64,000 nucleotides of DNA from Gemmatimonadota bacterium (lineage in GTDB: Bacteria; Latescibacterota; UBA2968; UBA8231): the NCBI GenBank assembly GCA_038128265.1, contig JAYPJE010000004.1, positions 54,303-118,302 of the forward strand, given 5' to 3'. Under the pieces are notes generated by a model. That model saw only the letters and a list, made by a program, of their open reading frames with translations. It was not told the DNA's origin and ran no database searches. Positions 1 to 64,000 of the stretch are shown here, in pieces. Numbering within the stretch: the stretch's first letter is position 1; each line of letters starts with the position of its first letter. The translations under genes were made by a program, and so were the position numbers.

Positions 1-674
1 TGGCATTTACCATGGTCGGATTGAGCATGGTATTCTTTTATTGGGACCTGCCGCTGGAAATACCCCTGGCCATCCGCACCGGCCTCGTCGCGCTGATGGC
101 GACAGCGGTCCTGTTGGTGCTCATCCTGTGGAAAAAGCAGCAGCGCCTGTTCTCATCCATTGTGCGCCTGCTCAACCGCTTGGGCCTGCGTGCGCACGGC
201 GTTGAAGAGCGCATGGCCAAAGCCGGACGCATCGACGCCCGCATTGGCCACTTTTATCGCGAACACAAGGGGCGCTTTTTTCTCGTTCTCTTTTTTCACA
301 GTATCGGGTGGATGCTGGGGGCCTGCGAGACCTATGTCATCCTGCGGGCATTGGAACCCTCAATCAGCTTTCCCGTCGCCTTTTTAGTCACATCGCTGAC
401 GGTCATTATCAACAGCCTCTTTTTCTTTATGCCCTCCAACATAGGCATTTTGGAAGGCGGCCAGGTCTTTCTCCTAACCACGCTGGGCCTCAACCCGGCT
501 ATGGGCCTGTCGCTGGGCATTGCCAAACGCATGCGCAAAGTGTTCTGGATCTCTGTTGGCTGGCTCTTTCTAACCCGCCTCAGCCACAGGGCGCTGACAA
601 ACGAGCGCGAAGAGCACACGTCGCTCTCCCCGGAGCAACCGCCCGTCACGCGCGGGGAGTTGCACTACAATTGA
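1..674 (+). CDS. Lysylphosphatidylglycerol-synthase TM / flippase-like membrane protein (UPF0104, HpnL-like), 5' truncated by the window edge
   Basis: Frame is open to the window edge. Multi-TM protein with the family-typical 'FMPSNIGILEGG' and a downstream 'KRMRKVFW' segment. Confidence 0.75.
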   Translation, partial: AFTMVGLSMVFFYWDLPLEIPLAIRTGLVALMATAVLLVLILWKKQQRLFSSIVRLLNRLGLRAHGVEERMAKAGRIDARIGHFYREHKGRFFLVLFFHSIGWMLGACETYVILRALEPSISFPVAFLVTSLTVIINSLFFFMPSNIGILEGGQVFLLTTLGLNPAMGLSLGIAKRMRKVFWISVGWLFLTRLSHRALTNEREEHTSLSPEQPPVTRGELHYN

Positions 675-2020
675 TTGCTCTCTTCCTATCGTGCGCTTTT
701 GCTACCGGACTCTTGGCACAGGAATCCCCTGCCCCCTACGCACTGGAGCAGATCATCGCGCACGCACTCGAGCACAATATGGACATTGCGGCCGCGCGCT
801 GGAAGGTCGCCGCCGCCGATGCCCAGTTGCGCAAGGCGGAGTCCGCGCGCTTTCTGCCGCGCCTGCGCATCGACAGTGAGAGTGGACTTGTTCCAGAGGC
901 CAAGGGCGACGTATTCAACCCCCCGTCCGACACCTCCGGCGTTCGTCCGCTTGGACCATTTAACCGCACAGAGCTGGAATTCATACAGCCCATTTACCCC
1001 ATCAGCCGCGGTCGACAGCTCAAAGCGGCGGCGGAAAATGGCGTCAGCGTCGAACAGGCCGACTTGGCCGATGCGCGCGTCACCGCTGAATACGAGATAA
1101 AGAAGCTGTATCACGGCGTGCTACTAGCGCAGGATCTAAACGCGCTGGTACGGCGTCTAACGGACGAACTCAACGAGCGCCAGGACGAACTGGCGCAGTC
1201 CGACGCCCTGCCCATGTCCAGCCGCTATAAGCTGGATCTGGCCCTGCTCGAATTGGACAAGCAGGGGCGCCAAGTGGCCATGCAGCTCAGCATGGCGCAG
1301 CGCGCGCTGGCGTGGCGTGCCGGCCTAGCGGATTCGACGGCGCTGTCCCTGCGCGCACGCTGGCTGGCACCGGTCCAGACGGAGATTCCCGCATTGGAAG
1401 ACCTGGTCGATCAATCGCTCGCCCAACGCCCCGACTGGCGCAAGCTACAGGCCGGCATAGCCGCCAAGAGAGCGCTGCGCGAAGCCGCGGAGGGCGCCTA
1501 TAAGCCGCAGGTATTTATCGGCGGTGGGCTGCGCTTTGCCATCGCTCCGGGACGCACCGACCAGCGCAACCCCTTTGTGAAGGACGAGTTCAACCTCTTT
1601 AACGGCGCCGTGTTTATCGGCATGCGCCAATCGCTCGAGTTCCACCTGCTCGCCGCCGACGTGGCCAAGGCCGATGCCGAATACCGCCAGCTGGCCTCTA
1701 TGCGCGAAAGCGCGCGACAGGGCATGCAGCTAGATGTGCGGCGCGCCTACGCCGAATGGCAGCGCGCCGAAGGCGATTTGACCGCAGCCCGCCAGAGCAG
1801 GCAGCTAGCCCGCCAGTGGCTGAAAGAGGCCAAAGAGGAGTACGAGTTCGACGCCGACCAGCTCAAAGAGCTTATTACAGCATTCGAAAGCTGGGCACAG
1901 ATTGAGCAATCGTATTTTCAGGCCATATATGATTTCAACATCAGCGTTGCCGACTTAGAAAAGGCCTGCGGCGGCATTGCGCTCGGTCGGGAAAACGCGG
2001 AAGCGCTGCGCGATGACTAG
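671..2020 (+). CDS. TolC-family outer membrane efflux protein
   Basis: TTG at 671 overlaps the upstream TGA and follows a GGGGAG RBS. Signal peptide, then two OEP-like helical repeats ('LEQIIAHALEHNMDI', 'LAQRPDWRKL', 'YFQAIYDFNISVADLEKACG'). Confidence 0.85.
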   Translation: MIALFLSCAFATGLLAQESPAPYALEQIIAHALEHNMDIAAARWKVAAADAQLRKAESARFLPRLRIDSESGLVPEAKGDVFNPPSDTSGVRPLGPFNRTELEFIQPIYPISRGRQLKAAAENGVSVEQADLADARVTAEYEIKKLYHGVLLAQDLNALVRRLTDELNERQDELAQSDALPMSSRYKLDLALLELDKQGRQVAMQLSMAQRALAWRAGLADSTALSLRARWLAPVQTEIPALEDLVDQSLAQRPDWRKLQAGIAAKRALREAAEGAYKPQVFIGGGLRFAIAPGRTDQRNPFVKDEFNLFNGAVFIGMRQSLEFHLLAADVAKADAEYRQLASMRESARQGMQLDVRRAYAEWQRAEGDLTAARQSRQLARQWLKEAKEEYEFDADQLKELITAFESWAQIEQSYFQAIYDFNISVADLEKACGGIALGRENAEALRDD

Positions 2021-3323
2021 TCTCTTCAAATGCGTCCTACTCTTCTGCGCAATCGCGACAACCGCTCTGCACGCACAGCCCGCGCGCTTCACTGAAGCGT
2101 TGGAACAGCTACATCAGCAGCTACAGAGCCCCCAACGGCAGGGAGCGGCCCTTGCCGAGCATATAGTGCAGCAGTGGGTGGATCTGCCGCGTTTTGCCGA
2201 CGCTGCATTTGGTCCATACCTCAAAGGGAGCCTCGAATCCTATCGCGAAGTACTCGACGATGACACCTTCTCCGAGCTAGTCGAACAGTATCGGAGCCGC
2301 CTAGCGCAAGCGGTGGGCAAGCGCCTTGTCCGCGACGTGGGCCACCATTTCAACAACCCGACGCTTGCGGGCATCACGCTACTCGATTTGCGCGTCGACG
2401 AAGACGGTGTAGCCGCTTCGCTGGGCGTGGAAAATACCGACGGCCGCACGACGGTCCTCTCGTTGGACTTGACCGACGACGGCGAGGAGTGGCGCATCGT
2501 GCGCATGGCGGTTGACGGAGCCGATGTGGGAGCGCACTACCGCGCGCTGTGCAGCGATATCATTGCAGGGCGCTACTCCCTGCCGGTGCTGGTAAGTCGC
2601 CTCGAGGAGAGGCCCTACATACACGTGGAGGACTTTGCCGCAACGCCGGTTGGGCACACGCCGCTAGACTGGGGCTCCTGGCGAGAAAAGGATAAGGGCA
2701 AACCGCGTCTATACCGCGTCCACGCGCGCGGGGAGCAGCGCTACATCGCCGCGAGCGACTCCGGCTACTCGGTTATATTGGGCAAATTTGTCCACTGGAA
2801 CCCGCGCGAATACCCCATTATGACTTGGTGCTGGCGCGCCAATGCGATCCCCCCCGGCGGCAACGAATTTCTCGACCATGCCAACGACAGCGCGGCCGGA
2901 CTTTACGTCATCTTTTCGCAAAACTGGCTGCACGTGCCCAAACAGCTGAAGTACGTGTGGAGTTCGACGCTGCCAGAAGGAACCGTGGGACGCCGCAAAA
3001 AAATTTTCAGACCCTGGTTTTTCGTTCTTGAGAGCGGCGAAGAGCGCCTCGGACAGTGGACTTTTGAGCAAGTCGACCTCGAGCGAGACCACCGGCTCAA
3101 ACTCGGCGGCCTGCCCGCCGAACGCACGATTGGATTGGGTCTGTTAACGGATGCCAACTCAACCGATTCGTATGCAGAAGCCTTCTACGCGGACATGCGC
3201 GTTTGGAAGCGAGAGGCGCTGGAACGCCGCCAAATTACCGATCATTGCGGCGCTCTGCGCGACAACGGCCCAACGGCGCGTCGAGGGAGCGCGCTGGGGA
3301 GCCGCGACCCAATGGACCGATGA
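2013..3323 (+). CDS. Secreted fusion of an MlaC/Ttg2D-like domain and a DUF3047 domain
   Basis: ATG 2013 overlaps the tolC end, followed by a signal peptide. N-half is MlaC-like ('VDLPRFADAAFG', 'WRIVRMAVDG'). C-half is DUF3047-like ('YPIMTWCWR', 'NDSAAGLYVIF', 'LKYVWSS', 'LLTDANST'). Confidence 0.7.
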   Translation: MTSLFKCVLLFCAIATTALHAQPARFTEALEQLHQQLQSPQRQGAALAEHIVQQWVDLPRFADAAFGPYLKGSLESYREVLDDDTFSELVEQYRSRLAQAVGKRLVRDVGHHFNNPTLAGITLLDLRVDEDGVAASLGVENTDGRTTVLSLDLTDDGEEWRIVRMAVDGADVGAHYRALCSDIIAGRYSLPVLVSRLEERPYIHVEDFAATPVGHTPLDWGSWREKDKGKPRLYRVHARGEQRYIAASDSGYSVILGKFVHWNPREYPIMTWCWRANAIPPGGNEFLDHANDSAAGLYVIFSQNWLHVPKQLKYVWSSTLPEGTVGRRKKIFRPWFFVLESGEERLGQWTFEQVDLERDHRLKLGGLPAERTIGLGLLTDANSTDSYAEAFYADMRVWKREALERRQITDHCGALRDNGPTARRGSALGSRDPMDR

Positions 3324-3336
3324 GAGAGACTCCACT

Positions 3337-3963
3337 ATGAATAAGCGATATATTGGCATGCTGGTAACGCTGTGCCTGAGCGCCGTCGCCGCCTGGGGCC
3401 AGCCGCAGCCAACCGAACCAACCGTCAAAGGGCCCATAGATTTTCTCTCTGCGCACGATGCACGAGTCAGGTCGCTGCTGCAGAAAGCTCCCAGCGATAC
3501 CCTATCGCGCGCGCTGAAGGATACCATTAAGGCGAAAATCAATGCGGCGTTCGACTTTGAAGAGCTGAGCCGACTCGCGCTCGGAACTCACTGGGAACAA
3601 CGGACACCGGATGAGCGCGCCCACTTTGTGCGCACGTTCAGCGGCATCATACGCGAACAAAATTTTGACAGCTTTGTTCGCTATTACAGGGAAAGCACCA
3701 TTCGCTACGATAGCCAGCAAGTAGACGGCGACAAAGCCGTTGTCATGGCATCGGTCCCCCTCGAACGTGAAACGGTGGCCATCGCCTATGATTTGCACCG
3801 GCGCGACGACCGTTGGCTTGTTTGCGACCTCAGCATCGACGGGGCTAGCACGGCCGAGGGCAACAGGCGACGCTATGCCCGCTACTTGGAGAAAAAGTCA
3901 TACGATATGCTCATTCAGCAATTGGATAAGCAGCTGGCGCGCCTGCAGGAGGACGGAAAGTAG
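3337..3963 (+). CDS. MlaC/Ttg2D (HpnM-like) periplasmic lipid-binding protein
   Basis: Signal peptide; 'FDFEELSRLALGTHW...ERAHFVRTF' and 'WLVCDLSIDGAS'. Confidence 0.85.
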   Translation: MNKRYIGMLVTLCLSAVAAWGQPQPTEPTVKGPIDFLSAHDARVRSLLQKAPSDTLSRALKDTIKAKINAAFDFEELSRLALGTHWEQRTPDERAHFVRTFSGIIREQNFDSFVRYYRESTIRYDSQQVDGDKAVVMASVPLERETVAIAYDLHRRDDRWLVCDLSIDGASTAEGNRRRYARYLEKKSYDMLIQQLDKQLARLQEDGK

Positions 3964-3971
3964 TCCACGTC

Positions 3972-6374
3972 ATGCGCATCAACTATCAACGACTAGTACA
4001 CTACATATACCACCACCACATAGGCATTATCACGGTGGCGCTGTTGGTTTCCGTTTTCGCGGGCTTCTTTGCCGCCAAACTAGCCAAGAATATCAAGACC
4101 GATTTTGCCGACCTCTTGCCCGACAACTACGTCAGCGTGCATGAGCTCAATCGCATCAAAGCGCGCGTAGGCGGCATTGGTCCGCTGATGATCATCATTA
4201 CCGGCGACGATTTGGACAAGGCCGTCGAGTTTATGGAAGTCCTGGCAGACTCTCTAGAGGGCAGCCCGTACATCAGTTCGCTCAGCGCGCGCGATAGTCG
4301 CAAGGAAATGTTGAGGAAAAACCGGCTGCTCTATATGGACGTGCAGGATATAGAGACCATTTACACGCGCCTGGACGACCATATAGAGCTGGAGAAACTC
4401 AAGCAGTCCCCCCTGTACTTTGCCTTCGACGACGAGGAAGAGGAGATACTCGACTTCTCTGACATAGAGGACAAATACAGAAAGAAAGTCGCGGCAAAGT
4501 CGGAAACAGCGGCGCGCTACGACTCGTATATCCTGACCAAAGAGGAAAACGGCGTCATACTGCGCCTCTATCCATCTGGGGTAATTACCGACGTCCAATT
4601 TTCGCAGGCCCTGCTGGAGAGCCTTGACCGAACGATCAACGCCATCAACCCCAAGCGCTTCCATCCAAGCATTGAATACATCTACAAGGGCAGTTTTAAA
4701 AATAGCGCCAGTCAGGTAAAAATTATCATGGAGGACCTCAAGTCGACTGCTGCTTACAGCATCATCGGCGTGCTTCTCCTGATATCGATTTACTTTCGGC
4801 AGGTCCTCGCCTCCCTATTCATAGCCCTGCCGCTGCTGATGAGTCTAGCCTGGACGTTCGGAGTTACCCATCTGTTTATCGGCAGCCTCAACATGATCAC
4901 CGTCGGCCTCTTCGCCATTCTCTTTGGACTCGGCATCGACTTTGGCATTCACATCTTTGCCCGCTATAGAGAGGCGCGGCGACGCGGAACCAACGTAGAG
5001 GATGCACTGACCGAGACCGTCGTAAATACCGGCAGCGCCCTGACGACCACGGCCGTAACCACGGCCATAGCCTTTTATTCGCTGCTGATAACAGATTTCA
5101 AGGGCTTCTCCGAATTTGGCTTTATCGTCGGCACCGGCATCATTTTTTCGTTGGTGGCGATGATTATTATCTGTCCGGCCTTTATCGTCCTAGGCGAACG
5201 CCTGCACATCGTGCGCCTGGCGCGGCAGGACGTGCCGAGCCACCTGCTGCGCCGCGGCCACTATCCGGCACCCCTCGTCACTCTGCTGCTCGGCGCCACC
5301 GTTTCGCTGTATTCGCTCTACCACATCAACCACATCGAATTTGAGTACGATTTTAGCAGGCTCAAACCGGCGGCCGCTGCCAACGAAGACCGGGGTAGTT
5401 TGCCCGAAACACTTAAGGAGGGGCGCTCGCCGGCCATCGTCCTGACGGAGAGCTACGACGACGCCATGGAAGTGGTTAATACCGTCAAGCAAATCCGCGC
5501 AAGCCGCGGCGATTCATCGACGATTAACTCCGTAAAAAGCGTCTATTCAGTTCTGCCGCGCAGACAGGACGAAAAGCTCGAGATCATCTCCAAAATTCGC
5601 ACGCTGCTCGACGATAATGAAGATCTATTTAGCGACGACCAGCGCGCCAAGGTCGACTCGCTGCGTCCCTATGTAGACGTATCTAAGCTCACACTCTACG
5701 ATCTACCAGAAGACCTGACCAACGAGTTCAAGAGCAAGAGCGGGGAAATCCTAAGCTTTGTGGCGATCAATGCCTCCGTGCAGTTAAAAGACGGACGCAA
5801 TGCCATTCGCTTTGCCGACGAGATTCACACAATTACGACGCCATCTAACAAGACCTATTACGCATCGAGCTCACACGTCATCATAGCCGAAATGCTGCGC
5901 GTCATGCTCGATGATAGTTCGCTGGCCGTTATGCTTACTCTATCCGTCGTCACACTGGTGCTCCTCATCGACCTCCGCTCCTTCGTCGATACCTTGCTGG
6001 TCCTAACTCCCCTATTGACGGCACTCGTGTGGGTTATGGGCTTTATGTACGCTTTTGATATCAAACTCAATCTCTACAATATGGTCGCCTTTCCAACAAT
6101 CATTGGTATGGGTATCGACAACGGCGTCCACATGTTTCATCGCTATCGCGAGGCAGGCAAGGGCTCTCTCCGCCTGGTCCTACGCACGACGGGCGTGGCT
6201 CTGCTAGCCACCTCGCTAACAACTATGGTAGGCTTTTCTGGGCTCGTTCCCGCACACCACCCGGCGCTGACTTCTATCGGCGTGCTTTCACTTGTTGGCC
6301 TGGGCTGCTGTCTGCTGACTTCCATAACGCTCTTACCCGCCCTCTTGCAGCTGCGCGAACGCAGACGGGCCTAG
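3972..6374 (+). CDS. MMPL/RND-family lipid transporter (HpnN-like)
   Basis: 800 aa with two repeats carrying 'GLGIDFGIH' and 'GMGIDNGVH' and two large periplasmic loops. Confidence 0.9.
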   Translation: MRINYQRLVHYIYHHHIGIITVALLVSVFAGFFAAKLAKNIKTDFADLLPDNYVSVHELNRIKARVGGIGPLMIIITGDDLDKAVEFMEVLADSLEGSPYISSLSARDSRKEMLRKNRLLYMDVQDIETIYTRLDDHIELEKLKQSPLYFAFDDEEEEILDFSDIEDKYRKKVAAKSETAARYDSYILTKEENGVILRLYPSGVITDVQFSQALLESLDRTINAINPKRFHPSIEYIYKGSFKNSASQVKIIMEDLKSTAAYSIIGVLLLISIYFRQVLASLFIALPLLMSLAWTFGVTHLFIGSLNMITVGLFAILFGLGIDFGIHIFARYREARRRGTNVEDALTETVVNTGSALTTTAVTTAIAFYSLLITDFKGFSEFGFIVGTGIIFSLVAMIIICPAFIVLGERLHIVRLARQDVPSHLLRRGHYPAPLVTLLLGATVSLYSLYHINHIEFEYDFSRLKPAAAANEDRGSLPETLKEGRSPAIVLTESYDDAMEVVNTVKQIRASRGDSSTINSVKSVYSVLPRRQDEKLEIISKIRTLLDDNEDLFSDDQRAKVDSLRPYVDVSKLTLYDLPEDLTNEFKSKSGEILSFVAINASVQLKDGRNAIRFADEIHTITTPSNKTYYASSSHVIIAEMLRVMLDDSSLAVMLTLSVVTLVLLIDLRSFVDTLLVLTPLLTALVWVMGFMYAFDIKLNLYNMVAFPTIIGMGIDNGVHMFHRYREAGKGSLRLVLRTTGVALLATSLTTMVGFSGLVPAHHPALTSIGVLSLVGLGCCLLTSITLLPALLQLRERRRA

Positions 6375-6395
6375 TTTCAGCCCGCGCGCCACCGC

Positions 6396-6431
6396 AAAAG
6401 AAAAGGCCCGCCTGATGACAGGCGAGCCTTT
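6396..6431 (-). terminator. Rho-independent terminator downstream of tRNA-Gly (possibly bidirectional)
   Basis: Minus strand reads AAAGGCTCGCCTG-TCAT-CAGGCGGGCCTTT followed by TCTTTT. Confidence 0.75.
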
Positions 6432-6501
6432 GCGCTCGTCGAGTTTTGGATATATTCACAACAACGCGCCGCCGGAAAGCAATCCGACGGCGCGTTGAAA
6501 A

Positions 6502-6577
6502 TGGAGCGAGAGACGAGACTCGAACTCGCGACAACCACGTTGGCAACGTGGGGCTCTACCAACTGAGCTACTCTCGC
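6502..6577 (-). tRNA. tRNA-Gly (anticodon GCC)
   Basis: Reverse complement GCGAGAGTAGCTCAGTTGGTAGAGC...CCACG-TTGCCAA-CGTGG...GAGTTCGAGTCTC...TCTCGCTCCA is 76 nt, forms a cloverleaf and has an encoded CCA. Confidence 0.97.
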
Positions 6578-6603
6578 CAGCAAGTCAATTTTATAAGGAG
6601 CAA

Positions 6604-6632
6604 AATATAAGCATGGCCCATAGCGTCGTCAA
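6604..6632 (-). promoter_or_regulatory. Sigma70-type promoter for tRNA-Gly
   Basis: Minus strand TTGACG-N17-TATATT, about 26 nt upstream of the tRNA. It overlaps the start of the divergent CDS. Confidence 0.6.
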
Positions 6633-9600
6633 GGCGGCATCCGCCCTTTTTTACACCCTATCCATCTTCGCTCTAGGCGCCTGCGCGCCTTCTCCGCAAA
6701 CGGCCGATGGGCCCGGCAAACACCCCCCGTCCAGAGCGCGCTGGCACAACAACCAGGGCGTTGTCTATATGGACCAACACAACTACACGCGTGGACGCAG
6801 CGAGTTCGAACAGGCGATCTCCATTGCGTCGGACTACGCCGTCGCCCACGCCAATTTGGGTATTTCTCTCTACAGTCTGGGCAAGTACGACAGCGCCGCA
6901 ACGGCGCTGCAGACGGCGCTGCGCCACGACGACAACCTGTTACAGGCACACTACACGCTGGGGCTCATTTACAACGCTCAGGGCAAAGAGCACGATAATG
7001 CTCTGCAGTCGCTCAGTGCCGTAGCCTCTGCCGATCCAGATGATCCACACGTGCGCTACTATCTGGGTCAGGTGCGCGCCAAACTAGGCCAGAGTGAAGA
7101 AGCCATTGCCGACTTTAAAGAAGCCATACGCCTCGATCCGTACAACGTCTCTGCCTTCTATGGTATGGCCAACGCCCACCGCCGCTTGGGCAATGATAGC
7201 GACTGGCGCGCCGCACTGGAAAAATTCAACGAACTGAGTCAGGCGGGGCACCAGGGCGTGAGCTCTTCCTATCAGGGCCAGGGGCGCTATGCTGAAGTGG
7301 TCAGCGATGCCAGCGGTGCCGACCTAAGCGTCGATGACCGCAATGGCCCCTTTGCCTTTGCCGACCCCGAGCGCGTTGGCCCGACGCCGCTCTATGCGAC
7401 GCTTATCGACGGCGACGGCGATGGGGATGCAGACGTGCTGAGCGGCACGCCGCTAACGCTCTACGGGCGCGGCCGCGATGCGGTAGAGCTGGATCCCCCC
7501 GCTGCGCCGAGCTCCTTTGCACTGGCGGTCGATCTCGACAACGACGAGCGTCACGAAGTGGTATTATGCGGCGCGACAACCGAACTACTGCACGGCCCAG
7601 CGCCCTCGCAGTGGACGACGATGGCCACACTCCCCGCCGCGCAGCGCGCCGTCGCAGCAGATGTTGACCACGATGGCGATCTCGACCTGCTGCTCATGGG
7701 CGACCAGCACCACCTAATGACGAACGACGGTAAGGCGTCGTTTAACGACGTGACCGACGCGGCGTCACTGGGAGATCAGCCACCTATTCAACGGGCCATT
7801 TTCAGCGATTATGACGACGACCGCGACATCGACTTCTACGCCATTTCCAGCGAAGGACTTCACCTTTATAGCAACAACCGCGACGGCACCTTTAGCGACG
7901 TGGCCGCTTCCCTCGGCCTCACTCCCTCGGCGCCCCGGGCAATGGCCGTCGAGGACGTTGACCAAGACGGTTATATGGATCTCCTGGTGGTGTCAGACGA
8001 CGGTTCGGTAACGCTGTGGCACAACGAGGGAGGCACGGGCTTTACGCGCCAGAGCACCACCGAGGCCGCGGGTGCGATGGCCCTGCTGAGCGCCGATGTC
8101 GACAACGACGGCGATATGGACTTTTGGCAACTGGGCGACAGCGGCGCAACCCTGCTGGCCTGGCACGATGGCTCCCTGCGCGCCGCCGAGCGCGTTCTGG
8201 AAGGGCAAAAGACCTATCCTGCGCTTGCCGCTGACTTTGACCGCGATGGGCGCACCGACCTGTGGAGTGCGGGCTCGCTCGTAGCAAACAGGACACAGGG
8301 AGGTCGCTGGGTCCGCATAGCCTTACAGGGGCTCAACAGCAACCGCGCCGGCATTGGCACCAAGGTGGAAATCAAAACGGAAAACCGCATGCAGAAGCGC
8401 GAAGTGCGCGGCAACGGCAATGCCGAGGGCGAATTGCTGTTTGGCCTGGCCGAAAACGATTCGCTGGAGTTCGTGCGCATCCTGTGGCCCGGCGGCGTGC
8501 GCCAAACCGAGCTGGCCACCGGAGCCGGCCAGCGCCTCGCCCTTAAAGAGCTCGACCGCAAGGGCACATCCTGCCCGATACTCTATGCGTGGAATGGCGA
8601 GCGCTACCAATTTGTCACCGATATTCTCGGCGGGGGGATCATCGGCTACTTTATCGCACCCGGCCAGTACTACTACCCCGACAGCGATGAATACGTGCCG
8701 CTTGGAGCCATCGAAACGCGCAACGGCCACTACTCGCTCAAGCTGGCCAACCAGCTCGAAGAGATCATTTACATCGACGCGCTTGAACTGGTAGCCGTGG
8801 ACCATCCGGCCGACGTCGCGGTCTATCCGAACGAACGCCTGCTGTCGACTCCTCCCTACCCCGAATTTGCCCTCTATCCGCTCGCCGACCTGCGCCCACC
8901 GCGCGATGCCGTAGACCACCTCGGCCGCCGCGTGCTGTCCGACTTACAAGCAATAGACGACGTCTGGTATGACGATTTCGGCCTGACAGACATACACGGC
9001 TATGCCCAAGAGTACAGCCTTACGCTCGACCTAGGCGACTTGAGCGACGTCGAACATCCCGTCCTCCTAGGCTACGGATGGGTTGACTACGCCCACTCCA
9101 GCTCGAATTGGGCGGCGGCCCAACGCGACTTATCGCTGGCGCCGCCGCGTATTGAGGCCGCCGACGGGCGCGGTGGGTGGCGCCTATTGAGCAGCGATAT
9201 GGGCACGCCTGCAGGCCTCCCCAAGCATATGCTTTTTGACCTGCGCGACGCCTTTGTGGGCGACGACTATCGCGTGCGCATTACGACCAACGCGGCTATC
9301 TATTGGGATCAGTTTCTGGTAGGTGCCGCGCAAGACAGCGACCTGCGCGTGCAGCGCATGCGACCGTCCTCCGCCGATTTAAGCTGGCGAGGCTATCCCG
9401 CTCACACGTCGATCAACGGCACTTTTGCCTTTCGCTACCACTACGACCAGCTCCACCTAGAAGCTCCCTGGGGCACACACGGCGGAGCCTATACGCGCCT
9501 TGGTCCAGTCGACGAACTGGTCGATGCAATCGACGATCGCTTCGTAATTATGTTTCACGGCGACGAGCTGAGCTTTGAGTTCTCCACCGATCACATGCAA

Positions 9601-9822
9601 CCACCTGCTCCCGGCATGCAGCGCAGCTTCCTGCTCTACGCCAATGGCTTTGGCAAGGACATGGACTTCCACTCAGCCCATTCGCAGACGGTGGAGCCCC
9701 TGCCCTTTCACGGCATGTCCTCCTACCCCTATCCAGCCGAGGAGCGCTATCCACAGAGCGAGGCGCACTTGGACTATGTCGAAGAGTACAATACGCGCCG
9801 CGTGCGGGGCTACTACCGCTAG
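6613..9822 (+). CDS. TPR + FG-GAP/VCBS repeat + ASPIC/UnbV domain lipoprotein
   Basis: Lipobox 'ALGAC', about 5 TPRs and repeated DxDxDGDxD motifs. ASPIC/UnbV signature 'SNRAGIGTKV...FGL...VRILWPGG', then a ~400-aa C-terminal domain starting 'SCPILYAWNG'. Confidence 0.85.
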   Translation: MAHSVVKAASALFYTLSIFALGACAPSPQTADGPGKHPPSRARWHNNQGVVYMDQHNYTRGRSEFEQAISIASDYAVAHANLGISLYSLGKYDSAATALQTALRHDDNLLQAHYTLGLIYNAQGKEHDNALQSLSAVASADPDDPHVRYYLGQVRAKLGQSEEAIADFKEAIRLDPYNVSAFYGMANAHRRLGNDSDWRAALEKFNELSQAGHQGVSSSYQGQGRYAEVVSDASGADLSVDDRNGPFAFADPERVGPTPLYATLIDGDGDGDADVLSGTPLTLYGRGRDAVELDPPAAPSSFALAVDLDNDERHEVVLCGATTELLHGPAPSQWTTMATLPAAQRAVAADVDHDGDLDLLLMGDQHHLMTNDGKASFNDVTDAASLGDQPPIQRAIFSDYDDDRDIDFYAISSEGLHLYSNNRDGTFSDVAASLGLTPSAPRAMAVEDVDQDGYMDLLVVSDDGSVTLWHNEGGTGFTRQSTTEAAGAMALLSADVDNDGDMDFWQLGDSGATLLAWHDGSLRAAERVLEGQKTYPALAADFDRDGRTDLWSAGSLVANRTQGGRWVRIALQGLNSNRAGIGTKVEIKTENRMQKREVRGNGNAEGELLFGLAENDSLEFVRILWPGGVRQTELATGAGQRLALKELDRKGTSCPILYAWNGERYQFVTDILGGGIIGYFIAPGQYYYPDSDEYVPLGAIETRNGHYSLKLANQLEEIIYIDALELVAVDHPADVAVYPNERLLSTPPYPEFALYPLADLRPPRDAVDHLGRRVLSDLQAIDDVWYDDFGLTDIHGYAQEYSLTLDLGDLSDVEHPVLLGYGWVDYAHSSSNWAAAQRDLSLAPPRIEAADGRGGWRLLSSDMGTPAGLPKHMLFDLRDAFVGDDYRVRITTNAAIYWDQFLVGAAQDSDLRVQRMRPSSADLSWRGYPAHTSINGTFAFRYHYDQLHLEAPWGTHGGAYTRLGPVDELVDAIDDRFVIMFHGDELSFEFSTDHMQPPAPGMQRSFLLYANGFGKDMDFHSAHSQTVEPLPFHGMSSYPYPAEERYPQSEAHLDYVEEYNTRRVRGYYR

Positions 9823-9849
9823 CCCAGCCGCGGCCTGAGGGCAACCGCA

Positions 9850-10785
9850 CTACGAGCTAACGTCCATGGCGCAGCGGAACCCTATGTACTCCTGGTAGAC
9901 CGTTGGGTTTGCCGAATGGCGCGCTGCGGCGCGAATATCCATGCGGTTGGTGTGGTAGCCGCCGCCGCGATACACCTTTATGCTACCTTCTGGCGGCCCC
10001 TGCGGATCCGATTCGGGACTGCGCGCATAGTATTTTTCTTCAAACCAATCGCTGACCCATTCTCCGACGTTGCCGCACATGTCCAACAGGCCAAATTCGC
10101 TCGCACCTTTGGGGTATTTGGTAACCGAAGTGGTCTTGCCTTCCGCATTCGCATAGTTGGCAAAGTCGGGCGTGCATTGCTTACCCCAGGGGTACTCGCG
10201 CTGCTCCGTCCCACGCGCCGCCCACTCCCATTCGGCTTCTGTCGGCAGGCGCTTGCCCACCCACTCTGCGTATACGCGCGCATCTTCCCACGAGACGTTT
10301 ACCACCGGGTGATCGGCCTTCCCATTGGGAAAGGTGCCGTTTTGCCAGTGCACCGGCGTGCGGTGGCCCGCCACGTCAACGAAATCCTTATACTGCATAT
10401 TGGTCACTTCGTGGCGGTCTAAATAGAACGGTTTTAACCTCACCTTGTGCTCTGGATTTTCCTCCTCGTGACCCGGGGAGTTGCTGCCCATGCGCAGATC
10501 GCCGGCTGGCACGAGAACCATTTCGCGCTGGTTGAGCTTTTCCTGCAGTTCGCGCCGCTCTTCTTCCATGCCGTCAATCCCATCTCGCAGGCCTTCTATC
10601 TGCCCGACCATATCCGCCCGACTCGATTCAGCTTCTGATATCTTGTCGTTAAATTCGCGTTTGCGGCTAGCCACCTGCTCGACGCCGGGCATGACGCGCA
10701 TCAGCTTTTTTCGATAGTCTATGAAAATATGCACCCAGAGCAGAGCGCAGAGAGCAATACCCACTCCATACGTCCAGTCCTCCAT
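9850..10785 (-). CDS. Membrane-anchored coiled-coil + FGE-sulfatase (SUMF1)-fold protein
   Basis: N-terminal TM and coiled coil; 'HPVVNVSWEDA', 'RLPTEAEWEWAARG', 'DMCGNVGEW', 'GFRCA'. Confidence 0.9.
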   Translation of the reverse strand: MEDWTYGVGIALCALLWVHIFIDYRKKLMRVMPGVEQVASRKREFNDKISEAESSRADMVGQIEGLRDGIDGMEEERRELQEKLNQREMVLVPAGDLRMGSNSPGHEEENPEHKVRLKPFYLDRHEVTNMQYKDFVDVAGHRTPVHWQNGTFPNGKADHPVVNVSWEDARVYAEWVGKRLPTEAEWEWAARGTEQREYPWGKQCTPDFANYANAEGKTTSVTKYPKGASEFGLLDMCGNVGEWVSDWFEEKYYARSPESDPQGPPEGSIKVYRGGGYHTNRMDIRAAARHSANPTVYQEYIGFRCAMDVSS

Positions 10786-10856
10786 AGATCCTCCACTTTC
10801 TTGACATTTATCGAGCCCAAGGGGATATTTAACGCCAACCTCGCCCAGTGGGATTC

Positions 10857-12965
10857 ATGGCAAAACGCATCGCCCTATATATAGTAGCGTTTTTTTCGTT
10901 TTTCGTACTGTGCCTCGTAGGCATCTATCTGTCGTTTAACGACAACCTGCCCGACATTGCAGCCTGGAGTTTCCAGCCGAAACGCATCACAAAAGTATAC
11001 TCCGAAGACGGGCAACACCTGCAGGATTTCCTCGAGGAAAACCGCGAAATCCTCACCTATGAAGAAATTCCCAAATCCATTTTAGACGCACTGATCTCCA
11101 TCGAAGACCAGCGCTTTTTCTCCCATTGGGGCATCGATATTCGCCGCATTTTTGGCGCCGTGCTGGCCAATATTCGCTCCGTGAGTTTCACCGCGCAGGG
11201 CGCCAGTACCATCACACAACAGCTGGCGCGCAACGTCTTTGTCGAGGAGGTCGGCAACCAGCGCAGCAGTGCTTCGGTTGACGCAATCATCGCCACCTAT
11301 GCCCGCAAAATTCGCGAGCAAATCACTGCTGTCTACATAGAGCGGCTCTACACAAAGCAAGAGATACTGACCATGTATCTCAACAAAGTCTACTTTGGCC
11401 ACGGCGCTCACGGCTTAAAAGCAGCCGCGCATTACTACTTTGATAAAGACGTGGCCGATCTCCAGGTCGAAGAGAGCGCCATGCTGGCCGGCCTGCTCAA
11501 AGCACCAAACGGCTATAGCCCCATTCGCCGGCCAGAGCGCGCCCTCAAACGACGCAACCAGGTGCTCTACAGCATGGTCGAAAACGGCAAACTGTCGCGC
11601 ACGACCTACCAGACGCTGAGCAGGCAGCCCATCGCCACCCGCCTGCGCAGCCGAGCTGACACCTACGGCTTGGCGCCGTATTTCGTCGAACACGTCCGCC
11701 AGCAGCTGCAGCGCGAGTTTGGCTCCGCCATTTACAGCGAGGGCTTTGCCGTGCAAACAACGCTGGACTCGCGCCTGCAGCGCATTGCCGAAAAACACTA
11801 TGCCAGCGAAGTGCGCCGCGTGCGCGACAACGTCAATAGCTACCTGGCGCGCCAGGACTCCTCGGAGGGCCTGCCCGACTCGGCCGTAGTCCAGGCCGCT
11901 TTTGTGGCGATGGACCCACACACGGGCCGCATCCTCGCCATGATCGGCGGGCGCGATTTCAGCGAGAGCAAATTCAATCGCGCCACCCAGGCCAAGCGCC
12001 AGCCCGGTTCCTCGTTCAAGCCCTTTGTCTACACGGCAGCCATCGATAACAACCGCTTCACTATTGACATTCTCGACGACAACGCCATCACCCTGCACGA
12101 CGAGACAACCGGCGAATTTTGGGATCCGGAAAACTACGATAAAAAATTCAAAGGCCCCATGACGCTGCGCGAAGGCTTTAAACAGTCGCGCAACTTGATC
12201 GCCCTTAAACTAGCCGACGAAATCGGCCCTCCGCTCATCCGACGCTACGCGCGCAATATGGGCATATCGACGCCCATTCGCGCCATTCCCTCTATTGGCA
12301 TCGGCACCAGCGAAGTAAACCTACTGGATATGGTCGCCGCCTACTGCGTCTTTCCCAACAAAGGCATCTACGTCAAACCCTTTTCCATCGCGCAGATTGA
12401 AGACAAGGACGGCAATGCCGTTTACCGCGTCGAAAGCGGAGCCAAACGGGAAGTACTGCGCCCGGCCGTGGCCGTTATTATGACCGATATGATGCGCTCG
12501 ACCATAGACGAAGTGGGCGGCACCGGTCGCGCCATTCGCACGCGCTACCGCTTTCGGCCGGCAGCCGGCGGTAAGACCGGCACGACCAATGACTATACCG
12601 ATGCCTGGTTTATCGGTTTTACACCGCACCTTGTCGCCGGCGTATGGGTGGGCATTGACGATCCGAGCCTGCGCCTGTGGCCGCGGCAGGCCGGCGCAGC
12701 GGCCGCTCTGCCGCTGTGGGCGCAGTTTATGAAGGACGTATATGCGGAGGTCGAACCGTATAGGGGCCTTGCGGACGATGAATTTGATTATCCAGACGAA
12801 CTGATCGCGCGCCTGTCCATTTGCAACGAAACCCACAAACTGGCCACGCGCTTCTGCCCCGACCAGAGCGAGGACATCTTTATAGCGGATGAGGCGCCGC
12901 CGTCAGCATGCCCACTGCACGGTGGCAACCCGACGCCGGCACAGTCGCGCGTGCAGCGCTTTTAG
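10857..12965 (+). CDS. mrcA: Class A penicillin-binding protein (PBP1A family)
   Basis: Transglycosylase motifs 'EDQRFFSHWG' and 'GASTITQQLARN'. Transpeptidase motifs SxxK 'SSFK', SxN 'SRN' and 'KTG'. Confidence 0.92.
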   Translation: MAKRIALYIVAFFSFFVLCLVGIYLSFNDNLPDIAAWSFQPKRITKVYSEDGQHLQDFLEENREILTYEEIPKSILDALISIEDQRFFSHWGIDIRRIFGAVLANIRSVSFTAQGASTITQQLARNVFVEEVGNQRSSASVDAIIATYARKIREQITAVYIERLYTKQEILTMYLNKVYFGHGAHGLKAAAHYYFDKDVADLQVEESAMLAGLLKAPNGYSPIRRPERALKRRNQVLYSMVENGKLSRTTYQTLSRQPIATRLRSRADTYGLAPYFVEHVRQQLQREFGSAIYSEGFAVQTTLDSRLQRIAEKHYASEVRRVRDNVNSYLARQDSSEGLPDSAVVQAAFVAMDPHTGRILAMIGGRDFSESKFNRATQAKRQPGSSFKPFVYTAAIDNNRFTIDILDDNAITLHDETTGEFWDPENYDKKFKGPMTLREGFKQSRNLIALKLADEIGPPLIRRYARNMGISTPIRAIPSIGIGTSEVNLLDMVAAYCVFPNKGIYVKPFSIAQIEDKDGNAVYRVESGAKREVLRPAVAVIMTDMMRSTIDEVGGTGRAIRTRYRFRPAAGGKTGTTNDYTDAWFIGFTPHLVAGVWVGIDDPSLRLWPRQAGAAAALPLWAQFMKDVYAEVEPYRGLADDEFDYPDELIARLSICNETHKLATRFCPDQSEDIFIADEAPPSACPLHGGNPTPAQSRVQRF

Positions 12966-13270
12966 TCTTCCAGCTTAAACTTGGTCGGCTTGCGCCGCCG
13001 CTCGCGCGCGCGGAATTGCTCGACCTTTTTCTGCACCTCGACGAGTTCCTTCTCCATCTCGGCAATTTCCTTCTGCAAATTCTCGACTTCTTGCTTGGTC
13101 GAATTGGCAGCCGATTGCTCGCTTTCTATGCGCATCTCGCACTCGCGAATTTCCTGCCGTGCCAGCTCGGCCCGCGGTTTGAGGCCCGAAGAAGCATTCA
13201 GATAGTCGATAATAATCCAGACCAGAAAGCCCGCGGCGCCAACGGAAATTGCAATGTATACCCAGGCCAT
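12962..13270 (-). CDS. Small single-TM coiled-coil protein of unknown function
   Basis: N-terminal TM, charged heptad-rich body, RBS-like AAAGGGGG upstream. Resembles the N-terminus of 9850..10785. Confidence 0.75.
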   Translation of the reverse strand: MAWVYIAISVGAAGFLVWIIIDYLNASSGLKPRAELARQEIRECEMRIESEQSAANSTKQEVENLQKEIAEMEKELVEVQKKVEQFRARERRRKPTKFKLED

Positions 13271-13285
13271 GGCGGCCCCCTTTGG

Positions 13286-13864
13286 TTAACGGGGCAATTC
13301 CCGTATTATTTTCGTGATGCGCGCGGCAAAATCTGGGTTCATGCTGCCCATAATTTTGGCCATTTGCTGCGGCTGCAGCATCTTCATCAACGTCGCAACG
13401 GTGGTGTCGCTCAGCTCGGTTTCCTGTTGGAGAATATCCGCAGCGCGCTGCGCTTTGATCTTGTCGTAAAATGTCGCCAACTGGCGCAGGCTCGCCTCGC
13501 GCTCCTGCAGCGCGGACGAATCGGACTGAACGCCCAGCGCCTGTTCCCGAGCCAGTAGATCTTCCCGATCGCTCTCCAACTTGACGCTCATCGCCGCCAG
13601 GCTCTCTTCTCGAGCGAAGGCCTGCTGATTCATCTCCTCGTAGCGCGTCTTATACTCTTCCGTCAGCACCGCCAATTCGGCCAGACGGTCCTCTTTCAGG
13701 CGAAACTCTTCGAAGATATCGGTCGAGTCCTGCTTGCCCAAGACGAATGAGACCAATTCCTCGGGTGTCTCCACCGTCTTCGTAAAGAAGAGCATGGCCA
13801 CCAGGGCGGCACCAAACGAGAAAAACATGCCAACGATCAGCAGGGGAACCATTAAAAACTTCAC
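13286..13864 (-). CDS. MotE/FlbB-like flagellar motor-associated protein (MgtE N-domain-like)
   Basis: N-terminal TM and coiled coil, then 'LATFYDKIKAQRAADIL...LMKMLQPQQMAKIMGSMNPDFAARIT'. Confidence 0.75.
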   Translation of the reverse strand: MKFLMVPLLIVGMFFSFGAALVAMLFFTKTVETPEELVSFVLGKQDSTDIFEEFRLKEDRLAELAVLTEEYKTRYEEMNQQAFAREESLAAMSVKLESDREDLLAREQALGVQSDSSALQEREASLRQLATFYDKIKAQRAADILQQETELSDTTVATLMKMLQPQQMAKIMGSMNPDFAARITKIIRELPR

Positions 13865-13894
13865 GCGTGACCTCGCTCGAGTTCTTCCGCTGGG

Positions 13895-15595
13895 TTACAA
13901 AATAAAAAAGATATAGACCAATCCCCCGATAATACTGGCAGAAAGGCCGCGCTCGACCACCTTATTATCGGCTTCAATCACCGCGCGCTTTACTGCCTCG
14001 CCCCCCAATATATCGACGCTGCCGCCGGGCACCGAGTCTTCGTGATAGGAGCGGATTCTGCGCTCCCACTGCACCGTGCCGTGGCGCTGCTCGACTAGGC
14101 GCAGCACCAAATCGCCGTAGGCTGCGCGCTTTTTGTCCCTAGACAGCAGCGGCCAACCGCCCGCCGAGGAATAGACTACGCGCGAACTCACCAGGCGGTA
14201 GTGTATAATCCCGGCGTGCTCACCCGGCTCGGGTGCGCGCACCATGAGCTGGTAGCCGCGCTTGCGCAGGATTTCGGCCAGCGCATCTTCAACAATCCAA
14301 TTGGCATCGTTTTTGGCATCGGCCTCCAGGTAAATCGGCAACTCACCTTCCATTGGCAGCGCGCCCATTTGCTCCGCTAGGGCCAGCAAAAAGGACTCCG
14401 AGACCAGTTCGAGATCCGTGGGCCACGTCGACCGTTCGGCATCGCCCCGACCTTCCGACCAGGCCACGTCAACGGTCATATCACCGGCCAGTGCAATGAA
14501 TTCACTGCGCCCCGGCGGCCGAGCAAACGATCGCCAGCTAAACGGGCCCGGACGCTGCGGCGTCAGGCGCAACTCGACCTGCACGTGCTGACCGGGCTCG
14601 ATCGAGGCGAGATTTTCGACTATGACGACGCGCTGCCCGTCGCGGACGTCAATGCGCATACTGGCCGACTCTTCGACGAGCGCTACGTCGGCAAAGGCCG
14701 AGTTAATATCCAGCCGCAGCGCGTCCACGGGAATACTGTGCGCGCCTGTATTGCGCCAGCGAAAAGCGATCGCGCGCTCCTGTCCGACCTCGATAATTTC
14801 CCCATCCACTTCGGCCACTGGTAGGGGATCGACGCGCAGCGTCGCCGGTGCCAGTGCCACCGCTGGCATGCCTCCCACGCTGGCGAGCGCACCGATTTCG
14901 ATGGAACCAACCGCCTCGCTGCCGGCCGTCACTTCCATCTCCTCAACACTACTCAACCCGGGTGCCAATTCATCGGCGAACGAACCGCCATCGCGCACGG
15001 GCTGGATTTCCGGCGGCCACTGCCACTGCACTCCGCGCAGTGGGCGTCCCAAGTCATCTGCGTGCTCGACGTGCACCTCAATGCGCGCAGTTTCGCCCTG
15101 GTAGAGCTGCTCGGGTTTGATATGCCACGCGGTTTGCACGCCCGCTTCAACCCGCAGGAGGGTTTCTGAGCGATGCGCAGCCCCCTGCCCGGCAGAGGAA
15201 AAGATCGTCAATGACAGCGGCAGATCGCCGGCTTGGCGCAGCGTCTGCGCCTCGAGGTACAGCGTATCGACAAACGTTCCTACCAGCGGCTGGTCGGCAT
15301 AGTCTATCTCCACGAGCCCCGCACCCAACCGGGCCGTCCCGTGCTGCGCCGTCGCCCCGCGCACGCTCAGATCGGCCGGCGCAAAACCGACCTGCGAACG
15401 CACAATGGCTTCGCCGTCGCCGACAAAGTACTGCAAATAGAGGCCTATGCGCTGTTCGGCACGGGCGGCCAGTGCCTCGTTAGCAGGGCGCATAACGGCC
15501 GTCGAGCGGGCCTGCACCTCACCTGAGAAAACCGTTATCAGCACGCCACAAAGGACCGGCAATGCCCTGGTTAATACCCCATTCATCGGTAGCAA
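13895..15595 (-). CDS. Hypothetical exported protein with beta-rich domains and a C-terminal TM anchor
   Basis: 566-aa ORF (alternative ATG at 15586) with a signal peptide 'SGEVQA', Ig-like beta-strand patterns and a hydrophobic C-terminus 'IIGGLVYIFFIL'. Confidence 0.7.
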   Translation of the reverse strand: MLPMNGVLTRALPVLCGVLITVFSGEVQARSTAVMRPANEALAARAEQRIGLYLQYFVGDGEAIVRSQVGFAPADLSVRGATAQHGTARLGAGLVEIDYADQPLVGTFVDTLYLEAQTLRQAGDLPLSLTIFSSAGQGAAHRSETLLRVEAGVQTAWHIKPEQLYQGETARIEVHVEHADDLGRPLRGVQWQWPPEIQPVRDGGSFADELAPGLSSVEEMEVTAGSEAVGSIEIGALASVGGMPAVALAPATLRVDPLPVAEVDGEIIEVGQERAIAFRWRNTGAHSIPVDALRLDINSAFADVALVEESASMRIDVRDGQRVVIVENLASIEPGQHVQVELRLTPQRPGPFSWRSFARPPGRSEFIALAGDMTVDVAWSEGRGDAERSTWPTDLELVSESFLLALAEQMGALPMEGELPIYLEADAKNDANWIVEDALAEILRKRGYQLMVRAPEPGEHAGIIHYRLVSSRVVYSSAGGWPLLSRDKKRAAYGDLVLRLVEQRHGTVQWERRIRSYHEDSVPGGSVDILGGEAVKRAVIEADNKVVERGLSASIIGGLVYIFFIL

Positions 15596-15676
15596 CTTCT
15601 GTCCACTTTGATCCTGAAAATAGAGCGGGAGGAAATCGACTGAAACTCTTTTAGCACTTAGACTTGCGTCAAAACA

Positions 15677-15705
15677 ACCTTAACATAAAAGGCCGTGACT
15701 GTCAA
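15677..15705 (-). promoter_or_regulatory. Sigma70-type promoter for the leftward operon
   Basis: Minus strand TTGACA-N17-TAAGGT. Confidence 0.5.
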
Positions 15706-15747
15706 GGCGTTTCTACCGCATTTTACCCCACTTTTGGCTCGGTAAAC

Positions 15748-15777
15748 TTGACTTTGAATACCCCTGCTCTGTAGGTT
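15748..15777 (+). promoter_or_regulatory. Sigma70-type promoter for the ytfI/ytfJ-like genes
   Basis: TTGACT-N18-TAGGTT. Confidence 0.4.
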
Positions 15778-15821
15778 GTAGAGACGCGCGGTTTTCGCAC
15801 CCTCTGAGCGACCGAAGGTTA

Positions 15822-16517
15822 ATGTTAGAAATACTCCTTTATCTCTTTCTTGCACTGATATTTGCCGTATTGGGCCTGCCCCTTTCACTCGCCCTGAATG
15901 CATATCGATCGCACCCGCAAGCCCCGCTGAACATAGAGATCGTCCTAGGGCTGTACCGGGCCATAATAGGCGTGGGACTGCGCGTTCAACCAGAGCTCCT
16001 TGCCATACATATCTCTATTTTTAACAAATTGATACGCATTCCCCAGATCGCGCTCAAGCGCCAGCCCTCGTCCCGCCCATCGGCTGCCTCCTCGCCCGAG
16101 CCCGACCATGCCGAGGAACCATCCGATGCCCACATCGCACCAGCAAACGCCACTCGCCCCCGCGGCGGCATGGACTGGCTGCGCATCGCCGCTGCACCGA
16201 CCATCCACTTTGCCGGTCGCTTCCCGCGCGCATTCCGCCTCAACCACCTATCGGTGCGCGGCCGTCTGGGCTTGGACGACCCCATGCAGACGGGAACGCT
16301 CTACGGCTACCAGCGCGCCCTTATGGCCTTGCCATTTAGGCGCCTGCGCTTAGACTTAGTGCCAGACTTTAGCAACCGCGGCTTCAGCGGTCGCGCCGAA
16401 TTGGCCATCGGCATACACCTGGGCCGAATACTCTACCAAGCCCTGCGCTTTGCGCTGCACACCGGAGTGCGCTACGCCATAATGCGCTACACGAATAGAT
16501 CGCTTCGCATCTTTTAA
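15822..16517 (+). CDS. DUF2953 (YtfI-like) protein
   Basis: N-terminal TM; 'GLDDPMQTGTLYG...LVPDF' motif; adjacent to a ytfJ-like gene. Confidence 0.7.
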   Translation: MLEILLYLFLALIFAVLGLPLSLALNAYRSHPQAPLNIEIVLGLYRAIIGVGLRVQPELLAIHISIFNKLIRIPQIALKRQPSSRPSAASSPEPDHAEEPSDAHIAPANATRPRGGMDWLRIAAAPTIHFAGRFPRAFRLNHLSVRGRLGLDDPMQTGTLYGYQRALMALPFRRLRLDLVPDFSNRGFSGRAELAIGIHLGRILYQALRFALHTGVRYAIMRYTNRSLRIF

Positions 16518-16531
16518 AAAGGCGGTACTGC

Positions 16532-16915
16532 ATGCCATCCGTAGAAAACCTCATCGAGCGCGTCATGGGCGAATTGCACCGCATTGTGCAAACTGAAACC
16601 GTCATCGGCGAACCGGTGCAGGCCGGAGAGATGACCATTATTCCCGTTTCGAAAATCTCCTTTGGCTTCGCGGCCGGCGGCGGCCAGAACGACAAAGGCC
16701 AGAGCGGCACCGGCGGCGGCGCCAGCGTCGAGCCCATTGCCTTTTTGGTCATCGACGGGCACGGCAAAGTGCAGATTATGACGCTCACCGACAAGGAGAT
16801 TGGCTGGGGCCAGCTGGCAGAACTGGTGCCCGACGCGCTGGGTAAGATCAAGCGCTTCGTCGACAAAAAGCGCGGTGACGGCAAAGAAGACGAGGGCGAA
16901 GAGCAGCCGGACTAG
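16532..16915 (+). CDS. ytfJ: YtfJ/GerW family protein
   Basis: 'TVIGEPV...IIPVSKISFGFAAGGG...GGGASVEPIAFLVI' family signature. Confidence 0.9.
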   Translation: MPSVENLIERVMGELHRIVQTETVIGEPVQAGEMTIIPVSKISFGFAAGGGQNDKGQSGTGGGASVEPIAFLVIDGHGKVQIMTLTDKEIGWGQLAELVPDALGKIKRFVDKKRGDGKEDEGEEQPD

Positions 16916-17439
16916 TGGTGATTCCCCTCCGTTGGAAAGAGGCGAAAACGCCCGTCCAGCAGTAGGTGCGTATACCATCCCGCTATACACCCCACCAAAT
17001 AGACGACGTGGCCCTCTATGAGGGCGTGCACGTTTTCCCAAGAAAATTCACCGATAAAGGCGTGGCGCGCCCGCCAGTACTCGTAGGTTGCGCCGAGTAG
17101 AATCGACACGGCGAGCGGACTGATCTTCCAATGCGTCCAGCCCCGGTGGTGATCGAGCAGCGGCAGCAGCGAGAGGATCGCTACCAGCGTTGCCAAATCG
17201 TAGCGCTCATTCCACCCCAAGTAGAGCAGGGCGGCAAATACGCAGCGGAAAAACCAGCGCTGCGGCACGGAGGCCGTGTCGAGATCGGGAAAGAGGGAGA
17301 AAAACGCCGTGGTTGCGCATACGCCGCCCCAGGTGACGTGATCGCCGGCTTCGATGTACGACAGCCGCATCGCCCCCTCGGCCACGCCGATGCCGACGGC
17401 AATTCCGCTTATCAGGTGGCCCCTAAAGTTCACCGGCAC
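16912..17439 (-). CDS. Membrane metal-dependent hydrolase (YdjM/DUF2227-like)
   Basis: 'GH', 'FPDLD', 'HRGWTH' and 'HLLLD' motifs set in TM segments. Confidence 0.8.
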   Translation of the reverse strand: MPVNFRGHLISGIAVGIGVAEGAMRLSYIEAGDHVTWGGVCATTAFFSLFPDLDTASVPQRWFFRCVFAALLYLGWNERYDLATLVAILSLLPLLDHHRGWTHWKISPLAVSILLGATYEYWRARHAFIGEFSWENVHALIEGHVVYLVGCIAGWYTHLLLDGRFRLFPTEGNHH

Positions 17440-17450
17440 ACCTTCCAGCC

Positions 17451-18530
17451 TCAGACGGCCGCGGCACGCGCAGGCCCGCTGTCAAACAGCTGTCCGCAGG
17501 CCGCGTCAATATCGCGCCCTCGACTCTCGCGCACGGTAAATTCCGCTCCCGCCCCTTCTAACCTGCGATAAAAGGCCTGCAAACGCCGCTGCGAGGGACG
17601 GCGAAACGGCCCCCCGTCTGCCAGCTCGTTATAAGGTATCAGATTGATTTTACAGGGGATATCGCTTGTTAATTCGGCTAGGCGGACGGCGTCTTCGTCC
17701 CCGTCCGTCACCCCATCCATCAACACGTATTCAAAAGTGACACCGTAGCCGCGCAGCTGGTAAAATTCGCGCGCCACCTCGAGCAGGTCGGCTATTTTGA
17801 AACGGCGATTTATGGGCATGAGCTGCGCGCGCACATCGTCCGTCGTCGCGTTGAGCGATATGGCCAACCCGACGTTGAGGTCTTCCCGAGCCAGCTTGCG
17901 GATGCCCGGAACATAGCCGGCCGTCGAAACGGTTATACGCCGTCCGCCCAGCGCCAAACCCGCTTCCAAACGCATCAGCTGCAGGGCGCGCACTACGGCG
18001 TCGTAGTTGAGCAGCGGCTCGCCCATGCCCATCAGAACGACGTTGGTAACGCGCTCGTTGCGCGCTTGCGCATACGCCGATACCTGGACGAGTTGGTCCA
18101 GTATCTCACCGGCGCGCAGGTTGCGCACCAGTCCCATGCGCCCCGTGGCGCAAAACGCGCAGTCGAGCGGACAGCCGACCTGTGAGGAAATGCAGACCGT
18201 GCGCCGTGCGCCGTCTAGGATCAACACCGACTCAACGCGCTCCCCCGTTGCCAGCTCAAAGAGAAATTTGACAGCCTGCCCCGTCTGCGACGCACGGCAA
18301 TCGACGGCGCGCAGCCGCGTGATATAGGCCACATTTTCCAGCGCCGCCCGAAAGGCCTTGGACAAGTTGGTCATTTCGTCGATGCGCTCCACCCCTTTGC
18401 CGTGCACCCAATCGACGATTTGACGGGCGCGGTATTCGGGCGCGCCCAACTCGGCGACGAGCGCCTCTATTTCGGCGGGGAACGCGCCCGTTAAATCAAT
18501 GCGTTGCGCATCGACAGACTCGTTGTTCAT
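17451..18530 (-). CDS. rlmN: 23S rRNA m2A2503 / tRNA methyltransferase RlmN
   Basis: 'CISSQVGCPLDCAFCATG', 'MGMGEP', 'DIDAACGQL'. Confidence 0.95.
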   Translation of the reverse strand: MNNESVDAQRIDLTGAFPAEIEALVAELGAPEYRARQIVDWVHGKGVERIDEMTNLSKAFRAALENVAYITRLRAVDCRASQTGQAVKFLFELATGERVESVLILDGARRTVCISSQVGCPLDCAFCATGRMGLVRNLRAGEILDQLVQVSAYAQARNERVTNVVLMGMGEPLLNYDAVVRALQLMRLEAGLALGGRRITVSTAGYVPGIRKLAREDLNVGLAISLNATTDDVRAQLMPINRRFKIADLLEVAREFYQLRGYGVTFEYVLMDGVTDGDEDAVRLAELTSDIPCKINLIPYNELADGGPFRRPSQRRLQAFYRRLEGAGAEFTVRESRGRDIDAACGQLFDSGPARAAAV

Positions 18531-18554
18531 CGGACCCTAATGCGGTGAATCTGC

Positions 18555-18583
18555 TTGACGAAAAATTGACATAGGTTTATTAT
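18555..18583 (+). promoter_or_regulatory. Sigma70-type promoter for the M23 peptidase gene
   Basis: TTGACG-N17-TATTAT in an AT-rich divergent intergenic region. Confidence 0.55.
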
Positions 18584-18657
18584 AAATAAACAGTTTACCC
18601 ATAATTGGTCAATGCCCCACGCCCCTCTCTACCCCTCGTGCAACGACCTGTAATTCA

Positions 18658-20034
18658 TTGAAAAAATTCGACCCATCCACGTGGTTTTGGGCCAGTATAG
18701 CCGTTGCCGCCCTCGCCATGGGCATTCGATTGGAGCGGCTCCACTCATTGGAGACCACTCCCGCCGTCGCCGCGGGCACTACGCTCGTTCCCATCGCTGC
18801 AGTTGCCGCGCCGACCGATCATACCGAACAGGCCCCTCCAGAGACGGCCGCCGCCGACTGGACCTTTGTCGGCCCTCCCATCGCGCCACCGATGACCATC
18901 GACACCACACCCGATCACGTCGTCTTGCAGGATACCCTGCGCACCGGCGATTCCATTTACCTATCGCTCAAGCGCAACGACGTCAGCGAACGCCAGATAT
19001 CGCAGCTCAACGCCGCGCTCAGCAAGGTCTTTAACGCGAGCAGCCAGTCGCGCCCAGACGACTACTACCAGCTTATCGTCGATACCAGCGGCGTCGTGCG
19101 CTCCTTTTCCTACACGCCGAGCAGGGAGCCCGAACGTCCGATTTTCATCGAGCGCCTTGACGGCCAATTAATCGGCAAGCGCCAAGAGCTGGCGCTCGAT
19201 AAGCGCCTCTTCGCAGCGGAAGTGTTTATTGAAGACAACCTGGCCAATGCCATTAGCGCCGCCGGCGAAGGGGATGCGCTGACCGATCGCATCACCGATA
19301 ATATCTTTGGCTCGGTCATCGATTTTCGACAAAACCCGCGCAAGGGTGACCGCATTCGCGCACTCTATGAAAAGGAGTACCTGGACGGGCGCTTTATTCG
19401 CTACGGTCGCGTCCTCCTAGCCGAGTACCAAGGGCAAGTCGTCCAACAGGCCGCTTTCTACTACGATCCGCCCAAAGGCGATGCCGGCTACTACGACGAT
19501 CAGGGCAATTCGCTAGCTCGTATGTTTCTGCTCTATCCGCTTCCCTTCCGCGGCATTAACTCGCACTTCAATCTGCGCCGCTTTCACCCCGTGCTCAAGC
19601 GCAACGTGCCCCATCTCGGCACCGACTACGCCGCTTCGCGCGGCACGCCGGTCTTTGCCACGGCCATCGGCACGGTCACCCACGCCGGTAGCAAGGGCAG
19701 CTATGGCCTCCTCGTGGAGATCCAGCACGCCAACGGCTACCGCACGCGCTATGCCCACCTCAGTAAGGTGCGCGTCAAACGGGGGCAGCGCGTTGCCCAG
19801 CAGCAGACCGTTGGCAATGTAGGCACAACCGGACGCTCCACTGGGCCCCACCTGCACTACGAGATTCTCAAAAACGGGCGCCAGATCAATCCTACTTCGG
19901 TCAACCGCGGCGAACGCGGCAAGCCGCTAGACAAGGCGTATAACGGCCACTTTGCCGCGCACCGCGATTCGCTTATGCGCATGCTCAATACGCATCTACA
20001 GCGCGCGGTTATAGCCACCGCGCCAACCCACTAA
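18658..20034 (+). CDS. M23-family peptidoglycan DD-endopeptidase (MepM/Csd3-like)
   Basis: HxxxD 'HLGTD', 'YAHLS' and HxH 'GPHLHYE'; N-terminal anchor. Confidence 0.92.
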   Translation: MKKFDPSTWFWASIAVAALAMGIRLERLHSLETTPAVAAGTTLVPIAAVAAPTDHTEQAPPETAAADWTFVGPPIAPPMTIDTTPDHVVLQDTLRTGDSIYLSLKRNDVSERQISQLNAALSKVFNASSQSRPDDYYQLIVDTSGVVRSFSYTPSREPERPIFIERLDGQLIGKRQELALDKRLFAAEVFIEDNLANAISAAGEGDALTDRITDNIFGSVIDFRQNPRKGDRIRALYEKEYLDGRFIRYGRVLLAEYQGQVVQQAAFYYDPPKGDAGYYDDQGNSLARMFLLYPLPFRGINSHFNLRRFHPVLKRNVPHLGTDYAASRGTPVFATAIGTVTHAGSKGSYGLLVEIQHANGYRTRYAHLSKVRVKRGQRVAQQQTVGNVGTTGRSTGPHLHYEILKNGRQINPTSVNRGERGKPLDKAYNGHFAAHRDSLMRMLNTHLQRAVIATAPTH

Positions 20035-20038
20035 CCGC

Positions 20039-20084
20039 AGCCGCTGCGCCCCCTTGACACGGCGGGCGCAGCGGCTTCTATTGT
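20039..20084 (+). terminator. GC-rich hairpin after the M23 gene, with TTGACA in the loop
   Basis: AGCCGCTGCGCCC...GGGCGCAGCGGCT followed by TCTATTGT. Confidence 0.5.
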
Positions 20085-20118
20085 GCTGCAGGACACCCCA
20101 ATTTTCCCAGTATAAGCC

Positions 20119-20526
20119 ATGAGCGAAGAGTCAAAACGCGCGATAGAGGATCTGGCCGAGCGCGACGGGCGTTATAAGTTTGAGGCGTATCTCTTTGTCT
20201 ACGATGCCCTGCGCTATACCGTAAAGAAGATGGGCCGCACCCATTTGTCCGAAGACGAGCGCCACATCTCCGGTCGCGACCTGCTGGCCGGCATCAGCGA
20301 ATACGCCTTTAACGAGTACGGTCCCCTGACCCGCGAGGTCTTTGCCCACTGGCGCGTGCATCAAACGCGCGACTTTGGCGAGATCGTCTTTAGCCTGGTC
20401 TCCATTGGCCAAATGGGCAAGACGGAACGCGACCGAATCGAGGACTTTATCGACGTCTACGACTTTGACGAGGAATTCGATTGGAAAAGGCGCCGAGCGG
20501 CGCAGCAATCGACGAAAAAAACATGA
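20119..20526 (+). CDS. Minf_1886-family protein (described as Planctomycete/Verrucomicrobia-associated)
   Basis: 'RYKFEAYLFVYDAL...RHISGRDLL...YGPL...W...TRDFGEIVFSLV...DRIEDF'. Confidence 0.8.
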   Translation: MSEESKRAIEDLAERDGRYKFEAYLFVYDALRYTVKKMGRTHLSEDERHISGRDLLAGISEYAFNEYGPLTREVFAHWRVHQTRDFGEIVFSLVSIGQMGKTERDRIEDFIDVYDFDEEFDWKRRRAAQQSTKKT

Positions 20527-21785
20527 AGATTGCCTATTTCGACTGCTTTTCCGGTATCAGCGGCGATATGGTGCTCGGCGCCCTGGTCGACGCGGGCCTC
20601 GAACTCGACGCGCTGCGCGCCGAATTGGACAAGCTCGGCGTGGCCCAACTCGATCTCACCCGGGAGCGAGCCGTGCGCCAGGCCATTGCCGGCACGCGCG
20701 TGCAAGTGCACGTCGGCGGGCGTCCCATCGAAGCGAAAGACGAACACCACTTCACGCCCGTTTCCCCCAGCGCAGCGCGTGCGCCCCTGCCACTGCTGCC
20801 GTCCCAAGCGGGCAAAGACGGCCACGAGCATCACCGCCTGGAAGACATTCTCTCGCTCATCGACAGCAGCCGCTTGGACGAACAGGTGCGCATACAGGCG
20901 CGCACCGTATTCCAACGCTTGGCCGAGGCCGAGGCCACCGTGCACGGCAGCCCGCCCGAGCACGTCCACCTGCATGAGGTCGGCGCGCTCGACGCCGTTG
21001 CCGATATTGTGGGCGCGGTCGCGGGACTCCATCTGTTGGGCATCGAAAAGGTCTACTCGTCGCCGCTGCACTTTGGCACCGGTTTTGTGCGCTGTGCGCA
21101 CGGGCGCTATCCCGTACCCGTGCCCGGCGTCCTAGCCCTCTGCCGGGACATTCCCAGCGTTCAAACAGACATACGCGCCGAGTTGGTCACGCCCACGGGG
21201 GCCGCGCTCATCACGACGCTGGCCTGTCAGTTTGGACCCGCTCCCCCTTTTGCGCAGAAAGCCGTCGGCTACGGAGCAGGCAGCCGCGACCTAGAGCAGG
21301 TTCCCAATATGCTGCGCGTGCGCATCGGCGAGCAGACTGCTGGCGCCAGCCGCGAAGAGTTGCTGCACGTCGAGGCCAATATCGACGATATGAATCCCGA
21401 GGTCTACGGCTACCTCTTCGAGCTGCTGCTCGAACGCGGCGCCCGCGACGTCTACGTAACGCCTATTGCCATGAAAAAGGGGCGCCCTGCGCACCTGCTG
21501 GGCGTGCTAACCGACACCGCGCATAGCAGGGATGTGATCGATACCATACTGGCCGAAACGACGACGCTGGGCGTGCGCTACCACGCCGTGGAGCGCCAGG
21601 TCTTGCAGCGCGAGCAGCGCCAGGTCGATACGCCCTATGGTCGCGTCGGCGTCAAGGTGGGCTTAGTCGGAGACCGCCGCCGCGCCGCACCCGAGTACGA
21701 GGACTGCGCCCGCCTGGCGCGCCAGCACCGCGTTCCGCTCCTCACCGTTTACCAAGCGGCTAGTCTGGCCGCCAGCGAGGAATGA
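20523..21785 (+). CDS. larC: Nickel pincer cofactor biosynthesis protein LarC (Ni insertase)
   Basis: 'YFDCFSGISGDM', His-containing linker, 'HLHEVGALD', 'ELVTPTGAA', 'EANIDDMNPE', 'MKKGRP', 'PEYED'. Confidence 0.93.
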   Translation: MKIAYFDCFSGISGDMVLGALVDAGLELDALRAELDKLGVAQLDLTRERAVRQAIAGTRVQVHVGGRPIEAKDEHHFTPVSPSAARAPLPLLPSQAGKDGHEHHRLEDILSLIDSSRLDEQVRIQARTVFQRLAEAEATVHGSPPEHVHLHEVGALDAVADIVGAVAGLHLLGIEKVYSSPLHFGTGFVRCAHGRYPVPVPGVLALCRDIPSVQTDIRAELVTPTGAALITTLACQFGPAPPFAQKAVGYGAGSRDLEQVPNMLRVRIGEQTAGASREELLHVEANIDDMNPEVYGYLFELLLERGARDVYVTPIAMKKGRPAHLLGVLTDTAHSRDVIDTILAETTTLGVRYHAVERQVLQREQRQVDTPYGRVGVKVGLVGDRRRAAPEYEDCARLARQHRVPLLTVYQAASLAASEE

Positions 21786-22531
21786 TTATGTCTAATCGCT
21801 TTGCATGCATTGCCCTACTTTGTGCCGCCCTCTCGGCCTCGGCAGCCCGTGCTTCCGACCTCGACGAATTCGACAACATGCGCCGCCTGGCCGCGCGTGA
21901 CGGCGTCGAGCGCATCGCGTACGGAGATGCCAACGGGCGCGTGCACATCCTAGAGGGCAATGGAGCGACCTTTAACGAAGTGTGGGTCAGCGAGTATTTA
22001 GAAGGTGCCATCGCCGGTCTATTTGTCGTCGATGTGAACGACGACGAACTCGAGGAAATCGTCGTCTTCACCGACCGCGGGCGCATTCACTACCTCGACT
22101 CGCAGGACTACCGCACCATCTGGAGTAACCCGCCCAGCGAGTACGAGCGCATAACGTGCCAAACCGTCTACGATACCGACGACGATCCGCAGCCCGAACT
22201 CCTGTTTTGCGCCGACGGCTACCTAATTGTCTACGACGGGCGCGACCAGTACGAGCAGTGGCGCAGCGACCAGAGCAACCTCACATCGCGCCAAATTCTC
22301 ATCGGCGACGTAGACGGCGACGGCGATCAGGAAATCGTCCTCAACGACGGCTACGTATTCGATGCGCGCTTTTTTGACCTCGAGTGGCAATCCCCCGACG
22401 CTTTTGGCGAACGACTCGGCCTGCTCGATATTGACGAAGACGGCATTGCCGAGTTAATCGGCGAATTTCAGGGGCGCTACCTGCGGGTTTTTGACGTCGA
22501 TCTGCGCCGCGAAAAGTCGCTCGCCCGCTAA
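21782..22531 (+). CDS. Secreted acidic FG-GAP-like repeat protein
   Basis: Signal peptide and four DxxxD-type repeats (DVNDDELEEI, DTDDDPQPEL, DVDGDGDQEI, DIDEDGIAEL). Confidence 0.75.
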   Translation: MIMSNRFACIALLCAALSASAARASDLDEFDNMRRLAARDGVERIAYGDANGRVHILEGNGATFNEVWVSEYLEGAIAGLFVVDVNDDELEEIVVFTDRGRIHYLDSQDYRTIWSNPPSEYERITCQTVYDTDDDPQPELLFCADGYLIVYDGRDQYEQWRSDQSNLTSRQILIGDVDGDGDQEIVLNDGYVFDARFFDLEWQSPDAFGERLGLLDIDEDGIAELIGEFQGRYLRVFDVDLRREKSLAR

Positions 22532-22622
22532 CGTCTCTTCCTATTGACACTCGCCCATTGCCGAGCGAATATATTCGACACCTTTTAAGCGCTCAGGAAT
22601 CACTTAGACGAGGAGCTCCCTT

Positions 22623-23615
22623 ATGGCACGACCCGTAACCCTTTTCACCGGCCAGTGGGCCGACTTAGACATCGAAACCATGTGCCAGAAAGCCAAGGAC
22701 TTTGGCTACGACGGCTTGGAGTTGGCCTGCTGGGGCGACCACTTTGAAGTGGGCAAAGCCAACGCCAGCTACTGCAAGGCCAAGCGCCAGCTGCTGGATA
22801 AGTACGATCTGCAGCTCTTCTCCATTTCCAACCACCTGGTCGGCCAGGCCGTCTGCGATAATATCGACGAGCGCCACAAAGCCATTTTGGCCCCTGACAT
22901 TTGGGGAGACGGGTCTCCCGAAGGGGTGCGCAAACGCGCTGCAAGGGAGATGATCGCCACGGCGAAAGCAGCTAGCCGCCTGGGCGTCGACGTAGTCAAC
23001 GGCTTTACCGGCTCGTCCATTTGGCACCTGCTCTATTCCTTTCCGCCCGTTTCTCCCGACATGATCGAAAAGGGCTACAGAGACTTTGCCAAGCGCTGGA
23101 AGCCTATTCTCGACCAGTTTCACAAGCTCGGCGTCAAATTCGCCCTAGAAGTCCATCCGACGGAAATCGCCTTTGATATCGCCTCGGCCGAACGCGCCAT
23201 TGCCGCGCTGGATGGACACCCGGCCTTCGGCTTCAACTACGATCCGAGCCACTTGGGCTATCAGGGCGTCGACTACGTAGAATTCATCTACCGCTTTAGC
23301 GACCGCATCTTCCACGTGCATATGAAAGACGTCGGCTGGTCTGCTACACCGACGGATGCCGGCGTCTTTGGCGGACACGTCGACTTTGGCGATCGCCGTC
23401 GCTACTGGGACTTCCGCTCGCTTGGGCGCGGCAACATCGATTTTGAAGAAATCATCCGCGCGCTCAACCGCATTAACTACCAGGGGCCCCTTTCCGTCGA
23501 ATGGGAAGACAGCGGCATGGACCGCGAGCACGGAGCGACGGAAGCCGCAGCGTTCGTGAAAGAGGTCGACTTTAAACCTTCGGACCTCGCCTTTGACGCC
23601 GCATTTGAAAAATAG
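22623..23615 (+). CDS. Sugar phosphate isomerase/epimerase (xylose-isomerase-like TIM barrel)
   Basis: '[13 protein letters not shown]', 'FALEVHP', 'DPSH', 'HVHMKD', 'SVEWED'; GAGGAG RBS. Confidence 0.9.
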
Positions 23616-24258
23616 GACTGCGCTCGGACAGGAGGGGCTCTGGCCACATTTTCAGAGCCCCCCCTTCTGGGTTGCCGTCTTTGCCATTCTGCTGGCCGCG
23701 CTGAGTCCTGCAAAAGCCCAGTTCCTGCCGGGCGAGCTGGACGACATTCACCAGCGCCTGGCCGAAAAAGCGCTGCACGCCGATTTGGCCAACCCCAACG
23801 AAGAGGCCCTACTACAGGTACTGATCGAAGTCGCGCTCGCCCGCGATGCGCTGATCGATACGGCTGTCGTCTACGACATCATCGTCCACTACGACCCCAA
23901 TCGCTATCAAAACCCGCGCGTAGGCACCTACCCACTGCGCTTTGAAGAACAGCTTGTTTTTTGGGGCAAGCGCGTTGCTCACTATACTAAAAGCACGGAA
24001 TGGAAAAGCGGCCGATTCTATCTGCGCGACCTGTCAACCGGACGCGTTGCATGGCTCTTTACCGCCGACGCCCGCCGACTCTACGCCCCGTCCAAAGCAC
24101 CGCGCACAGCGCGCGATATATCGCCCTATACCGACTTGGAGACGACGGGCAAGTGGCTGCGCGCCATCCGCGAGGAAGATCGCGACTCCGTAGAACAGCG
24201 CCTGCGCCAAGAGGCACAACAGCGGGCCCAATCTCTGACCAAGGATTTAAAACCGTGA
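23605..24258 (+). CDS. Hypothetical exported protein (start uncertain)
   Basis: Open frame with a signal-like '[18 protein letters not shown]'. The stop overlaps the dppA GTG. The only near-cognate starts ahead of the signal segment are TTG at 23593 and 23605. Confidence 0.6.
23634..23661 (+). terminator. Hairpin downstream of the isomerase gene
   Basis: GGGGCTCTG-N10-CAGAGCCCC with only a weak U-tail. Confidence 0.4.
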
Positions 24259-25814
24259 ATCTTCTCTTGATGCTGCTCGCCCTGTTTCTGCTGGCCTGTG
24301 GAGGAACACAAAACAGCAGCGATACGCTGGTATTTGTCCGCGGCTCCGACTCTGTTGGACTAGATCCCGCTTTGGAAACAGACGGCGAATCGTTTAAGGT
24401 CTGCGACAACATCTACGAAACGCTCGTCACCTACGACAAGGAGACGACGCGCGTGGTCCCCCAGCTGGCCCGTTCCTGGGACGTTTCGGCAGACAGGCTT
24501 ACGTGGACATTTCACCTGCGCACCGACGTAACGTTTCACGACGGAACCCCTTTCAACGCCCAGGCCATGCTCTTCTCCCTGGGTCGCCAGTTTTTCTCAG
24601 ACCATCCGCATCACCAAGTAGAGGGGGCCTACAAGTACTGGAAGGACATGGGCATGGACGAAATCGTCGCCGATATGTCGGCGACCGACGATTCGACCTT
24701 TGTCATCCAACTCAAACGCGCGAATGCCCCTTTCCTGTCCAACTTGGCAATGAACTTCTGTGCCGCCGTCAGTCCGGCAGCCGTCGACCAGCACGGGCGC
24801 GATTTTTTCAAGAACCCCGTCGGCACGGGTCCATTTCGCTTTGTCGAGTGGCGCAAGGACGAGCGCATTGTGCTGGAGCGCAACGAAGCCCATTGGGATG
24901 AGAAAACGCCCCTGAAGCGACTCATTTTCAAACCAATCCAAGAAGCGTCTGTCCGCTTTCTCGAATTGCAGAAGGGCACGGCGCAGGGCATGGATAATCT
25001 CAACCCCGAGTATATCGAGCAGATTCGCAGCAACCCAGAGCTCAAACTGCTGACCCAACCCGGAATGAACGTCGGCTATCTGGCGATGAATATGGACAAA
25101 CCGCCCTTTGACAATCCGCTGGTGCGGCGCGCCCTAAACCACGCCATCGACAAGCAGGCGCTAGTAGACAATTTCTATCAGGGACTGGCCCTGACGGCCA
25201 AAAACCCCATCCCCCCGACGCTGTGGAGCTACAACGACGACGTGCCTGGCTACGCCTACGATCCACAGCGCGCGCGCCAACTGCTTAGCGAGGCAGGGCT
25301 AGCAGACGGCTTTGAAACCGAGCTGTGGGCCATGCCCGTGCCGCGCCCTTACATGCCGCAGCCCGACAAAATTGCCCAAGCTATCCAAGCCGACCTGGAC
25401 AAGATTGGCGTGCGGGCCAAAATCGTGCAGTGGGAGTGGGGTACCTACCTCGACAAAGTATCGCAGGGCGAACACCCCATGGCCCTGCTCGGGTGGACCG
25501 GAGACAATGGCGATCCAGACAACTTTCTCTATGTCTTACTCGACCAAACGGCCGCGGAGAAACCGGCGCAGAACATTGCCTTCTACCGCAGCGACGAGCT
25601 CCACGAACTGCTAGTGGAAGCGCGCTCCAGCTCCGAGCGCGCCGAACGCGAACGCCTCTACCGCCGCGCCCAGGAAATTATTTTCCGCGATGCCCCCTGG
25701 GTACCGCTGGTGCACGCCACGCAGACAGCGGCGTTTCGGGCCAACGTAGATGGATTTACGATGCACCCGACCGGCAGCAAGTGGTTTCGCACCGTGCGCA
25801 TGAGCACCCCCTAG
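24255..25814 (+). CDS. dppA: ABC peptide transporter substrate-binding lipoprotein (DppA family)
   Basis: GTG start, lipobox 'LLAC', 'FHLRTDVTFHDG', 'PVGTGPF', 'PVPRPYMP', 'GWTGDNGDPDNF'. Confidence 0.92.
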   Translation: MNLLLMLLALFLLACGGTQNSSDTLVFVRGSDSVGLDPALETDGESFKVCDNIYETLVTYDKETTRVVPQLARSWDVSADRLTWTFHLRTDVTFHDGTPFNAQAMLFSLGRQFFSDHPHHQVEGAYKYWKDMGMDEIVADMSATDDSTFVIQLKRANAPFLSNLAMNFCAAVSPAAVDQHGRDFFKNPVGTGPFRFVEWRKDERIVLERNEAHWDEKTPLKRLIFKPIQEASVRFLELQKGTAQGMDNLNPEYIEQIRSNPELKLLTQPGMNVGYLAMNMDKPPFDNPLVRRALNHAIDKQALVDNFYQGLALTAKNPIPPTLWSYNDDVPGYAYDPQRARQLLSEAGLADGFETELWAMPVPRPYMPQPDKIAQAIQADLDKIGVRAKIVQWEWGTYLDKVSQGEHPMALLGWTGDNGDPDNFLYVLLDQTAAEKPAQNIAFYRSDELHELLVEARSSSERAERERLYRRAQEIIFRDAPWVPLVHATQTAAFRANVDGFTMHPTGSKWFRTVRMSTP

Positions 25815-25822
25815 CCTAGGCC

Positions 25823-26830
25823 ATGCATCGCTACGTACTCAAGCGCATCGCCCTGCTCTTTCCGACGCTGCTGGGCATTTCGCTGCTCGTCTTTCTCATG
25901 CTCTACTTCGTGCCGGGCGATCCAGCGCAAGTCATGCTCGGCGAGCGCGCCAACGCCGAGACGCTGGCTGCCCTGCGCGCCGAGATGGGACTTGACCAGC
26001 CCTTTCACGTGCAGTTCTACCGTTTTTTCTCCGGCTTACTCTCCGGCGATCTGGGCCGTTCGATTCGCACGCACGAAAAGATCACCGTCGAGATTTTTCA
26101 ACGCTTTCCCGCTACCATTGAGCTGACGTTTTTCAGCATGCTGATCGCCGTCATCGTGGGAATCAGCACCGGCATTCTGGCCGCCGTGCGCCGCGGCAAG
26201 CTCGTCGACCTGCTCAGTATGATGGGAGCCACCGCCGGCATCTCGCTTCCCATATTTTGGCTAGCGCTACTGCTGGTCCTGCTGTTCTCCGTCTACCTAC
26301 CCGTCTTCCCCGTATCGGGGCGCCTCAGCACGCATATCTACCTCGAACAGGTCACCTATTTTTACACGCTTGACGCGCTGCTCGTCGGCGACTGGAACGC
26401 CTTTTCCAATGTGATATGGCACCTTTTTCTGCCAGCCATAGCCCTGGGCACAATTCCCATGGCCGTTATCGCCCGCATGACGCGCGCCAGCCTGCTCGAA
26501 GTGCTCGGCGAGGACTACGTGCGCACCGCCTGGGCTAAGGGCCTGTCGCGCCGCTGGGTCGTCTTGCGCCATGCCGTACGCAACTCGTTTATTCCAACCC
26601 TCACCGTTATCGCCCTAGAATTTGGCTACCTGCTCGGCGGGGCTGTCATTACCGAAACCATCTTTGCCTGGCCCGGCGTCGGCCGCTGGCTTTTTCTCGC
26701 CGTGCAGGCGCGCGACTTTCGCGCTGTCCAGGGCGGCGTGCTGCTCATCGCTACGGTCTTTGTATTGATCAACCTGCTAGCCGACGTGCTCTACGCCTGG
26801 CTGGATCCGCGCATTCGCTACGAAGAGTAG
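25823..26830 (+). CDS. dppB: ABC peptide transporter permease DppB
   Basis: 'PGDPA', EAA loop 'DYVRTAWAKGL', 'TETIFAWPG', 'LDPRIR'. Confidence 0.93.
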   Translation: MHRYVLKRIALLFPTLLGISLLVFLMLYFVPGDPAQVMLGERANAETLAALRAEMGLDQPFHVQFYRFFSGLLSGDLGRSIRTHEKITVEIFQRFPATIELTFFSMLIAVIVGISTGILAAVRRGKLVDLLSMMGATAGISLPIFWLALLLVLLFSVYLPVFPVSGRLSTHIYLEQVTYFYTLDALLVGDWNAFSNVIWHLFLPAIALGTIPMAVIARMTRASLLEVLGEDYVRTAWAKGLSRRWVVLRHAVRNSFIPTLTVIALEFGYLLGGAVITETIFAWPGVGRWLFLAVQARDFRAVQGGVLLIATVFVLINLLADVLYAWLDPRIRYEE

Positions 26831-26846
26831 ATCGCGCTCCACCCCC

Positions 26847-26887
26847 AATAAAAATGGGTCGATGCGCCTTATGCGCACCGACCCATT
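26847..26887 (-). terminator. Rho-independent terminator between the convergent dppB and Gfo/Idh/MocA genes
   Basis: Minus strand AATGGGTCGGTGCGC-ATAAG-GCGCATCGACCCATT followed by TTTATT. Confidence 0.75.
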
Positions 26888-26913
26888 ACCGTCTACTGCC
26901 TGAATCTGAGAGC

Positions 26914-28044
26914 CTACAGGCGCGTCCACGCCCCTTTTTTCTTTGAACTCTCAACGGCTGCCTTGACGAACTTCATACCCGCTACGCCCTCGTCAACGCC
27001 GGGGTGATCAAAGGCATCGGGCACGTTCTTCTCGCCGTTTCTCTTGCGCACCAAGCGCTCCATGGTCGTGTGCAGATTGGCCAGCGCCTCAAAGAAGTCT
27101 TCGTGATGGCCAGCCGGAACGCGCAAGTACGACGCCACAGAAGCGGGCTCGACGCCGGTGCCAATCCAATAGGTTTCGTCGTGAGCGCCGCGGCGGACCA
27201 GCAATTTCTCGGCCGACTCCTGGTGCCATTCGAGCGACCCCTTGCTGCCGTATACGCGAAAGCCATTGTCATTCTTATAGCCAATCGCTATCTGCGTGGC
27301 GGTGATAATAGCCGTGGCTCCGTTTTCCATTTCGGCGATGACATTGAAATCATCGTCCAGCACTCGCCCCTTCACAAAGGCATTTAGTCGCGCCGACACT
27401 TTCTTAACGGCCAGGCCGCTTACCCAAGTAGCGGCGACAAAGGCATGCGTGCCAATATCTCCGCCGCAGTTGGAGATGCCCGTGCGCTTGGGATCTGTGC
27501 GCCAGGCCGCCTGCTGCTGACCGCTCTTTTCCAAATCGGTCGCCAGCCAGCCCTGATTGTACCAGGACTCGACCTTGCGCACCTCGCCGATCTCCCCGCT
27601 GCGCACCATCTCCTTGGCCATCATCATCATCGGATGGCCGGTATAGGTGTGTGCCAAGACAAAGGGCACCCGTTTGCGCTTGGCCAGACGCGCCAGGTCC
27701 TGCGCCTCGGGCACCGTCATCGTCATAGGCTTTTCACAGAGGACGGGAATACCCGCCTCGAGGCATGCTTTGGCCGGTTCGTAGTGGGCAAAGTTGGGCG
27801 TTACAATCGTCACATAGTCCAGCGCAAGATCGCCTTTCTGAACGGCCGCAATCATATCTTGATAGCTACCATAGCCTTCGATGCCGTAGTCCCGCGCTGC
27901 GCGCAGAGCGGCCTTGGGATCGGTGCGCAGAGCACCTGCGACCAGCTCGCGACTCGCATCGATTGATATAGCACGGGTATGCACCATGCCAAAGAAACTA
28001 CCGGGACCTCCACCGCCAACCATACCAACTCTGAGTTTGGCCAT
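26914..28044 (-). CDS. Gfo/Idh/MocA family oxidoreductase
   Basis: 'VGMVGGG', 'VTPNFAH', 'CEKP', 'GDIGTH'; AGGAGA RBS. Confidence 0.92.
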   Translation of the reverse strand: MAKLRVGMVGGGGPGSFFGMVHTRAISIDASRELVAGALRTDPKAALRAARDYGIEGYGSYQDMIAAVQKGDLALDYVTIVTPNFAHYEPAKACLEAGIPVLCEKPMTMTVPEAQDLARLAKRKRVPFVLAHTYTGHPMMMMAKEMVRSGEIGEVRKVESWYNQGWLATDLEKSGQQQAAWRTDPKRTGISNCGGDIGTHAFVAATWVSGLAVKKVSARLNAFVKGRVLDDDFNVIAEMENGATAIITATQIAIGYKNDNGFRVYGSKGSLEWHQESAEKLLVRRGAHDETYWIGTGVEPASVASYLRVPAGHHEDFFEALANLHTTMERLVRKRNGEKNVPDAFDHPGVDEGVAGMKFVKAAVESSKKKGAWTRL

Positions 28045-28087
28045 CTTTTTATCTCCTCACATTAGAAATGCGCACAACGGCAAATAA

Positions 28088-28116
28088 TGGATACGCATAA
28101 GGGAAGTATCTGTCAA
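28088..28116 (-). promoter_or_regulatory. Sigma70-type promoter for the Gfo/Idh/MocA gene
   Basis: Minus strand TTGACA-N17-TATCCA. Confidence 0.4.
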
Positions 28117-28219
28117 TAAACTCGCGGGCCCCAATGGGTAGTGATACGACGGCGCATTTGAGCAACGCTGGGCGACCCGACGCTCTCGGTTGGCGGCACT
28201 GTTTTCACAGCAGCCGCAC

Positions 28220-28993
28220 TCAGTATGGTACGCGCCGTAGGTCTTCGTCTGGAATCCCGTGCACCACGTCCTCTGCGCGCAGAACTCGTTCGAGGTCGTA
28301 GCGCTTGTAGCGCAGCGCAATGCGCGACGACCCCTGCTCGATTTCTACCCGTCGCGGCAGCAGCACCTCCCCAACGCGCACGTATTCATCCATGGTGCGT
28401 TCGATTAACCGCATCCCGGACGGCCTTTCTATGCGTTCGCGCAGGACCAGTCCGCGATGCATATCCAGCCATAGGCGACGGCGAACACCCCTTTCGACAA
28501 AGGTCGCGATAGCCCGATCGGCGCGCGGATATTCGATCTCAACTGCGCTGGAATCCACAGCCGGCTCCACTAGACCCAGCAGTGCACGCACCGGCGAATA
28601 GGCACCCAAGTCTATACCCGTCAGCTGCGCCAGCAGCGTTCCGCGCGCAGGCCCCTTCCAAGCGCCGCCGACGGCTGGCCCGTACACCGTCAGGCTATCG
28701 CCCTCTTGGACAGCGGTAAAGACGTGACTGTAAAACGGTCCCCGCACCTCAAAGCGAAATAGTTCCTCGCCCTTGAGCATCACGAGCGCAGTCGCGCGCT
28801 CGCGCAGATCCCCCTGCAGCAGTTCGACGTCCGCCTCCACCGTCAGGTTGTGCAGGGCGCCCAACTCCCCATCCAACAGGCGCCACAGTGCTGGCAAACC
28901 ATCCGCTTGGCGCCAGGTGCGGCGCGCCTCTGGCGGCGGCGCGCAGGCTATGCACACACTCAGCAGCAATAACCCCGGCAGCAGCATCGACAT
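28220..28993 (-). CDS. LolA/LolB-fold lipoprotein (DUF4292-like)
   Basis: Lipobox 'CIAC'; beta-rich body ending 'LPRRVEIE...IALRY'; abuts the TPR gene. Confidence 0.6.
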   Translation of the reverse strand: MSMLLPGLLLLSVCIACAPPPEARRTWRQADGLPALWRLLDGELGALHNLTVEADVELLQGDLRERATALVMLKGEELFRFEVRGPFYSHVFTAVQEGDSLTVYGPAVGGAWKGPARGTLLAQLTGIDLGAYSPVRALLGLVEPAVDSSAVEIEYPRADRAIATFVERGVRRRLWLDMHRGLVLRERIERPSGMRLIERTMDEYVRVGEVLLPRRVEIEQGSSRIALRYKRYDLERVLRAEDVVHGIPDEDLRRVPY

Positions 28994-30886
28994 TTAGTTA
29001 TTTAGCTTTGCGCGCAGAGCGCCGTTGTCTGGATCAAACTCCAGCGCGCGACGCCAATAGCGCTGGGCGTCGTCGCGGCGTCCCTGAGCGTGGGCAATAT
29101 CTCCGGCATGCTCGCATATGACGGCCGCTTCTTCGGCATCGCCTTCGTCCATCCACTCCATAGATTGGGCGAGATATTGCTCGGCCTGATCCAATTCGCC
29201 CAGCTGATAATAGGCCCAACCCAAGCTGTCGAGAAACGCACTGTTCTGCGGTTCGATGGCAATTGCGCGCAGCAGAAGCTCCACTGCTTCCTGCAGATGA
29301 ATGCCCTTCTCGGCATACATATAGCCCAAGTAATTGAGCGCAAAGGCATCTTCTGGATCGGCCTCGATCAGCTTCTGAAACGTTTCTATGGCGAGCCGGA
29401 AGTAGTCTCCGTTCTGCGTTGCACGGGATGCCTGCTCGTAGCAGGCACCGAGGTAAAACAGCACGTTGAAGTCGTCGGCCAGCAGCGGAACGGCCATGTT
29501 CAACTTTTCCAGCGCTTCATCCCAGCGCGCCAGCTGCTGCAGGGCAATCCCCCACTGCAGCCAGACCTGGCCCTCCTGTGGACCGATATGCCACGCCGCC
29601 TCGTACCGCGACAGCGCCTCATCCCAGCGCGCCAGCTGACCTAAACAAATGCCCCAGCGCAGGTACAGTTCGACACTGGGACCAGCCTGCTGTATACCCT
29701 CCCTATAGCGAGCAATAGCCGCTTCCCACAGATCCTGCTGCTCGAGAGCAATCCCCACGTAGTGGTAGAGATCGCTGTTGTCCGGCTGCCGTTCCAACGC
29801 GCCTTCATACACTTCGACCGCACGCTCAAAGCGCCCGTCACGCTCGAGCGCCGTGCCCCAGAACAGGTAGAGATCGCTGCTGTCGGGCATGGCGCTGACC
29901 GCCTGCTGCATCACCGATTCAAGCTGGTCGTAATCCTCGAGATAGACGTAGTAATTGCCCAGGTCAATCCACTCCTCGACGCTGTTTGGCTGCATATTAA
30001 TCACCCGCTTGAACAGCAGGGCAGCCAGGTCTACTTTGCCCGCATCGGACAGCACGACACCCAATCGATAGAGCAAATCGGGCGGCTCTTCGCGGGCAAT
30101 TTCTTCCAGGTCGGGCTCGGCGACAATAAGGCGCGCCAGGTAGTAAAGCGGCAGCGAGCTATCGGGCATTTGGCGCGCGGCATCTCGGTAAATCTGCATC
30201 GCCTGCTGGCGCTGGCCCTGCGACAGCTTGAGCTCGGCCAGCCCCAACCAGGCATCTTCCACTTCGGCATTCTCACTCAGAACACCCAGGTAGACTTCCT
30301 CTGCGCGCGCGCGCTTGCCTATGCGCGTGTAAACCGCCGCGATATCCACTTTAATCTCGGCCGGCGTCGTCGCATCGGCCAAAATAGAATCGAATAGCTT
30401 GGCCACGCGCGGTGCCTGACCCGTTTCCAGATATAGGTAGGCCAAGTGGCGGTACAGGGGCCAGCTCGCCTTCTCGTAGGTGAGCAAGGCCTCTATCTGC
30501 TCTACGGCCTCTTCCTGATCCCCCTGCCGCTCCAGTATCTGGACGAGAAAGCGCCGCAGCGGCACATCGCTCGGGTCGATAGTCAATCCCTTGCGGGCAA
30601 AATGTGCCGCCATTTGCAGGTCGTCGATGCGACGATAATTGTAGGCGAGCTGGGCAAAAATAGTAGCCGAACTCGGATCGAGGTCAGCGGCATTGCGCAA
30701 GGCGACAATTGCACCCATATAGTTGCCCTCTGACTCAAATACCTTGGCGCGGATAAAGTACTGCATCGCCTGGCGGCGCTCCCCTCCGTCGACCTGCTCG
30801 CGCCCCATCGGGCGCAGAGACGCACAGCCCACGCTGAACAGTGCCAGCAGCATTAATGCGTTCGACACGGCGCGCGGTGTCTTCAT
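28994..30886 (-). CDS. Multi-TPR lipoprotein
   Basis: Lipobox 'SVGC', more than 12 TPRs, C-terminal 'ALNYLGYMYAE...FLDSLGWAYY...EHAGD'. Confidence 0.88.
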   Translation of the reverse strand: MKTPRAVSNALMLLALFSVGCASLRPMGREQVDGGERRQAMQYFIRAKVFESEGNYMGAIVALRNAADLDPSSATIFAQLAYNYRRIDDLQMAAHFARKGLTIDPSDVPLRRFLVQILERQGDQEEAVEQIEALLTYEKASWPLYRHLAYLYLETGQAPRVAKLFDSILADATTPAEIKVDIAAVYTRIGKRARAEEVYLGVLSENAEVEDAWLGLAELKLSQGQRQQAMQIYRDAARQMPDSSLPLYYLARLIVAEPDLEEIAREEPPDLLYRLGVVLSDAGKVDLAALLFKRVINMQPNSVEEWIDLGNYYVYLEDYDQLESVMQQAVSAMPDSSDLYLFWGTALERDGRFERAVEVYEGALERQPDNSDLYHYVGIALEQQDLWEAAIARYREGIQQAGPSVELYLRWGICLGQLARWDEALSRYEAAWHIGPQEGQVWLQWGIALQQLARWDEALEKLNMAVPLLADDFNVLFYLGACYEQASRATQNGDYFRLAIETFQKLIEADPEDAFALNYLGYMYAEKGIHLQEAVELLLRAIAIEPQNSAFLDSLGWAYYQLGELDQAEQYLAQSMEWMDEGDAEEAAVICEHAGDIAHAQGRRDDAQRYWRRALEFDPDNGALRAKLNN

Positions 30887-30899
30887 CGAGCGGACCCTT

Positions 30900-31736
30900 T
30901 CACTGGCGGATTGTCTTTGGATCGAGCGCGTCGCGCAGGCCGTCACCGAAGAGGTTGATGGCGAGCACTACGACAAAAATGGCCAAGCCGGGAAACGTCA
31001 TCACCCAGGGCGCATCGAGCAGCAGTTCGCGTCCGCCGGCCAGCATGGCCCCCCATTCCGGCAGGGGCGGCTGCGCGCCTAAACCCAGAAAGCTCAGACC
31101 GGCGGCATCGAGAATGGCCGTCCCTAAACCCAGCGTAGTCTGCACAATAATCGGCGCCATGCAGTTGGGCAATACACCGACCAGCACGATGCGCATCTGG
31201 CTCGCACCCAGCGCGCGCGCCGCTTCGACATAGGCCGTTTCCCGCACTGTCAGCACAGACGAGCGCACCAGCCGCGCAAACTGCGGTATCAGCACAACGC
31301 TGACTGCCATAATGGCGTTGTCGATGCCCGGGCCGGCGACGGCGACGATGGAAATGGCCAGCAGGATACTGGGAAAGGCCAGCAGCAGATCCATAAAGCG
31401 CATGATCAGCGTATCGGCCCAACCGCCCCAATAACCGGCCCACAGTCCCAGCAGCGTACCCACGACCAGCGCCGCGCCTATGGAAGCACCGCCTATGCGC
31501 AGAGAGATACGCGAGCCGTAGATAATGCGGCTCAGTATGTCGCGACCAAAGTCGTCCGTGCCCAGCGGGTGGTCGAGCGAAGGGGGCTGCAGGCGTGCGT
31601 AGAGGTTCTGCTCTAGCGGATCGTGGGGGGCCAATACAGGCGCAAGCACAGCGGTCAACACGAGCAGCACCAGTACGCCCCCACCCGCCATAGCCAGGCG
31701 CTGTTGGCGCAGCTTTTTCCACGTATCACCGAGCAA
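30900..31736 (-). CDS. dppC: ABC peptide transporter permease DppC
   Basis: 'HPLGTDDFGRD', 'YVEAARALGA', 'LSFLGLG...PEWG', 'GDGLRDALDP'. Confidence 0.93.
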   Translation of the reverse strand: MLGDTWKKLRQQRLAMAGGGVLVLLVLTAVLAPVLAPHDPLEQNLYARLQPPSLDHPLGTDDFGRDILSRIIYGSRISLRIGGASIGAALVVGTLLGLWAGYWGGWADTLIMRFMDLLLAFPSILLAISIVAVAGPGIDNAIMAVSVVLIPQFARLVRSSVLTVRETAYVEAARALGASQMRIVLVGVLPNCMAPIIVQTTLGLGTAILDAAGLSFLGLGAQPPLPEWGAMLAGGRELLLDAPWVMTFPGLAIFVVVLAINLFGDGLRDALDPKTIRQ

Positions 31737-31838
31737 AGGGACATCTCCCTAACGGATCTACTGCACGGGTTCGACCCGTTGGCTGCACCGGCCGGCCGGC
31801 CAACCGTGCCCTCCCTGTGCGTTGTCCACCGGACGCAC

Positions 31839-34016
31839 TCACGGAGCAATCCTCAGCACCAGCACCCCCAGCGGCGGCAGCTGCAGCACCGTGGAGGCGG
31901 GCTGGCCGTGCCAGGGTAGCTCTTCGGCAACAAGGGTTCCGCCATTGCCCATACCACTGCCCCCGTAGCAGGTCGCATCGCTATTGAGCACCTCGACATA
32001 ACGACCCGCGCGCGGCACCCCCAGCCGATAGGCCTCGCGCGGGACCGGAGTAAAATTGCATACAAATACAACCTCGTCAGCACCGGCCGCTCGGCGCAGA
32101 AAGGACAGGGTGCTGTGTTCCCCATCGAGGCAGTCGATCCAGGCAAAGCCCTGCGGGTCGGCATCGGCCCGATGCAGAGCAGGTTCATTGCAATAGGCTC
32201 GATTGAGATCGCGCAGCCACTGCTGCACGCCGCGATGGTGCGCCGATTCCAGCAGCTGCCAGTCGAGTGCGCGATCGTGATCCCACTCGTTCCAAGGCGC
32301 CAGCTCGGATCCCATAAAGAGCAATTTCTTACCCGGATGGCCGAACATAAAGCCGTAGAGCAGGCGCAGGTTGGCAAACTTCTGCCAATCGTCGCCCGGC
32401 ATCTTGGCCAGCAGCGACTTCTTCCCGTGCACTACCTCGTCGTGCGAGAGCGGCAGCACAAAGTTCTCGTGGTGGGCATAGACCATGCTAAAGGTCAGGT
32501 CCCCGTGGTGCCACCTGCGGTGGATTGGATCGCGCTCCATATAGTGCAGGCAGTCGTTCATCCATCCCATATTCCACTTGAAGCCGAACCCCAACCCACC
32601 GGCGTATACGGGACGCGAGACCGCGGGCCAGGCCGTCGATTCCTCGGCGATGGTCACGGCACCGGGACAGCGCGCATAGACTACACTATTGAGCTCCTTT
32701 AAGAATTCGATTGCCTCCAAATTTTCGCGCCCGCCGTAGCGGTTGGGCACCCACTCGCCCTCCTGGCGAGAGTAGTCCAAGTAGAGCATGGAAGCCACGG
32801 CGTCGACGCGCAGTCCGTCGACGTGGTAGTGCTCGAGCCAGAACAGCGCATTGGAGAGCAAGAACGAGCGCACTTCGTCGCGCCCGTAGTTAAAGATCAT
32901 CGTGTCCCAATCGGGATGCCAGCCCTGGCGCAGGTCGGCGTGCTCGTACAGCGCCGTGCCGTCAAAGCGCGCCAGACCGTGCGCGTCTTTGGGAAAATGT
33001 CCGGGCACCCAGTCGACGATGACGCCGATATGGTGGCGATGGCAGTAGTCGACAAAGTAGGCGAAGTCACGCGGGCGACCAAAGCGCGCACTCGGGGCAA
33101 AATACCCCGTTACCTGATAGCCCCACGAGCCGTCGAAGGGATGCTCGGCCAACGCCATCAGTTCCAGATGGGTAAATCCCATATCGCGCGCATAGCCGAC
33201 CAGTTGATGGGCCAGTTCGCGCCAATTTAGGCGGCTACCGTCGCCGTTTCGACGCCACGAGCCGGGATGCACCTCATAGATGCTGACGGGACGCTCCACC
33301 CACTGCCCGTCGGCGCGCCGCTCCATCCATTCGTCGTCATTCCAGGTAAAATCGTCGATGTCTTCTACGAGCGAGGCCGTGCTGGGCGGCGGTTCGGCGG
33401 CAAAGGCATAGGGGTCGCTCTTTAGCAGCACCTGGCCAGACGGGTCCAGCAGCTCGTATTTGTAGAGCGCTCCGACCCCGACCTGCGGCAGGAACACCTC
33501 CCAGAGACCGGAATCGCCCAGCGGCCGCATGGGATGGCGGCGGCCGTCCCAGCCATTGAAATCGCCGACCACGCTCACTCGACGCGCATTGGGAGCCCAC
33601 ACGGCAAAGTAGGTGCCGTCTACTCCGTCGACGTCCATCGGGTGCGCACCGAGCAAGCGGTGCGCACCGTGCTGCTTGCCCTCATTAAATAGGTAGCGAT
33701 CCTCTTCGGCCAGCATGGGCCAAAACGAATAGGGGTCGCGCATACGGCGCTGGTCGCCGCCCGGCTCCGTTACTTCCAGTTCGTAGGCGAAGGGCTCCGC
33801 GCGGTCATCTATGGAAGCGACAAACAGGCCCTCAGAGGCAACCAACTGCATCGGCCAACGGCCCGCACCTCCGCGCTCGACTACGGTCGCAGAATCGGCT
33901 CCCGGCAAAAACGCCCGCACCTGCAGAATGCCCTCTGTCTGATGCATACCCAGCACGGCAAACGGGTCGGCGCATTCGGCGCGAAGGATTGACTCGATAG
34001 CGACATTGGACAGCAT
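31839..34016 (-). CDS. glgB: 1,4-alpha-glucan branching enzyme
   Basis: 'FAVWAPNA', 'SWGYQ', 'DWVPGHF', 'RVDAVASM', 'AEEST', 'SHDEVVHGK'. Start placed at ATG 34016. Confidence 0.96.
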
Positions 34017-34023
34017 GAAGTGC

Positions 34024-35889
34024 CTAGTGATGATGGTGATCGTGTTGGTGACCGGGAGATGCTGCAGCGTGCGCATGACCACAGCCGCACTCGTCGGCGT
34101 CGCCCGCCGCTTCGGCGTGATGGTGGTCGCCGTGATCGTGCTCGTCATCGCCGCCGGAAAACACTTCGCCGACAAAGGCACGCGGCCCCATGCGAACGAG
34201 AGAGGCTAAAAATAGCACGCCGAGCGCGACGGCACAGAGGCCCTGCCAGCTGTACCATTCCAGTGATTCACCCGCACTTAGCGACGGCGCGTTGACGGTG
34301 GGCAACAGCGCATTAACACCCCATCCCAGCACAATCGCCAACGCCATAATGGCTGCGGCAAAGGCGAGGGCTAAGTGGCGCCCGTGCAGGCGCGAGAGCA
34401 GGCCAAAGGTCGTCAGGTTAGTCGCCGGTCCCGTGAGCAAAAACGCCAGCGCGGCGCCCGGCGAAACGCCTTTATACACCAGCACAGCCGCCAGCGGCGT
34501 TGCGCCCGAGGCACAGACGTATGTTGGCACGCCAAGCAGCGCGAAGAGGGCCACTTCCGCTACGGCCGGCACGGCCATCAGCCATTCGGCACTCAGCAAC
34601 GAATCGGCCAGCGCAGCCACGCCAAGACCCAGCGCAATCCACGGCGCCGTATCGTCTACGACTTCACCCAGACCGGTCTGCATACTACGCGACAGGCGTG
34701 CGCGCAAATCAAGCGACGGTCGCGGTTCAGCCTCCTCTGGGCTATATGGCATGGAGGTCTGCGCCCAGCGGCCAATGCCCCAACCAATGCCCAATGCAAC
34801 AAGCGCTGCACAGCCCACGCGCACCAAGGTGAATTCTCCACCCAGCAGCGGCAGCGATATCAGCACGGCATCTATACTCAGCTCGGGCGTAGCCACCAGA
34901 AAGCTCAGCGCAGCAGAAACCGGCACGCCCTGGCCGACCAAACTGCGATAGACGGGGACCACACCGCATGAGCAAATGGGTAGGGGCAAGCCGAAGGTAG
35001 CCCCGCGCACAGCCTGCGATAGATGACCTCCGCGCCCCATCCACGCCAACGAGGCCTTTGGCATAAACTCGTATACCAAACCCGCTGCCACATAGGCCAG
35101 CAGCAGGGCTGGTGCACTCTCCCAGACGAGGCGCAGCAGGACATGACCCGCCTCGAGCATCCTGGGGTCCAAGTGGTCTGCCGCCATAAAGGAGAGCAGC
35201 GCCAATCCGCCGACCGCGCCCAGGCCCGCGTGGCGCCGGCGCGCCGACGGCGAAGACGACGACTCGGCGATGGGATAGGATCGATGGACTACTACGTGCA
35301 GCAAGGTACCGGCTACCAGCGCCTGAAACAGGCCGCGACCGTCGTTGGCCATGCCCCCAATCGCTGCTTCGCCGAGGGAAAAACCCAACACGGTCGCCAC
35401 GCCGATCAACACCAGCGTTGCCAGCGCCAGGGGCAAGCCGTATACGGGTCGAATGAGAAACCAGACCATCAGGCCCACCGGCAGGCGATGCAATACGACG
35501 GCCATGGGCAACATATGCTCGCCGCCGTGCGCGTGTCCCCCCTGTCCCAGCGCCAATCCATCCGTAAACGCATGTAGACCAATGCCAGCCAGCGCCAACA
35601 GCAGGGCGACGGCATGCGCCTGACGGGCGATCCTGCCCAGCCGGTGCTCAACGAGACCGGGGCCCAACAGCCCGAGCGCCAACGCGGCAAAGGCCGGCCA
35701 GCCGGCCAAGTGATAGGTCTCTGGAACGATGTGGATAAAGACGAGTCCACCAATCGTTATAAACACAAACCCATCCAACGCAGCCAGCATTGATCCGGTT
35801 ACGCGTGCCAGCTGGTGTAGCACGGGCCCCACGGCCAGCACCAGCAGACTCAGCACCAATAGGTAGACTTCGGTATGTTCGCCGTGCAC
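34024..35889 (-). CDS. Metal permease: ZIP-like N-domain fused to a DUF318/ArsP-type (SO_0444-like) permease, with a His-rich tail
   Basis: 'HAFTDG' and 'LHRLPVG' (ZIP-like); '[10 protein letters not shown]', 'YVCASGATP' and 'GPATN' (DUF318); tail 'HDHGDHHH...CGCGHAH...HQHDHHHH'. Confidence 0.8.
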
Positions 35890-36058
35890 GTATCTCTAAC
35901 AGAGCTTAGGGTAGCGGCGCCTTGCGCGCCTTTGGCAGGCTTTTAAAATAAGGTAATTTCCGCAAAGTCCCAAGCCGAGGACTTGCCCGAGGCACTAGCT
36001 ATCATTTTTATTTATCTATAACTTATAGCAAATTCCAACCGGATCAGAACTAGCGCCA

Positions 36059-37390
36059 TTGAAATCGCATATCCGCAGCGGCTGGGGGCTCTATCCGCAA
36101 GTCGAGACGCGCGTCGTTCGCGCACACCAGGCCGACGATCTGGCCCGCGCCCACCCGCACACTTCCCTGCTAGCGCAGGGCAGCTGCCGCTCCTACGGCG
36201 ACGCCTGCCTGTCGGAGCGTGTGGTATCGACCGCTCCCCTGCACCACCTGCTCGAGTTCGACGCCGAGCGCGGCACCGTGCGCTGCGAGGCGGGCATCAC
36301 CCTCGACCGCCTTATCGCCTTTATCGCGCCGCGCGGCTTTTTTTTGCCGGTGACTCCGGGCACAAAATTCCCTACGCTGGGCGGCTGCATTGCCGCCGAC
36401 GTGCACGGCAAGAACCACCATAGCGAGGGATCAATTGCCCACTTTGTCGAAGAAATCGAACTCGTACTAGCCGACGGCTCGCTGGTGCGCTGTGCGCCCA
36501 CTGAGCGCGCTGACCTATTTTGGGCTACGGTCGGCGGCATGGGCCTGACCGGTGCAATGTACGCCGCAACGCTGCGCCTCAAAAAGGTAGGCTCTTCCTA
36601 CATGCGCACGCGCACCGTCAAAACGCGCAACTTCGACGAACTGTGCCAGATTTTTGAGGAAACACAGGACCGCTACACCTATTCAGTCGCCTGGGTGGAT
36701 AGCCTAGCCAGCGGAGCCCACCTCGGACGCAGTTCGCTTATTCTCGGCGAGCACGCCGACGCCGATGGAGCCCCACCCGCAGCCCCTTTCAAGGTGCACG
36801 GCAGCGGCGGCCCCAGCGTTCCGTTCTTCTTTCCCAGCAGAGCGCTAAATGGCCTGACTATGCGCGTATTTAACGCGCTGGTCTACCACCGCCAGCTCCG
36901 CCGCGAATGCGATGCCGTCGTTCACTATGACCCCTATTTTTACCCGCTGGACTTCGTGCGCCAGTGGAACCGCATCTACGGTCGCCGCGGCTTTCTGCAG
37001 TACCAGTTTGCCGTGCCCTTTGACGGCGGACGGGCGCTGATGTCGGATATTCTGACCCGCATTGCCCAACGCGGCGTCGCCTCGTTTCTCACCGTGCTCA
37101 AAACGCTGGGCGCCGAGAGCGGGGGCCTGCTTTCCTTCCCCATGCCCGGCTACACCCTAGCGCTCGATATTCCGCTGCACGACCGGAGCATTATCGCATT
37201 CTTAAACGAATTAACTGGGCTAGTCGTCGGCGCCGGCGGACGCATTTATCTGGCCAAAGATGCCATTTTGCAGCGCGCTGACTTTGAGGCCATGTACCCG
37301 CGGCTAGCCGAGTTCAAACGCATAAAGCGCGCCTGCGACCCGCACGGCCGCTTTCGCTCACTGCAATCCGATCGATTGGGAATAACGTGA
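36059..37390 (+). CDS. FAD-binding oxidoreductase, DprE1-like
   Basis: 'RSYGDA', 'PVTPGTKFPTLGGCIAADVHGKNHH', 'GFLQYQF', 'GYTLALD', 'GRIYLAKD'. Confidence 0.88.
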   Translation: MKSHIRSGWGLYPQVETRVVRAHQADDLARAHPHTSLLAQGSCRSYGDACLSERVVSTAPLHHLLEFDAERGTVRCEAGITLDRLIAFIAPRGFFLPVTPGTKFPTLGGCIAADVHGKNHHSEGSIAHFVEEIELVLADGSLVRCAPTERADLFWATVGGMGLTGAMYAATLRLKKVGSSYMRTRTVKTRNFDELCQIFEETQDRYTYSVAWVDSLASGAHLGRSSLILGEHADADGAPPAAPFKVHGSGGPSVPFFFPSRALNGLTMRVFNALVYHRQLRRECDAVVHYDPYFYPLDFVRQWNRIYGRRGFLQYQFAVPFDGGRALMSDILTRIAQRGVASFLTVLKTLGAESGGLLSFPMPGYTLALDIPLHDRSIIAFLNELTGLVVGAGGRIYLAKDAILQRADFEAMYPRLAEFKRIKRACDPHGRFRSLQSDRLGIT

Positions 37391-38127
37391 AAAAACGCGC
37401 ACTCATTCTCGGCGCCAAATCGGCAATCGCCCGCGCCGTCGCCCGGCGCCTGGCCGAAGAGGACTACGACTTCACCCTGGCCGCGCGCCAGGTAGAGACG
37501 CTACAGCCCTTTGCCACCGACCTAGCGCTCCAGCGCGGGTGTCAGGTCGACCTGTTGGAATTCGACGCCTTTGACGTTGCCGCACTGGAGGAACTGCCGC
37601 AGCGCGTCGAGCGCGCATCCGGCCCTTTCGAGCTCGTCGTACTGGTCTTTGGCTACTTGGGTCAGCAGGCGGAAACGGCCCGCAGCACAGGGGAAATGCT
37701 CAAGGTGCTCAACGCCAATTTTACCAGCGCCGCCGTGGCGGTGGGCCACTTGGCCAACTACCTCGAACAGCGCGGGCATGGCGGCCTGATCGGCATCGGT
37801 TCTGTGGCCGGCGACCGCGGCCGCCAGAGCAATTTTTTCTACGGCGCCGCCAAGGGCGGGCTGGCCCTATTTCTACAGGGCTTGCGCAATCGCCTAGCCC
37901 CCAAAGGCATCCACGTCCTAACGGTCAAACCCGGCTTTGTCGATACGCCAATGACCGAGGGCCTGGACGGCCTGTTCTTAGTGGCCAAACCGGAGAGGGT
38001 CGCCAACGACATCGTGCGCGCCTACAAGCGGCGCAGGGACGTGCTCTACACGCCATTTTTTTGGCGCTGGATTATGCTGATTATTCGCAGCATCCCCGAG
38101 CGCCTCTTCAAAAAGTTGACGCTGTGA
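37387..38127 (+). CDS. Short-chain dehydrogenase, DprE2-like
   Basis: 'GAKSAIA', 'SVAGDRGRQSNFFYGAAKGG', 'KPGFVDTPMT'; GTGA overlap with the DprE1-like gene. Confidence 0.88.
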   Translation: MKKRALILGAKSAIARAVARRLAEEDYDFTLAARQVETLQPFATDLALQRGCQVDLLEFDAFDVAALEELPQRVERASGPFELVVLVFGYLGQQAETARSTGEMLKVLNANFTSAAVAVGHLANYLEQRGHGGLIGIGSVAGDRGRQSNFFYGAAKGGLALFLQGLRNRLAPKGIHVLTVKPGFVDTPMTEGLDGLFLVAKPERVANDIVRAYKRRRDVLYTPFFWRWIMLIIRSIPERLFKKLTL

Positions 38128-38144
38128 GAGCGAGTCAACAGAAC

Positions 38145-40319
38145 CTATAGAATCTGCTGACCGGCTTCGACCTTCTCGCCCACCTCGCCGCGCAGGCGCT
38201 GCTGCAGCGTCGTGAAGCGCTCCGCTACGTCGTTGTTTTGCACGGCCATGCCCAGCGCCTGCTTGGTTCCGACAATAACAATCATCTGCTTGGCGCGCGT
38301 AATCGCCGTATAGAGCAGGTTGCGCTGCAGCATGACGTAGTGCTGCGTCGTCAGCGGCAGCACGACAACGGGGAACTCCGATCCCTGCGAGCGATGCGTG
38401 CTGATGGCATAGGCCAGCGTTAGTTCGTCGAGATCGGGCACGTCGTACTCGACGAGCTCGTCAAATCGTATGCGCAGCACCTGCTTTTCGCTGTCGATAT
38501 ACTCGACAAATCCCATATCGCCGTTAAAAACGCCCTTGTCGTAGTTGTTCTTGATCTGCATGACCTTATCGCCCACGCGAAACTCTCCGCCGCCGTGGCG
38601 AAAAGCCGGCGCGCCGCCGTTGAGTTTTTCCTGCAGTCGCTGGTTGATATTAAGCGCACCGGTCTCCCCCCTGTACATGGGCGAGAGCACCTGTATATCG
38701 CGGCGCGCATCGTAGCGCCCGTGCGCGGGCAAACGCCGCGCGCACAGATCTTCGACAACCTCGACTACGCGCGCCGGTTCGCGCTCTTCGACAAAGAAGA
38801 AGTCGCGCGTTTGCCGGTTGTCGAGCAGCGGCATTTCGCCGTCGTTGATTCGGTGCGCATTGGTGATAATGTGGCTGGTCGATTCCTGGCGAAAAATCTG
38901 CGTCAAACGCACAACCGGCACTTCTCCCGAGCCGATGATATCGCGCAGCACGTTGCCCGGCCCGACCGATGGCAGCTGATCGACGTCGCCGACGAGGACG
39001 AGGCGCGCCGCATCGGGCAGCGCGCGCAGCAGGGCGTTCATCAGCACCACGTCGATCATCGACGCCTCGTCTACGATCAACGCCTCGACGTTTAGCTTGT
39101 CCTCATAGCATTTTTTAAACTGCCCTTCGCCCGGCTGAAACTCCAACAAGCGATGGATCGTTCGCGCCTCGCGCCCCGTCGCTTCCCCTAAACGCTTAGC
39201 CGCCCTGCCCGTAGGCGAGCACAGGGCCACCTTTAGCTCGCCGCGCTCAAAGTTATGCAATATCCGCTTGGTGACCGTCGTCTTCCCGGTGCCCGGCCCG
39301 CCGGTCAGCACCATCACCTTATGCGCGAGCGAGAGATCGACGGCCTCGCGCTGGGTAGGGGCCAACTGGAGCCCGTCGTCGCTGTCCGCCTGGCTCTCCA
39401 ATGACTTGGCCGCCCGCGTGCGCAACAGGCGCCGCAGCGATGAAGCCACGCCGACCTCGGCGTGGTAGAGCGGCGGCAAATAGTAGCGCAGATCCTCCGT
39501 CACCACCCCATCGGCCACGCGCAGTGCTTCCAGCGCCGGCGGAACGAGTTCGGCATTGATATCGAGAATCTCCTTGGCCCGTTCGATCAGTCCGGCGCGC
39601 CCGGGCTTTTGCCGCCCCCCAGGCAGATAAACATGGCCGTCGTCAGCCGCCTCGTTGAGCAGAAAGCGAATCCCGGCCTGCACGCGCTGTGGAGCATCTC
39701 TATCCAGCCCCAGATTCTGCGCGATGCGGTCGGCGATGCGAAAACCGATGCCGCGAATATCGCGCTCGAGTCGATAGGGATTGCTGCGCACTTCCTGGAT
39801 GGCCTTTTGACCGTACTGCTTAAAAATCTTAACCGCATAGCCCGTGGTGATACCGTGCGACTGCAGAAAGACCATGACGTCTTTGACGTGCCGTTGGGCA
39901 TCCCAAGCCTCGGCGATCATATCGACGCGCTTCTTGCCCAGATTCGGCACTTCCGACAGACGCTGAGGATCGGCGTCTATGATATCGAGCGTCTCCTCGC
40001 CAAAATGCTCGACAATTCGCTTGGCCGACACGGGGCCAACGCCTTTAATCAGCCCTGAACCAAGATACTTTCTAATGCCCTCCAACGTGGTCGGATACAC
40101 CAACCGATAATTTTCTATCTTAAACTGGCGCCCGTATTTAGCGTGATTTATCCACTCGCCTTCGACTTCTACATTCTCCCCTTCTTCGAGGGCGGCAATA
40201 GCCCCAACCACGACGATTTTTTCCCGCTGCCCTTCGGCGACAAGACGCGCAATCGTATAGCCATTTTCCGGATTGTGGTAGGTTATCCGGTCTATATACC
40301 CTTTATAGGTCTCAGCCAT
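38145..40319 (-). CDS. recD2: ATP-dependent RecD2 helicase
   Basis: N-terminal OB/HhH region 'IKGVGP', Walker A 'GGPGTGKT', 'VDEASM', 'GDVDQLPSVG', 'HRSQGSEF', 'YTAITRAK'. Confidence 0.94.
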   Translation of the reverse strand: MAETYKGYIDRITYHNPENGYTIARLVAEGQREKIVVVGAIAALEEGENVEVEGEWINHAKYGRQFKIENYRLVYPTTLEGIRKYLGSGLIKGVGPVSAKRIVEHFGEETLDIIDADPQRLSEVPNLGKKRVDMIAEAWDAQRHVKDVMVFLQSHGITTGYAVKIFKQYGQKAIQEVRSNPYRLERDIRGIGFRIADRIAQNLGLDRDAPQRVQAGIRFLLNEAADDGHVYLPGGRQKPGRAGLIERAKEILDINAELVPPALEALRVADGVVTEDLRYYLPPLYHAEVGVASSLRRLLRTRAAKSLESQADSDDGLQLAPTQREAVDLSLAHKVMVLTGGPGTGKTTVTKRILHNFERGELKVALCSPTGRAAKRLGEATGREARTIHRLLEFQPGEGQFKKCYEDKLNVEALIVDEASMIDVVLMNALLRALPDAARLVLVGDVDQLPSVGPGNVLRDIIGSGEVPVVRLTQIFRQESTSHIITNAHRINDGEMPLLDNRQTRDFFFVEEREPARVVEVVEDLCARRLPAHGRYDARRDIQVLSPMYRGETGALNINQRLQEKLNGGAPAFRHGGGEFRVGDKVMQIKNNYDKGVFNGDMGFVEYIDSEKQVLRIRFDELVEYDVPDLDELTLAYAISTHRSQGSEFPVVVLPLTTQHYVMLQRNLLYTAITRAKQMIVIVGTKQALGMAVQNNDVAERFTTLQQRLRGEVGEKVEAGQQIL

Positions 40320-40322
40320 AGA

Positions 40323-40907
40323 CTATCCCATCCAGCGCGCGTAGAGCAGGCCAATGGACAGCGCACTGACGCCACTGCCCAGCGCCAGTCCGGCAGCTAC
40401 CTGCAGCGGCGTATGCGCCCGCAGGTGCAGACGCGCCCAGGTCACGAGGCCCGCGGCCAGCAGGCAGGGCCAAGCCCGCTCTAAGCCAAAGGCCAGCAGC
40501 AGCAGCCCTGCCGCTCCACCAACGCCAACGCAGTGAATGCTTATTTTCCAGCGCAAATTGACGAAGAATACCATCAGCGTTGCAGCCGTAAAGCTGATGC
40601 CAGCCGCCAGCAGCAGCGTGGGCGCATCGGCGGCATAGAGAGCAAGACTACCCACCCCATAACTGACGGCACCGACCAGCAGCAGTCCATTGCGCTGCGC
40701 GCGCAGGTGGGGATAGAGCGCGTCGATACGCCCCGTTCTCATCATATATAGTATACTCGTGGCCGGCAGAACGGCGTAGAACAGCACCCCCAGCAGCGCC
40801 AAATGTCGATCTTGGGGATAGAGCAAACCCCATCCTCCCCATACGGCAAGGGCCACTCCGGCCGGATTGAGTCCGTGCGAAACCCAACGAGCAATGTGAT
40901 GTTGCAT
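40323..40907 (-). CDS. PAP2-like membrane protein
   Basis: Six TM segments; 'WKISIH' and 'WARLHLRAHTPLQVAAG'. Confidence 0.65.
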   Translation of the reverse strand: MQHHIARWVSHGLNPAGVALAVWGGWGLLYPQDRHLALLGVLFYAVLPATSILYMMRTGRIDALYPHLRAQRNGLLLVGAVSYGVGSLALYAADAPTLLLAAGISFTAATLMVFFVNLRWKISIHCVGVGGAAGLLLLAFGLERAWPCLLAAGLVTWARLHLRAHTPLQVAAGLALGSGVSALSIGLLYARWMG

Positions 40908-40981
40908 TGGGAAAACTCCCCTGGTAGCGCTATCCAATATACGCCTGATAGCGCCCTACATCGAATAATCCGAGTTTTTTC

Positions 40982-41009
40982 TAAAGATTTTTCCCCGTAT
41001 AGTCGATAG
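40982..41009 (+). promoter_or_regulatory. Sigma-28 (FliA) promoter of flagellin
   Basis: TAAA-N16-GTCGATAG, close to the consensus TAAA-N15/16-GCCGATAA; fliA is in the same window. Confidence 0.7.
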
Positions 41010-41240
41010 TAATCGTAAAGATACTAAGTTGTATCTTGTAATATGCTAAGAAATTAAATAGTCTTTTTTAGGACTATATTAAGCATAAACAATTTAAAAA
41101 CATAAACTTGTAATTATAAATTGAGTCGCCAACACCCTCGAACAAGGGGAATGGCGAGCTCGACAAAGGAGGTATAATCGCATAAAAAGGCCCGAATGAC
41201 GGGCCGAGTAAACTAAAAAACAAACACAATTAGATATCCA

Positions 41241-41276
41241 CATCAAGGATGAACGCATAGGAAACAAGGAGGTTTC
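41241..41276 (+). promoter_or_regulatory. Putative CsrA-binding stem-loops in the fliC leader, one on the Shine-Dalgarno
   Basis: CATC-AAG-GATG (41241-41251) and GAAAC-AAGGAG-GTTTC (41261-41276) both carry AGGA. Confidence 0.6.
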
Positions 41277-41278
41277 TA

Positions 41279-42439
41279 ATGCCATTACGCGTCAATAATA
41301 ACATCGCGGCGATCAACTCGCGCAGGCGGTTGAATGCCAATAACCGAGACTTAAACACTCGCCTAGAGCGCCTGTCTTCGGGCTTGCGCATCAATCGCGC
41401 CGCCGACGATGCCGCTGGTCTTTCAGTCCGCGAAGGTATGCGAGCTGAAATTTCCGGTTTGAAGATGAACGTGCTCAACGCCGAGCAGGGGTCTAATCTC
41501 CTGCAGGTTGCCGAGGGCTCGCTCAACGAGATCAACGCCATGCTGATTCGCATGCGCGAACTGGCAGTGCAGTCGGCTTCGAGCACGGTCAACGACTCCA
41601 ACCGCGAGTCGATTCAGGCCGAATACTCGCAGCTGACGCAGGAAATAGACCGCATTGCGCAGTCTACGACCTATAACGACCAGGTGCTGCTCACCGGTTT
41701 CGGCAACACCGTCGATGCAGATTCGTCTGCGCTGACGGCGAGCAATGAAACCGGCATCACGGCCGTTAAGATCTCGGGAGCGTCGACCGGCACGTACAAC
41801 TTCATCGACGATGAAGACGACAGCGAAATAACGCTGGGCAACGGCACCGTCACGCAGACCATCCGCGTGGCGACCCTACTCGACGGCGACGACGTGGCCA
41901 CCGGCACGACTATCGTGGCCAATTTCGACCGCCTCGGGGTCCAGGTGACGCTGGCCGGCGCCAACGTCAGCAATGCCACGGGCAGCTACTCCGATGGCGG
42001 CTTGGACGAAAAGCAAATCGTTGTCGAATCGAGCACGGGCGGTTCGTTCCAGGTCGGTCCGGACGACGGCATCAACAACCGCATCGAAGTCGGCATTCAG
42101 GATATGCGTGCCTCGGGCGCCATACTCAACCTGAATGCGACCTCGGTCGCCACGCTCGACGCATCGCGAGCCTCGATCACGCAGATCGACCAGGCCATTT
42201 TTAAGGTGTCGAATCAGCGCGGCGATCTGGGTGCCTTCATGAACCGACTGGCATTCACAATCTCGTTCACTGAGAACGAAATTGAGAATATCCAGAACTC
42301 GGAGGCTTCGATCAGCGATGCCGACGTGGCGGCTGAAGTCACGGCCTTCACGCGCTCGCAGATCCTCAGCCAGGCGGCCACCTCCATGCTGGCTCAGGCC
42401 AACGTGGTGCCGCAGACGGCGCTGTCTCTCCTGCAGTAA
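41279..42439 (+). CDS. fliC: Flagellin
   Basis: 'ERLSSGLRINRAADDAAGL', 'RMRELAVQS', 'RGDLGAFMNRL', 'QILSQAATSMLAQAN...LSLLQ'. Confidence 0.97.
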   Translation: MPLRVNNNIAAINSRRRLNANNRDLNTRLERLSSGLRINRAADDAAGLSVREGMRAEISGLKMNVLNAEQGSNLLQVAEGSLNEINAMLIRMRELAVQSASSTVNDSNRESIQAEYSQLTQEIDRIAQSTTYNDQVLLTGFGNTVDADSSALTASNETGITAVKISGASTGTYNFIDDEDDSEITLGNGTVTQTIRVATLLDGDDVATGTTIVANFDRLGVQVTLAGANVSNATGSYSDGGLDEKQIVVESSTGGSFQVGPDDGINNRIEVGIQDMRASGAILNLNATSVATLDASRASITQIDQAIFKVSNQRGDLGAFMNRLAFTISFTENEIENIQNSEASISDADVAAEVTAFTRSQILSQAATSMLAQANVVPQTALSLLQ

Positions 42440-42460
42440 GCGATACACGGGAAGTAAACG

Positions 42461-42499
42461 AGAGAGGGGCGGGATATTCCCGCCCCTCTCTTATTTTTT
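42461..42499 (+). terminator. Rho-independent terminator of fliC
   Basis: Perfect 14-bp stem AGAGAGGGGCGGGA-TAT-TCCCGCCCCTCTCT followed by TATTTTTT. Confidence 0.9.
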
Positions 42500-42916
42500 G
42501 ACCCACTTCTTTCCGCTGGCCGACCCGGGATCAGGCGGTCCCTCTTCCCCCTGTAAAACAAAGCCGATAAAGCGCTTTTCCCCCAGCGTCTTTAAATATT
42601 GCAGCAGCGACACCTCAGCCTCTTTCCTATTGAGCTGGTAGGTATCGCTAAGCTTCTCGATCATATCGCCAACCGAGGTGCGGCCATTGCACATCTGCCA
42701 AACTTCGGTGCCCACTTCATCGAGCGTTATTTTGCGCTTCTTGGGGATGTAAAACAGCTTCGAGAGCAGGCGCACTTTCCACGTTTCCTGACGCACGATG
42801 CTAATTTGCACCTCGCCGTCGTCGGTCTTCTCCCACTCAAGCGACTCATTCCGCGTCGGTCGCGACGCCAGCATCGCTCCCCTGTTTAACTTCGGTTTCT
42901 TCGATAAAATGCCCAT
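42491..42916 (-). CDS. Stand-alone PqqD-family / RiPP recognition element (RRE) protein
   Basis: 'ITLDEVGTEVWQMCNGRTSVGDMIEKL...LLQYLKTLGEKRFI' matches the PqqD winged-helix pattern. Confidence 0.85.
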   Translation of the reverse strand: MGILSKKPKLNRGAMLASRPTRNESLEWEKTDDGEVQISIVRQETWKVRLLSKLFYIPKKRKITLDEVGTEVWQMCNGRTSVGDMIEKLSDTYQLNRKEAEVSLLQYLKTLGEKRFIGFVLQGEEGPPDPGSASGKKWVKK

Positions 42917-43841
42917 GAACTACGGTATCCACTAAGTCTGAGGCCCCGTCGCGCTTGCGATAGAGATGTTCGACGATGCCTATCTTGTCCAGGTCTTGAC
43001 GATGCCACACCCGCGCATCGAGAAAGAGGCGCGGGCGCGGGTTGACGAAAGGCAGCGGGCGCAGCAGCTGCCGCCAGCGGCTGCGCGGACGCCCAACCAA
43101 GCGCAATCCGCTGTGCCCTTCAACCGCCTCTGTCGTTATTTCAGTCTGAAAATCGCGCAGCTGCTTTTTAAAGAATGCCGGGTACCAATTTTCGAGAGCA
43201 CTTCCCTTGAGTAGGAGGCGTGCCATGCTCAAGCGATGCACGCGGCACTCTTTGCGACCCTGTTCAAAGCGCAGCTGAATATGTCCGGATTTGAGTTCGT
43301 GTCCGGCCAGAGCGTATTCGGACGACATAAAAAAGCGCAGGCCATACACGCACCACAGGTACTGTTCGGCATCGGCCTCGTCGCGCAGCGAACGAAATAT
43401 GCGCTCGACTACATCGCCCAGATCTTCGCCGCGATGGGCCAGCACGCGCAGCAGCACGACGCGCTGAGTAGCGACAAAGCGCATGGCCAAGTTATAGGCG
43501 CGAAAATCCGCATCCCAGGTAAAAAGCTCGTAGTCGTATCCCTCTAACCACTGCTTTTCTTTCAGAATGCGCGCGCGACGCTGCACCTCGAAACCCGCGC
43601 CCGCCTTGTCCGCCTTTTTCCGCAAACCCTCTAAATAGCGATCGACGAGTTCGCCCAGCGGCACGCTCACCTCGCGCCCCTTGAGCTTGCGCCATTCGAC
43701 CTCGGCGCGCACGATTTCGGCATCGTCGAGGCGCGCATAGCCCTTTTCCGCATCGCCGTCGACGCGGCCCAAATTCCAGTCGGCCGGCACGCTCAGACGC
43801 AGCCCCTGCCAACCGAACTCTTCCCAGCGATCCTCGGCCAT
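42846..43841 (-). CDS. Hypothetical soluble protein with two apparent internal repeats
   Basis: 331-aa ORF directly abutting the OPT-like gene stop; no signal peptide or TM. Confidence 0.75.
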   Translation of the reverse strand: MAEDRWEEFGWQGLRLSVPADWNLGRVDGDAEKGYARLDDAEIVRAEVEWRKLKGREVSVPLGELVDRYLEGLRKKADKAGAGFEVQRRARILKEKQWLEGYDYELFTWDADFRAYNLAMRFVATQRVVLLRVLAHRGEDLGDVVERIFRSLRDEADAEQYLWCVYGLRFFMSSEYALAGHELKSGHIQLRFEQGRKECRVHRLSMARLLLKGSALENWYPAFFKKQLRDFQTEITTEAVEGHSGLRLVGRPRSRWRQLLRPLPFVNPRPRLFLDARVWHRQDLDKIGIVEHLYRKRDGASDLVDTVVHGHFIEETEVKQGSDAGVATDAE

Positions 43842-46259
43842 TTAGAACAGGAGCACGGAGACCGACTTCTGAATCAGCGCGATGCCGACGGAAGCCATAC
43901 CCATTAGGGCCATTCCGCAGGCAAAACCCACCGCTAGGATCGGCGCGTACTGGCGCCACTGCTGGCGTCCATACTTGTTCCAGAAATAGTAGCGCGCCAG
44001 CAGGGCACCGATCACCTCGGTGACGATAAAGTGCGGCAAAACCGTCAGCGAGCGCACAAATCCGAAGATGAGCAGCACGGGCAACCCCAGCACGGAGAGC
44101 AGCACAAAACTGACGATGCCAAATCCCGCACCGATGGCTATGACCTCGGGCTTGAGCGCACGGAACAGCCACGGCTCATCGGTCGAGCGCTGGATCCACG
44201 ACGAGGTGAATAATGGGTCGGTGTCGACCTCAAAATAGTAGTGCCAGCCGGTTGGAACCGCCGCATCGGCGCGCACCACCAGCGTCGGACGCGGATCGCG
44301 CACCACGGCATCCATCGCCGGTCCGAGCGCCCCGAGCGCCGGCAGACCGCCAACGATTTCCTCGCTGGGATCGCTGGCATCGCGCAGAAAGCGGTCGGCG
44401 GCGATGTCCGGGGCACCCGCTTCAAAGTGCGTGTAGAACACCTGTGTTTCCGACCACGGCCCCACCTTGCCGAACTTGCCGCCGGTCTCCAGCCACTCAT
44501 CGTCGACCAAGCGCGTGCGCCAGTACCACCACTCGTCCTCTATCAGGTTGGCAGGCGTCCAATCGGCCTGCTGCGCCGTCATATTGAGCTCGCTGCGCAT
44601 GGTCCCGGTGATAAAGAGGCACTGCTGGTAGGCGCGCAGGCGCCATATCAGCTGGGCGTAGGGATACGACGCCGACGGGATCGGCGCCAGCTTCCAGATA
44701 TAGGAACCGTAGAGAAAGCTGGTAAAAAGGACGATGGGCACCATGAAAATCTCGGCGCGCATAATACTGGTGAATTTAGTACCGGTCAGCTCGATTTCGC
44801 GGAACTTCTGCGTTTGTGCACCGTAGTTGCCGATCGGAAAGGGAATAAACCAGATATCGACGCCGCGATAGCCCGATAAAATTATCGTCGCCTCGCGCAC
44901 AAAGGGTATTTCCACCGTTTGCCCAACAAGGCCAACCAGGCGCGCGTTGACAAACGATTGAAAAGGCGTGAAGACAAAGCCAAAAAAGAGGAAAAACCAG
45001 ATGAATTGACTGAAGCCTGGCAGCAGCCAAGCGGCGATACTAATCAGCGCCGTCGTTGCCACCGCGTAGAGCGCCAGCGCAATCCATATGGGAAAGTCGC
45101 CCCGTCCCTTGGGGACGGCAAAGCTGCGGCGCTCGCCGCTGTCGGCTTCCGCCGCGTTCGATGCGCGGACGCCCTGCACGACCTGGTAAATACCGATAAT
45201 CGCTATGGCGATCGTAGTTCCAATGCCAAAACTCATCCAGAAGTCGACGTTGTTGACAAAGAACGTATCGATCGTCCCCATCCCCTGCCGCCACAGCGTT
45301 AGGTAGGGCTCGTCGCGCCATGGCGGAGTATAGATGTAGAGAATAGGGTTGGCAATCGCCGCTACGCAGACGCCAATAAACGTGCCAATGACACCCCAAA
45401 ATGGAACGACGAGTCCCGCGAAGATCGGCCCCAAGTGCGCGGTAAAGCCCAGCGGCGTAGCGGGGATAAAGTTACCTGTCACCTGGGTAAAGTCGACAAA
45501 GGGAATGGGAATAAGCTGAATCGGTTCCGTCAGCAGCGCCCCCGTAATGGCCGGCAGCGCCACATAAATCGTGCCGAATACCAGGCCAATCATCGCGCCG
45601 GCAGAAAACACGCGCCAGCGCCAGGTCTCGGCTCCCTGCGTGGTCTCGGCCAAAGCAATAGCTCCCAGCGCGTTTACCGGCGCGAAGGGAAAGGGCAGGC
45701 GCTCGTAGTCCGAATTGAGGCGAAATAGCGCGTAGGACATCGTAAACCACGACACGCGCGATATGATCATACCCGCCACCAGCAGAACAATCGGCATCAG
45801 CCAGTCGCTGTGCAGAAAGGTGCGCTCGATAATCGCTTCGGAATCGGGCGGCGGCGCTACCCACGTCGGTATCAGCTTGGTAATGCCAAACTGCTTGGCA
45901 GCCGGCGACTGCACCAGATACTGGTTGTATAGCAGCCCCTCAAACGCGCCCGTCTCCGCCGAAATAAGCGAAGCGGCTACGTAGAAAAGGAGATAGACCT
46001 CCTGGCGCTTGAGCGTGGAAAAAGAGCGTTTGGTTATTTCGGCAAAGAGGATGATCGTCACCCACTCTGCCGCAGCGCCCAACGAGCCCCCAATCATCAG
46101 GCTCAGATACATATTGCCCGGAACCATGATAAAGGCCACAAAGAGCACGCCGAGAATGGCCTTTATGGTAAAGCCGTCCTCGAATTCGTCCGGGACCTGC
46201 ATTAGGTCCCTGTACTCTTCGATCTCCTGGTTCGGGTTTCTCTTCTTGCTTTCGGCCAC
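43842..46259 (-). CDS. OPT (oligopeptide transporter)-like polytopic membrane protein with a soluble insert
   Basis: 'FEDGFTIKAILG...NMYLSLMIG', many TMs, 'ERLPFP', and a ~150-aa hydrophilic insert near the C-terminus. Confidence 0.75.
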   Translation of the reverse strand: MAESKKRNPNQEIEEYRDLMQVPDEFEDGFTIKAILGVLFVAFIMVPGNMYLSLMIGGSLGAAAEWVTIILFAEITKRSFSTLKRQEVYLLFYVAASLISAETGAFEGLLYNQYLVQSPAAKQFGITKLIPTWVAPPPDSEAIIERTFLHSDWLMPIVLLVAGMIISRVSWFTMSYALFRLNSDYERLPFPFAPVNALGAIALAETTQGAETWRWRVFSAGAMIGLVFGTIYVALPAITGALLTEPIQLIPIPFVDFTQVTGNFIPATPLGFTAHLGPIFAGLVVPFWGVIGTFIGVCVAAIANPILYIYTPPWRDEPYLTLWRQGMGTIDTFFVNNVDFWMSFGIGTTIAIAIIGIYQVVQGVRASNAAEADSGERRSFAVPKGRGDFPIWIALALYAVATTALISIAAWLLPGFSQFIWFFLFFGFVFTPFQSFVNARLVGLVGQTVEIPFVREATIILSGYRGVDIWFIPFPIGNYGAQTQKFREIELTGTKFTSIMRAEIFMVPIVLFTSFLYGSYIWKLAPIPSASYPYAQLIWRLRAYQQCLFITGTMRSELNMTAQQADWTPANLIEDEWWYWRTRLVDDEWLETGGKFGKVGPWSETQVFYTHFEAGAPDIAADRFLRDASDPSEEIVGGLPALGALGPAMDAVVRDPRPTLVVRADAAVPTGWHYYFEVDTDPLFTSSWIQRSTDEPWLFRALKPEVIAIGAGFGIVSFVLLSVLGLPVLLIFGFVRSLTVLPHFIVTEVIGALLARYYFWNKYGRQQWRQYAPILAVGFACGMALMGMASVGIALIQKSVSVLLF

Positions 46260-46291
46260 GCGTTATTCCCTTGTTCCCTTTGTGGTAAACC

Positions 46292-49200
46292 CTAAGCGAT
46301 TGTTTCCTGGCGCATTTCCTCGAGCATTTCACTTCCCTGATGCCGATAGGCTTCCTTCGCCTCGCTGTCAACCGTGCGCCAAATGAGGAATTGCTTGCGT
46401 ATGACGTTCATAAAGCGCTGGTTGACGCGCCGCCACGATGCGTCTTCTCCGCTGAGCCGCTGCAGCTTCAATGCGACGGAATATATATTGTGCTCAGCGT
46501 CTGGAATGGCCCGCAGCGTGACGTGCTGGCTAACGCCGAGGTCAAACGGCGCCAACCAGATGTTCATATCGATGGCATACGAAGTGCCCTCGGCAATTTC
46601 TTCGCACGACAGCTTGGCCCCGTCGGTGTAAAAGGTGCCGATCGACTCTTCGCTGTACGAATCGAAGTAGCCGATGAGAAACACGTTGAGGCCGAGGACC
46701 TCGTGTCCGCTGACGGTAAAGGGGAACTCAAAATTCCACTCATCGCCCTCGGGCGGTGGCAGCTTCCACTTGCGCGTCACATCGGGCACAGCCATCTGCG
46801 ATGCTTTGCGCGCCGGATAAATCGTCGACAGCATCACCACCGCCATCACCAGCATGCAGGAGAGCACGGCGGCCACCGACGAATAGTTGAGCGTAAAGCC
46901 GGCCAGCAGGTTGAGTTCGATTAGCACTTTAGCAATAATCTGGCCGCTGAGATAACCGGCGACGACGCCCAGCACCGAATACACGCACGATTCAGCAATA
47001 AACAGCCAGGATATGTGCCCGGGAGCCAGCCCCACCGACGAGTAAATACCTATCTCTCGAAAGCGCTCGTAGACGCTCCCCATCATCGTATTGAGCACGA
47101 TGAGCGAGGCGATTAGGATGGGTATAAACAGGTTGCTCATCCCCGAAAAAGACGTCAGACCCAGCGATGAATAGATCGAGACTTTGATGTACTCGTCGCC
47201 GGTTTCTTTGATGCCGGCAAAGAGCGTTACGGCGAGGCGCGAGAGGAAGTTCTCCACCTCGGCCCGCTCGTCGATTCCCTCGTCAAAGCGCACGGCGACC
47301 GACTGCAGCGGGTTGCCGCTGCCGATGTTGCGCAGCGTCTCGTAGGGAATAATTAGCGTGTTGGCCGGCTCCAGGTGAACAAACGGCTTTATCACGACCT
47401 TTGTATCTTCTAGCCCCTGTTTTTCGCGCTGCTCCTCTTCGGCCATCTCCTGCACCGCCTGCCCACCCGTCACGGCAAAGTCGGCCGGCGTCAGAATTTC
47501 GTCGTCGAGGTCTTTGAGGTCTTTCATACGGCGCGAATCGAGCACGCCAATCACCGTAAAGTAGTCGCCAAATACGCGAACCTGCGCCGACCCCACTTCC
47601 TCAAGTGGAATGTTCAGATTGCCAGCGGCGATCATATCGCTGGGCAGGATACACACTTTTTCCTCGCCCGGCTCAAACCAGCGCCCGGCAATAAGGGCGC
47701 GATCCAGCGCGGTGATATTGCGCTCCTGCGGCGTCAAGCCCAGCACGCCCAGCGCGTTATGCGCATGGTCGCCGTGCTTCATCTTTATGTGCGCTTTGGA
47801 TTTGTTGCTGTACCAGCTGCGCGGGGCAATGGTGCCGACCTCGGCGAAGTTGCTCAGCGCGTAGTCGAGCACCGAATCCTCCATCGGATTCCACGCCTTA
47901 CTGCGAATTAAAATGCCTTCGTAGAGCCCTTCGTTATCGCGCTGAATCTGGTTAAAACGCAGCCCTGTGCGGATCGAGGTAAACGAAAGAACGGTAAAGG
48001 TGAGTAACAGCAGGGTGAGAAACGTGAGTATCGTGCGCGTCTTGCGCCGCTTCATATTCGATATGCCCAGCTGAAAGGCGGTCAGCGAGGCGCTCGAGCG
48101 ACTGACGTCCGTGTCGTGGATCACCGCGACTTCGGTGCGCAGCTTTTTCATTTGCTCGTTAAAGCGACCCGATATAATCGACATGACCAATACGGCCAGC
48201 GCAATAATGACAAAGGCCAGCAGTATGACAAATGGGTTGGACAGCTGGAAAGCCGGATGCACCAACCACAGCACGGTCCAGATGGCCATAAATACGCCAA
48301 CGAATCCGAGTATCTGATTCTTGATCGTCGCTGCGGTTATAATCAGACGCTCGGTGAAAAACGCGCAGGGAATGACCAATGCCATAAAGAAGATGATGCC
48401 CTGCACGACGTCGTTTTGCGTCGATTTCACATCGGGATAGGCACGCGATTCAAGGCCGAAAGCAGCGCGCGTGTGGCGCACGAAATCGCCCCAGCGCTTT
48501 TCGCTCTGCGCCTTGTCGGCCGCCGCCAATTCAACAGCGGCGCGTTCGTGCAAATCGTTGAGGCGCTGATTTTCGATGGCGAAGCTCTTTAGCTCGCGCA
48601 TGCGCGACTCGTCGAGCGTCCACATATCCTTGGCCGCCTGGTAGGTCGTGCGCGCAAAGGACACGCCGGAGCGAATCTCAAAGCCCTCGCCTTCGGCCTT
48701 GCTCTTGTCGGTCACGCTGGTTGCATTGAGCAACAGTGAGCGAAAACCCAACAAACCCGCACCAAACCCCATCTTGATGCTCGAACCGGGGCGGGCAAAG
48801 AGCACGCCTACTGGTTCGTTGAGCGCTGAGGGTCCCTCCCCCGTCGTAAAGCCATACTCGACGGGCGCGCTGTTGGCCTCATCGAACACGCTCACCGCAC
48901 TTAGCTTGGTCAAATAGCGGGGATCGACAATGTCGAAGAAGTTATAGGCTACGCAGGGAAAGAGAATGACCATCCATTCTTTGTCGCGCCAGTCCATGGT
49001 CACGAGCATGGGATAGGCCTCGTCGCCCTGCACGCCCTTATCCGGCGCATAGACAATGCTGCCGGTGATTGGATCCATGTAATAACCTTCAACCTGCACG
49101 CGGTTGACACGCACGCGGTTGACGTAAAAAGATCCCGTCTGGTCTACGAGTTCGAAATACTCCCCACGCACGCCCTTGTACGACTTTTTCTTGCCGTTGC

Positions 49201-51058
49201 GCACCGCGGCAACGGCGCCGGTGCGCGGCAGATCAGGAATGATGCTGCGGCGCGGGAACACCATCGTTTTCCCCGTAAGCGAGCGCAAATTGTCGCGCAG
49301 GCGCATCTTGAAGTCGGGAAAGAGCTCCGGGTCTTCGAAGGCCATGTGAAACATGCCGGCCAGCACGCGAATCTGCTTGGAGAGGTTTTCGTAGTTGACT
49401 TTTTCGGGGCGATCGAGGGGCGTGTCGACGAGAAAGCGCGCATCGTTGACGGTGACAAAGGCCAGCGCCGGTGTGCCGGTAGCCAGCACCAATTCGCTGT
49501 TGACCGAAATCTCGCCCGGCACAAACGTCGACCAGCTCATCCCGCCTTCCGGGCTGATGCCGTTGACCAACACGTCGCGACGCTGATAGTCTAGCTCGCG
49601 GCTGATCTCCTGGGCATAGCGCATAAAGTTTTTGCCAAAGGGCGCAAAGTAGCGCTTGTAGTAGAACGAGCTATTGCTGTTCCACACGCCCAACTCATCG
49701 GTCTGCGTGGACAGGTCCAAGCTGATAAAGAGCTTGACCTGCAGCGAATCTACTTTGGGGTCGACCCACTGGCGGAAAAGCTGCAGGCGCACATCCTCGT
49801 CTGAAAGCGCTTCTCGCTTCAGTTCGTCTTCGCTGGCAAAGCGCTCGTCGCCGACGATGAGGGCACTACCCTCACTGCCCACTAGGCCATCGGCCACCGC
49901 GTCATCTACAATGCGCCCGACCAACACCTCGTCGCCCTTGACGACGTGGCGCACCAGCGCCTCTTTGCCGGTAAACTCCTCGCGGCCCAGACGGTACTGA
50001 ATGCCGTCCTTGTCGATCAGATTGCGCGCCAGCGCCGCATCAACGACGCGGCGGACCAGCATGTGGTCGATAAAAGGATCTTCTTTGCGCAGATAGCGCT
50101 GGATAAAGTCGTCGACGCCGCGCAGCCCCAAGTGGTGGGCAGACGTCGCCAGGAATACAATGGTGCGCGCCGGCGGGTTTTCGCGAAAATACCGAGCCAG
50201 TTCCAATAGGGCCGTAGCGCTGGCCGCCTGCTCTGCGCCCGGCGCCAGTGAAGGAACAACGGACATCGCATCGTAATAGCCCTCGAGCACGACCACGTCT
50301 TCTTTGAGCAGCGGATCGTAGCCCGGTATGGTGCCCATCACATTCCATGCCGAGCGCCGCTCCCAATCCATTCGATAGGCCAACTTAGCCGACAGCGCAG
50401 GGTCGGCCTTGATGCGCTGGCGCAGCATCTGCCCATCGGCCTTGCTCACCCAAAAACGAGGCACGTCGAGCGGCATGGAGAGGAACTTCTTCTCACCCTC
50501 TAGGTAGACGGTCGAATCGGGTTCGATAAAGATCAGGGCGCTGGCACCGAGATAGGCGGCATTGAGCCAGGCATCGCCGGAGTTGAAATCCATCAGCACG
50601 GCAGCGCCCTCGACTTCGAAACCGTCCATCGACGAATACTCGCCTCGTCCCGCGTCAATGAGCGGCGCTTCTATGCCGCCGTCGGGCAATGTCGAGGTCT
50701 TGACCAAATTGGGCCAAATACCGTGCAGTCGCACGGCGTCGCCCGTCGACGGCAGCGACAGTTCACCGCCTTTGTCGATGGGTATGGAGACGTCGTATTC
50801 GTGAATGGTGATTTCGTCGAGGCCAATCTCGCGGAAATTGTCCTGAATAAAGCGGGCCGCCTCGTCGGCACCCGGGTAGCCCACTACGCGAGAACCCAGG
50901 CCTGCGAGATGACCGAGCGTCTGCTGCACGCGCGCCGTGGGAGCCGTCTGCGCCAGTTCGGCAAAGTCGACTTCCGCACTAGCCCAATGGGGCCATGCAG
51001 CGGCCACAGCGCTCAGCAGCAGGACAAAACGCCTAGTCAGGAAATCTATTTTTTTCAA
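46292..51058 (-). CDS. M28-peptidase-fold / PA domain fused to an FtsX/MacB-type permease (1588 aa)
   Basis: Signal peptide; 'SRVVGYPG', 'NVMGTIPG', 'ALLELAR...PPARTIVF' (M28 fold). 'NMKRRKTRTILT', 'AGRWF', 'YERFREIGIYSSVG', 'IYPARKAS' (FtsX/MacB). Confidence 0.85.
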   Translation of the reverse strand: MKKIDFLTRRFVLLLSAVAAAWPHWASAEVDFAELAQTAPTARVQQTLGHLAGLGSRVVGYPGADEAARFIQDNFREIGLDEITIHEYDVSIPIDKGGELSLPSTGDAVRLHGIWPNLVKTSTLPDGGIEAPLIDAGRGEYSSMDGFEVEGAAVLMDFNSGDAWLNAAYLGASALIFIEPDSTVYLEGEKKFLSMPLDVPRFWVSKADGQMLRQRIKADPALSAKLAYRMDWERRSAWNVMGTIPGYDPLLKEDVVVLEGYYDAMSVVPSLAPGAEQAASATALLELARYFRENPPARTIVFLATSAHHLGLRGVDDFIQRYLRKEDPFIDHMLVRRVVDAALARNLIDKDGIQYRLGREEFTGKEALVRHVVKGDEVLVGRIVDDAVADGLVGSEGSALIVGDERFASEDELKREALSDEDVRLQLFRQWVDPKVDSLQVKLFISLDLSTQTDELGVWNSNSSFYYKRYFAPFGKNFMRYAQEISRELDYQRRDVLVNGISPEGGMSWSTFVPGEISVNSELVLATGTPALAFVTVNDARFLVDTPLDRPEKVNYENLSKQIRVLAGMFHMAFEDPELFPDFKMRLRDNLRSLTGKTMVFPRRSIIPDLPRTGAVAAVRNGKKKSYKGVRGEYFELVDQTGSFYVNRVRVNRVQVEGYYMDPITGSIVYAPDKGVQGDEAYPMLVTMDWRDKEWMVILFPCVAYNFFDIVDPRYLTKLSAVSVFDEANSAPVEYGFTTGEGPSALNEPVGVLFARPGSSIKMGFGAGLLGFRSLLLNATSVTDKSKAEGEGFEIRSGVSFARTTYQAAKDMWTLDESRMRELKSFAIENQRLNDLHERAAVELAAADKAQSEKRWGDFVRHTRAAFGLESRAYPDVKSTQNDVVQGIIFFMALVIPCAFFTERLIITAATIKNQILGFVGVFMAIWTVLWLVHPAFQLSNPFVILLAFVIIALAVLVMSIISGRFNEQMKKLRTEVAVIHDTDVSRSSASLTAFQLGISNMKRRKTRTILTFLTLLLLTFTVLSFTSIRTGLRFNQIQRDNEGLYEGILIRSKAWNPMEDSVLDYALSNFAEVGTIAPRSWYSNKSKAHIKMKHGDHAHNALGVLGLTPQERNITALDRALIAGRWFEPGEEKVCILPSDMIAAGNLNIPLEEVGSAQVRVFGDYFTVIGVLDSRRMKDLKDLDDEILTPADFAVTGGQAVQEMAEEEQREKQGLEDTKVVIKPFVHLEPANTLIIPYETLRNIGSGNPLQSVAVRFDEGIDERAEVENFLSRLAVTLFAGIKETGDEYIKVSIYSSLGLTSFSGMSNLFIPILIASLIVLNTMMGSVYERFREIGIYSSVGLAPGHISWLFIAESCVYSVLGVVAGYLSGQIIAKVLIELNLLAGFTLNYSSVAAVLSCMLVMAVVMLSTIYPARKASQMAVPDVTRKWKLPPPEGDEWNFEFPFTVSGHEVLGLNVFLIGYFDSYSEESIGTFYTDGAKLSCEEIAEGTSYAIDMNIWLAPFDLGVSQHVTLRAIPDAEHNIYSVALKLQRLSGEDASWRRVNQRFMNVIRKQFLIWRTVDSEAKEAYRHQGSEMLEEMRQETIA

Positions 51059-51181
51059 ATTCGCATACCCCGTTTTCTACGTGTTCCCATACGAGTCGTG
51101 CTAATATAAACAAAAGACGACCGAGTTCCACCTTAAAGCCACCGCCCAGCACAGGTCCTTGCCATACACCACAGTCCTCGA

Positions 51182-51700
51182 CTACTCCTCGCGGCGGGCA
51201 GCGATCCAAGCAGAGCGCACGCTTATCCAATGGGCCAACAGACCGATTAAGATACCGCTTACCAAGGCACCGAGCAACGCGACCGGCAATAGGCTGAACA
51301 CCCCCCACTGGCCGATGTATAGATAGGCGAGAACGAGTTGGGCCAGCTGATGGGCGAGTGCCCCCCAGACTCCTAGGCCGATCGGACTGAACAGGCCCCG
51401 CGCCACCGTCCACACGACCGACATTACGAGCCAACTGCACGCGCCAGCCCCGGCCCCTATGGAGAAGGCCGGCCCCGCCAATGCCCCGCTCAATAAGCCT
51501 CCCAGCAGCAGCTTGAGGGCGCTGACGGTTAGCGCAGCCACCGGACCGTACGCCGTGAGCGCCAGCACGACGGGCAAGTTGCCCAGGCCGAGTTTCATCC
51601 ACGGCAGCGGACGCGGAGCCAACCCCTCAAAAACGTAGAGCACGACGGCTGCAGCGGCCAGCAGGCTAATACGCGCAATGCGCTGCGTGTTGGCAACCAC
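51182..51700 (-). CDS. Gx transporter family membrane protein (Hpre_diP_synt_I; EetB-like)
   Basis: 'PLPWMKLGLGN' and 'SPIGLGVWGALAHQLAQL' family motifs. Confidence 0.85.
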   Translation of the reverse strand: MVANTQRIARISLLAAAAVVLYVFEGLAPRPLPWMKLGLGNLPVVLALTAYGPVAALTVSALKLLLGGLLSGALAGPAFSIGAGAGACSWLVMSVVWTVARGLFSPIGLGVWGALAHQLAQLVLAYLYIGQWGVFSLLPVALLGALVSGILIGLLAHWISVRSAWIAARREE

Positions 51701-51702
51701 CC

Positions 51703-52095
51703 TTAGCGCACCACTGCGTCAAGACCGGCGTGTTCGCCCAAAAGCGTGAGCACCACCTTGTTGGGCACGCAGACGATGGCATCTCCCCGCCGCAGGGCCC
51801 AGCGGCGGAGCACACAGCGCTGCTGGCGACAGGGGGAAGAAACCATTCGCACGCCCTGGGGTCCCACTTCGACCTGGCTGACGCCCAGCGGTCCGGTCAC
51901 CGAATGCACTGCCTGGTCCGCCAGATCGTATACGCGCGCGTCGTCCGCGCTCTGCACCAGAACGCGTTGCCCGGGTTCGACGCGGTAATCGGCGACCATA
52001 AGGACGACAGTCGCCGCGCTGAGGCAGGCGATTAGCAGCCAATCGGCCAGGGTGAGTGGCGATCGTCCAGCCCGTGAGTTGAGAGCGCTATCCAC
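51703..52095 (-). CDS. NusG domain II / DUF1312 protein (EetA-like)
   Basis: N-terminal TM; 'GPLG...VRMVSSPCRQQRCV...AIVCVPNKV'. Confidence 0.85.
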   Translation of the reverse strand: MDSALNSRAGRSPLTLADWLLIACLSAATVVLMVADYRVEPGQRVLVQSADDARVYDLADQAVHSVTGPLGVSQVEVGPQGVRMVSSPCRQQRCVLRRWALRRGDAIVCVPNKVVLTLLGEHAGLDAVVR

Positions 52096-52139
52096 AGCTA
52101 CCCTCCGCGTGTATATCTCCTATCCACATATAGACTTAC

Positions 52140-52168
52140 TTGACACTTAGTGCCAACTTCACTACAAT
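52140..52168 (+). promoter_or_regulatory. Near-consensus sigma70 promoter
   Basis: TTGACA-N17-TACAAT. Confidence 0.75.
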
Positions 52169-52190
52169 TCCCCTTTAAGGATTTACCTAT

Positions 52191-52529
52191 TTGTTGCCCT
52201 TCCGAAGGAGCGGGATCTTGGCCAATACCCTGGGTGAAGCCATTCTCCAACATCTCAAGTATGTCGAGGGCGTGGAGGGTGTCTTGGGACAGTTTTATTA
52301 TCTTAGCGATCCCGAAGCGTTACAGCAAGGCATTGAACGCTGGCTTTTGCAGACCCCGGAAGGGCGCGCATGGATGGACGGCTTGGGCTTTGTCAACAAA
52401 GAGGCCGTCATAAAAGTGATAGAGCAGATAGAGACCAATCTAGAGGACTCTAGCCGGGAGTTGGTGACAAAGATTCAAACGCTGCGTTCCTACGTCGATG
52501 CCAAGGGCACGACATCGCCCGTTTCCTAA
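52191..52529 (+). CDS. Hypothetical protein
   Basis: TTG start after an AAGGA RBS and a strong promoter; C-terminal coiled coil. Confidence 0.65.
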   Translation: MLPFRRSGILANTLGEAILQHLKYVEGVEGVLGQFYYLSDPEALQQGIERWLLQTPEGRAWMDGLGFVNKEAVIKVIEQIETNLEDSSRELVTKIQTLRSYVDAKGTTSPVS

Positions 52530-52606
52530 TCTTTCGCATTCTACCACCTGCTCAGAGCACTCCGTAGCAAGCGGCGCCAGTCGCCGCGTTTCGAGTTGAG
52601 GATCTC

Positions 52607-52933
52607 ATGCCTTGGTTGATCGCAACCGTAGTCTGCGTCTGTGCAGCACTCATCATCCAATATTTCTGCTCCAGTCGACTGCTGCACATGAAACAGCAGA
52701 TCTCCATAAAGAACATGGCGCTGCGCGACGCGCGCGAAGAAGGTTCGCGCTTGGAAGAGCAGGAAAACGAGCTTAAGAACCAACAAAAAAGCCTCGCCTA
52801 CAGTATTCAGCGCCTGCGCACCGACATCAAGCGTCTCCGCAGTCAGATCCAGGAGAAAGGCTTAGAAGTGCCCGCACCGACGTTCCCAGTAGAGGAATTG
52901 GAGGGCGGTGGCGAAGAAGAGGAAGAGGCGTGA
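52607..52933 (+). CDS. Small single-TM coiled-coil protein
   Basis: GAGGA RBS, N-terminal TM, heptad repeats and an acidic tail. Confidence 0.75.
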   Translation: MPWLIATVVCVCAALIIQYFCSSRLLHMKQQISIKNMALRDAREEGSRLEEQENELKNQQKSLAYSIQRLRTDIKRLRSQIQEKGLEVPAPTFPVEELEGGGEEEEEA

Positions 52934-52952
52934 CCTCCGCGCCGATGCTGAA

Positions 52953-54599
52953 GTGAAGAGGTCAGCGCGCGTTTCGCTGCTGGCCGTCCTCTGTTTCTCC
53001 TGTCTATTTCTCCACACCGCTTGGGAAAAATCGCCGACCTGGGATGAGGTCGGCTACATAGGTCTGGGAGCGTACCTGATCAAAACCGGCCAGTGGGACG
53101 TCCCCGCCTCCGGTTCGCATCCCCCCCTCGCCTTTTACGTCAACAGCCTGCCGTCTTTTTTCTTTCCCATTGATTGGACGCACTGGCACTACCCCAACAT
53201 CGTGCGCGACGTGCGCTTTCTGCGCATGGCCGATACGGAGCGCGGCAACGCGCTCCTGCTCGACCCGCGCTACGACGGCGAAGTATTCTTTTTCTTAACG
53301 CGCGCGACCTCACTTGTTTTCGCCTTTGCCCTCTTCGCCGTTCTGCTGCGTTGGAGCAGAGAAATGCTGCCCTATCCGCGCAATGTACTCCCGGCTTTTC
53401 TCTGCGCCCTATCGCCCAATGTGCTCGCCCACGCGACGCTTATCAATACCGACTTTGCCCTTACGACCACCTTTATCTGCGCTGTATTTGCCCTGCGTTC
53501 TCTGTTATACGAGCCATCGAAGAGCCGCTTTATTGCCTGTGGCATCGCCCTTGGTCTAGCGCTGCTCAGTAAACTATCGGCTCTCGTATTGCTGCCGATT
53601 TTTGCCGTATTAATCGCCCATTTCTACCTATGCGCCAGTGCCCCGCAGCGGGAGGCGGTCAACCGCTTTCTGTCCCCACTGCCTATGCGCCTACTACCCG
53701 TGCGCCTGGCCCTGTGCTTTGGAGCCCTGTGCGCAGTGGCAGCCGTCGTACTGTGGGCAGGCTACGGCTTTCAGATTCAACCCTACTGGCATATGGTACA
53801 GTCGCAGCTATGGGACTTGGAGACGGGACACTGGGCCTATCTAATGGGCGAGTTTTCCACGCGCGGATGGTGGTACTACTTCCCCATCGCCCTGCTGATC
53901 AAAACGCCCATCGCCACGCTACTCCTCGTCGGCGCTGGCCTACTGCCGCTGCTATTGCGCCGCCAACTGCGCCTCGAAATGGGCTTTTTACTCATCGCAC
54001 CGCTGGTTCTCGTGGCCGGCTTTGTCCTGGGCAATAGCAAAAATATTGGCCTGCGCTATATCCTGCCCATTTACCCCTTCCTGTTTTTGATTGCCGCACA
54101 TGCCGAGTTTCCGCTGCGCGACCGAATACGCCCGTGGGCCGCAGCAACGCTCTGCGCCTGGTACGCCCTTTCCACACTCTCCACACATCCACACCATCTG
54201 GCCTACTTTAACGAGTCAGTTGGCGGGCCAGCCAACGGCCATCACTATATGGTCGATTCAAATCTCGATTGGGGACAGGATCTAAAAGGCCTCAAGCGCT
54301 ATATGGACGAACGCGACATCGACTCGGTAAAGCTGAGCTACTTTGGCACGGTCGATCCGCGCCTCTACGATTTGCGCTACGAGTGGTTGCCCAGTTTCAT
54401 CTTGCCCAACCCCGACCCGCAGCAACAGGTCGTCCTGCCGGCCGATGGGCTCATTGCCATTAGCGCGACCAACTTGGTCGGCGTCTATATGGACCAGTAT
54501 GGCCACGGCAGGGACATTTTTGCCTGGCTCCGACGGCACCAGCCCATCGCGCACATCGGTCACTCCATCCTGATCTACGATATTCCTCCCAACCCCTAG
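52953..54599 (+). CDS. GT-C fold glycosyltransferase (ArnT/PMT-like, lipid-carrier dependent)
   Basis: 'SPTWDE', 'HPPL', 'SKLSAL', 'WWYYFP...IKTP', 'GLRYILP', 'DSNLDWGQD'. Start uncertain (GTG 52953 or 52908). Confidence 0.85.
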   Translation: MKRSARVSLLAVLCFSCLFLHTAWEKSPTWDEVGYIGLGAYLIKTGQWDVPASGSHPPLAFYVNSLPSFFFPIDWTHWHYPNIVRDVRFLRMADTERGNALLLDPRYDGEVFFFLTRATSLVFAFALFAVLLRWSREMLPYPRNVLPAFLCALSPNVLAHATLINTDFALTTTFICAVFALRSLLYEPSKSRFIACGIALGLALLSKLSALVLLPIFAVLIAHFYLCASAPQREAVNRFLSPLPMRLLPVRLALCFGALCAVAAVVLWAGYGFQIQPYWHMVQSQLWDLETGHWAYLMGEFSTRGWWYYFPIALLIKTPIATLLLVGAGLLPLLLRRQLRLEMGFLLIAPLVLVAGFVLGNSKNIGLRYILPIYPFLFLIAAHAEFPLRDRIRPWAAATLCAWYALSTLSTHPHHLAYFNESVGGPANGHHYMVDSNLDWGQDLKGLKRYMDERDIDSVKLSYFGTVDPRLYDLRYEWLPSFILPNPDPQQQVVLPADGLIAISATNLVGVYMDQYGHGRDIFAWLRRHQPIAHIGHSILIYDIPPNP

Positions 54600-54699
54600 C
54601 GTTGACACCTTCTTACAGCCACCCACAACCCGAATATTATCGTGTGTTAAACGGCCCATCTTTGGTATATTCGTGACAAGAGGAATCCGGTAAATCACT

Positions 54700-56937
54700 A
54701 TGGCCAATAAACTTCACGCCGCCAATCCGCCCAGCGGGCAGCTGGGACGTGTGCTGCCCGCCGTAGCCAGCAATCTAGACGCCGTTTTAGAGCAGGCCAA
54801 AGACGAGCTACAGCTGCAGATGCTGCTTATAGAGGTGGCTTCGTGCGACGACGGCGCCGACTTTGCACTTATTGCGCGCGCCTACGACTTTGCGCGACTG
54901 CAGCACGAGGGCCAACACCGCAAATCTGGCCATCCCTTCCTACAGCACTGCGTGGAGGTCGCGCGCCTGCTGGCACAGCTGCGCATGGACGATACCACCG
55001 TGGCCGCCGGCCTGCTGCACGACGTCATCGAAGACACGCCGGCCACCTACAAGCAGGTGGCCGATCTCTTTGGCGCCAAAATTGCCGACCTCATCGACGG
55101 CGTTACCAAAATCGACCGCTTCACCTACGAAAGTCGCGAAACGCGGCAGGCCGAGACCTATCGCAAAATGCTCCTGTCGGTCGTAAAGGACATTCGCGTT
55201 ATCCTCATCAAGCTGGTCGACCGCCTGCATAATATGCGCACCCTCGAATACATCGGCGCCAATGCACAGGAGCGCATTGCCCGCGAAACGCTCGAGGTAT
55301 ATGCGCCGCTAGCCCACCGCTTTGGCCTGGCGCGCATTCGCTGGGAACTGGAAGATCGCAGCCTGAAATTTCTGCACCCCGAGATTTACGCGGAGCTGCG
55401 CGAAAAGGTGGCGATGAAGCGGCGTGAACGCGAAGACTACATCGAGGAATTCAAAGCGCCAATCGACGCGGAACTGCGCAAGAGCCACATTGAAGCGGAG
55501 ATCGGTGGCCGCCCCAAGAACTTTTACAGCATTTACAACAAAATGAAGGCACGGGGAAAGCCTTTCGAGGAAATTTACGATCTACTCGCCGTGCGCATTA
55601 TCGTCGATAGCATGCGCGAATGCTACCACACGCTGGGCCTAGTACACGGCATCTACCGACCGGTTCCCGAGCGCATCAAAGACTACATATCGATGCCAAA
55701 GAGCAATATGTACCAGTCACTGCACACTTCGGTCATCGGTCCGCGCGGCCTGCCCGTCGAAGTGCAGATCCGCACGCGGGAAATGCACCACACAGCCGAG
55801 ATTGGCATCGCCGCACACTGGCGCTATAAATCGGGTGACAGCGCACCGAACGACCTAGACCAGCACATTAGCTGGCTGCGCCAAATTGTCGACATACAGC
55901 ACGACGAAGGCGATCCAGAAGAGTTTCTGGAAAATCTAAAAATCGAGCTTTTTCAGGACGAGGTTTTTGTATTCACGCCGAAGGGGGACCTGCACCAATT
56001 TCCCAAGGGCGCGACGCCTATCGACTTTGCTTTTAACATACACACCGACATCGGCATGCACTGCCTAACAGCTAAGGTCAATGGACAGGTCGTACCGCTC
56101 AGTACCCCGCTCAACAGCGGAGATGCCGTGGAAATTATCACCTCGTCGCATCAGTCGCCCAATCGCTCTTGGCTCAACTCGGTACAGACCGTCAAAGCAC
56201 GGCAGGCCATTCGCCGCTGGCTAAAAGAAGAGCAGCACGCCCACAGCGTGCGCCTGGGCCAGGAGATGCTCGACCGCGAGCTCAAGCGCTATCCCAACGT
56301 AGAGCTCAAAGACGATTTGACTACGCTGGCCAACGAGTTCGGCCTCGCGAGCAGCGAGAATCTCTACGCGGCACTCGGCAGTGGCGACCTCTCTATGGGG
56401 CGCATTATCGGTCGCCTTATTCCCCAGCGCCCCAAACCGAGCAGGGCTCGTCGCAAAGATCGGCGCGGCATTCGCATTCAGGGTATGGACGACCTGATGA
56501 TTGGCTTTGGCAAGTGCTGCACGCCCATTCCAGGAGACTCAATCATCGGTCTTATAACCCGCGGTCGCGGGGTTACCGTGCACCGCACCGACTGTCCCAA
56601 CATCGGCCATATCAGCGAAGACCCGGACCGCCTGCTGAGCGTCAACTGGGATATCGACAGCGAGCAGTCGTTCACCGTTCAGCTGCGCGTGCGCAGCTAC
56701 GATCGCAAGTTTCTCCTGTCCGATATCAGCAAAGCACTGGGCGACAGCGGCTGCAATATTCAGTCGGCGACGACCCGCACAGTCGGACAAATAGCCGAAC
56801 AAGACTTTTGGATTGATGTCGTAAATATTACCCAGCTACAGCGGGCTATGGACGAGGCCAACGCCATCGACGGCGTGCTCGAAGTGCTGCGCATAGACGA
56901 GAAGGTCGGCGAGGAACTGCGTGCGCTAGAGGCGTAG
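54700..56937 (+). CDS. rel: Bifunctional (p)ppGpp synthetase/hydrolase Rel/SpoT
   Basis: Intact hydrolase 'LHDVIED'; synthetase 'RIKD...YQSLHT...EVQIRT'; TGS 'VFTPKG', ZFD 'KCCTPIPGD' and ACT domains. Confidence 0.96.
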   Translation: MANKLHAANPPSGQLGRVLPAVASNLDAVLEQAKDELQLQMLLIEVASCDDGADFALIARAYDFARLQHEGQHRKSGHPFLQHCVEVARLLAQLRMDDTTVAAGLLHDVIEDTPATYKQVADLFGAKIADLIDGVTKIDRFTYESRETRQAETYRKMLLSVVKDIRVILIKLVDRLHNMRTLEYIGANAQERIARETLEVYAPLAHRFGLARIRWELEDRSLKFLHPEIYAELREKVAMKRREREDYIEEFKAPIDAELRKSHIEAEIGGRPKNFYSIYNKMKARGKPFEEIYDLLAVRIIVDSMRECYHTLGLVHGIYRPVPERIKDYISMPKSNMYQSLHTSVIGPRGLPVEVQIRTREMHHTAEIGIAAHWRYKSGDSAPNDLDQHISWLRQIVDIQHDEGDPEEFLENLKIELFQDEVFVFTPKGDLHQFPKGATPIDFAFNIHTDIGMHCLTAKVNGQVVPLSTPLNSGDAVEIITSSHQSPNRSWLNSVQTVKARQAIRRWLKEEQHAHSVRLGQEMLDRELKRYPNVELKDDLTTLANEFGLASSENLYAALGSGDLSMGRIIGRLIPQRPKPSRARRKDRRGIRIQGMDDLMIGFGKCCTPIPGDSIIGLITRGRGVTVHRTDCPNIGHISEDPDRLLSVNWDIDSEQSFTVQLRVRSYDRKFLLSDISKALGDSGCNIQSATTRTVGQIAEQDFWIDVVNITQLQRAMDEANAIDGVLEVLRIDEKVGEELRALEA

Positions 56938-56944
56938 CGCGCTC

Positions 56945-57223
56945 CTATTGCAGTGCATTCTGCAGCTTGCTCATGATGGCGCGCTCCTCCGTGTTGCGCA
57001 CTTCCCGCCCCAGGCTTCCAGCCATCTGATCTTCGGCCCACCCCCAAAGAATTTTCAGCTGCATACGACTCAGATCAAGTGGCTGTTCGCTCTCCAGAGC
57101 GCGCTTGAGCTTGGCGACCAAACGCATTTCATCGGGCCAAAAGATCTCTTCTTTCCAAGAGATAATGTAGGCGATTTCGCGCTTTGTGAATGGTACGATC
57201 ACGACCCTTACTTCCGTTGACAT
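56945..57223 (-). CDS. Hypothetical protein (start uncertain)
   Basis: Fills the gap between rel and hisC; globular helical composition. Confidence 0.55.
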   Translation of the reverse strand: MSTEVRVVIVPFTKREIAYIISWKEEIFWPDEMRLVAKLKRALESEQPLDLSRMQLKILWGWAEDQMAGSLGREVRNTEERAIMSKLQNALQ

Positions 57224-57327
57224 AACGCGCGACGGAGCTTTATATATTTTGTCCTCGCTCACGTGCAACAACAACGACCCTTCGCGGACGCGCGCCGTGA
57301 TGGAACTCACGCAACGGATGCGCTACC

Positions 57328-58389
57328 ATGTCGACAAACGGACCCGCTTTCCGCCCCAATATCGCACGCATGAAAGGCTATGTTCCCGGCGAACAGCCAC
57401 AGTCGGGCGGGTTTATCAAACTCAACACAAATGAAAATCCCTATCCCCCCTCTGCGGCTCTTCTCGATCGGCTACGACAGGCTTGCACCGAGGATTTGCG
57501 GCTCTATCCAGATCCTGATGCCACGGCGCTGCGCGCCCTCCTAGCGCGCACCTTTGGTCCTTCGCCAGACCACTTTATCGTAGGCAATGGCTCCGACGAG
57601 TTGCTGACCATCATCATTCGCAGCTTTGCCGGCGAGGGCGATTCTATTGCCTACGCCTATCCAACCTACGGATACTACCAGCCGCTCATTGAGGTGCAGG
57701 GAGCGCAGGCGGTCGTCGTAGACTATCCGGAAGACTTTTCCCTGCCCTCTGCACTGGCAGAGACGGGGGCCAACCTCACGTTTGTCGTCAATCCCAACGC
57801 CCCCTCCGGCACGCTCGTGCCCGTCGAGCACATCGCAGCGTTAGCCGAGCGCGTCCGGGGCATCCTCGTCGTCGACGAAGCCTACGTAGACTTTTCCCAA
57901 GGTGGCTGCATCGACTTGGTCGGCGATCGCGCTAATGTAATTGTCGTCCGCACCATGTCCAAATCCTTTTCCCTTGCGGGCATGCGCATCGGCTTTGCCT
58001 GCACCTCACCCGAAATTGTCGCCGGCATGTGGAAGGTAAAGGAACACTATAACCTCAATCGCCTCAGCCTGGTAGCGGCCGAGGCCGCGCTAGAAGACAT
58101 CGAGACAATGCGCCACAGTGCCAACCGCATTTGTGCCACGCGTGCGCGACTAACCGAAGAACTGCGCGCGCTGGGATTTTTCGTATGGGATTCTGCTACC
58201 AACTTCGTGTTGGTTCGCAGTGAGGCAAGACCGGCCGCCGAATTGTACAACGCCCTCAAAGACCGGCGCATCCTAGTGCGCTACTTTAATCAAAAACGCC
58301 TCGACGACTGCTTGCGCATCAGCATTGGCACCGATGAAGAAACCGATGCACTCATCGCATCGCTGCGCGAAATCCTCGCCAATCCATAG
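57328..58389 (+). CDS. hisC: Histidinol-phosphate aminotransferase
   Basis: 'KLNTNENPY', 'GNGSDE', 'NPNAPSG', 'DEAY', 'RTMSKSFSLAGMRIG'. Confidence 0.94.
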   Translation: MSTNGPAFRPNIARMKGYVPGEQPQSGGFIKLNTNENPYPPSAALLDRLRQACTEDLRLYPDPDATALRALLARTFGPSPDHFIVGNGSDELLTIIIRSFAGEGDSIAYAYPTYGYYQPLIEVQGAQAVVVDYPEDFSLPSALAETGANLTFVVNPNAPSGTLVPVEHIAALAERVRGILVVDEAYVDFSQGGCIDLVGDRANVIVVRTMSKSFSLAGMRIGFACTSPEIVAGMWKVKEHYNLNRLSLVAAEAALEDIETMRHSANRICATRARLTEELRALGFFVWDSATNFVLVRSEARPAAELYNALKDRRILVRYFNQKRLDDCLRISIGTDEETDALIASLREILANP

Positions 58390-58391
58390 CG

Positions 58392-58787
58392 TTAATTTCG
58401 CCGCCGCAGGTGCATCATACGCCCCATCAGTTCGACCTCGGCAACGCCCAAGCCTAGCTCCCTAGCGACCACCGCAGGCGGCGCACCCTCATCCAGTCGG
58501 CTCCAGGCCCGCTGGTATACGTCCTCTGCCTCTCTGCGCGCCGGCGCGTCGGCTGCCGGTGGAGCATCTGTGCGCTGGCGATTTGCCAACTCGAGAGACT
58601 GACAAAGGGCGTCCACGCGTTCGCCTGCCCGCTCCAGGCGCATTTGCTGTGCTTCGAGTGCGTCTAATCGCTGCTGCAGTTGGAACCGCTCGCGCTTGAC
58701 CCAAGCGCGAAACGACAAGCCCATGCCGAGCACCGAGCACAGCAGCAATGCATCAACCAGCGCAATATGCCACAGCACGCTATCCAC
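58392..58787 (-). CDS. Flagellar-locus TM + coiled-coil + HTH-like protein (DUF2802-like)
   Basis: GTG after AAGGAG; C-terminal 'VARELGLGVAEVELM'. Confidence 0.65.
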   Translation of the reverse strand: MDSVLWHIALVDALLLCSVLGMGLSFRAWVKRERFQLQQRLDALEAQQMRLERAGERVDALCQSLELANRQRTDAPPAADAPARREAEDVYQRAWSRLDEGAPPAVVARELGLGVAEVELMGRMMHLRRRN

Positions 58788-60243
58788 GCCGCTCTCCTTG
58801 CCAACAGGGAAAGCGCAGCGTGAAGCGCGTGCCATCACCGCATGTGCTCTCCACCTCAATGACACCGCCGTGACGCTCTACGATGCCATAGCTAACCGAT
58901 AGGCCCAAACCCGTACCGCCCTCGTGCGGCCGCGTGGTAAAAAACGGATCGAAAATATGTTCGATGACATCCTCTGGCATACCCACGCCCGTGTCGGCAA
59001 AGCACAGTTCGACCTCTTCCCCTACCTGGCGCGCCGAAATAGATAGCTGTCCACCGCTGGGCATGGCGTTTTTTGCGTTGACGATTAGGTTGATAAAAAC
59101 CTGCTCCAACTCACCCATATTGCCGCCGATGGGCGACAGCTCAGCGGCACAGGTTAGGGCCGCCTGGACCCCTGCCTCATCGAGCTGTGGCTTCAGCAAT
59201 TCGACTGTCTGCCGCAAACCCCTCTCGACGTCGCACGGTCCCCATTCGCGCTCGTCGGCAACGTGCCCGGCAAACCCAAGCAGACCGCGAATGATCTTGG
59301 ATATGCGCCGCACATTGTGCTCGACCAGCCCTAGCCCATCTACCACTTGCGGCATGGCGCCGTTCTGCATGCGCATGAGCTGCACGCGGCTCAGAATAAT
59401 TTGCAGTGGGTTGTTTACTTCGTGTGCTACGCCACCGGCCAAACGGCCGACAACGGCCATCTTCTCTGCCAATAGGAGCTGCTGCTGCGACGCCCGGACC
59501 TGGTCTCTGCTCTCTTCGAGCTCGCTGTAGAGACGCGCATTCTCAAGCGCAATAGCCGTTTGGCTGGCCAGCACGCTGAGCAACTCCATCTCTGCAGCGG
59601 TAAACTCATCTTTGGCCCGCAGGCAGTAGAGAGCGTACAGGCCGATGCATCGACCGCGCACCCGCAGCGGGGTTAATACAGTGCAGCACGCCCGGCCATC
59701 GCCGCCATCCAACGTGCTCATATCTTCCACGACGACGGGACGCTGCTCGCGCAAAACCCAATCGACAATCCCGTCTTCCCAATGGGCGCGCGCGCAGTCC
59801 TCGGCGCGGCCACTGCCGCGCATAGCCAATACTTCGAGAAGCGCGCCCTCCTGCCGCAGGGAAAATACGCAGCAGCTCTCATATGGCATACAGCGCGCAG
59901 AGAGATCCATGAGCGATTCGATGATATCGGCAATCGCAAAGCTGGTACTAATTTTTTCGGTGAGTTCGTGCAGATTGAGCAGTTCGTCCATCGAAGCGCG
60001 CAGCTCGGCATAGCCCCGATGCTGGCGCTGCAAGCGCTCTTGCAGCTGGCGCTTGTCCTCTTCTAACCCCCGGCAGGTTGCAGCGCTTTCCTTCAGCGAT
60101 TCGGCGAGCGCGTCGATGTGGAAACCCAATTCCCACGCTAGCTTTTCGTCCGATTGCTCTTGCAGCTGTTCCAGCAGTTGGCGCGCGCGCGTGGCCAGTT
60201 CGTCTGCAGCGAAGACAGGTGCAGCCGGTTCGACGTCATCCAT
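58780..60243 (-). CDS. Cytoplasmic GAF-domain histidine kinase
   Basis: GAF ending 'IALENARLY'; H-box 'AHEVNNPL'; N, G1 'DTGVG', F 'FDPFFTT' and G2 'GTGLGL' boxes. Confidence 0.93.
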   Translation of the reverse strand: MDDVEPAAPVFAADELATRARQLLEQLQEQSDEKLAWELGFHIDALAESLKESAATCRGLEEDKRQLQERLQRQHRGYAELRASMDELLNLHELTEKISTSFAIADIIESLMDLSARCMPYESCCVFSLRQEGALLEVLAMRGSGRAEDCARAHWEDGIVDWVLREQRPVVVEDMSTLDGGDGRACCTVLTPLRVRGRCIGLYALYCLRAKDEFTAAEMELLSVLASQTAIALENARLYSELEESRDQVRASQQQLLLAEKMAVVGRLAGGVAHEVNNPLQIILSRVQLMRMQNGAMPQVVDGLGLVEHNVRRISKIIRGLLGFAGHVADEREWGPCDVERGLRQTVELLKPQLDEAGVQAALTCAAELSPIGGNMGELEQVFINLIVNAKNAMPSGGQLSISARQVGEEVELCFADTGVGMPEDVIEHIFDPFFTTRPHEGGTGLGLSVSYGIVERHGGVIEVESTCGDGTRFTLRFPCWQGERRG

Positions 60244-60277
60244 TCTCTACGCTATCCCCACTGCGATCGACTGCACG

Positions 60278-61213
60278 CTACGCAGCCACATCTTCCCCCT
60301 CTTCGTCTTCCTCTTCTTCTTTTTCTTCCCCACGGGCAATCTGGGTAAATATGTCGGCCTTGGCCATTTCTTCCTGCAAGAGCTCTCCGTAGGAGAATAT
60401 GCGCCGAATGGCCACCTTGGGCTCTTCGTGAATGCCGAATGCGCGCAGAGCAGCCGGATCCAAGGAGGGCAGCCGAGTTCCACCGCCGTCGCCTATTTTC
60501 TCGCGACGCGTTAGAAAGTCGGCCAGGTGGATCAACGAGGCCAACTCTGATTCCCGCTCCATGCGCCCGGGCGCGTGATGGTTGGAAATGGCGTCTACCA
60601 GCTTGGCCGGCAGGTTCCACTTTTCGGCCAACCACAGACCTATTTCCGCATGCGTTACGCCGAGAACGCGCTCTTCGGCCTTGCCGATATAGAGGTCTTC
60701 GTCCCGCGTCAGCGCGAGGATTTCCTCAAACTCATCGGTGAAATATTGGCTGAGAATGAGCTTGCCAATATCGTGTAGAATGCCCGCGGCAAAGGCTTCT
60801 CCCTGCACGCGGTAACGCAGCTTGTCGGCCAGCAGCCGCGCGGCCACACCGCAGGCGATTGAGTGTTCCCAAAACTTCTGGCGGTCAAAGCTAGTACTGG
60901 CCCCTCCTGCGGCAAAGCGCTCCAGCACCGACACGCTGAGGCCCAAACTTTTAACGGTTTCGAAACCGAGCACGACAACGGCGTGATTTACGGTGGCAAT
61001 CTCGCGCGGAAAACCATAAAAAGCCGAGTTGGCCAGCTTAAGAATTTTAGCTGTAAGGGCTTGATCGGTGGCAATAAGCTGGGAAACTTCGCGCGCCGAG
61101 GTCTGGGGATTGTCGATCAGACCAATCATCTGCGTGATGACCGTCGGCAGCGTGGGTAGGCCGATGATGCTCTGGGTAATCTTCTTTATGCGCTGCTGCT
61201 TCTCTGCATCCAA
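60278..61213 (-). CDS. HDOD domain protein
   Basis: 'LPTLP', 'DQALTAKILKLANSAFYG', 'FWEHS', 'LHDIGK', 'WNLP'. Confidence 0.93.
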   Translation of the reverse strand: MDAEKQQRIKKITQSIIGLPTLPTVITQMIGLIDNPQTSAREVSQLIATDQALTAKILKLANSAFYGFPREIATVNHAVVVLGFETVKSLGLSVSVLERFAAGGASTSFDRQKFWEHSIACGVAARLLADKLRYRVQGEAFAAGILHDIGKLILSQYFTDEFEEILALTRDEDLYIGKAEERVLGVTHAEIGLWLAEKWNLPAKLVDAISNHHAPGRMERESELASLIHLADFLTRREKIGDGGGTRLPSLDPAALRAFGIHEEPKVAIRRIFSYGELLQEEMAKADIFTQIARGEEKEEEEDEEGEDVAA

Positions 61214-61240
61214 AACAAAAATCCTTGGAGAGGAGAGCGT

Positions 61241-62035
61241 TCAAGCCAAGAAACGCTTGCGCAACTTGGCCCTGAGTCCCAACACCGCCTTTGTATGCAG
61301 CTGTGAGACGCGCGATTCGGACAGTTCGAGGACCTGTCCAATTTCTTTTAGGGTGAGCTCTTCGTAGTAGTACAACGCGATGACCAAGCGCTCTTGCTCG
61401 GTGATCTGTCCGAGTGAATCGGCCAGCAGGTCGCGCATCTCCTCGCGCTCGAGGTTGCTGAGCGCACTGGGCTGATCGTGCGAGCGCAGCGTGTCGACCA
61501 AGGCAACCGGCTTGTCGTCGTCTTCGCCAAAGCTCGTCTCGTCGAGTGAGAGCAACGAGGCGGAGCTAACGTCGTCCATGATGTGGTAGTACGTTTCCAT
61601 ATCGACGTCAAGTGCAGCGGCCAACTCCTCTTCGGTCGGCGAGCGACCCAATTCGCCTTCGAGCTTAGAGATGGCGCGTTCGATTTCGCGCGAACGCGCC
61701 CGCGTCGAGCGCGGCACCCAGTCCATACCGCGCAGTTCGTCCAGTATGGAACCGCGAATGCGCAGTGACGCATAGGTTTCGAACTTGACCCCTTTGCTCG
61801 TATCAAAATTGCTGTAGGCCTCAATAAGCCCGACGACACCGGCATTGACCAAGTCGTCCATCTCAACGGATCGGGGCAAACCGATGGCCAGACGACCCGC
61901 AATGTACTTGACCAGCGGCAGATACTCGACCAATTCTTTGCGCGTATCCTCGCCCTCGCTGGGGCTCGGCGCAACCTGTTGGTGTTGAGCATACTTCTTT
62001 GTCGCGCTGGTGGCCGGGGTCTTTTTGGGACTCAT
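61241..62035 (-). CDS. fliA: RNA polymerase sigma-28 factor FliA/WhiG
   Basis: 'FETYASLRIRGSILDELR..DWVPRS' and 'LYYYEELTLKEIG..LSESRVSQLH'. Confidence 0.95.
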   Translation of the reverse strand: MSPKKTPATSATKKYAQHQQVAPSPSEGEDTRKELVEYLPLVKYIAGRLAIGLPRSVEMDDLVNAGVVGLIEAYSNFDTSKGVKFETYASLRIRGSILDELRGMDWVPRSTRARSREIERAISKLEGELGRSPTEEELAAALDVDMETYYHIMDDVSSASLLSLDETSFGEDDDKPVALVDTLRSHDQPSALSNLEREEMRDLLADSLGQITEQERLVIALYYYEELTLKEIGQVLELSESRVSQLHTKAVLGLRAKLRKRFLA

Positions 62036-62070
62036 GTACTTGCTTTCGCCGGTAGTTGTCAATCCGAACC

Positions 62071-62874
62071 CTATACTTCCCAACCCAAGACCCGGTCAAA
62101 AAAGCCAGACGTGCCTTCTGGGTCTGAAACTTCGCCAAACCAGCGCGCTAGTTTTTCCAGGGCTTCGGCCGCGGGAGAAGGCGGATTTATCCGCGCAAGA
62201 GGCACCTGTCGCTTAGCCGCCTCGCGCGCGTATCGATCTAAAGGAATATAACCTCGATTGTCAATCTGCGCCCCTATAAATCGCGTGGCTAACTCGGCGA
62301 ACTTCTCCTGAAGTTCGTCTGCTTCCTGCTGGGAATCGGCCATATTGACGACCAGGTGTACAGCTAGATCAGCGCGCACTGACAGCAGCGCTTTCATCGA
62401 GGCATAGGCATCGGCAATCGCCGCGGGCTCAGGCGTTGCCACCAGCAGCAGGCGTCCTGCCGCCGTTGCGGCATCGACGGTCTTTGCCGTCAGGCCGGCG
62501 CCGGTATCGACGATTACGCAATCGAACTGCGCTTCGAATGCGCTGAGGTCAGCGCAGATATCTCCCGCGCTCGGTCCCAGTTCCCACCCCGCACTTCCAC
62601 CGTCTGCCGAAGCCGCCAACAGGACGAGCCCCTCTGGACCAGAGATGGCCGCATCGGCGGCGCGGCAGTGCCCTGCCAACACATCTTCGATGCTGTTTTC
62701 AACGGCACTGCCCATTAGTAGGGCGCTGTTACCCAGACCAAAGTCGGCATCAACGAGGAGCGTGGCGTGACCGCTGCGGGCCATCGACACCGCTAGGTTC
62801 ACAGCAATACAGCTCTTTCCCACGCCGCCCTTACCGCTGGTTACAGCCAGCGTGCGGCGCCCATTCCCCGCCAT
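62071..62874 (-). CDS. flhG: Flagellar number regulator FlhG (MinD/ParA ATPase)
   Basis: 'SGKGGVGKS', 'DADFGLGN', 'DTGAG', 'TPEP...DAYA'; lies between flhF and fliA. Confidence 0.9.
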   Translation of the reverse strand: MAGNGRRTLAVTSGKGGVGKSCIAVNLAVSMARSGHATLLVDADFGLGNSALLMGSAVENSIEDVLAGHCRAADAAISGPEGLVLLAASADGGSAGWELGPSAGDICADLSAFEAQFDCVIVDTGAGLTAKTVDAATAAGRLLLVATPEPAAIADAYASMKALLSVRADLAVHLVVNMADSQQEADELQEKFAELATRFIGAQIDNRGYIPLDRYAREAAKRQVPLARINPPSPAAEALEKLARWFGEVSDPEGTSGFFDRVLGWEV

Positions 62875-62876
62875 CC

Positions 62877-64000
62877 TCAGGCCTTTCTCTCCGGCGCACG
62901 ACCCAAGATCTGCGCCACGATTTTCTCCATTTCACCCGCTTCGATATCGCCGGGCACCTGGCTGCCAACCGTCATGTAGGACGTAGGGAGCTGACTCTCA
63001 ATGACCGCACTCAGCATCGCCCCGGGGCGCGCCACTTCGTCTGCTTTGGTAAAGAGCAGCCGCCGCTGGCCGAATACGCTGCTTGCATCAATGATATCCA
63101 ACGCGTGCTCCAACCCACTCAAGGCATCGATCACCACGTGCACCTCCTCCGCACCAGCGGCCTCGAAGATGCGGTGCTGGCGCTCGCGCTCGTGCACGTC
63201 ATTGGGCCCACAGCCGGGCGCATCGATCAGAACGAGCTGGGCCTGCGGGTGCCGTTCAATGGCGGCAACCATATCTTCTTCGCTATAGGCACACTCCAGT
63301 TCAACGCCAATGATGTGCGCAAATGCGCGCACCTGATCTAGCCCCCCCACCCGGCGATCGTCTGCGGTAACGAGGACGATCCGCTCTTTTCTCTTGAGGG
63401 CAAATCCGGCGGCGATCTTGGCGACGGCAGTGGTCTTACCCGCGCCCGAGGTACCAAAAAAACCGATTACTTTGCGGCGTTTCCCTATGCGAATGTGCTG
63501 ACAGGGCGGCAGCTTGGCGCATAAAAAGTGATGAAGCCATTCGCCGACTGCCTCGCGATCGTCCAGCGCGGCCCCACTGAGGTCGCGCAGCACGCCGGCA
63601 CACGCCTCTTCGACGAGCGCTGAAGCAACCCCCATATTGCGCAGGCGCTCTGCAAGACGACCCAGCGCATCGGGAATAACCAGTGCCGCAGCGCTGCTGC
63701 GCCGCTCGACGCGCGCCAGCGCATCCTGCACTTGGCGCAGTTGGCGCATAACGCGATCCATATCCTCTCCGCTGCGCCCCGCTGGGACCGCAGATGGAGA
63801 GAGCGTCTCTCTGCGATCATCGCCCCCCACCAACCCGCTGGGTTCCACCGCAGCCGATTCGATCTCGGGCTCGGCAGTGGAGGCCAAGCGCGGACCGCCT
63901 GCCGCTTGCGAAGCATAGCGCTGGGCCGCCAAATGCGCCGGACCGGCCGGCGGCCGCTGCGGCTGCGCAGCCTGCGCGGGTGCAGCGGTCGGCGCGCGCT
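62877..64000 (-). CDS. flhF: Flagellar SRP-family GTPase FlhF, 5' truncated by the window edge
   Basis: 'GTSGAGKTTAVAKIA', 'DAPG', 'TKADE', 'GSQVPGDI'; frame is open to the window end. Confidence 0.9.
   Translation of the reverse strand, partial: RAPTAAPAQAAQPQRPPAGPAHLAAQRYASQAAGGPRLASTAEPEIESAAVEPSGLVGGDDRRETLSPSAVPAGRSGEDMDRVMRQLRQVQDALARVERRSSAAALVIPDALGRLAERLRNMGVASALVEEACAGVLRDLSGAALDDREAVGEWLHHFLCAKLPPCQHIRIGKRRKVIGFFGTSGAGKTTAVAKIAAGFALKRKERIVLVTADDRRVGGLDQVRAFAHIIGVELECAYSEEDMVAAIERHPQAQLVLIDAPGCGPNDVHERERQHRIFEAAGAEEVHVVIDALSGLEHALDIIDASSVFGQRRLLFTKADEVARPGAMLSAVIESQLPTSYMTVGSQVPGDIEAGEMEKIVAQILGRAPERKA

Follow-up and report, generated by a model that had tools for sequence, protein, structure and literature searches.

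What kind of membrane system do four tightly packed genes of a Gemmatimonadota bacterium (Latescibacterota; assembly GCA_038128265.1, contig JAYPJE010000004.1) encode, and are these four genes the whole of it? The genes lie within a 64,000-nt stretch of the contig (positions 54,303–118,302, forward strand) that was analysed as a whole and is referred to here as the window; completeness of the assembly is 84.5%, with 5.15% contamination. The original prediction described a giant protein combining a pseudo-peptidase head with an FtsX permease, an OPT-like transporter, a protein of no recognised family and a stand-alone PqqD-like protein, and proposed that these constitute a multi-component peptide-handling machine.

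The four-gene cluster and its conservation

The ORF coordinates agree with the predicted coupling of four minus-strand genes (Table 1), in which the giant and OPT-like genes lie 32 nt apart, the OPT-like and 331-aa genes abut (0 nt), and the 331-aa and PqqD-like genes overlap by 71 nt. The same order of four proteins is matched by tblastn in 69 of 78 related loci, and complete ORFs for all four proteins are present in 64 of the 78. This arrangement is far beyond chance, and the proposal that the genes belong to a single conserved membrane system of several components is supported. In most loci of family f1 the junction between the OPT-like gene and the 331-aa gene is only 0–4 nt. Within the overlap it is the third base of each PqqD-frame codon that varies most, with codon-position entropies of 0.37, 0.35 and 1.03 across 55 loci; outside the overlap the gene gives 0.41, 0.30 and 1.05 in the same loci. 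A GC-rich hairpin downstream is likely to be the operon end; its T-run is on the plus strand only, and for the minus-strand operon we infer termination. The 21 window ORFs scanned (28–60 kb) include no gene for an ABC ATPase, a RiPP maturase or a radical-SAM protein, as predicted for the operon, and our literature searches found no description of such a system, in keeping with the claim that the arrangement has no published functional characterisation.

Table 1. Coordinates of the cluster genes, protein domains and hairpin (window positions).
Feature	Position	Strand	Basis or remark
Giant protein, 1588 aa	46292-51058	-	ORF, start TTG
PA/M28-like head region, residues 40-326	50081-50941	-	phmmer to aminopeptidase YwaD 6hc6, E 1.4e-9
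MacB-like periplasmic core domain, residues 1009-1200	47459-48034	-	Pfam PF12704 MacB_PCD
FtsX C-terminal permease domain, residues 1311-1422, TM2-TM4	46793-47128	-	Pfam PF02687
Cytoplasmic C-terminal domain, residues 1425-1588	46295-46786	-	no family match
OPT-like protein, 805 aa	43842-46259	-	ORF, start GTG
Acidic Trp-rich insert, residues about 556-700	44160-44594	-	absent from three paralogues
331-aa protein	42846-43841	-	ORF, start ATG
PqqD-like protein, 141 aa	42491-42916	-	ORF, start ATG
GC-rich hairpin, 15-bp stem	42460-42492	.	terminator-like scan; between convergent flagellin and PqqD genes

The giant protein and the OPT-like protein

The N-terminus of the giant reads as signal-peptide-like, and hydropathy and loop charges indicate a periplasmic head (residues 29–883), three TM helices (884–962) and a basic cytoplasmic loop; after these come one MacB/FtsX unit and, at the C-terminus, a 164-aa cytoplasmic domain. 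Orthologues in related loci are 71–95% identical over their full length. The Pfam Peptidase_M28 profile matches only at positions 1–78 of 193 (33.9 bits, residues 239–320); positions 79–193 are unmatched, and the last two metal ligands are not placeable. When compared with the solved aminopeptidase YwaD (6hc6), the His ligand is replaced by Tyr261, the bridging Asp by Gln277, and the Glu-Glu pair by His308-His309, and the M28 two-zinc set (His, bridging Asp, Glu, Asp and His ligands with the catalytic Glu) is not present in the giant. We tallied these residues over 63 orthologues and three paralogues; Tyr261, Gln277, His308 and His309 are conserved in 59, 62, 58 and 58 of the 63 orthologues respectively. 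The prediction of a pseudo-M28 head is thus upheld, with the canonical ligands replaced and their substitutes kept.

The permease portion carries two features of type VII permeases: an FtsX domain (56.1 bits against a cut-off of 25.5) and, between TM1 and TM2, a MacB-like periplasmic domain (29.4 bits against a cut-off of 27) flanked by TM segments at 1009–1027 and 1304–1322. Residues 1234–1422 match MacB (5lil, E 7.1e-10), and alignment to MacB indicates that the full MacB-type unit is retained, including the TM2–TM3 loop, which in MacB-type permeases is the ATPase contact. Scores of the FtsX units fall under every NCBIfam equivalog cut-off. The C-terminal domain has no Pfam or NCBIfam match, and against PDB sequences it finds designed proteins only, without a passing stretch.

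At E ≤ 0.1 no Pfam or NCBIfam family matches the 805-aa protein, not even OPT (PF03169), but PF03169 is matched by 19 of 52 aligned relatives (best E 5e-18). Its AF2 model (pLDDT 83.4, pTM 0.84) has only two significant Foldseek matches, both to barley Yellow Stripe 1 (7wst, E 2.5e-9; 7wsr, E 1.3e-8), each with a probability of 1.00 and with TM 0.64–0.66 on the target. Judged by the model, this polytopic protein is a divergent OPT/Yellow-Stripe-fold permease. The assignment is indirect because there is no direct family match; the predicted OPT likeness therefore stands for the fold and for homology by way of relatives, but not as direct family membership. The 805-aa protein has no Pfam match to DUF6785/DUF6784 (PF20581/PF20580) and a BLASTP E of 1.2, and hhalign with DUF6785/6784 proteins reaches a probability of 97.7% (E 1.4e-12 over 564 columns), so that by profile comparison it appears to be a distant paralogue of them. 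A direct fusion of the two kinds of component occurs in this genome, where contig C13 encodes a 2118-aa protein with MacB_PCD, FtsX, DUF6785 and DUF6784 in one chain. The 805-aa gene is one of four OPT-like genes of its family in the genome, and the three paralogues (about 660–690 aa) skip residues about 560–700. This insert has 25 acidic and 13 basic residues, and is strand-rich with low confidence in the model.

The 331/PqqD pair and the candidate motor genes

The 331-aa protein is soluble and has no Pfam match at E ≤ 0.1 and no NCBIfam match. Its AF2 model (pLDDT 85.5, pTM 0.81) consists of two PsbP/Mog1/DcrB-like domains, with 17 Foldseek matches at E ≤ 0.001, the top ones being TplEi/Tli4, PsbP, Mog1 and EagT6. 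By structural alignment, residues 4–155 resemble PsbP (2xb3; Z 13.3, rmsd 2.9, 139 residues aligned) and residues 158–320 resemble Mog1 (1jhs; Z 12.2, rmsd 3.5, 146 aligned). The PqqD/RRE identity proposed for the 141-aa protein is confirmed by Pfam (PF05402, 46.3 bits against a cut-off of 23.4, E 5.5e-12, residues 61–117). It has a conserved, basic N-terminal extension in which R12, M15, S18, P20, R22, N23 and W28 are invariant in an alignment of 31 sequences, and an ASGKKW tail at its C-terminus. Among proteins of solved structure, those closest to it in sequence, all with weak E-values (0.09–0.27), are PqqD (5sxy, 3g2b), a PqqD-family chaperone of a lasso pathway and TbiB1.

Such a gene near transporters is usually read as the sign of a RiPP cluster, according to the available excerpt of PMC7470986, and the above-threshold Pfam match agrees with a pathway in which the PqqD-like protein presents a precursor to an unrecognised maturase, the 331-aa protein, with the membrane proteins exporting or importing the product. 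We consider this extremely unlikely. No maturase-type family is encoded among the 21 window ORFs scanned (28–60 kb) or in the other annotated loci; all six NCBIfam PqqD/lasso matches are below their cut-offs (the best, lasso_PqqD_Bac, at 32.1 bits against 80); and the fold of the 331-aa protein is a PsbP/Mog1-type binding fold rather than that of an enzyme. Moreover, its gene is a single-copy, near-universal core gene, present in 149 of 168 genomes of the phylum, whereas biosynthetic clusters are patchy; occurrence of the PqqD-like gene itself was tallied in the sampled loci. These observations support a PqqD-like protein outside of a RiPP context.

Are the four genes the entire system, and one that runs without an ATPase? 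In two deep families of the phylum, f8 and f12, the operon runs directly on into genes for a small FtsX protein and a LolD-like ABC ATPase, and neither part of that idea is supported. The order at the f12 locus is DUF6785/6784, TPR, giant, OPT-like, 331, PqqD, a 228-aa FtsX and the ABC ATPase (L108), and at the f8 locus TPR, giant, OPT-like, 331, PqqD, small FtsX and ATPase (L104); between the two loci the small FtsX proteins are 60% and the ATPases 76% identical. Orthologues of both (58% and 75% identity respectively) are encoded side by side on contig C44 of the genome studied here, with Pfam FtsX and ABC_tran matches. The C44 FtsX protein is 233 aa long, and the small FtsX protein has an outer loop of only about 40 residues. 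The ATPase scores best against LolD, MacB, DarD, YbbA, DevA and FtsE models, in each case below the NCBIfam equivalog cut-off. The 331-aa gene adjoins the small FtsX gene in six genomes of f8, f11 and f12. On C44 the motor pair comes after an S41 protease gene and could serve another system.

These motor genes bear on the idea of a self-contained, ATPase-independent relay, in which the pseudo-peptidase catches a peptide, the OPT-like subunit moves it with the proton gradient, the RRE receives it, and FtsX is merely an anchor. OPT-family transporters are not known to need ATP, the four genes are closely packed, and giant modules in this genome have no ATPase gene (none of 66 ABC_tran matches is inside one). 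Yet genes for a cognate-type ATPase and a second FtsX protein come next after these in deep lineages and are retained at another site in this genome, and an anchor is at odds with the full MacB-type unit, ATPase-contacting loop included, retained by the giant. We regard such a relay as very unlikely.

A different question is whether the 331-aa and PqqD-like genes belong with the other two. The cluster also divides into two separable pairs: in families f2, f3, f4 and f9 the 331-aa and PqqD-like genes stand apart from every giant/OPT module. In five of six annotated loci of this kind, lexA and the 331-aa gene are transcribed divergently and dprA is close by. RecD2, UvrC or a bifunctional nuclease is encoded downstream in other loci. 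Given the lexA divergence and the separate loci, the 331-aa gene could have a role of its own, and the pair might form a separate cytoplasmic module, such as a regulator or a stress/DNA-damage factor, that lies downstream by chance in this lineage; in family f1 synteny reaches well past the four genes. The likeness of RRE domains to winged-helix DNA binders (excerpt of PMC7470986) points the same way. Against this, the pair lies between the OPT-like and small FtsX/ATPase genes in f8 and f12, and in most f1 loci it almost touches the OPT-like gene. In addition, a tree places the OPT-like genes beside the pair in two paralogue clades, f1 (support 100/100) and f8/f12 (100/98), and because two different clades adjoin the pair, the link exceeds inherited synteny. 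A wholly separate module thus seems unlikely.

The family-level pattern of presence and absence, which the pair has in common with the giant and the small FtsX protein, also argues against separation. The search covered 168 genomes of the phylum, and about nine tenths of them contain parts of the system, with the small FtsX protein in 148 and the giant head in 155. The 331-aa protein and small FtsX occur together in 144 genomes and are jointly missing from 15, and the nine discordant genomes are 60–91% complete. In family f10 the 331-aa protein, small FtsX and giant head are each found in 0 of 13 genomes, and the OPT-like profile has no match in all six f10 genomes searched, with positive controls detected. 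The phyletic agreement rests essentially on this one clade and is a single event.

A proposed machine and its relation to known systems

The genome contains at least five giant modules, only one motor pair with a single-copy small FtsX gene, and only one 331/PqqD pair with a single-copy 331-aa gene, and we therefore propose a type VII ABC machine in which exchangeable receptor-permease cartridges share a motor and a cytoplasmic adaptor pair, a reading to which we give about even chances. The four-gene cluster would be one lineage's remnant of an older MacB/Lol-like ABC operon working with OPT-fold permeases. The giant would provide one FtsX-type membrane unit and a large periplasmic head, peptidase-shaped with a rebuilt site, probably non-catalytic and most likely ligand-binding, and the C44 FtsX protein and LolD-like ATPase would assemble with it as the second membrane unit and motor. 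The 805-aa protein would be the permease partnered with the giant, and the 331-aa and PqqD-like proteins an adaptor or regulator that holds a stretch of peptide belonging to a subunit or to the cargo. ATP-driven movement of the head would then pass captured material to the permease for uptake. A bolder version, which we put forward only tentatively, is a hybrid primary/secondary transporter of a kind not previously described: movement of the dead-peptidase receptor, driven by the shared ABC motor, would gate or feed a proton-driven permease, and the RRE, with its PsbP-like partner, would read a peptide tag on each interchangeable giant-OPT cartridge and so choose the one engaged.

The same components could also work outward, as a Lol/YbbAP-like extractor that pulls a lipid, lipoprotein, glycan or surface protein from the inner membrane, with export or flippase activity in the OPT-fold proteins and transfer of cargo to the outer envelope by the peptidase-like head. 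Paralogous or ancestral modules have PorV-like, SurA-like PPIase and TPR genes as neighbours, the protease preceding the C44 motor pair is an envelope protease, and in the available excerpt of PMC12646458 the characterised type VII ABC systems all do envelope work rather than import. On the other hand, diversified cartridges within one genome, beside catabolic genes, fit nutrient uptake better. Characterised members of the OPT/YSL family are known as importers, which also counts against the outward direction, and we think it rather unlikely. Near the paralogous modules are sulfatase, ROK kinase, enolase-superfamily and GFO/IDH oxidoreductase genes, which suggest sugar or sugar-acid metabolism no less than peptides. 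If correct, the machine proposed above would probably account for the uptake or handling of a major class of substrates in these abundant uncultured marine and sediment bacteria.

Among known systems the closest are the type VII ABC systems (MacAB-TolC, LolCDE, FtsEX-EnvC, YbbAP-TesA), with which this one shares an FtsX-type four-helix unit with a MacB-like domain; a LolD/MacB/YbbA-class ATPase, its candidate motor, is encoded alongside in deep lineages and at a separate site in the genome studied. The two unequal FtsX subunits recall LolC/LolE, and the hydrolase-shaped periplasmic head built into the giant recalls YbbAP-TesA (excerpt of PMC12646458). The giant differs in adding about 850 periplasmic residues and three TM helices in one chain, and the second FtsX subunit in its short outer loop. 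Further differences are the polytopic OPT-fold partners, once fused to a giant, the cytoplasmic PqqD/PsbP-like pair, the unlinking of motor genes from the giants in this genome, and scores below the NCBIfam equivalog cut-offs. Transferrin receptor, nicastrin and nicalin, catalytically inactive receptors, likewise have membrane-attached M28/PA-like ectodomains that have lost metal ligands; these are eukaryotic, and their membrane parts are not known to be related to those of the giant. With the OPT/YSL family (PF03169; TC 2.A.67; HvYS1, 7WSR and 7WST) the 805-aa protein has a fold and transitive sequence homology in common, but it is only 13% identical to HvYS1, carries a 145-residue insert, and its genes always adjoin a giant FtsX gene in the loci examined; we found no paper in the literature searched on OPT/YSL proteins working with ABC components.

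The PqqD-like protein resembles discrete RREs (PqqD, and lasso B1 proteins such as TbiB1) in its PqqD domain of about 60 residues and its small, stand-alone form, here with a gene overlapping that of its partner. It differs in lacking a maturase-type gene among the scanned window ORFs, in its conserved N- and C-terminal extensions, and in having as partner a tandem PsbP/Mog1-like non-enzyme that is a single-copy core protein of the phylum. Both halves of that partner have the fold of PsbP/Mog1/DcrB/Eag-type proteins, in a two-domain tandem like that of the T6SS immunity proteins Tli4/TplEi, but identity is about 10%, the protein reads as cytoplasmic with no signal peptide, and its gene has no T6SS or photosystem context; the likeness gives no function. 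Type VII ABC systems are known as mechanical envelope machines that have periplasmic partners, OPT proteins as secondary carriers that stand alone, and RREs almost only from RiPP pathways. A system joining all three would, if our interpretation is right, widen the role of each family and give the PqqD-type domain its first role outside RiPP synthesis.

Two separable gene pairs in the cluster

The ORF listing bore out the original prediction of four minus-strand ORFs in its coordinates, gaps and overlap; from the giant through the OPT-like and 331-aa genes to the PqqD-like gene, the first two junctions are gaps of 32 nt and 0 nt, and the last two genes overlap by 71 nt.

Positions of the features discussed (C, contigs of G000, the genome that carries the cluster; L, sampled loci)
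Feature	Position	Strand	Source
Giant, 1588 aa	window 46292-51058	-	ORF listing
OPT-like protein, 805 aa	window 43842-46259	-	ORF listing
Unnamed soluble protein, 331 aa	window 42846-43841	-	ORF listing
PqqD-like protein, 141 aa	window 42491-42916	-	ORF listing
Strong hairpin	window 42460-42492
Flagellin gene	window 41279-42439	+
621-aa protein	window 34024-35889	-
189-aa ORF	window 51033-51602
Hpre_diP_synt_I/NusG_II pair	window 51182-52095	-
2118-aa fusion gene	G000 C13:16146-22502 (L112:6147-12503)	+
Small FtsX/LolD-like ATPase pair	G000 C44:16576-18067 (L111:7577-9071)
Second PqqD-family gene	G000 C36:39345-39536 (L113)	-

The 141-aa protein matches Pfam PqqD at 46.3 bits, and in the alignment its basic N-terminal motif is invariant and its 'ASGKKW' tail conserved. 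Across 55 loci, the 71-nt overlap varies at the third codon positions of the PqqD frame in the same way as the remainder of the gene does, so the N-terminal motif is real, as is the upstream start. Passages of the RRE-Finder paper (PMC7470986) describe PqqD-like proteins as RiPP markers and as resembling DNA-binding domains. A RiPP pathway would suit the marker role and we consider it extremely improbable; the noted lack of an ATPase and a maturase held, a scan of 17 neighbouring ORFs from 28 to 60 kb of the window giving no ABC ATPase or RiPP-type enzyme. The second PqqD-family gene of this genome, adjoining an NTP_transf_5 nucleotidyltransferase gene and a polysaccharide-export (Poly_export/SLBB) gene, is unrelated to the four-gene module.

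The 331-aa protein has no Pfam match, and its nearest protein-atlas clusters (score 0.97) are unnamed proteins of ~320-327 aa labelled Gemmatimonadota, Armatimonadota and Thermodesulfobacteriota, which we take as a lead only. A search for longer homologues gave no fused forms, itself weak evidence. The structure model is confident (pLDDT 85.5) and contains two PsbP/Mog1/DcrB-like domains, a fold typical for binding and chaperone proteins, not enzymes.

By the names attached to homologues, the organism belongs to Latescibacterota. Scanning species-representative genomes with the 331-aa alignment yielded 78 loci, in 69 of which tblastn matched all four proteins in the same order, with complete ORFs for all four in 64. 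Six of the nine loci lacking a full match end at a contig edge (L013, L028, L044, L050, L085 and L087); at L036 the giant is unmatched upstream even though the flank is full, and an insertion or rearrangement is likely both there and at L026, where ~6.4 kb lie between the end of the giant and the OPT-like gene. The remaining two loci, L082 and L088, come from distant relatives whose 331/PqqD pair has a different context. Adjacency within the close family is weak proof alone, because synteny there reaches unrelated neighbours too.

The expectation that the four genes form one conserved unit is upheld by co-occurrence in 69/78 loci and fails in some more distant lineages, where they behave as two pairs. 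The genome of L082 has a giant together with its OPT-like partner ~740 kb away from the 331/PqqD pair, and in f2, f3 and f4, three families of the phylum Latescibacterota, the 331-aa gene is not near any giant and is sometimes parted from the PqqD gene by other genes. It is divergent from lexA in five of the six annotated f2-f4 loci (L097, L099, L101, L103 and L110), making SOS control of the pair possible at these loci. dprA adjoins lexA in three of those five, and at L097 a xylose-isomerase-like TIM-barrel gene separates the 331-aa and PqqD genes. These separations would accord with a 331/PqqD pair unrelated to the membrane proteins, an explanation that we regard as distinctly unlikely. Against it stands the OPT-like tree, in which copies adjoining the pair are split over two paralogue clades: those of the cluster's own family form one clade (support 100/100), and those of families f8 and f12 group with the C65 and C7 paralogues of G000 (100/98). 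The association is therefore more than inherited gene order.

The hairpin lies between the PqqD-like gene and the convergent flagellin gene, beyond which are the 204-aa and RecD2 genes. Flagellin is at that position in 29/78 related loci too and is unmatched in the remainder, including most of the largest group; in most loci of that group the 204-aa gene directly follows the PqqD gene. A promoter scan was not above shuffled expectation (8 found, 5.5 expected). Immediately 5' of the giant, two closely spaced genes encode an Hpre_diP_synt_I membrane protein and a NusG_II-domain protein; this pair was rejected as part of the system: its distance to the giant ranges from ~0.1 to 2.2 kb among relatives, and it is missing from the operons at L104 and L108. 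A TPR gene 5' of the giant, as in those two operons, is absent here; the 189-aa ORF matches no family and overlaps the Hpre_diP_synt_I gene in a different frame. Farther away, a ZIP zinc-transporter-like region and an ArsP_1 permease domain are joined in the 621-aa protein. Completeness of the assembly is 84.5% and contamination 5.15%.

A rebuilt peptidase head and a distant OPT fold

Pfam recognises three domains in the giant: Peptidase_M28, matched only in part (residues 239-320, profile positions 1-78 of 193), MacB_PCD at residues 1009-1200 and FtsX at residues 1311-1422; against NCBIfam the cluster proteins have sub-threshold matches only. Hydropathy indicates an ~850-residue head outside the membrane, three TM helices and a basic cytoplasmic loop. 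The MacB-type unit that follows has four helices and a periplasmic domain, and the protein ends in a cytoplasmic tail of 164 residues. A sequence search of the PDB with the C-terminal domain returned designed proteins only, without a passing stretch.

In an alignment of the head with the solved aminopeptidase YwaD, Tyr261 stands in place of the M28 His ligand, Gln277 in place of the bridging Asp and His308-His309 in place of the Glu-Glu pair. Of 63 orthologues, 59 retain Tyr261, 62 Gln277, 58 His308 and 58 His309, in line with the 'pseudo-M28' label that the giant had been given, and three giant paralogues of G000 also have no canonical M28 ligand set. The site is rebuilt and under selection rather than simply decayed, and the head is unlikely to be an active M28 peptidase.

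The 805-aa protein has no Pfam match of its own. Its 'OPT-like' designation failed at that level and was sustained indirectly, since Pfam OPT is matched by 19 of 52 aligned relatives and the structure model (pLDDT 83.4) has barley Yellow Stripe 1 as its sole significant match. Relatives are numerous, with 3453 at E <= 0.001 among 7999 scored candidates (977 representatives), all unnamed. Direct BLASTP against a DUF6785 protein gave nothing (E 1.2), and only profile comparison (97.7% probability, E 1.4e-12) revealed a distant paralogy with DUF6785/DUF6784 proteins.

G000 has four OPT-like genes of the 805-aa family and five giants, and a single copy each of the 331-aa gene and of the gene for the small FtsX, a minimal FtsX-domain protein. 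In each of three modules, on C1, C65 and C7, a giant is accompanied by a DUF6785/6784 protein as well as an OPT-like protein, and on C13 a single polypeptide has a MacB_PCD and FtsX unit fused to DUF6785 and DUF6784, which argues that giants and OPT-fold permeases are in contact. The fusion gene is flanked by genes for a sulfatase, a PhyH dioxygenase and three FG-GAP/ASPIC proteins. Neighbours of other modules encode a ROK kinase, enolase-superfamily and GFO/IDH-type enzymes, a sulfatase and FG-GAP/ASPIC proteins, a hint of nutrient use, not of peptides in particular.

A separately encoded FtsX and ATPase

A longer operon is kept in two deep families of the phylum. At L104 (f8) it comprises genes for a TPR protein, the giant, the OPT-like protein, the 331-aa protein, the PqqD-like protein, the small FtsX and an ATPase; at L108 (f12) a DUF6785/6784 protein precedes the TPR protein, and a 228-aa FtsX-domain protein and an ABC ATPase follow PqqD. 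Orthologues of the last two adjoin on C44 of G000 (58% and 75% identity), where an S41 (PDZ) tail-specific protease gene immediately precedes them and a TauE-type exporter gene follows. With four TM segments, the small FtsX has only ~40 residues outside the membrane. The C44 ATPase scored best against the LolD, MacB, DarD, YbbA, DevA and FtsE models of NCBIfam, which, at scores all below cut-off, suggests the type VII class.

The four genes had been proposed as a whole machine working as a peptide relay without an ATPase. ABC_tran was found inside giant modules in 0 of 66 genome matches, as such a relay would have it; deep lineages add the small FtsX and ATPase, their orthologues are present on C44, and we now hold the relay to be very improbable.

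Across the 168 genomes of this one phylum, the 331-aa protein was matched in 149 (E <= 0.001), the small FtsX in 148 (E <= 1e-30) and the giant head, residues 1-880, in 155 (E <= 1e-10). The first two are both present in 144 genomes, both absent in 15 and discordant in nine that are 60-91% complete. None of the three was found in the 13 genomes of family f10, and the OPT-like profile had no match in the six f10 genomes searched; elsewhere it found four copies in G000 and a single copy in both G033 and G011. Because this single clade accounts for the joint absence, it counts as one event, not 13. The 331-aa and small FtsX genes are adjacent in six genomes (f8, f11 and f12), and in two f9 genomes 13 kb separates them.

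A candidate type VII machine and its nearest precedent

The best-supported reading, to which we give about an even chance, is a type VII ABC machine that works with OPT-fold permeases in uptake. The peptidase-derived head of the giant would bind ligand, and a motor and a cytoplasmic 331/PqqD adaptor would be common to several cartridges. Composition, conservation, folds, fusion and distribution are the observed basis; we infer that the parts assemble, that the motor is shared and that the PqqD domain binds peptides, and likewise the cargo and its direction. The same machine acting outward would have the same components, set beside the hint of nutrient use from neighbour genes, and seems rather unlikely to us. 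Literature searches found nothing on DUF6785 or DUF6784, no work combining PqqD and FtsX, and, for type VII ABC or MacB systems with OPT or oligopeptide transporters, known systems only. The nearest precedent for the giant system is YbbAP-TesA, in which a type VII transporter is partnered by a hydrolase (PMC12646458).
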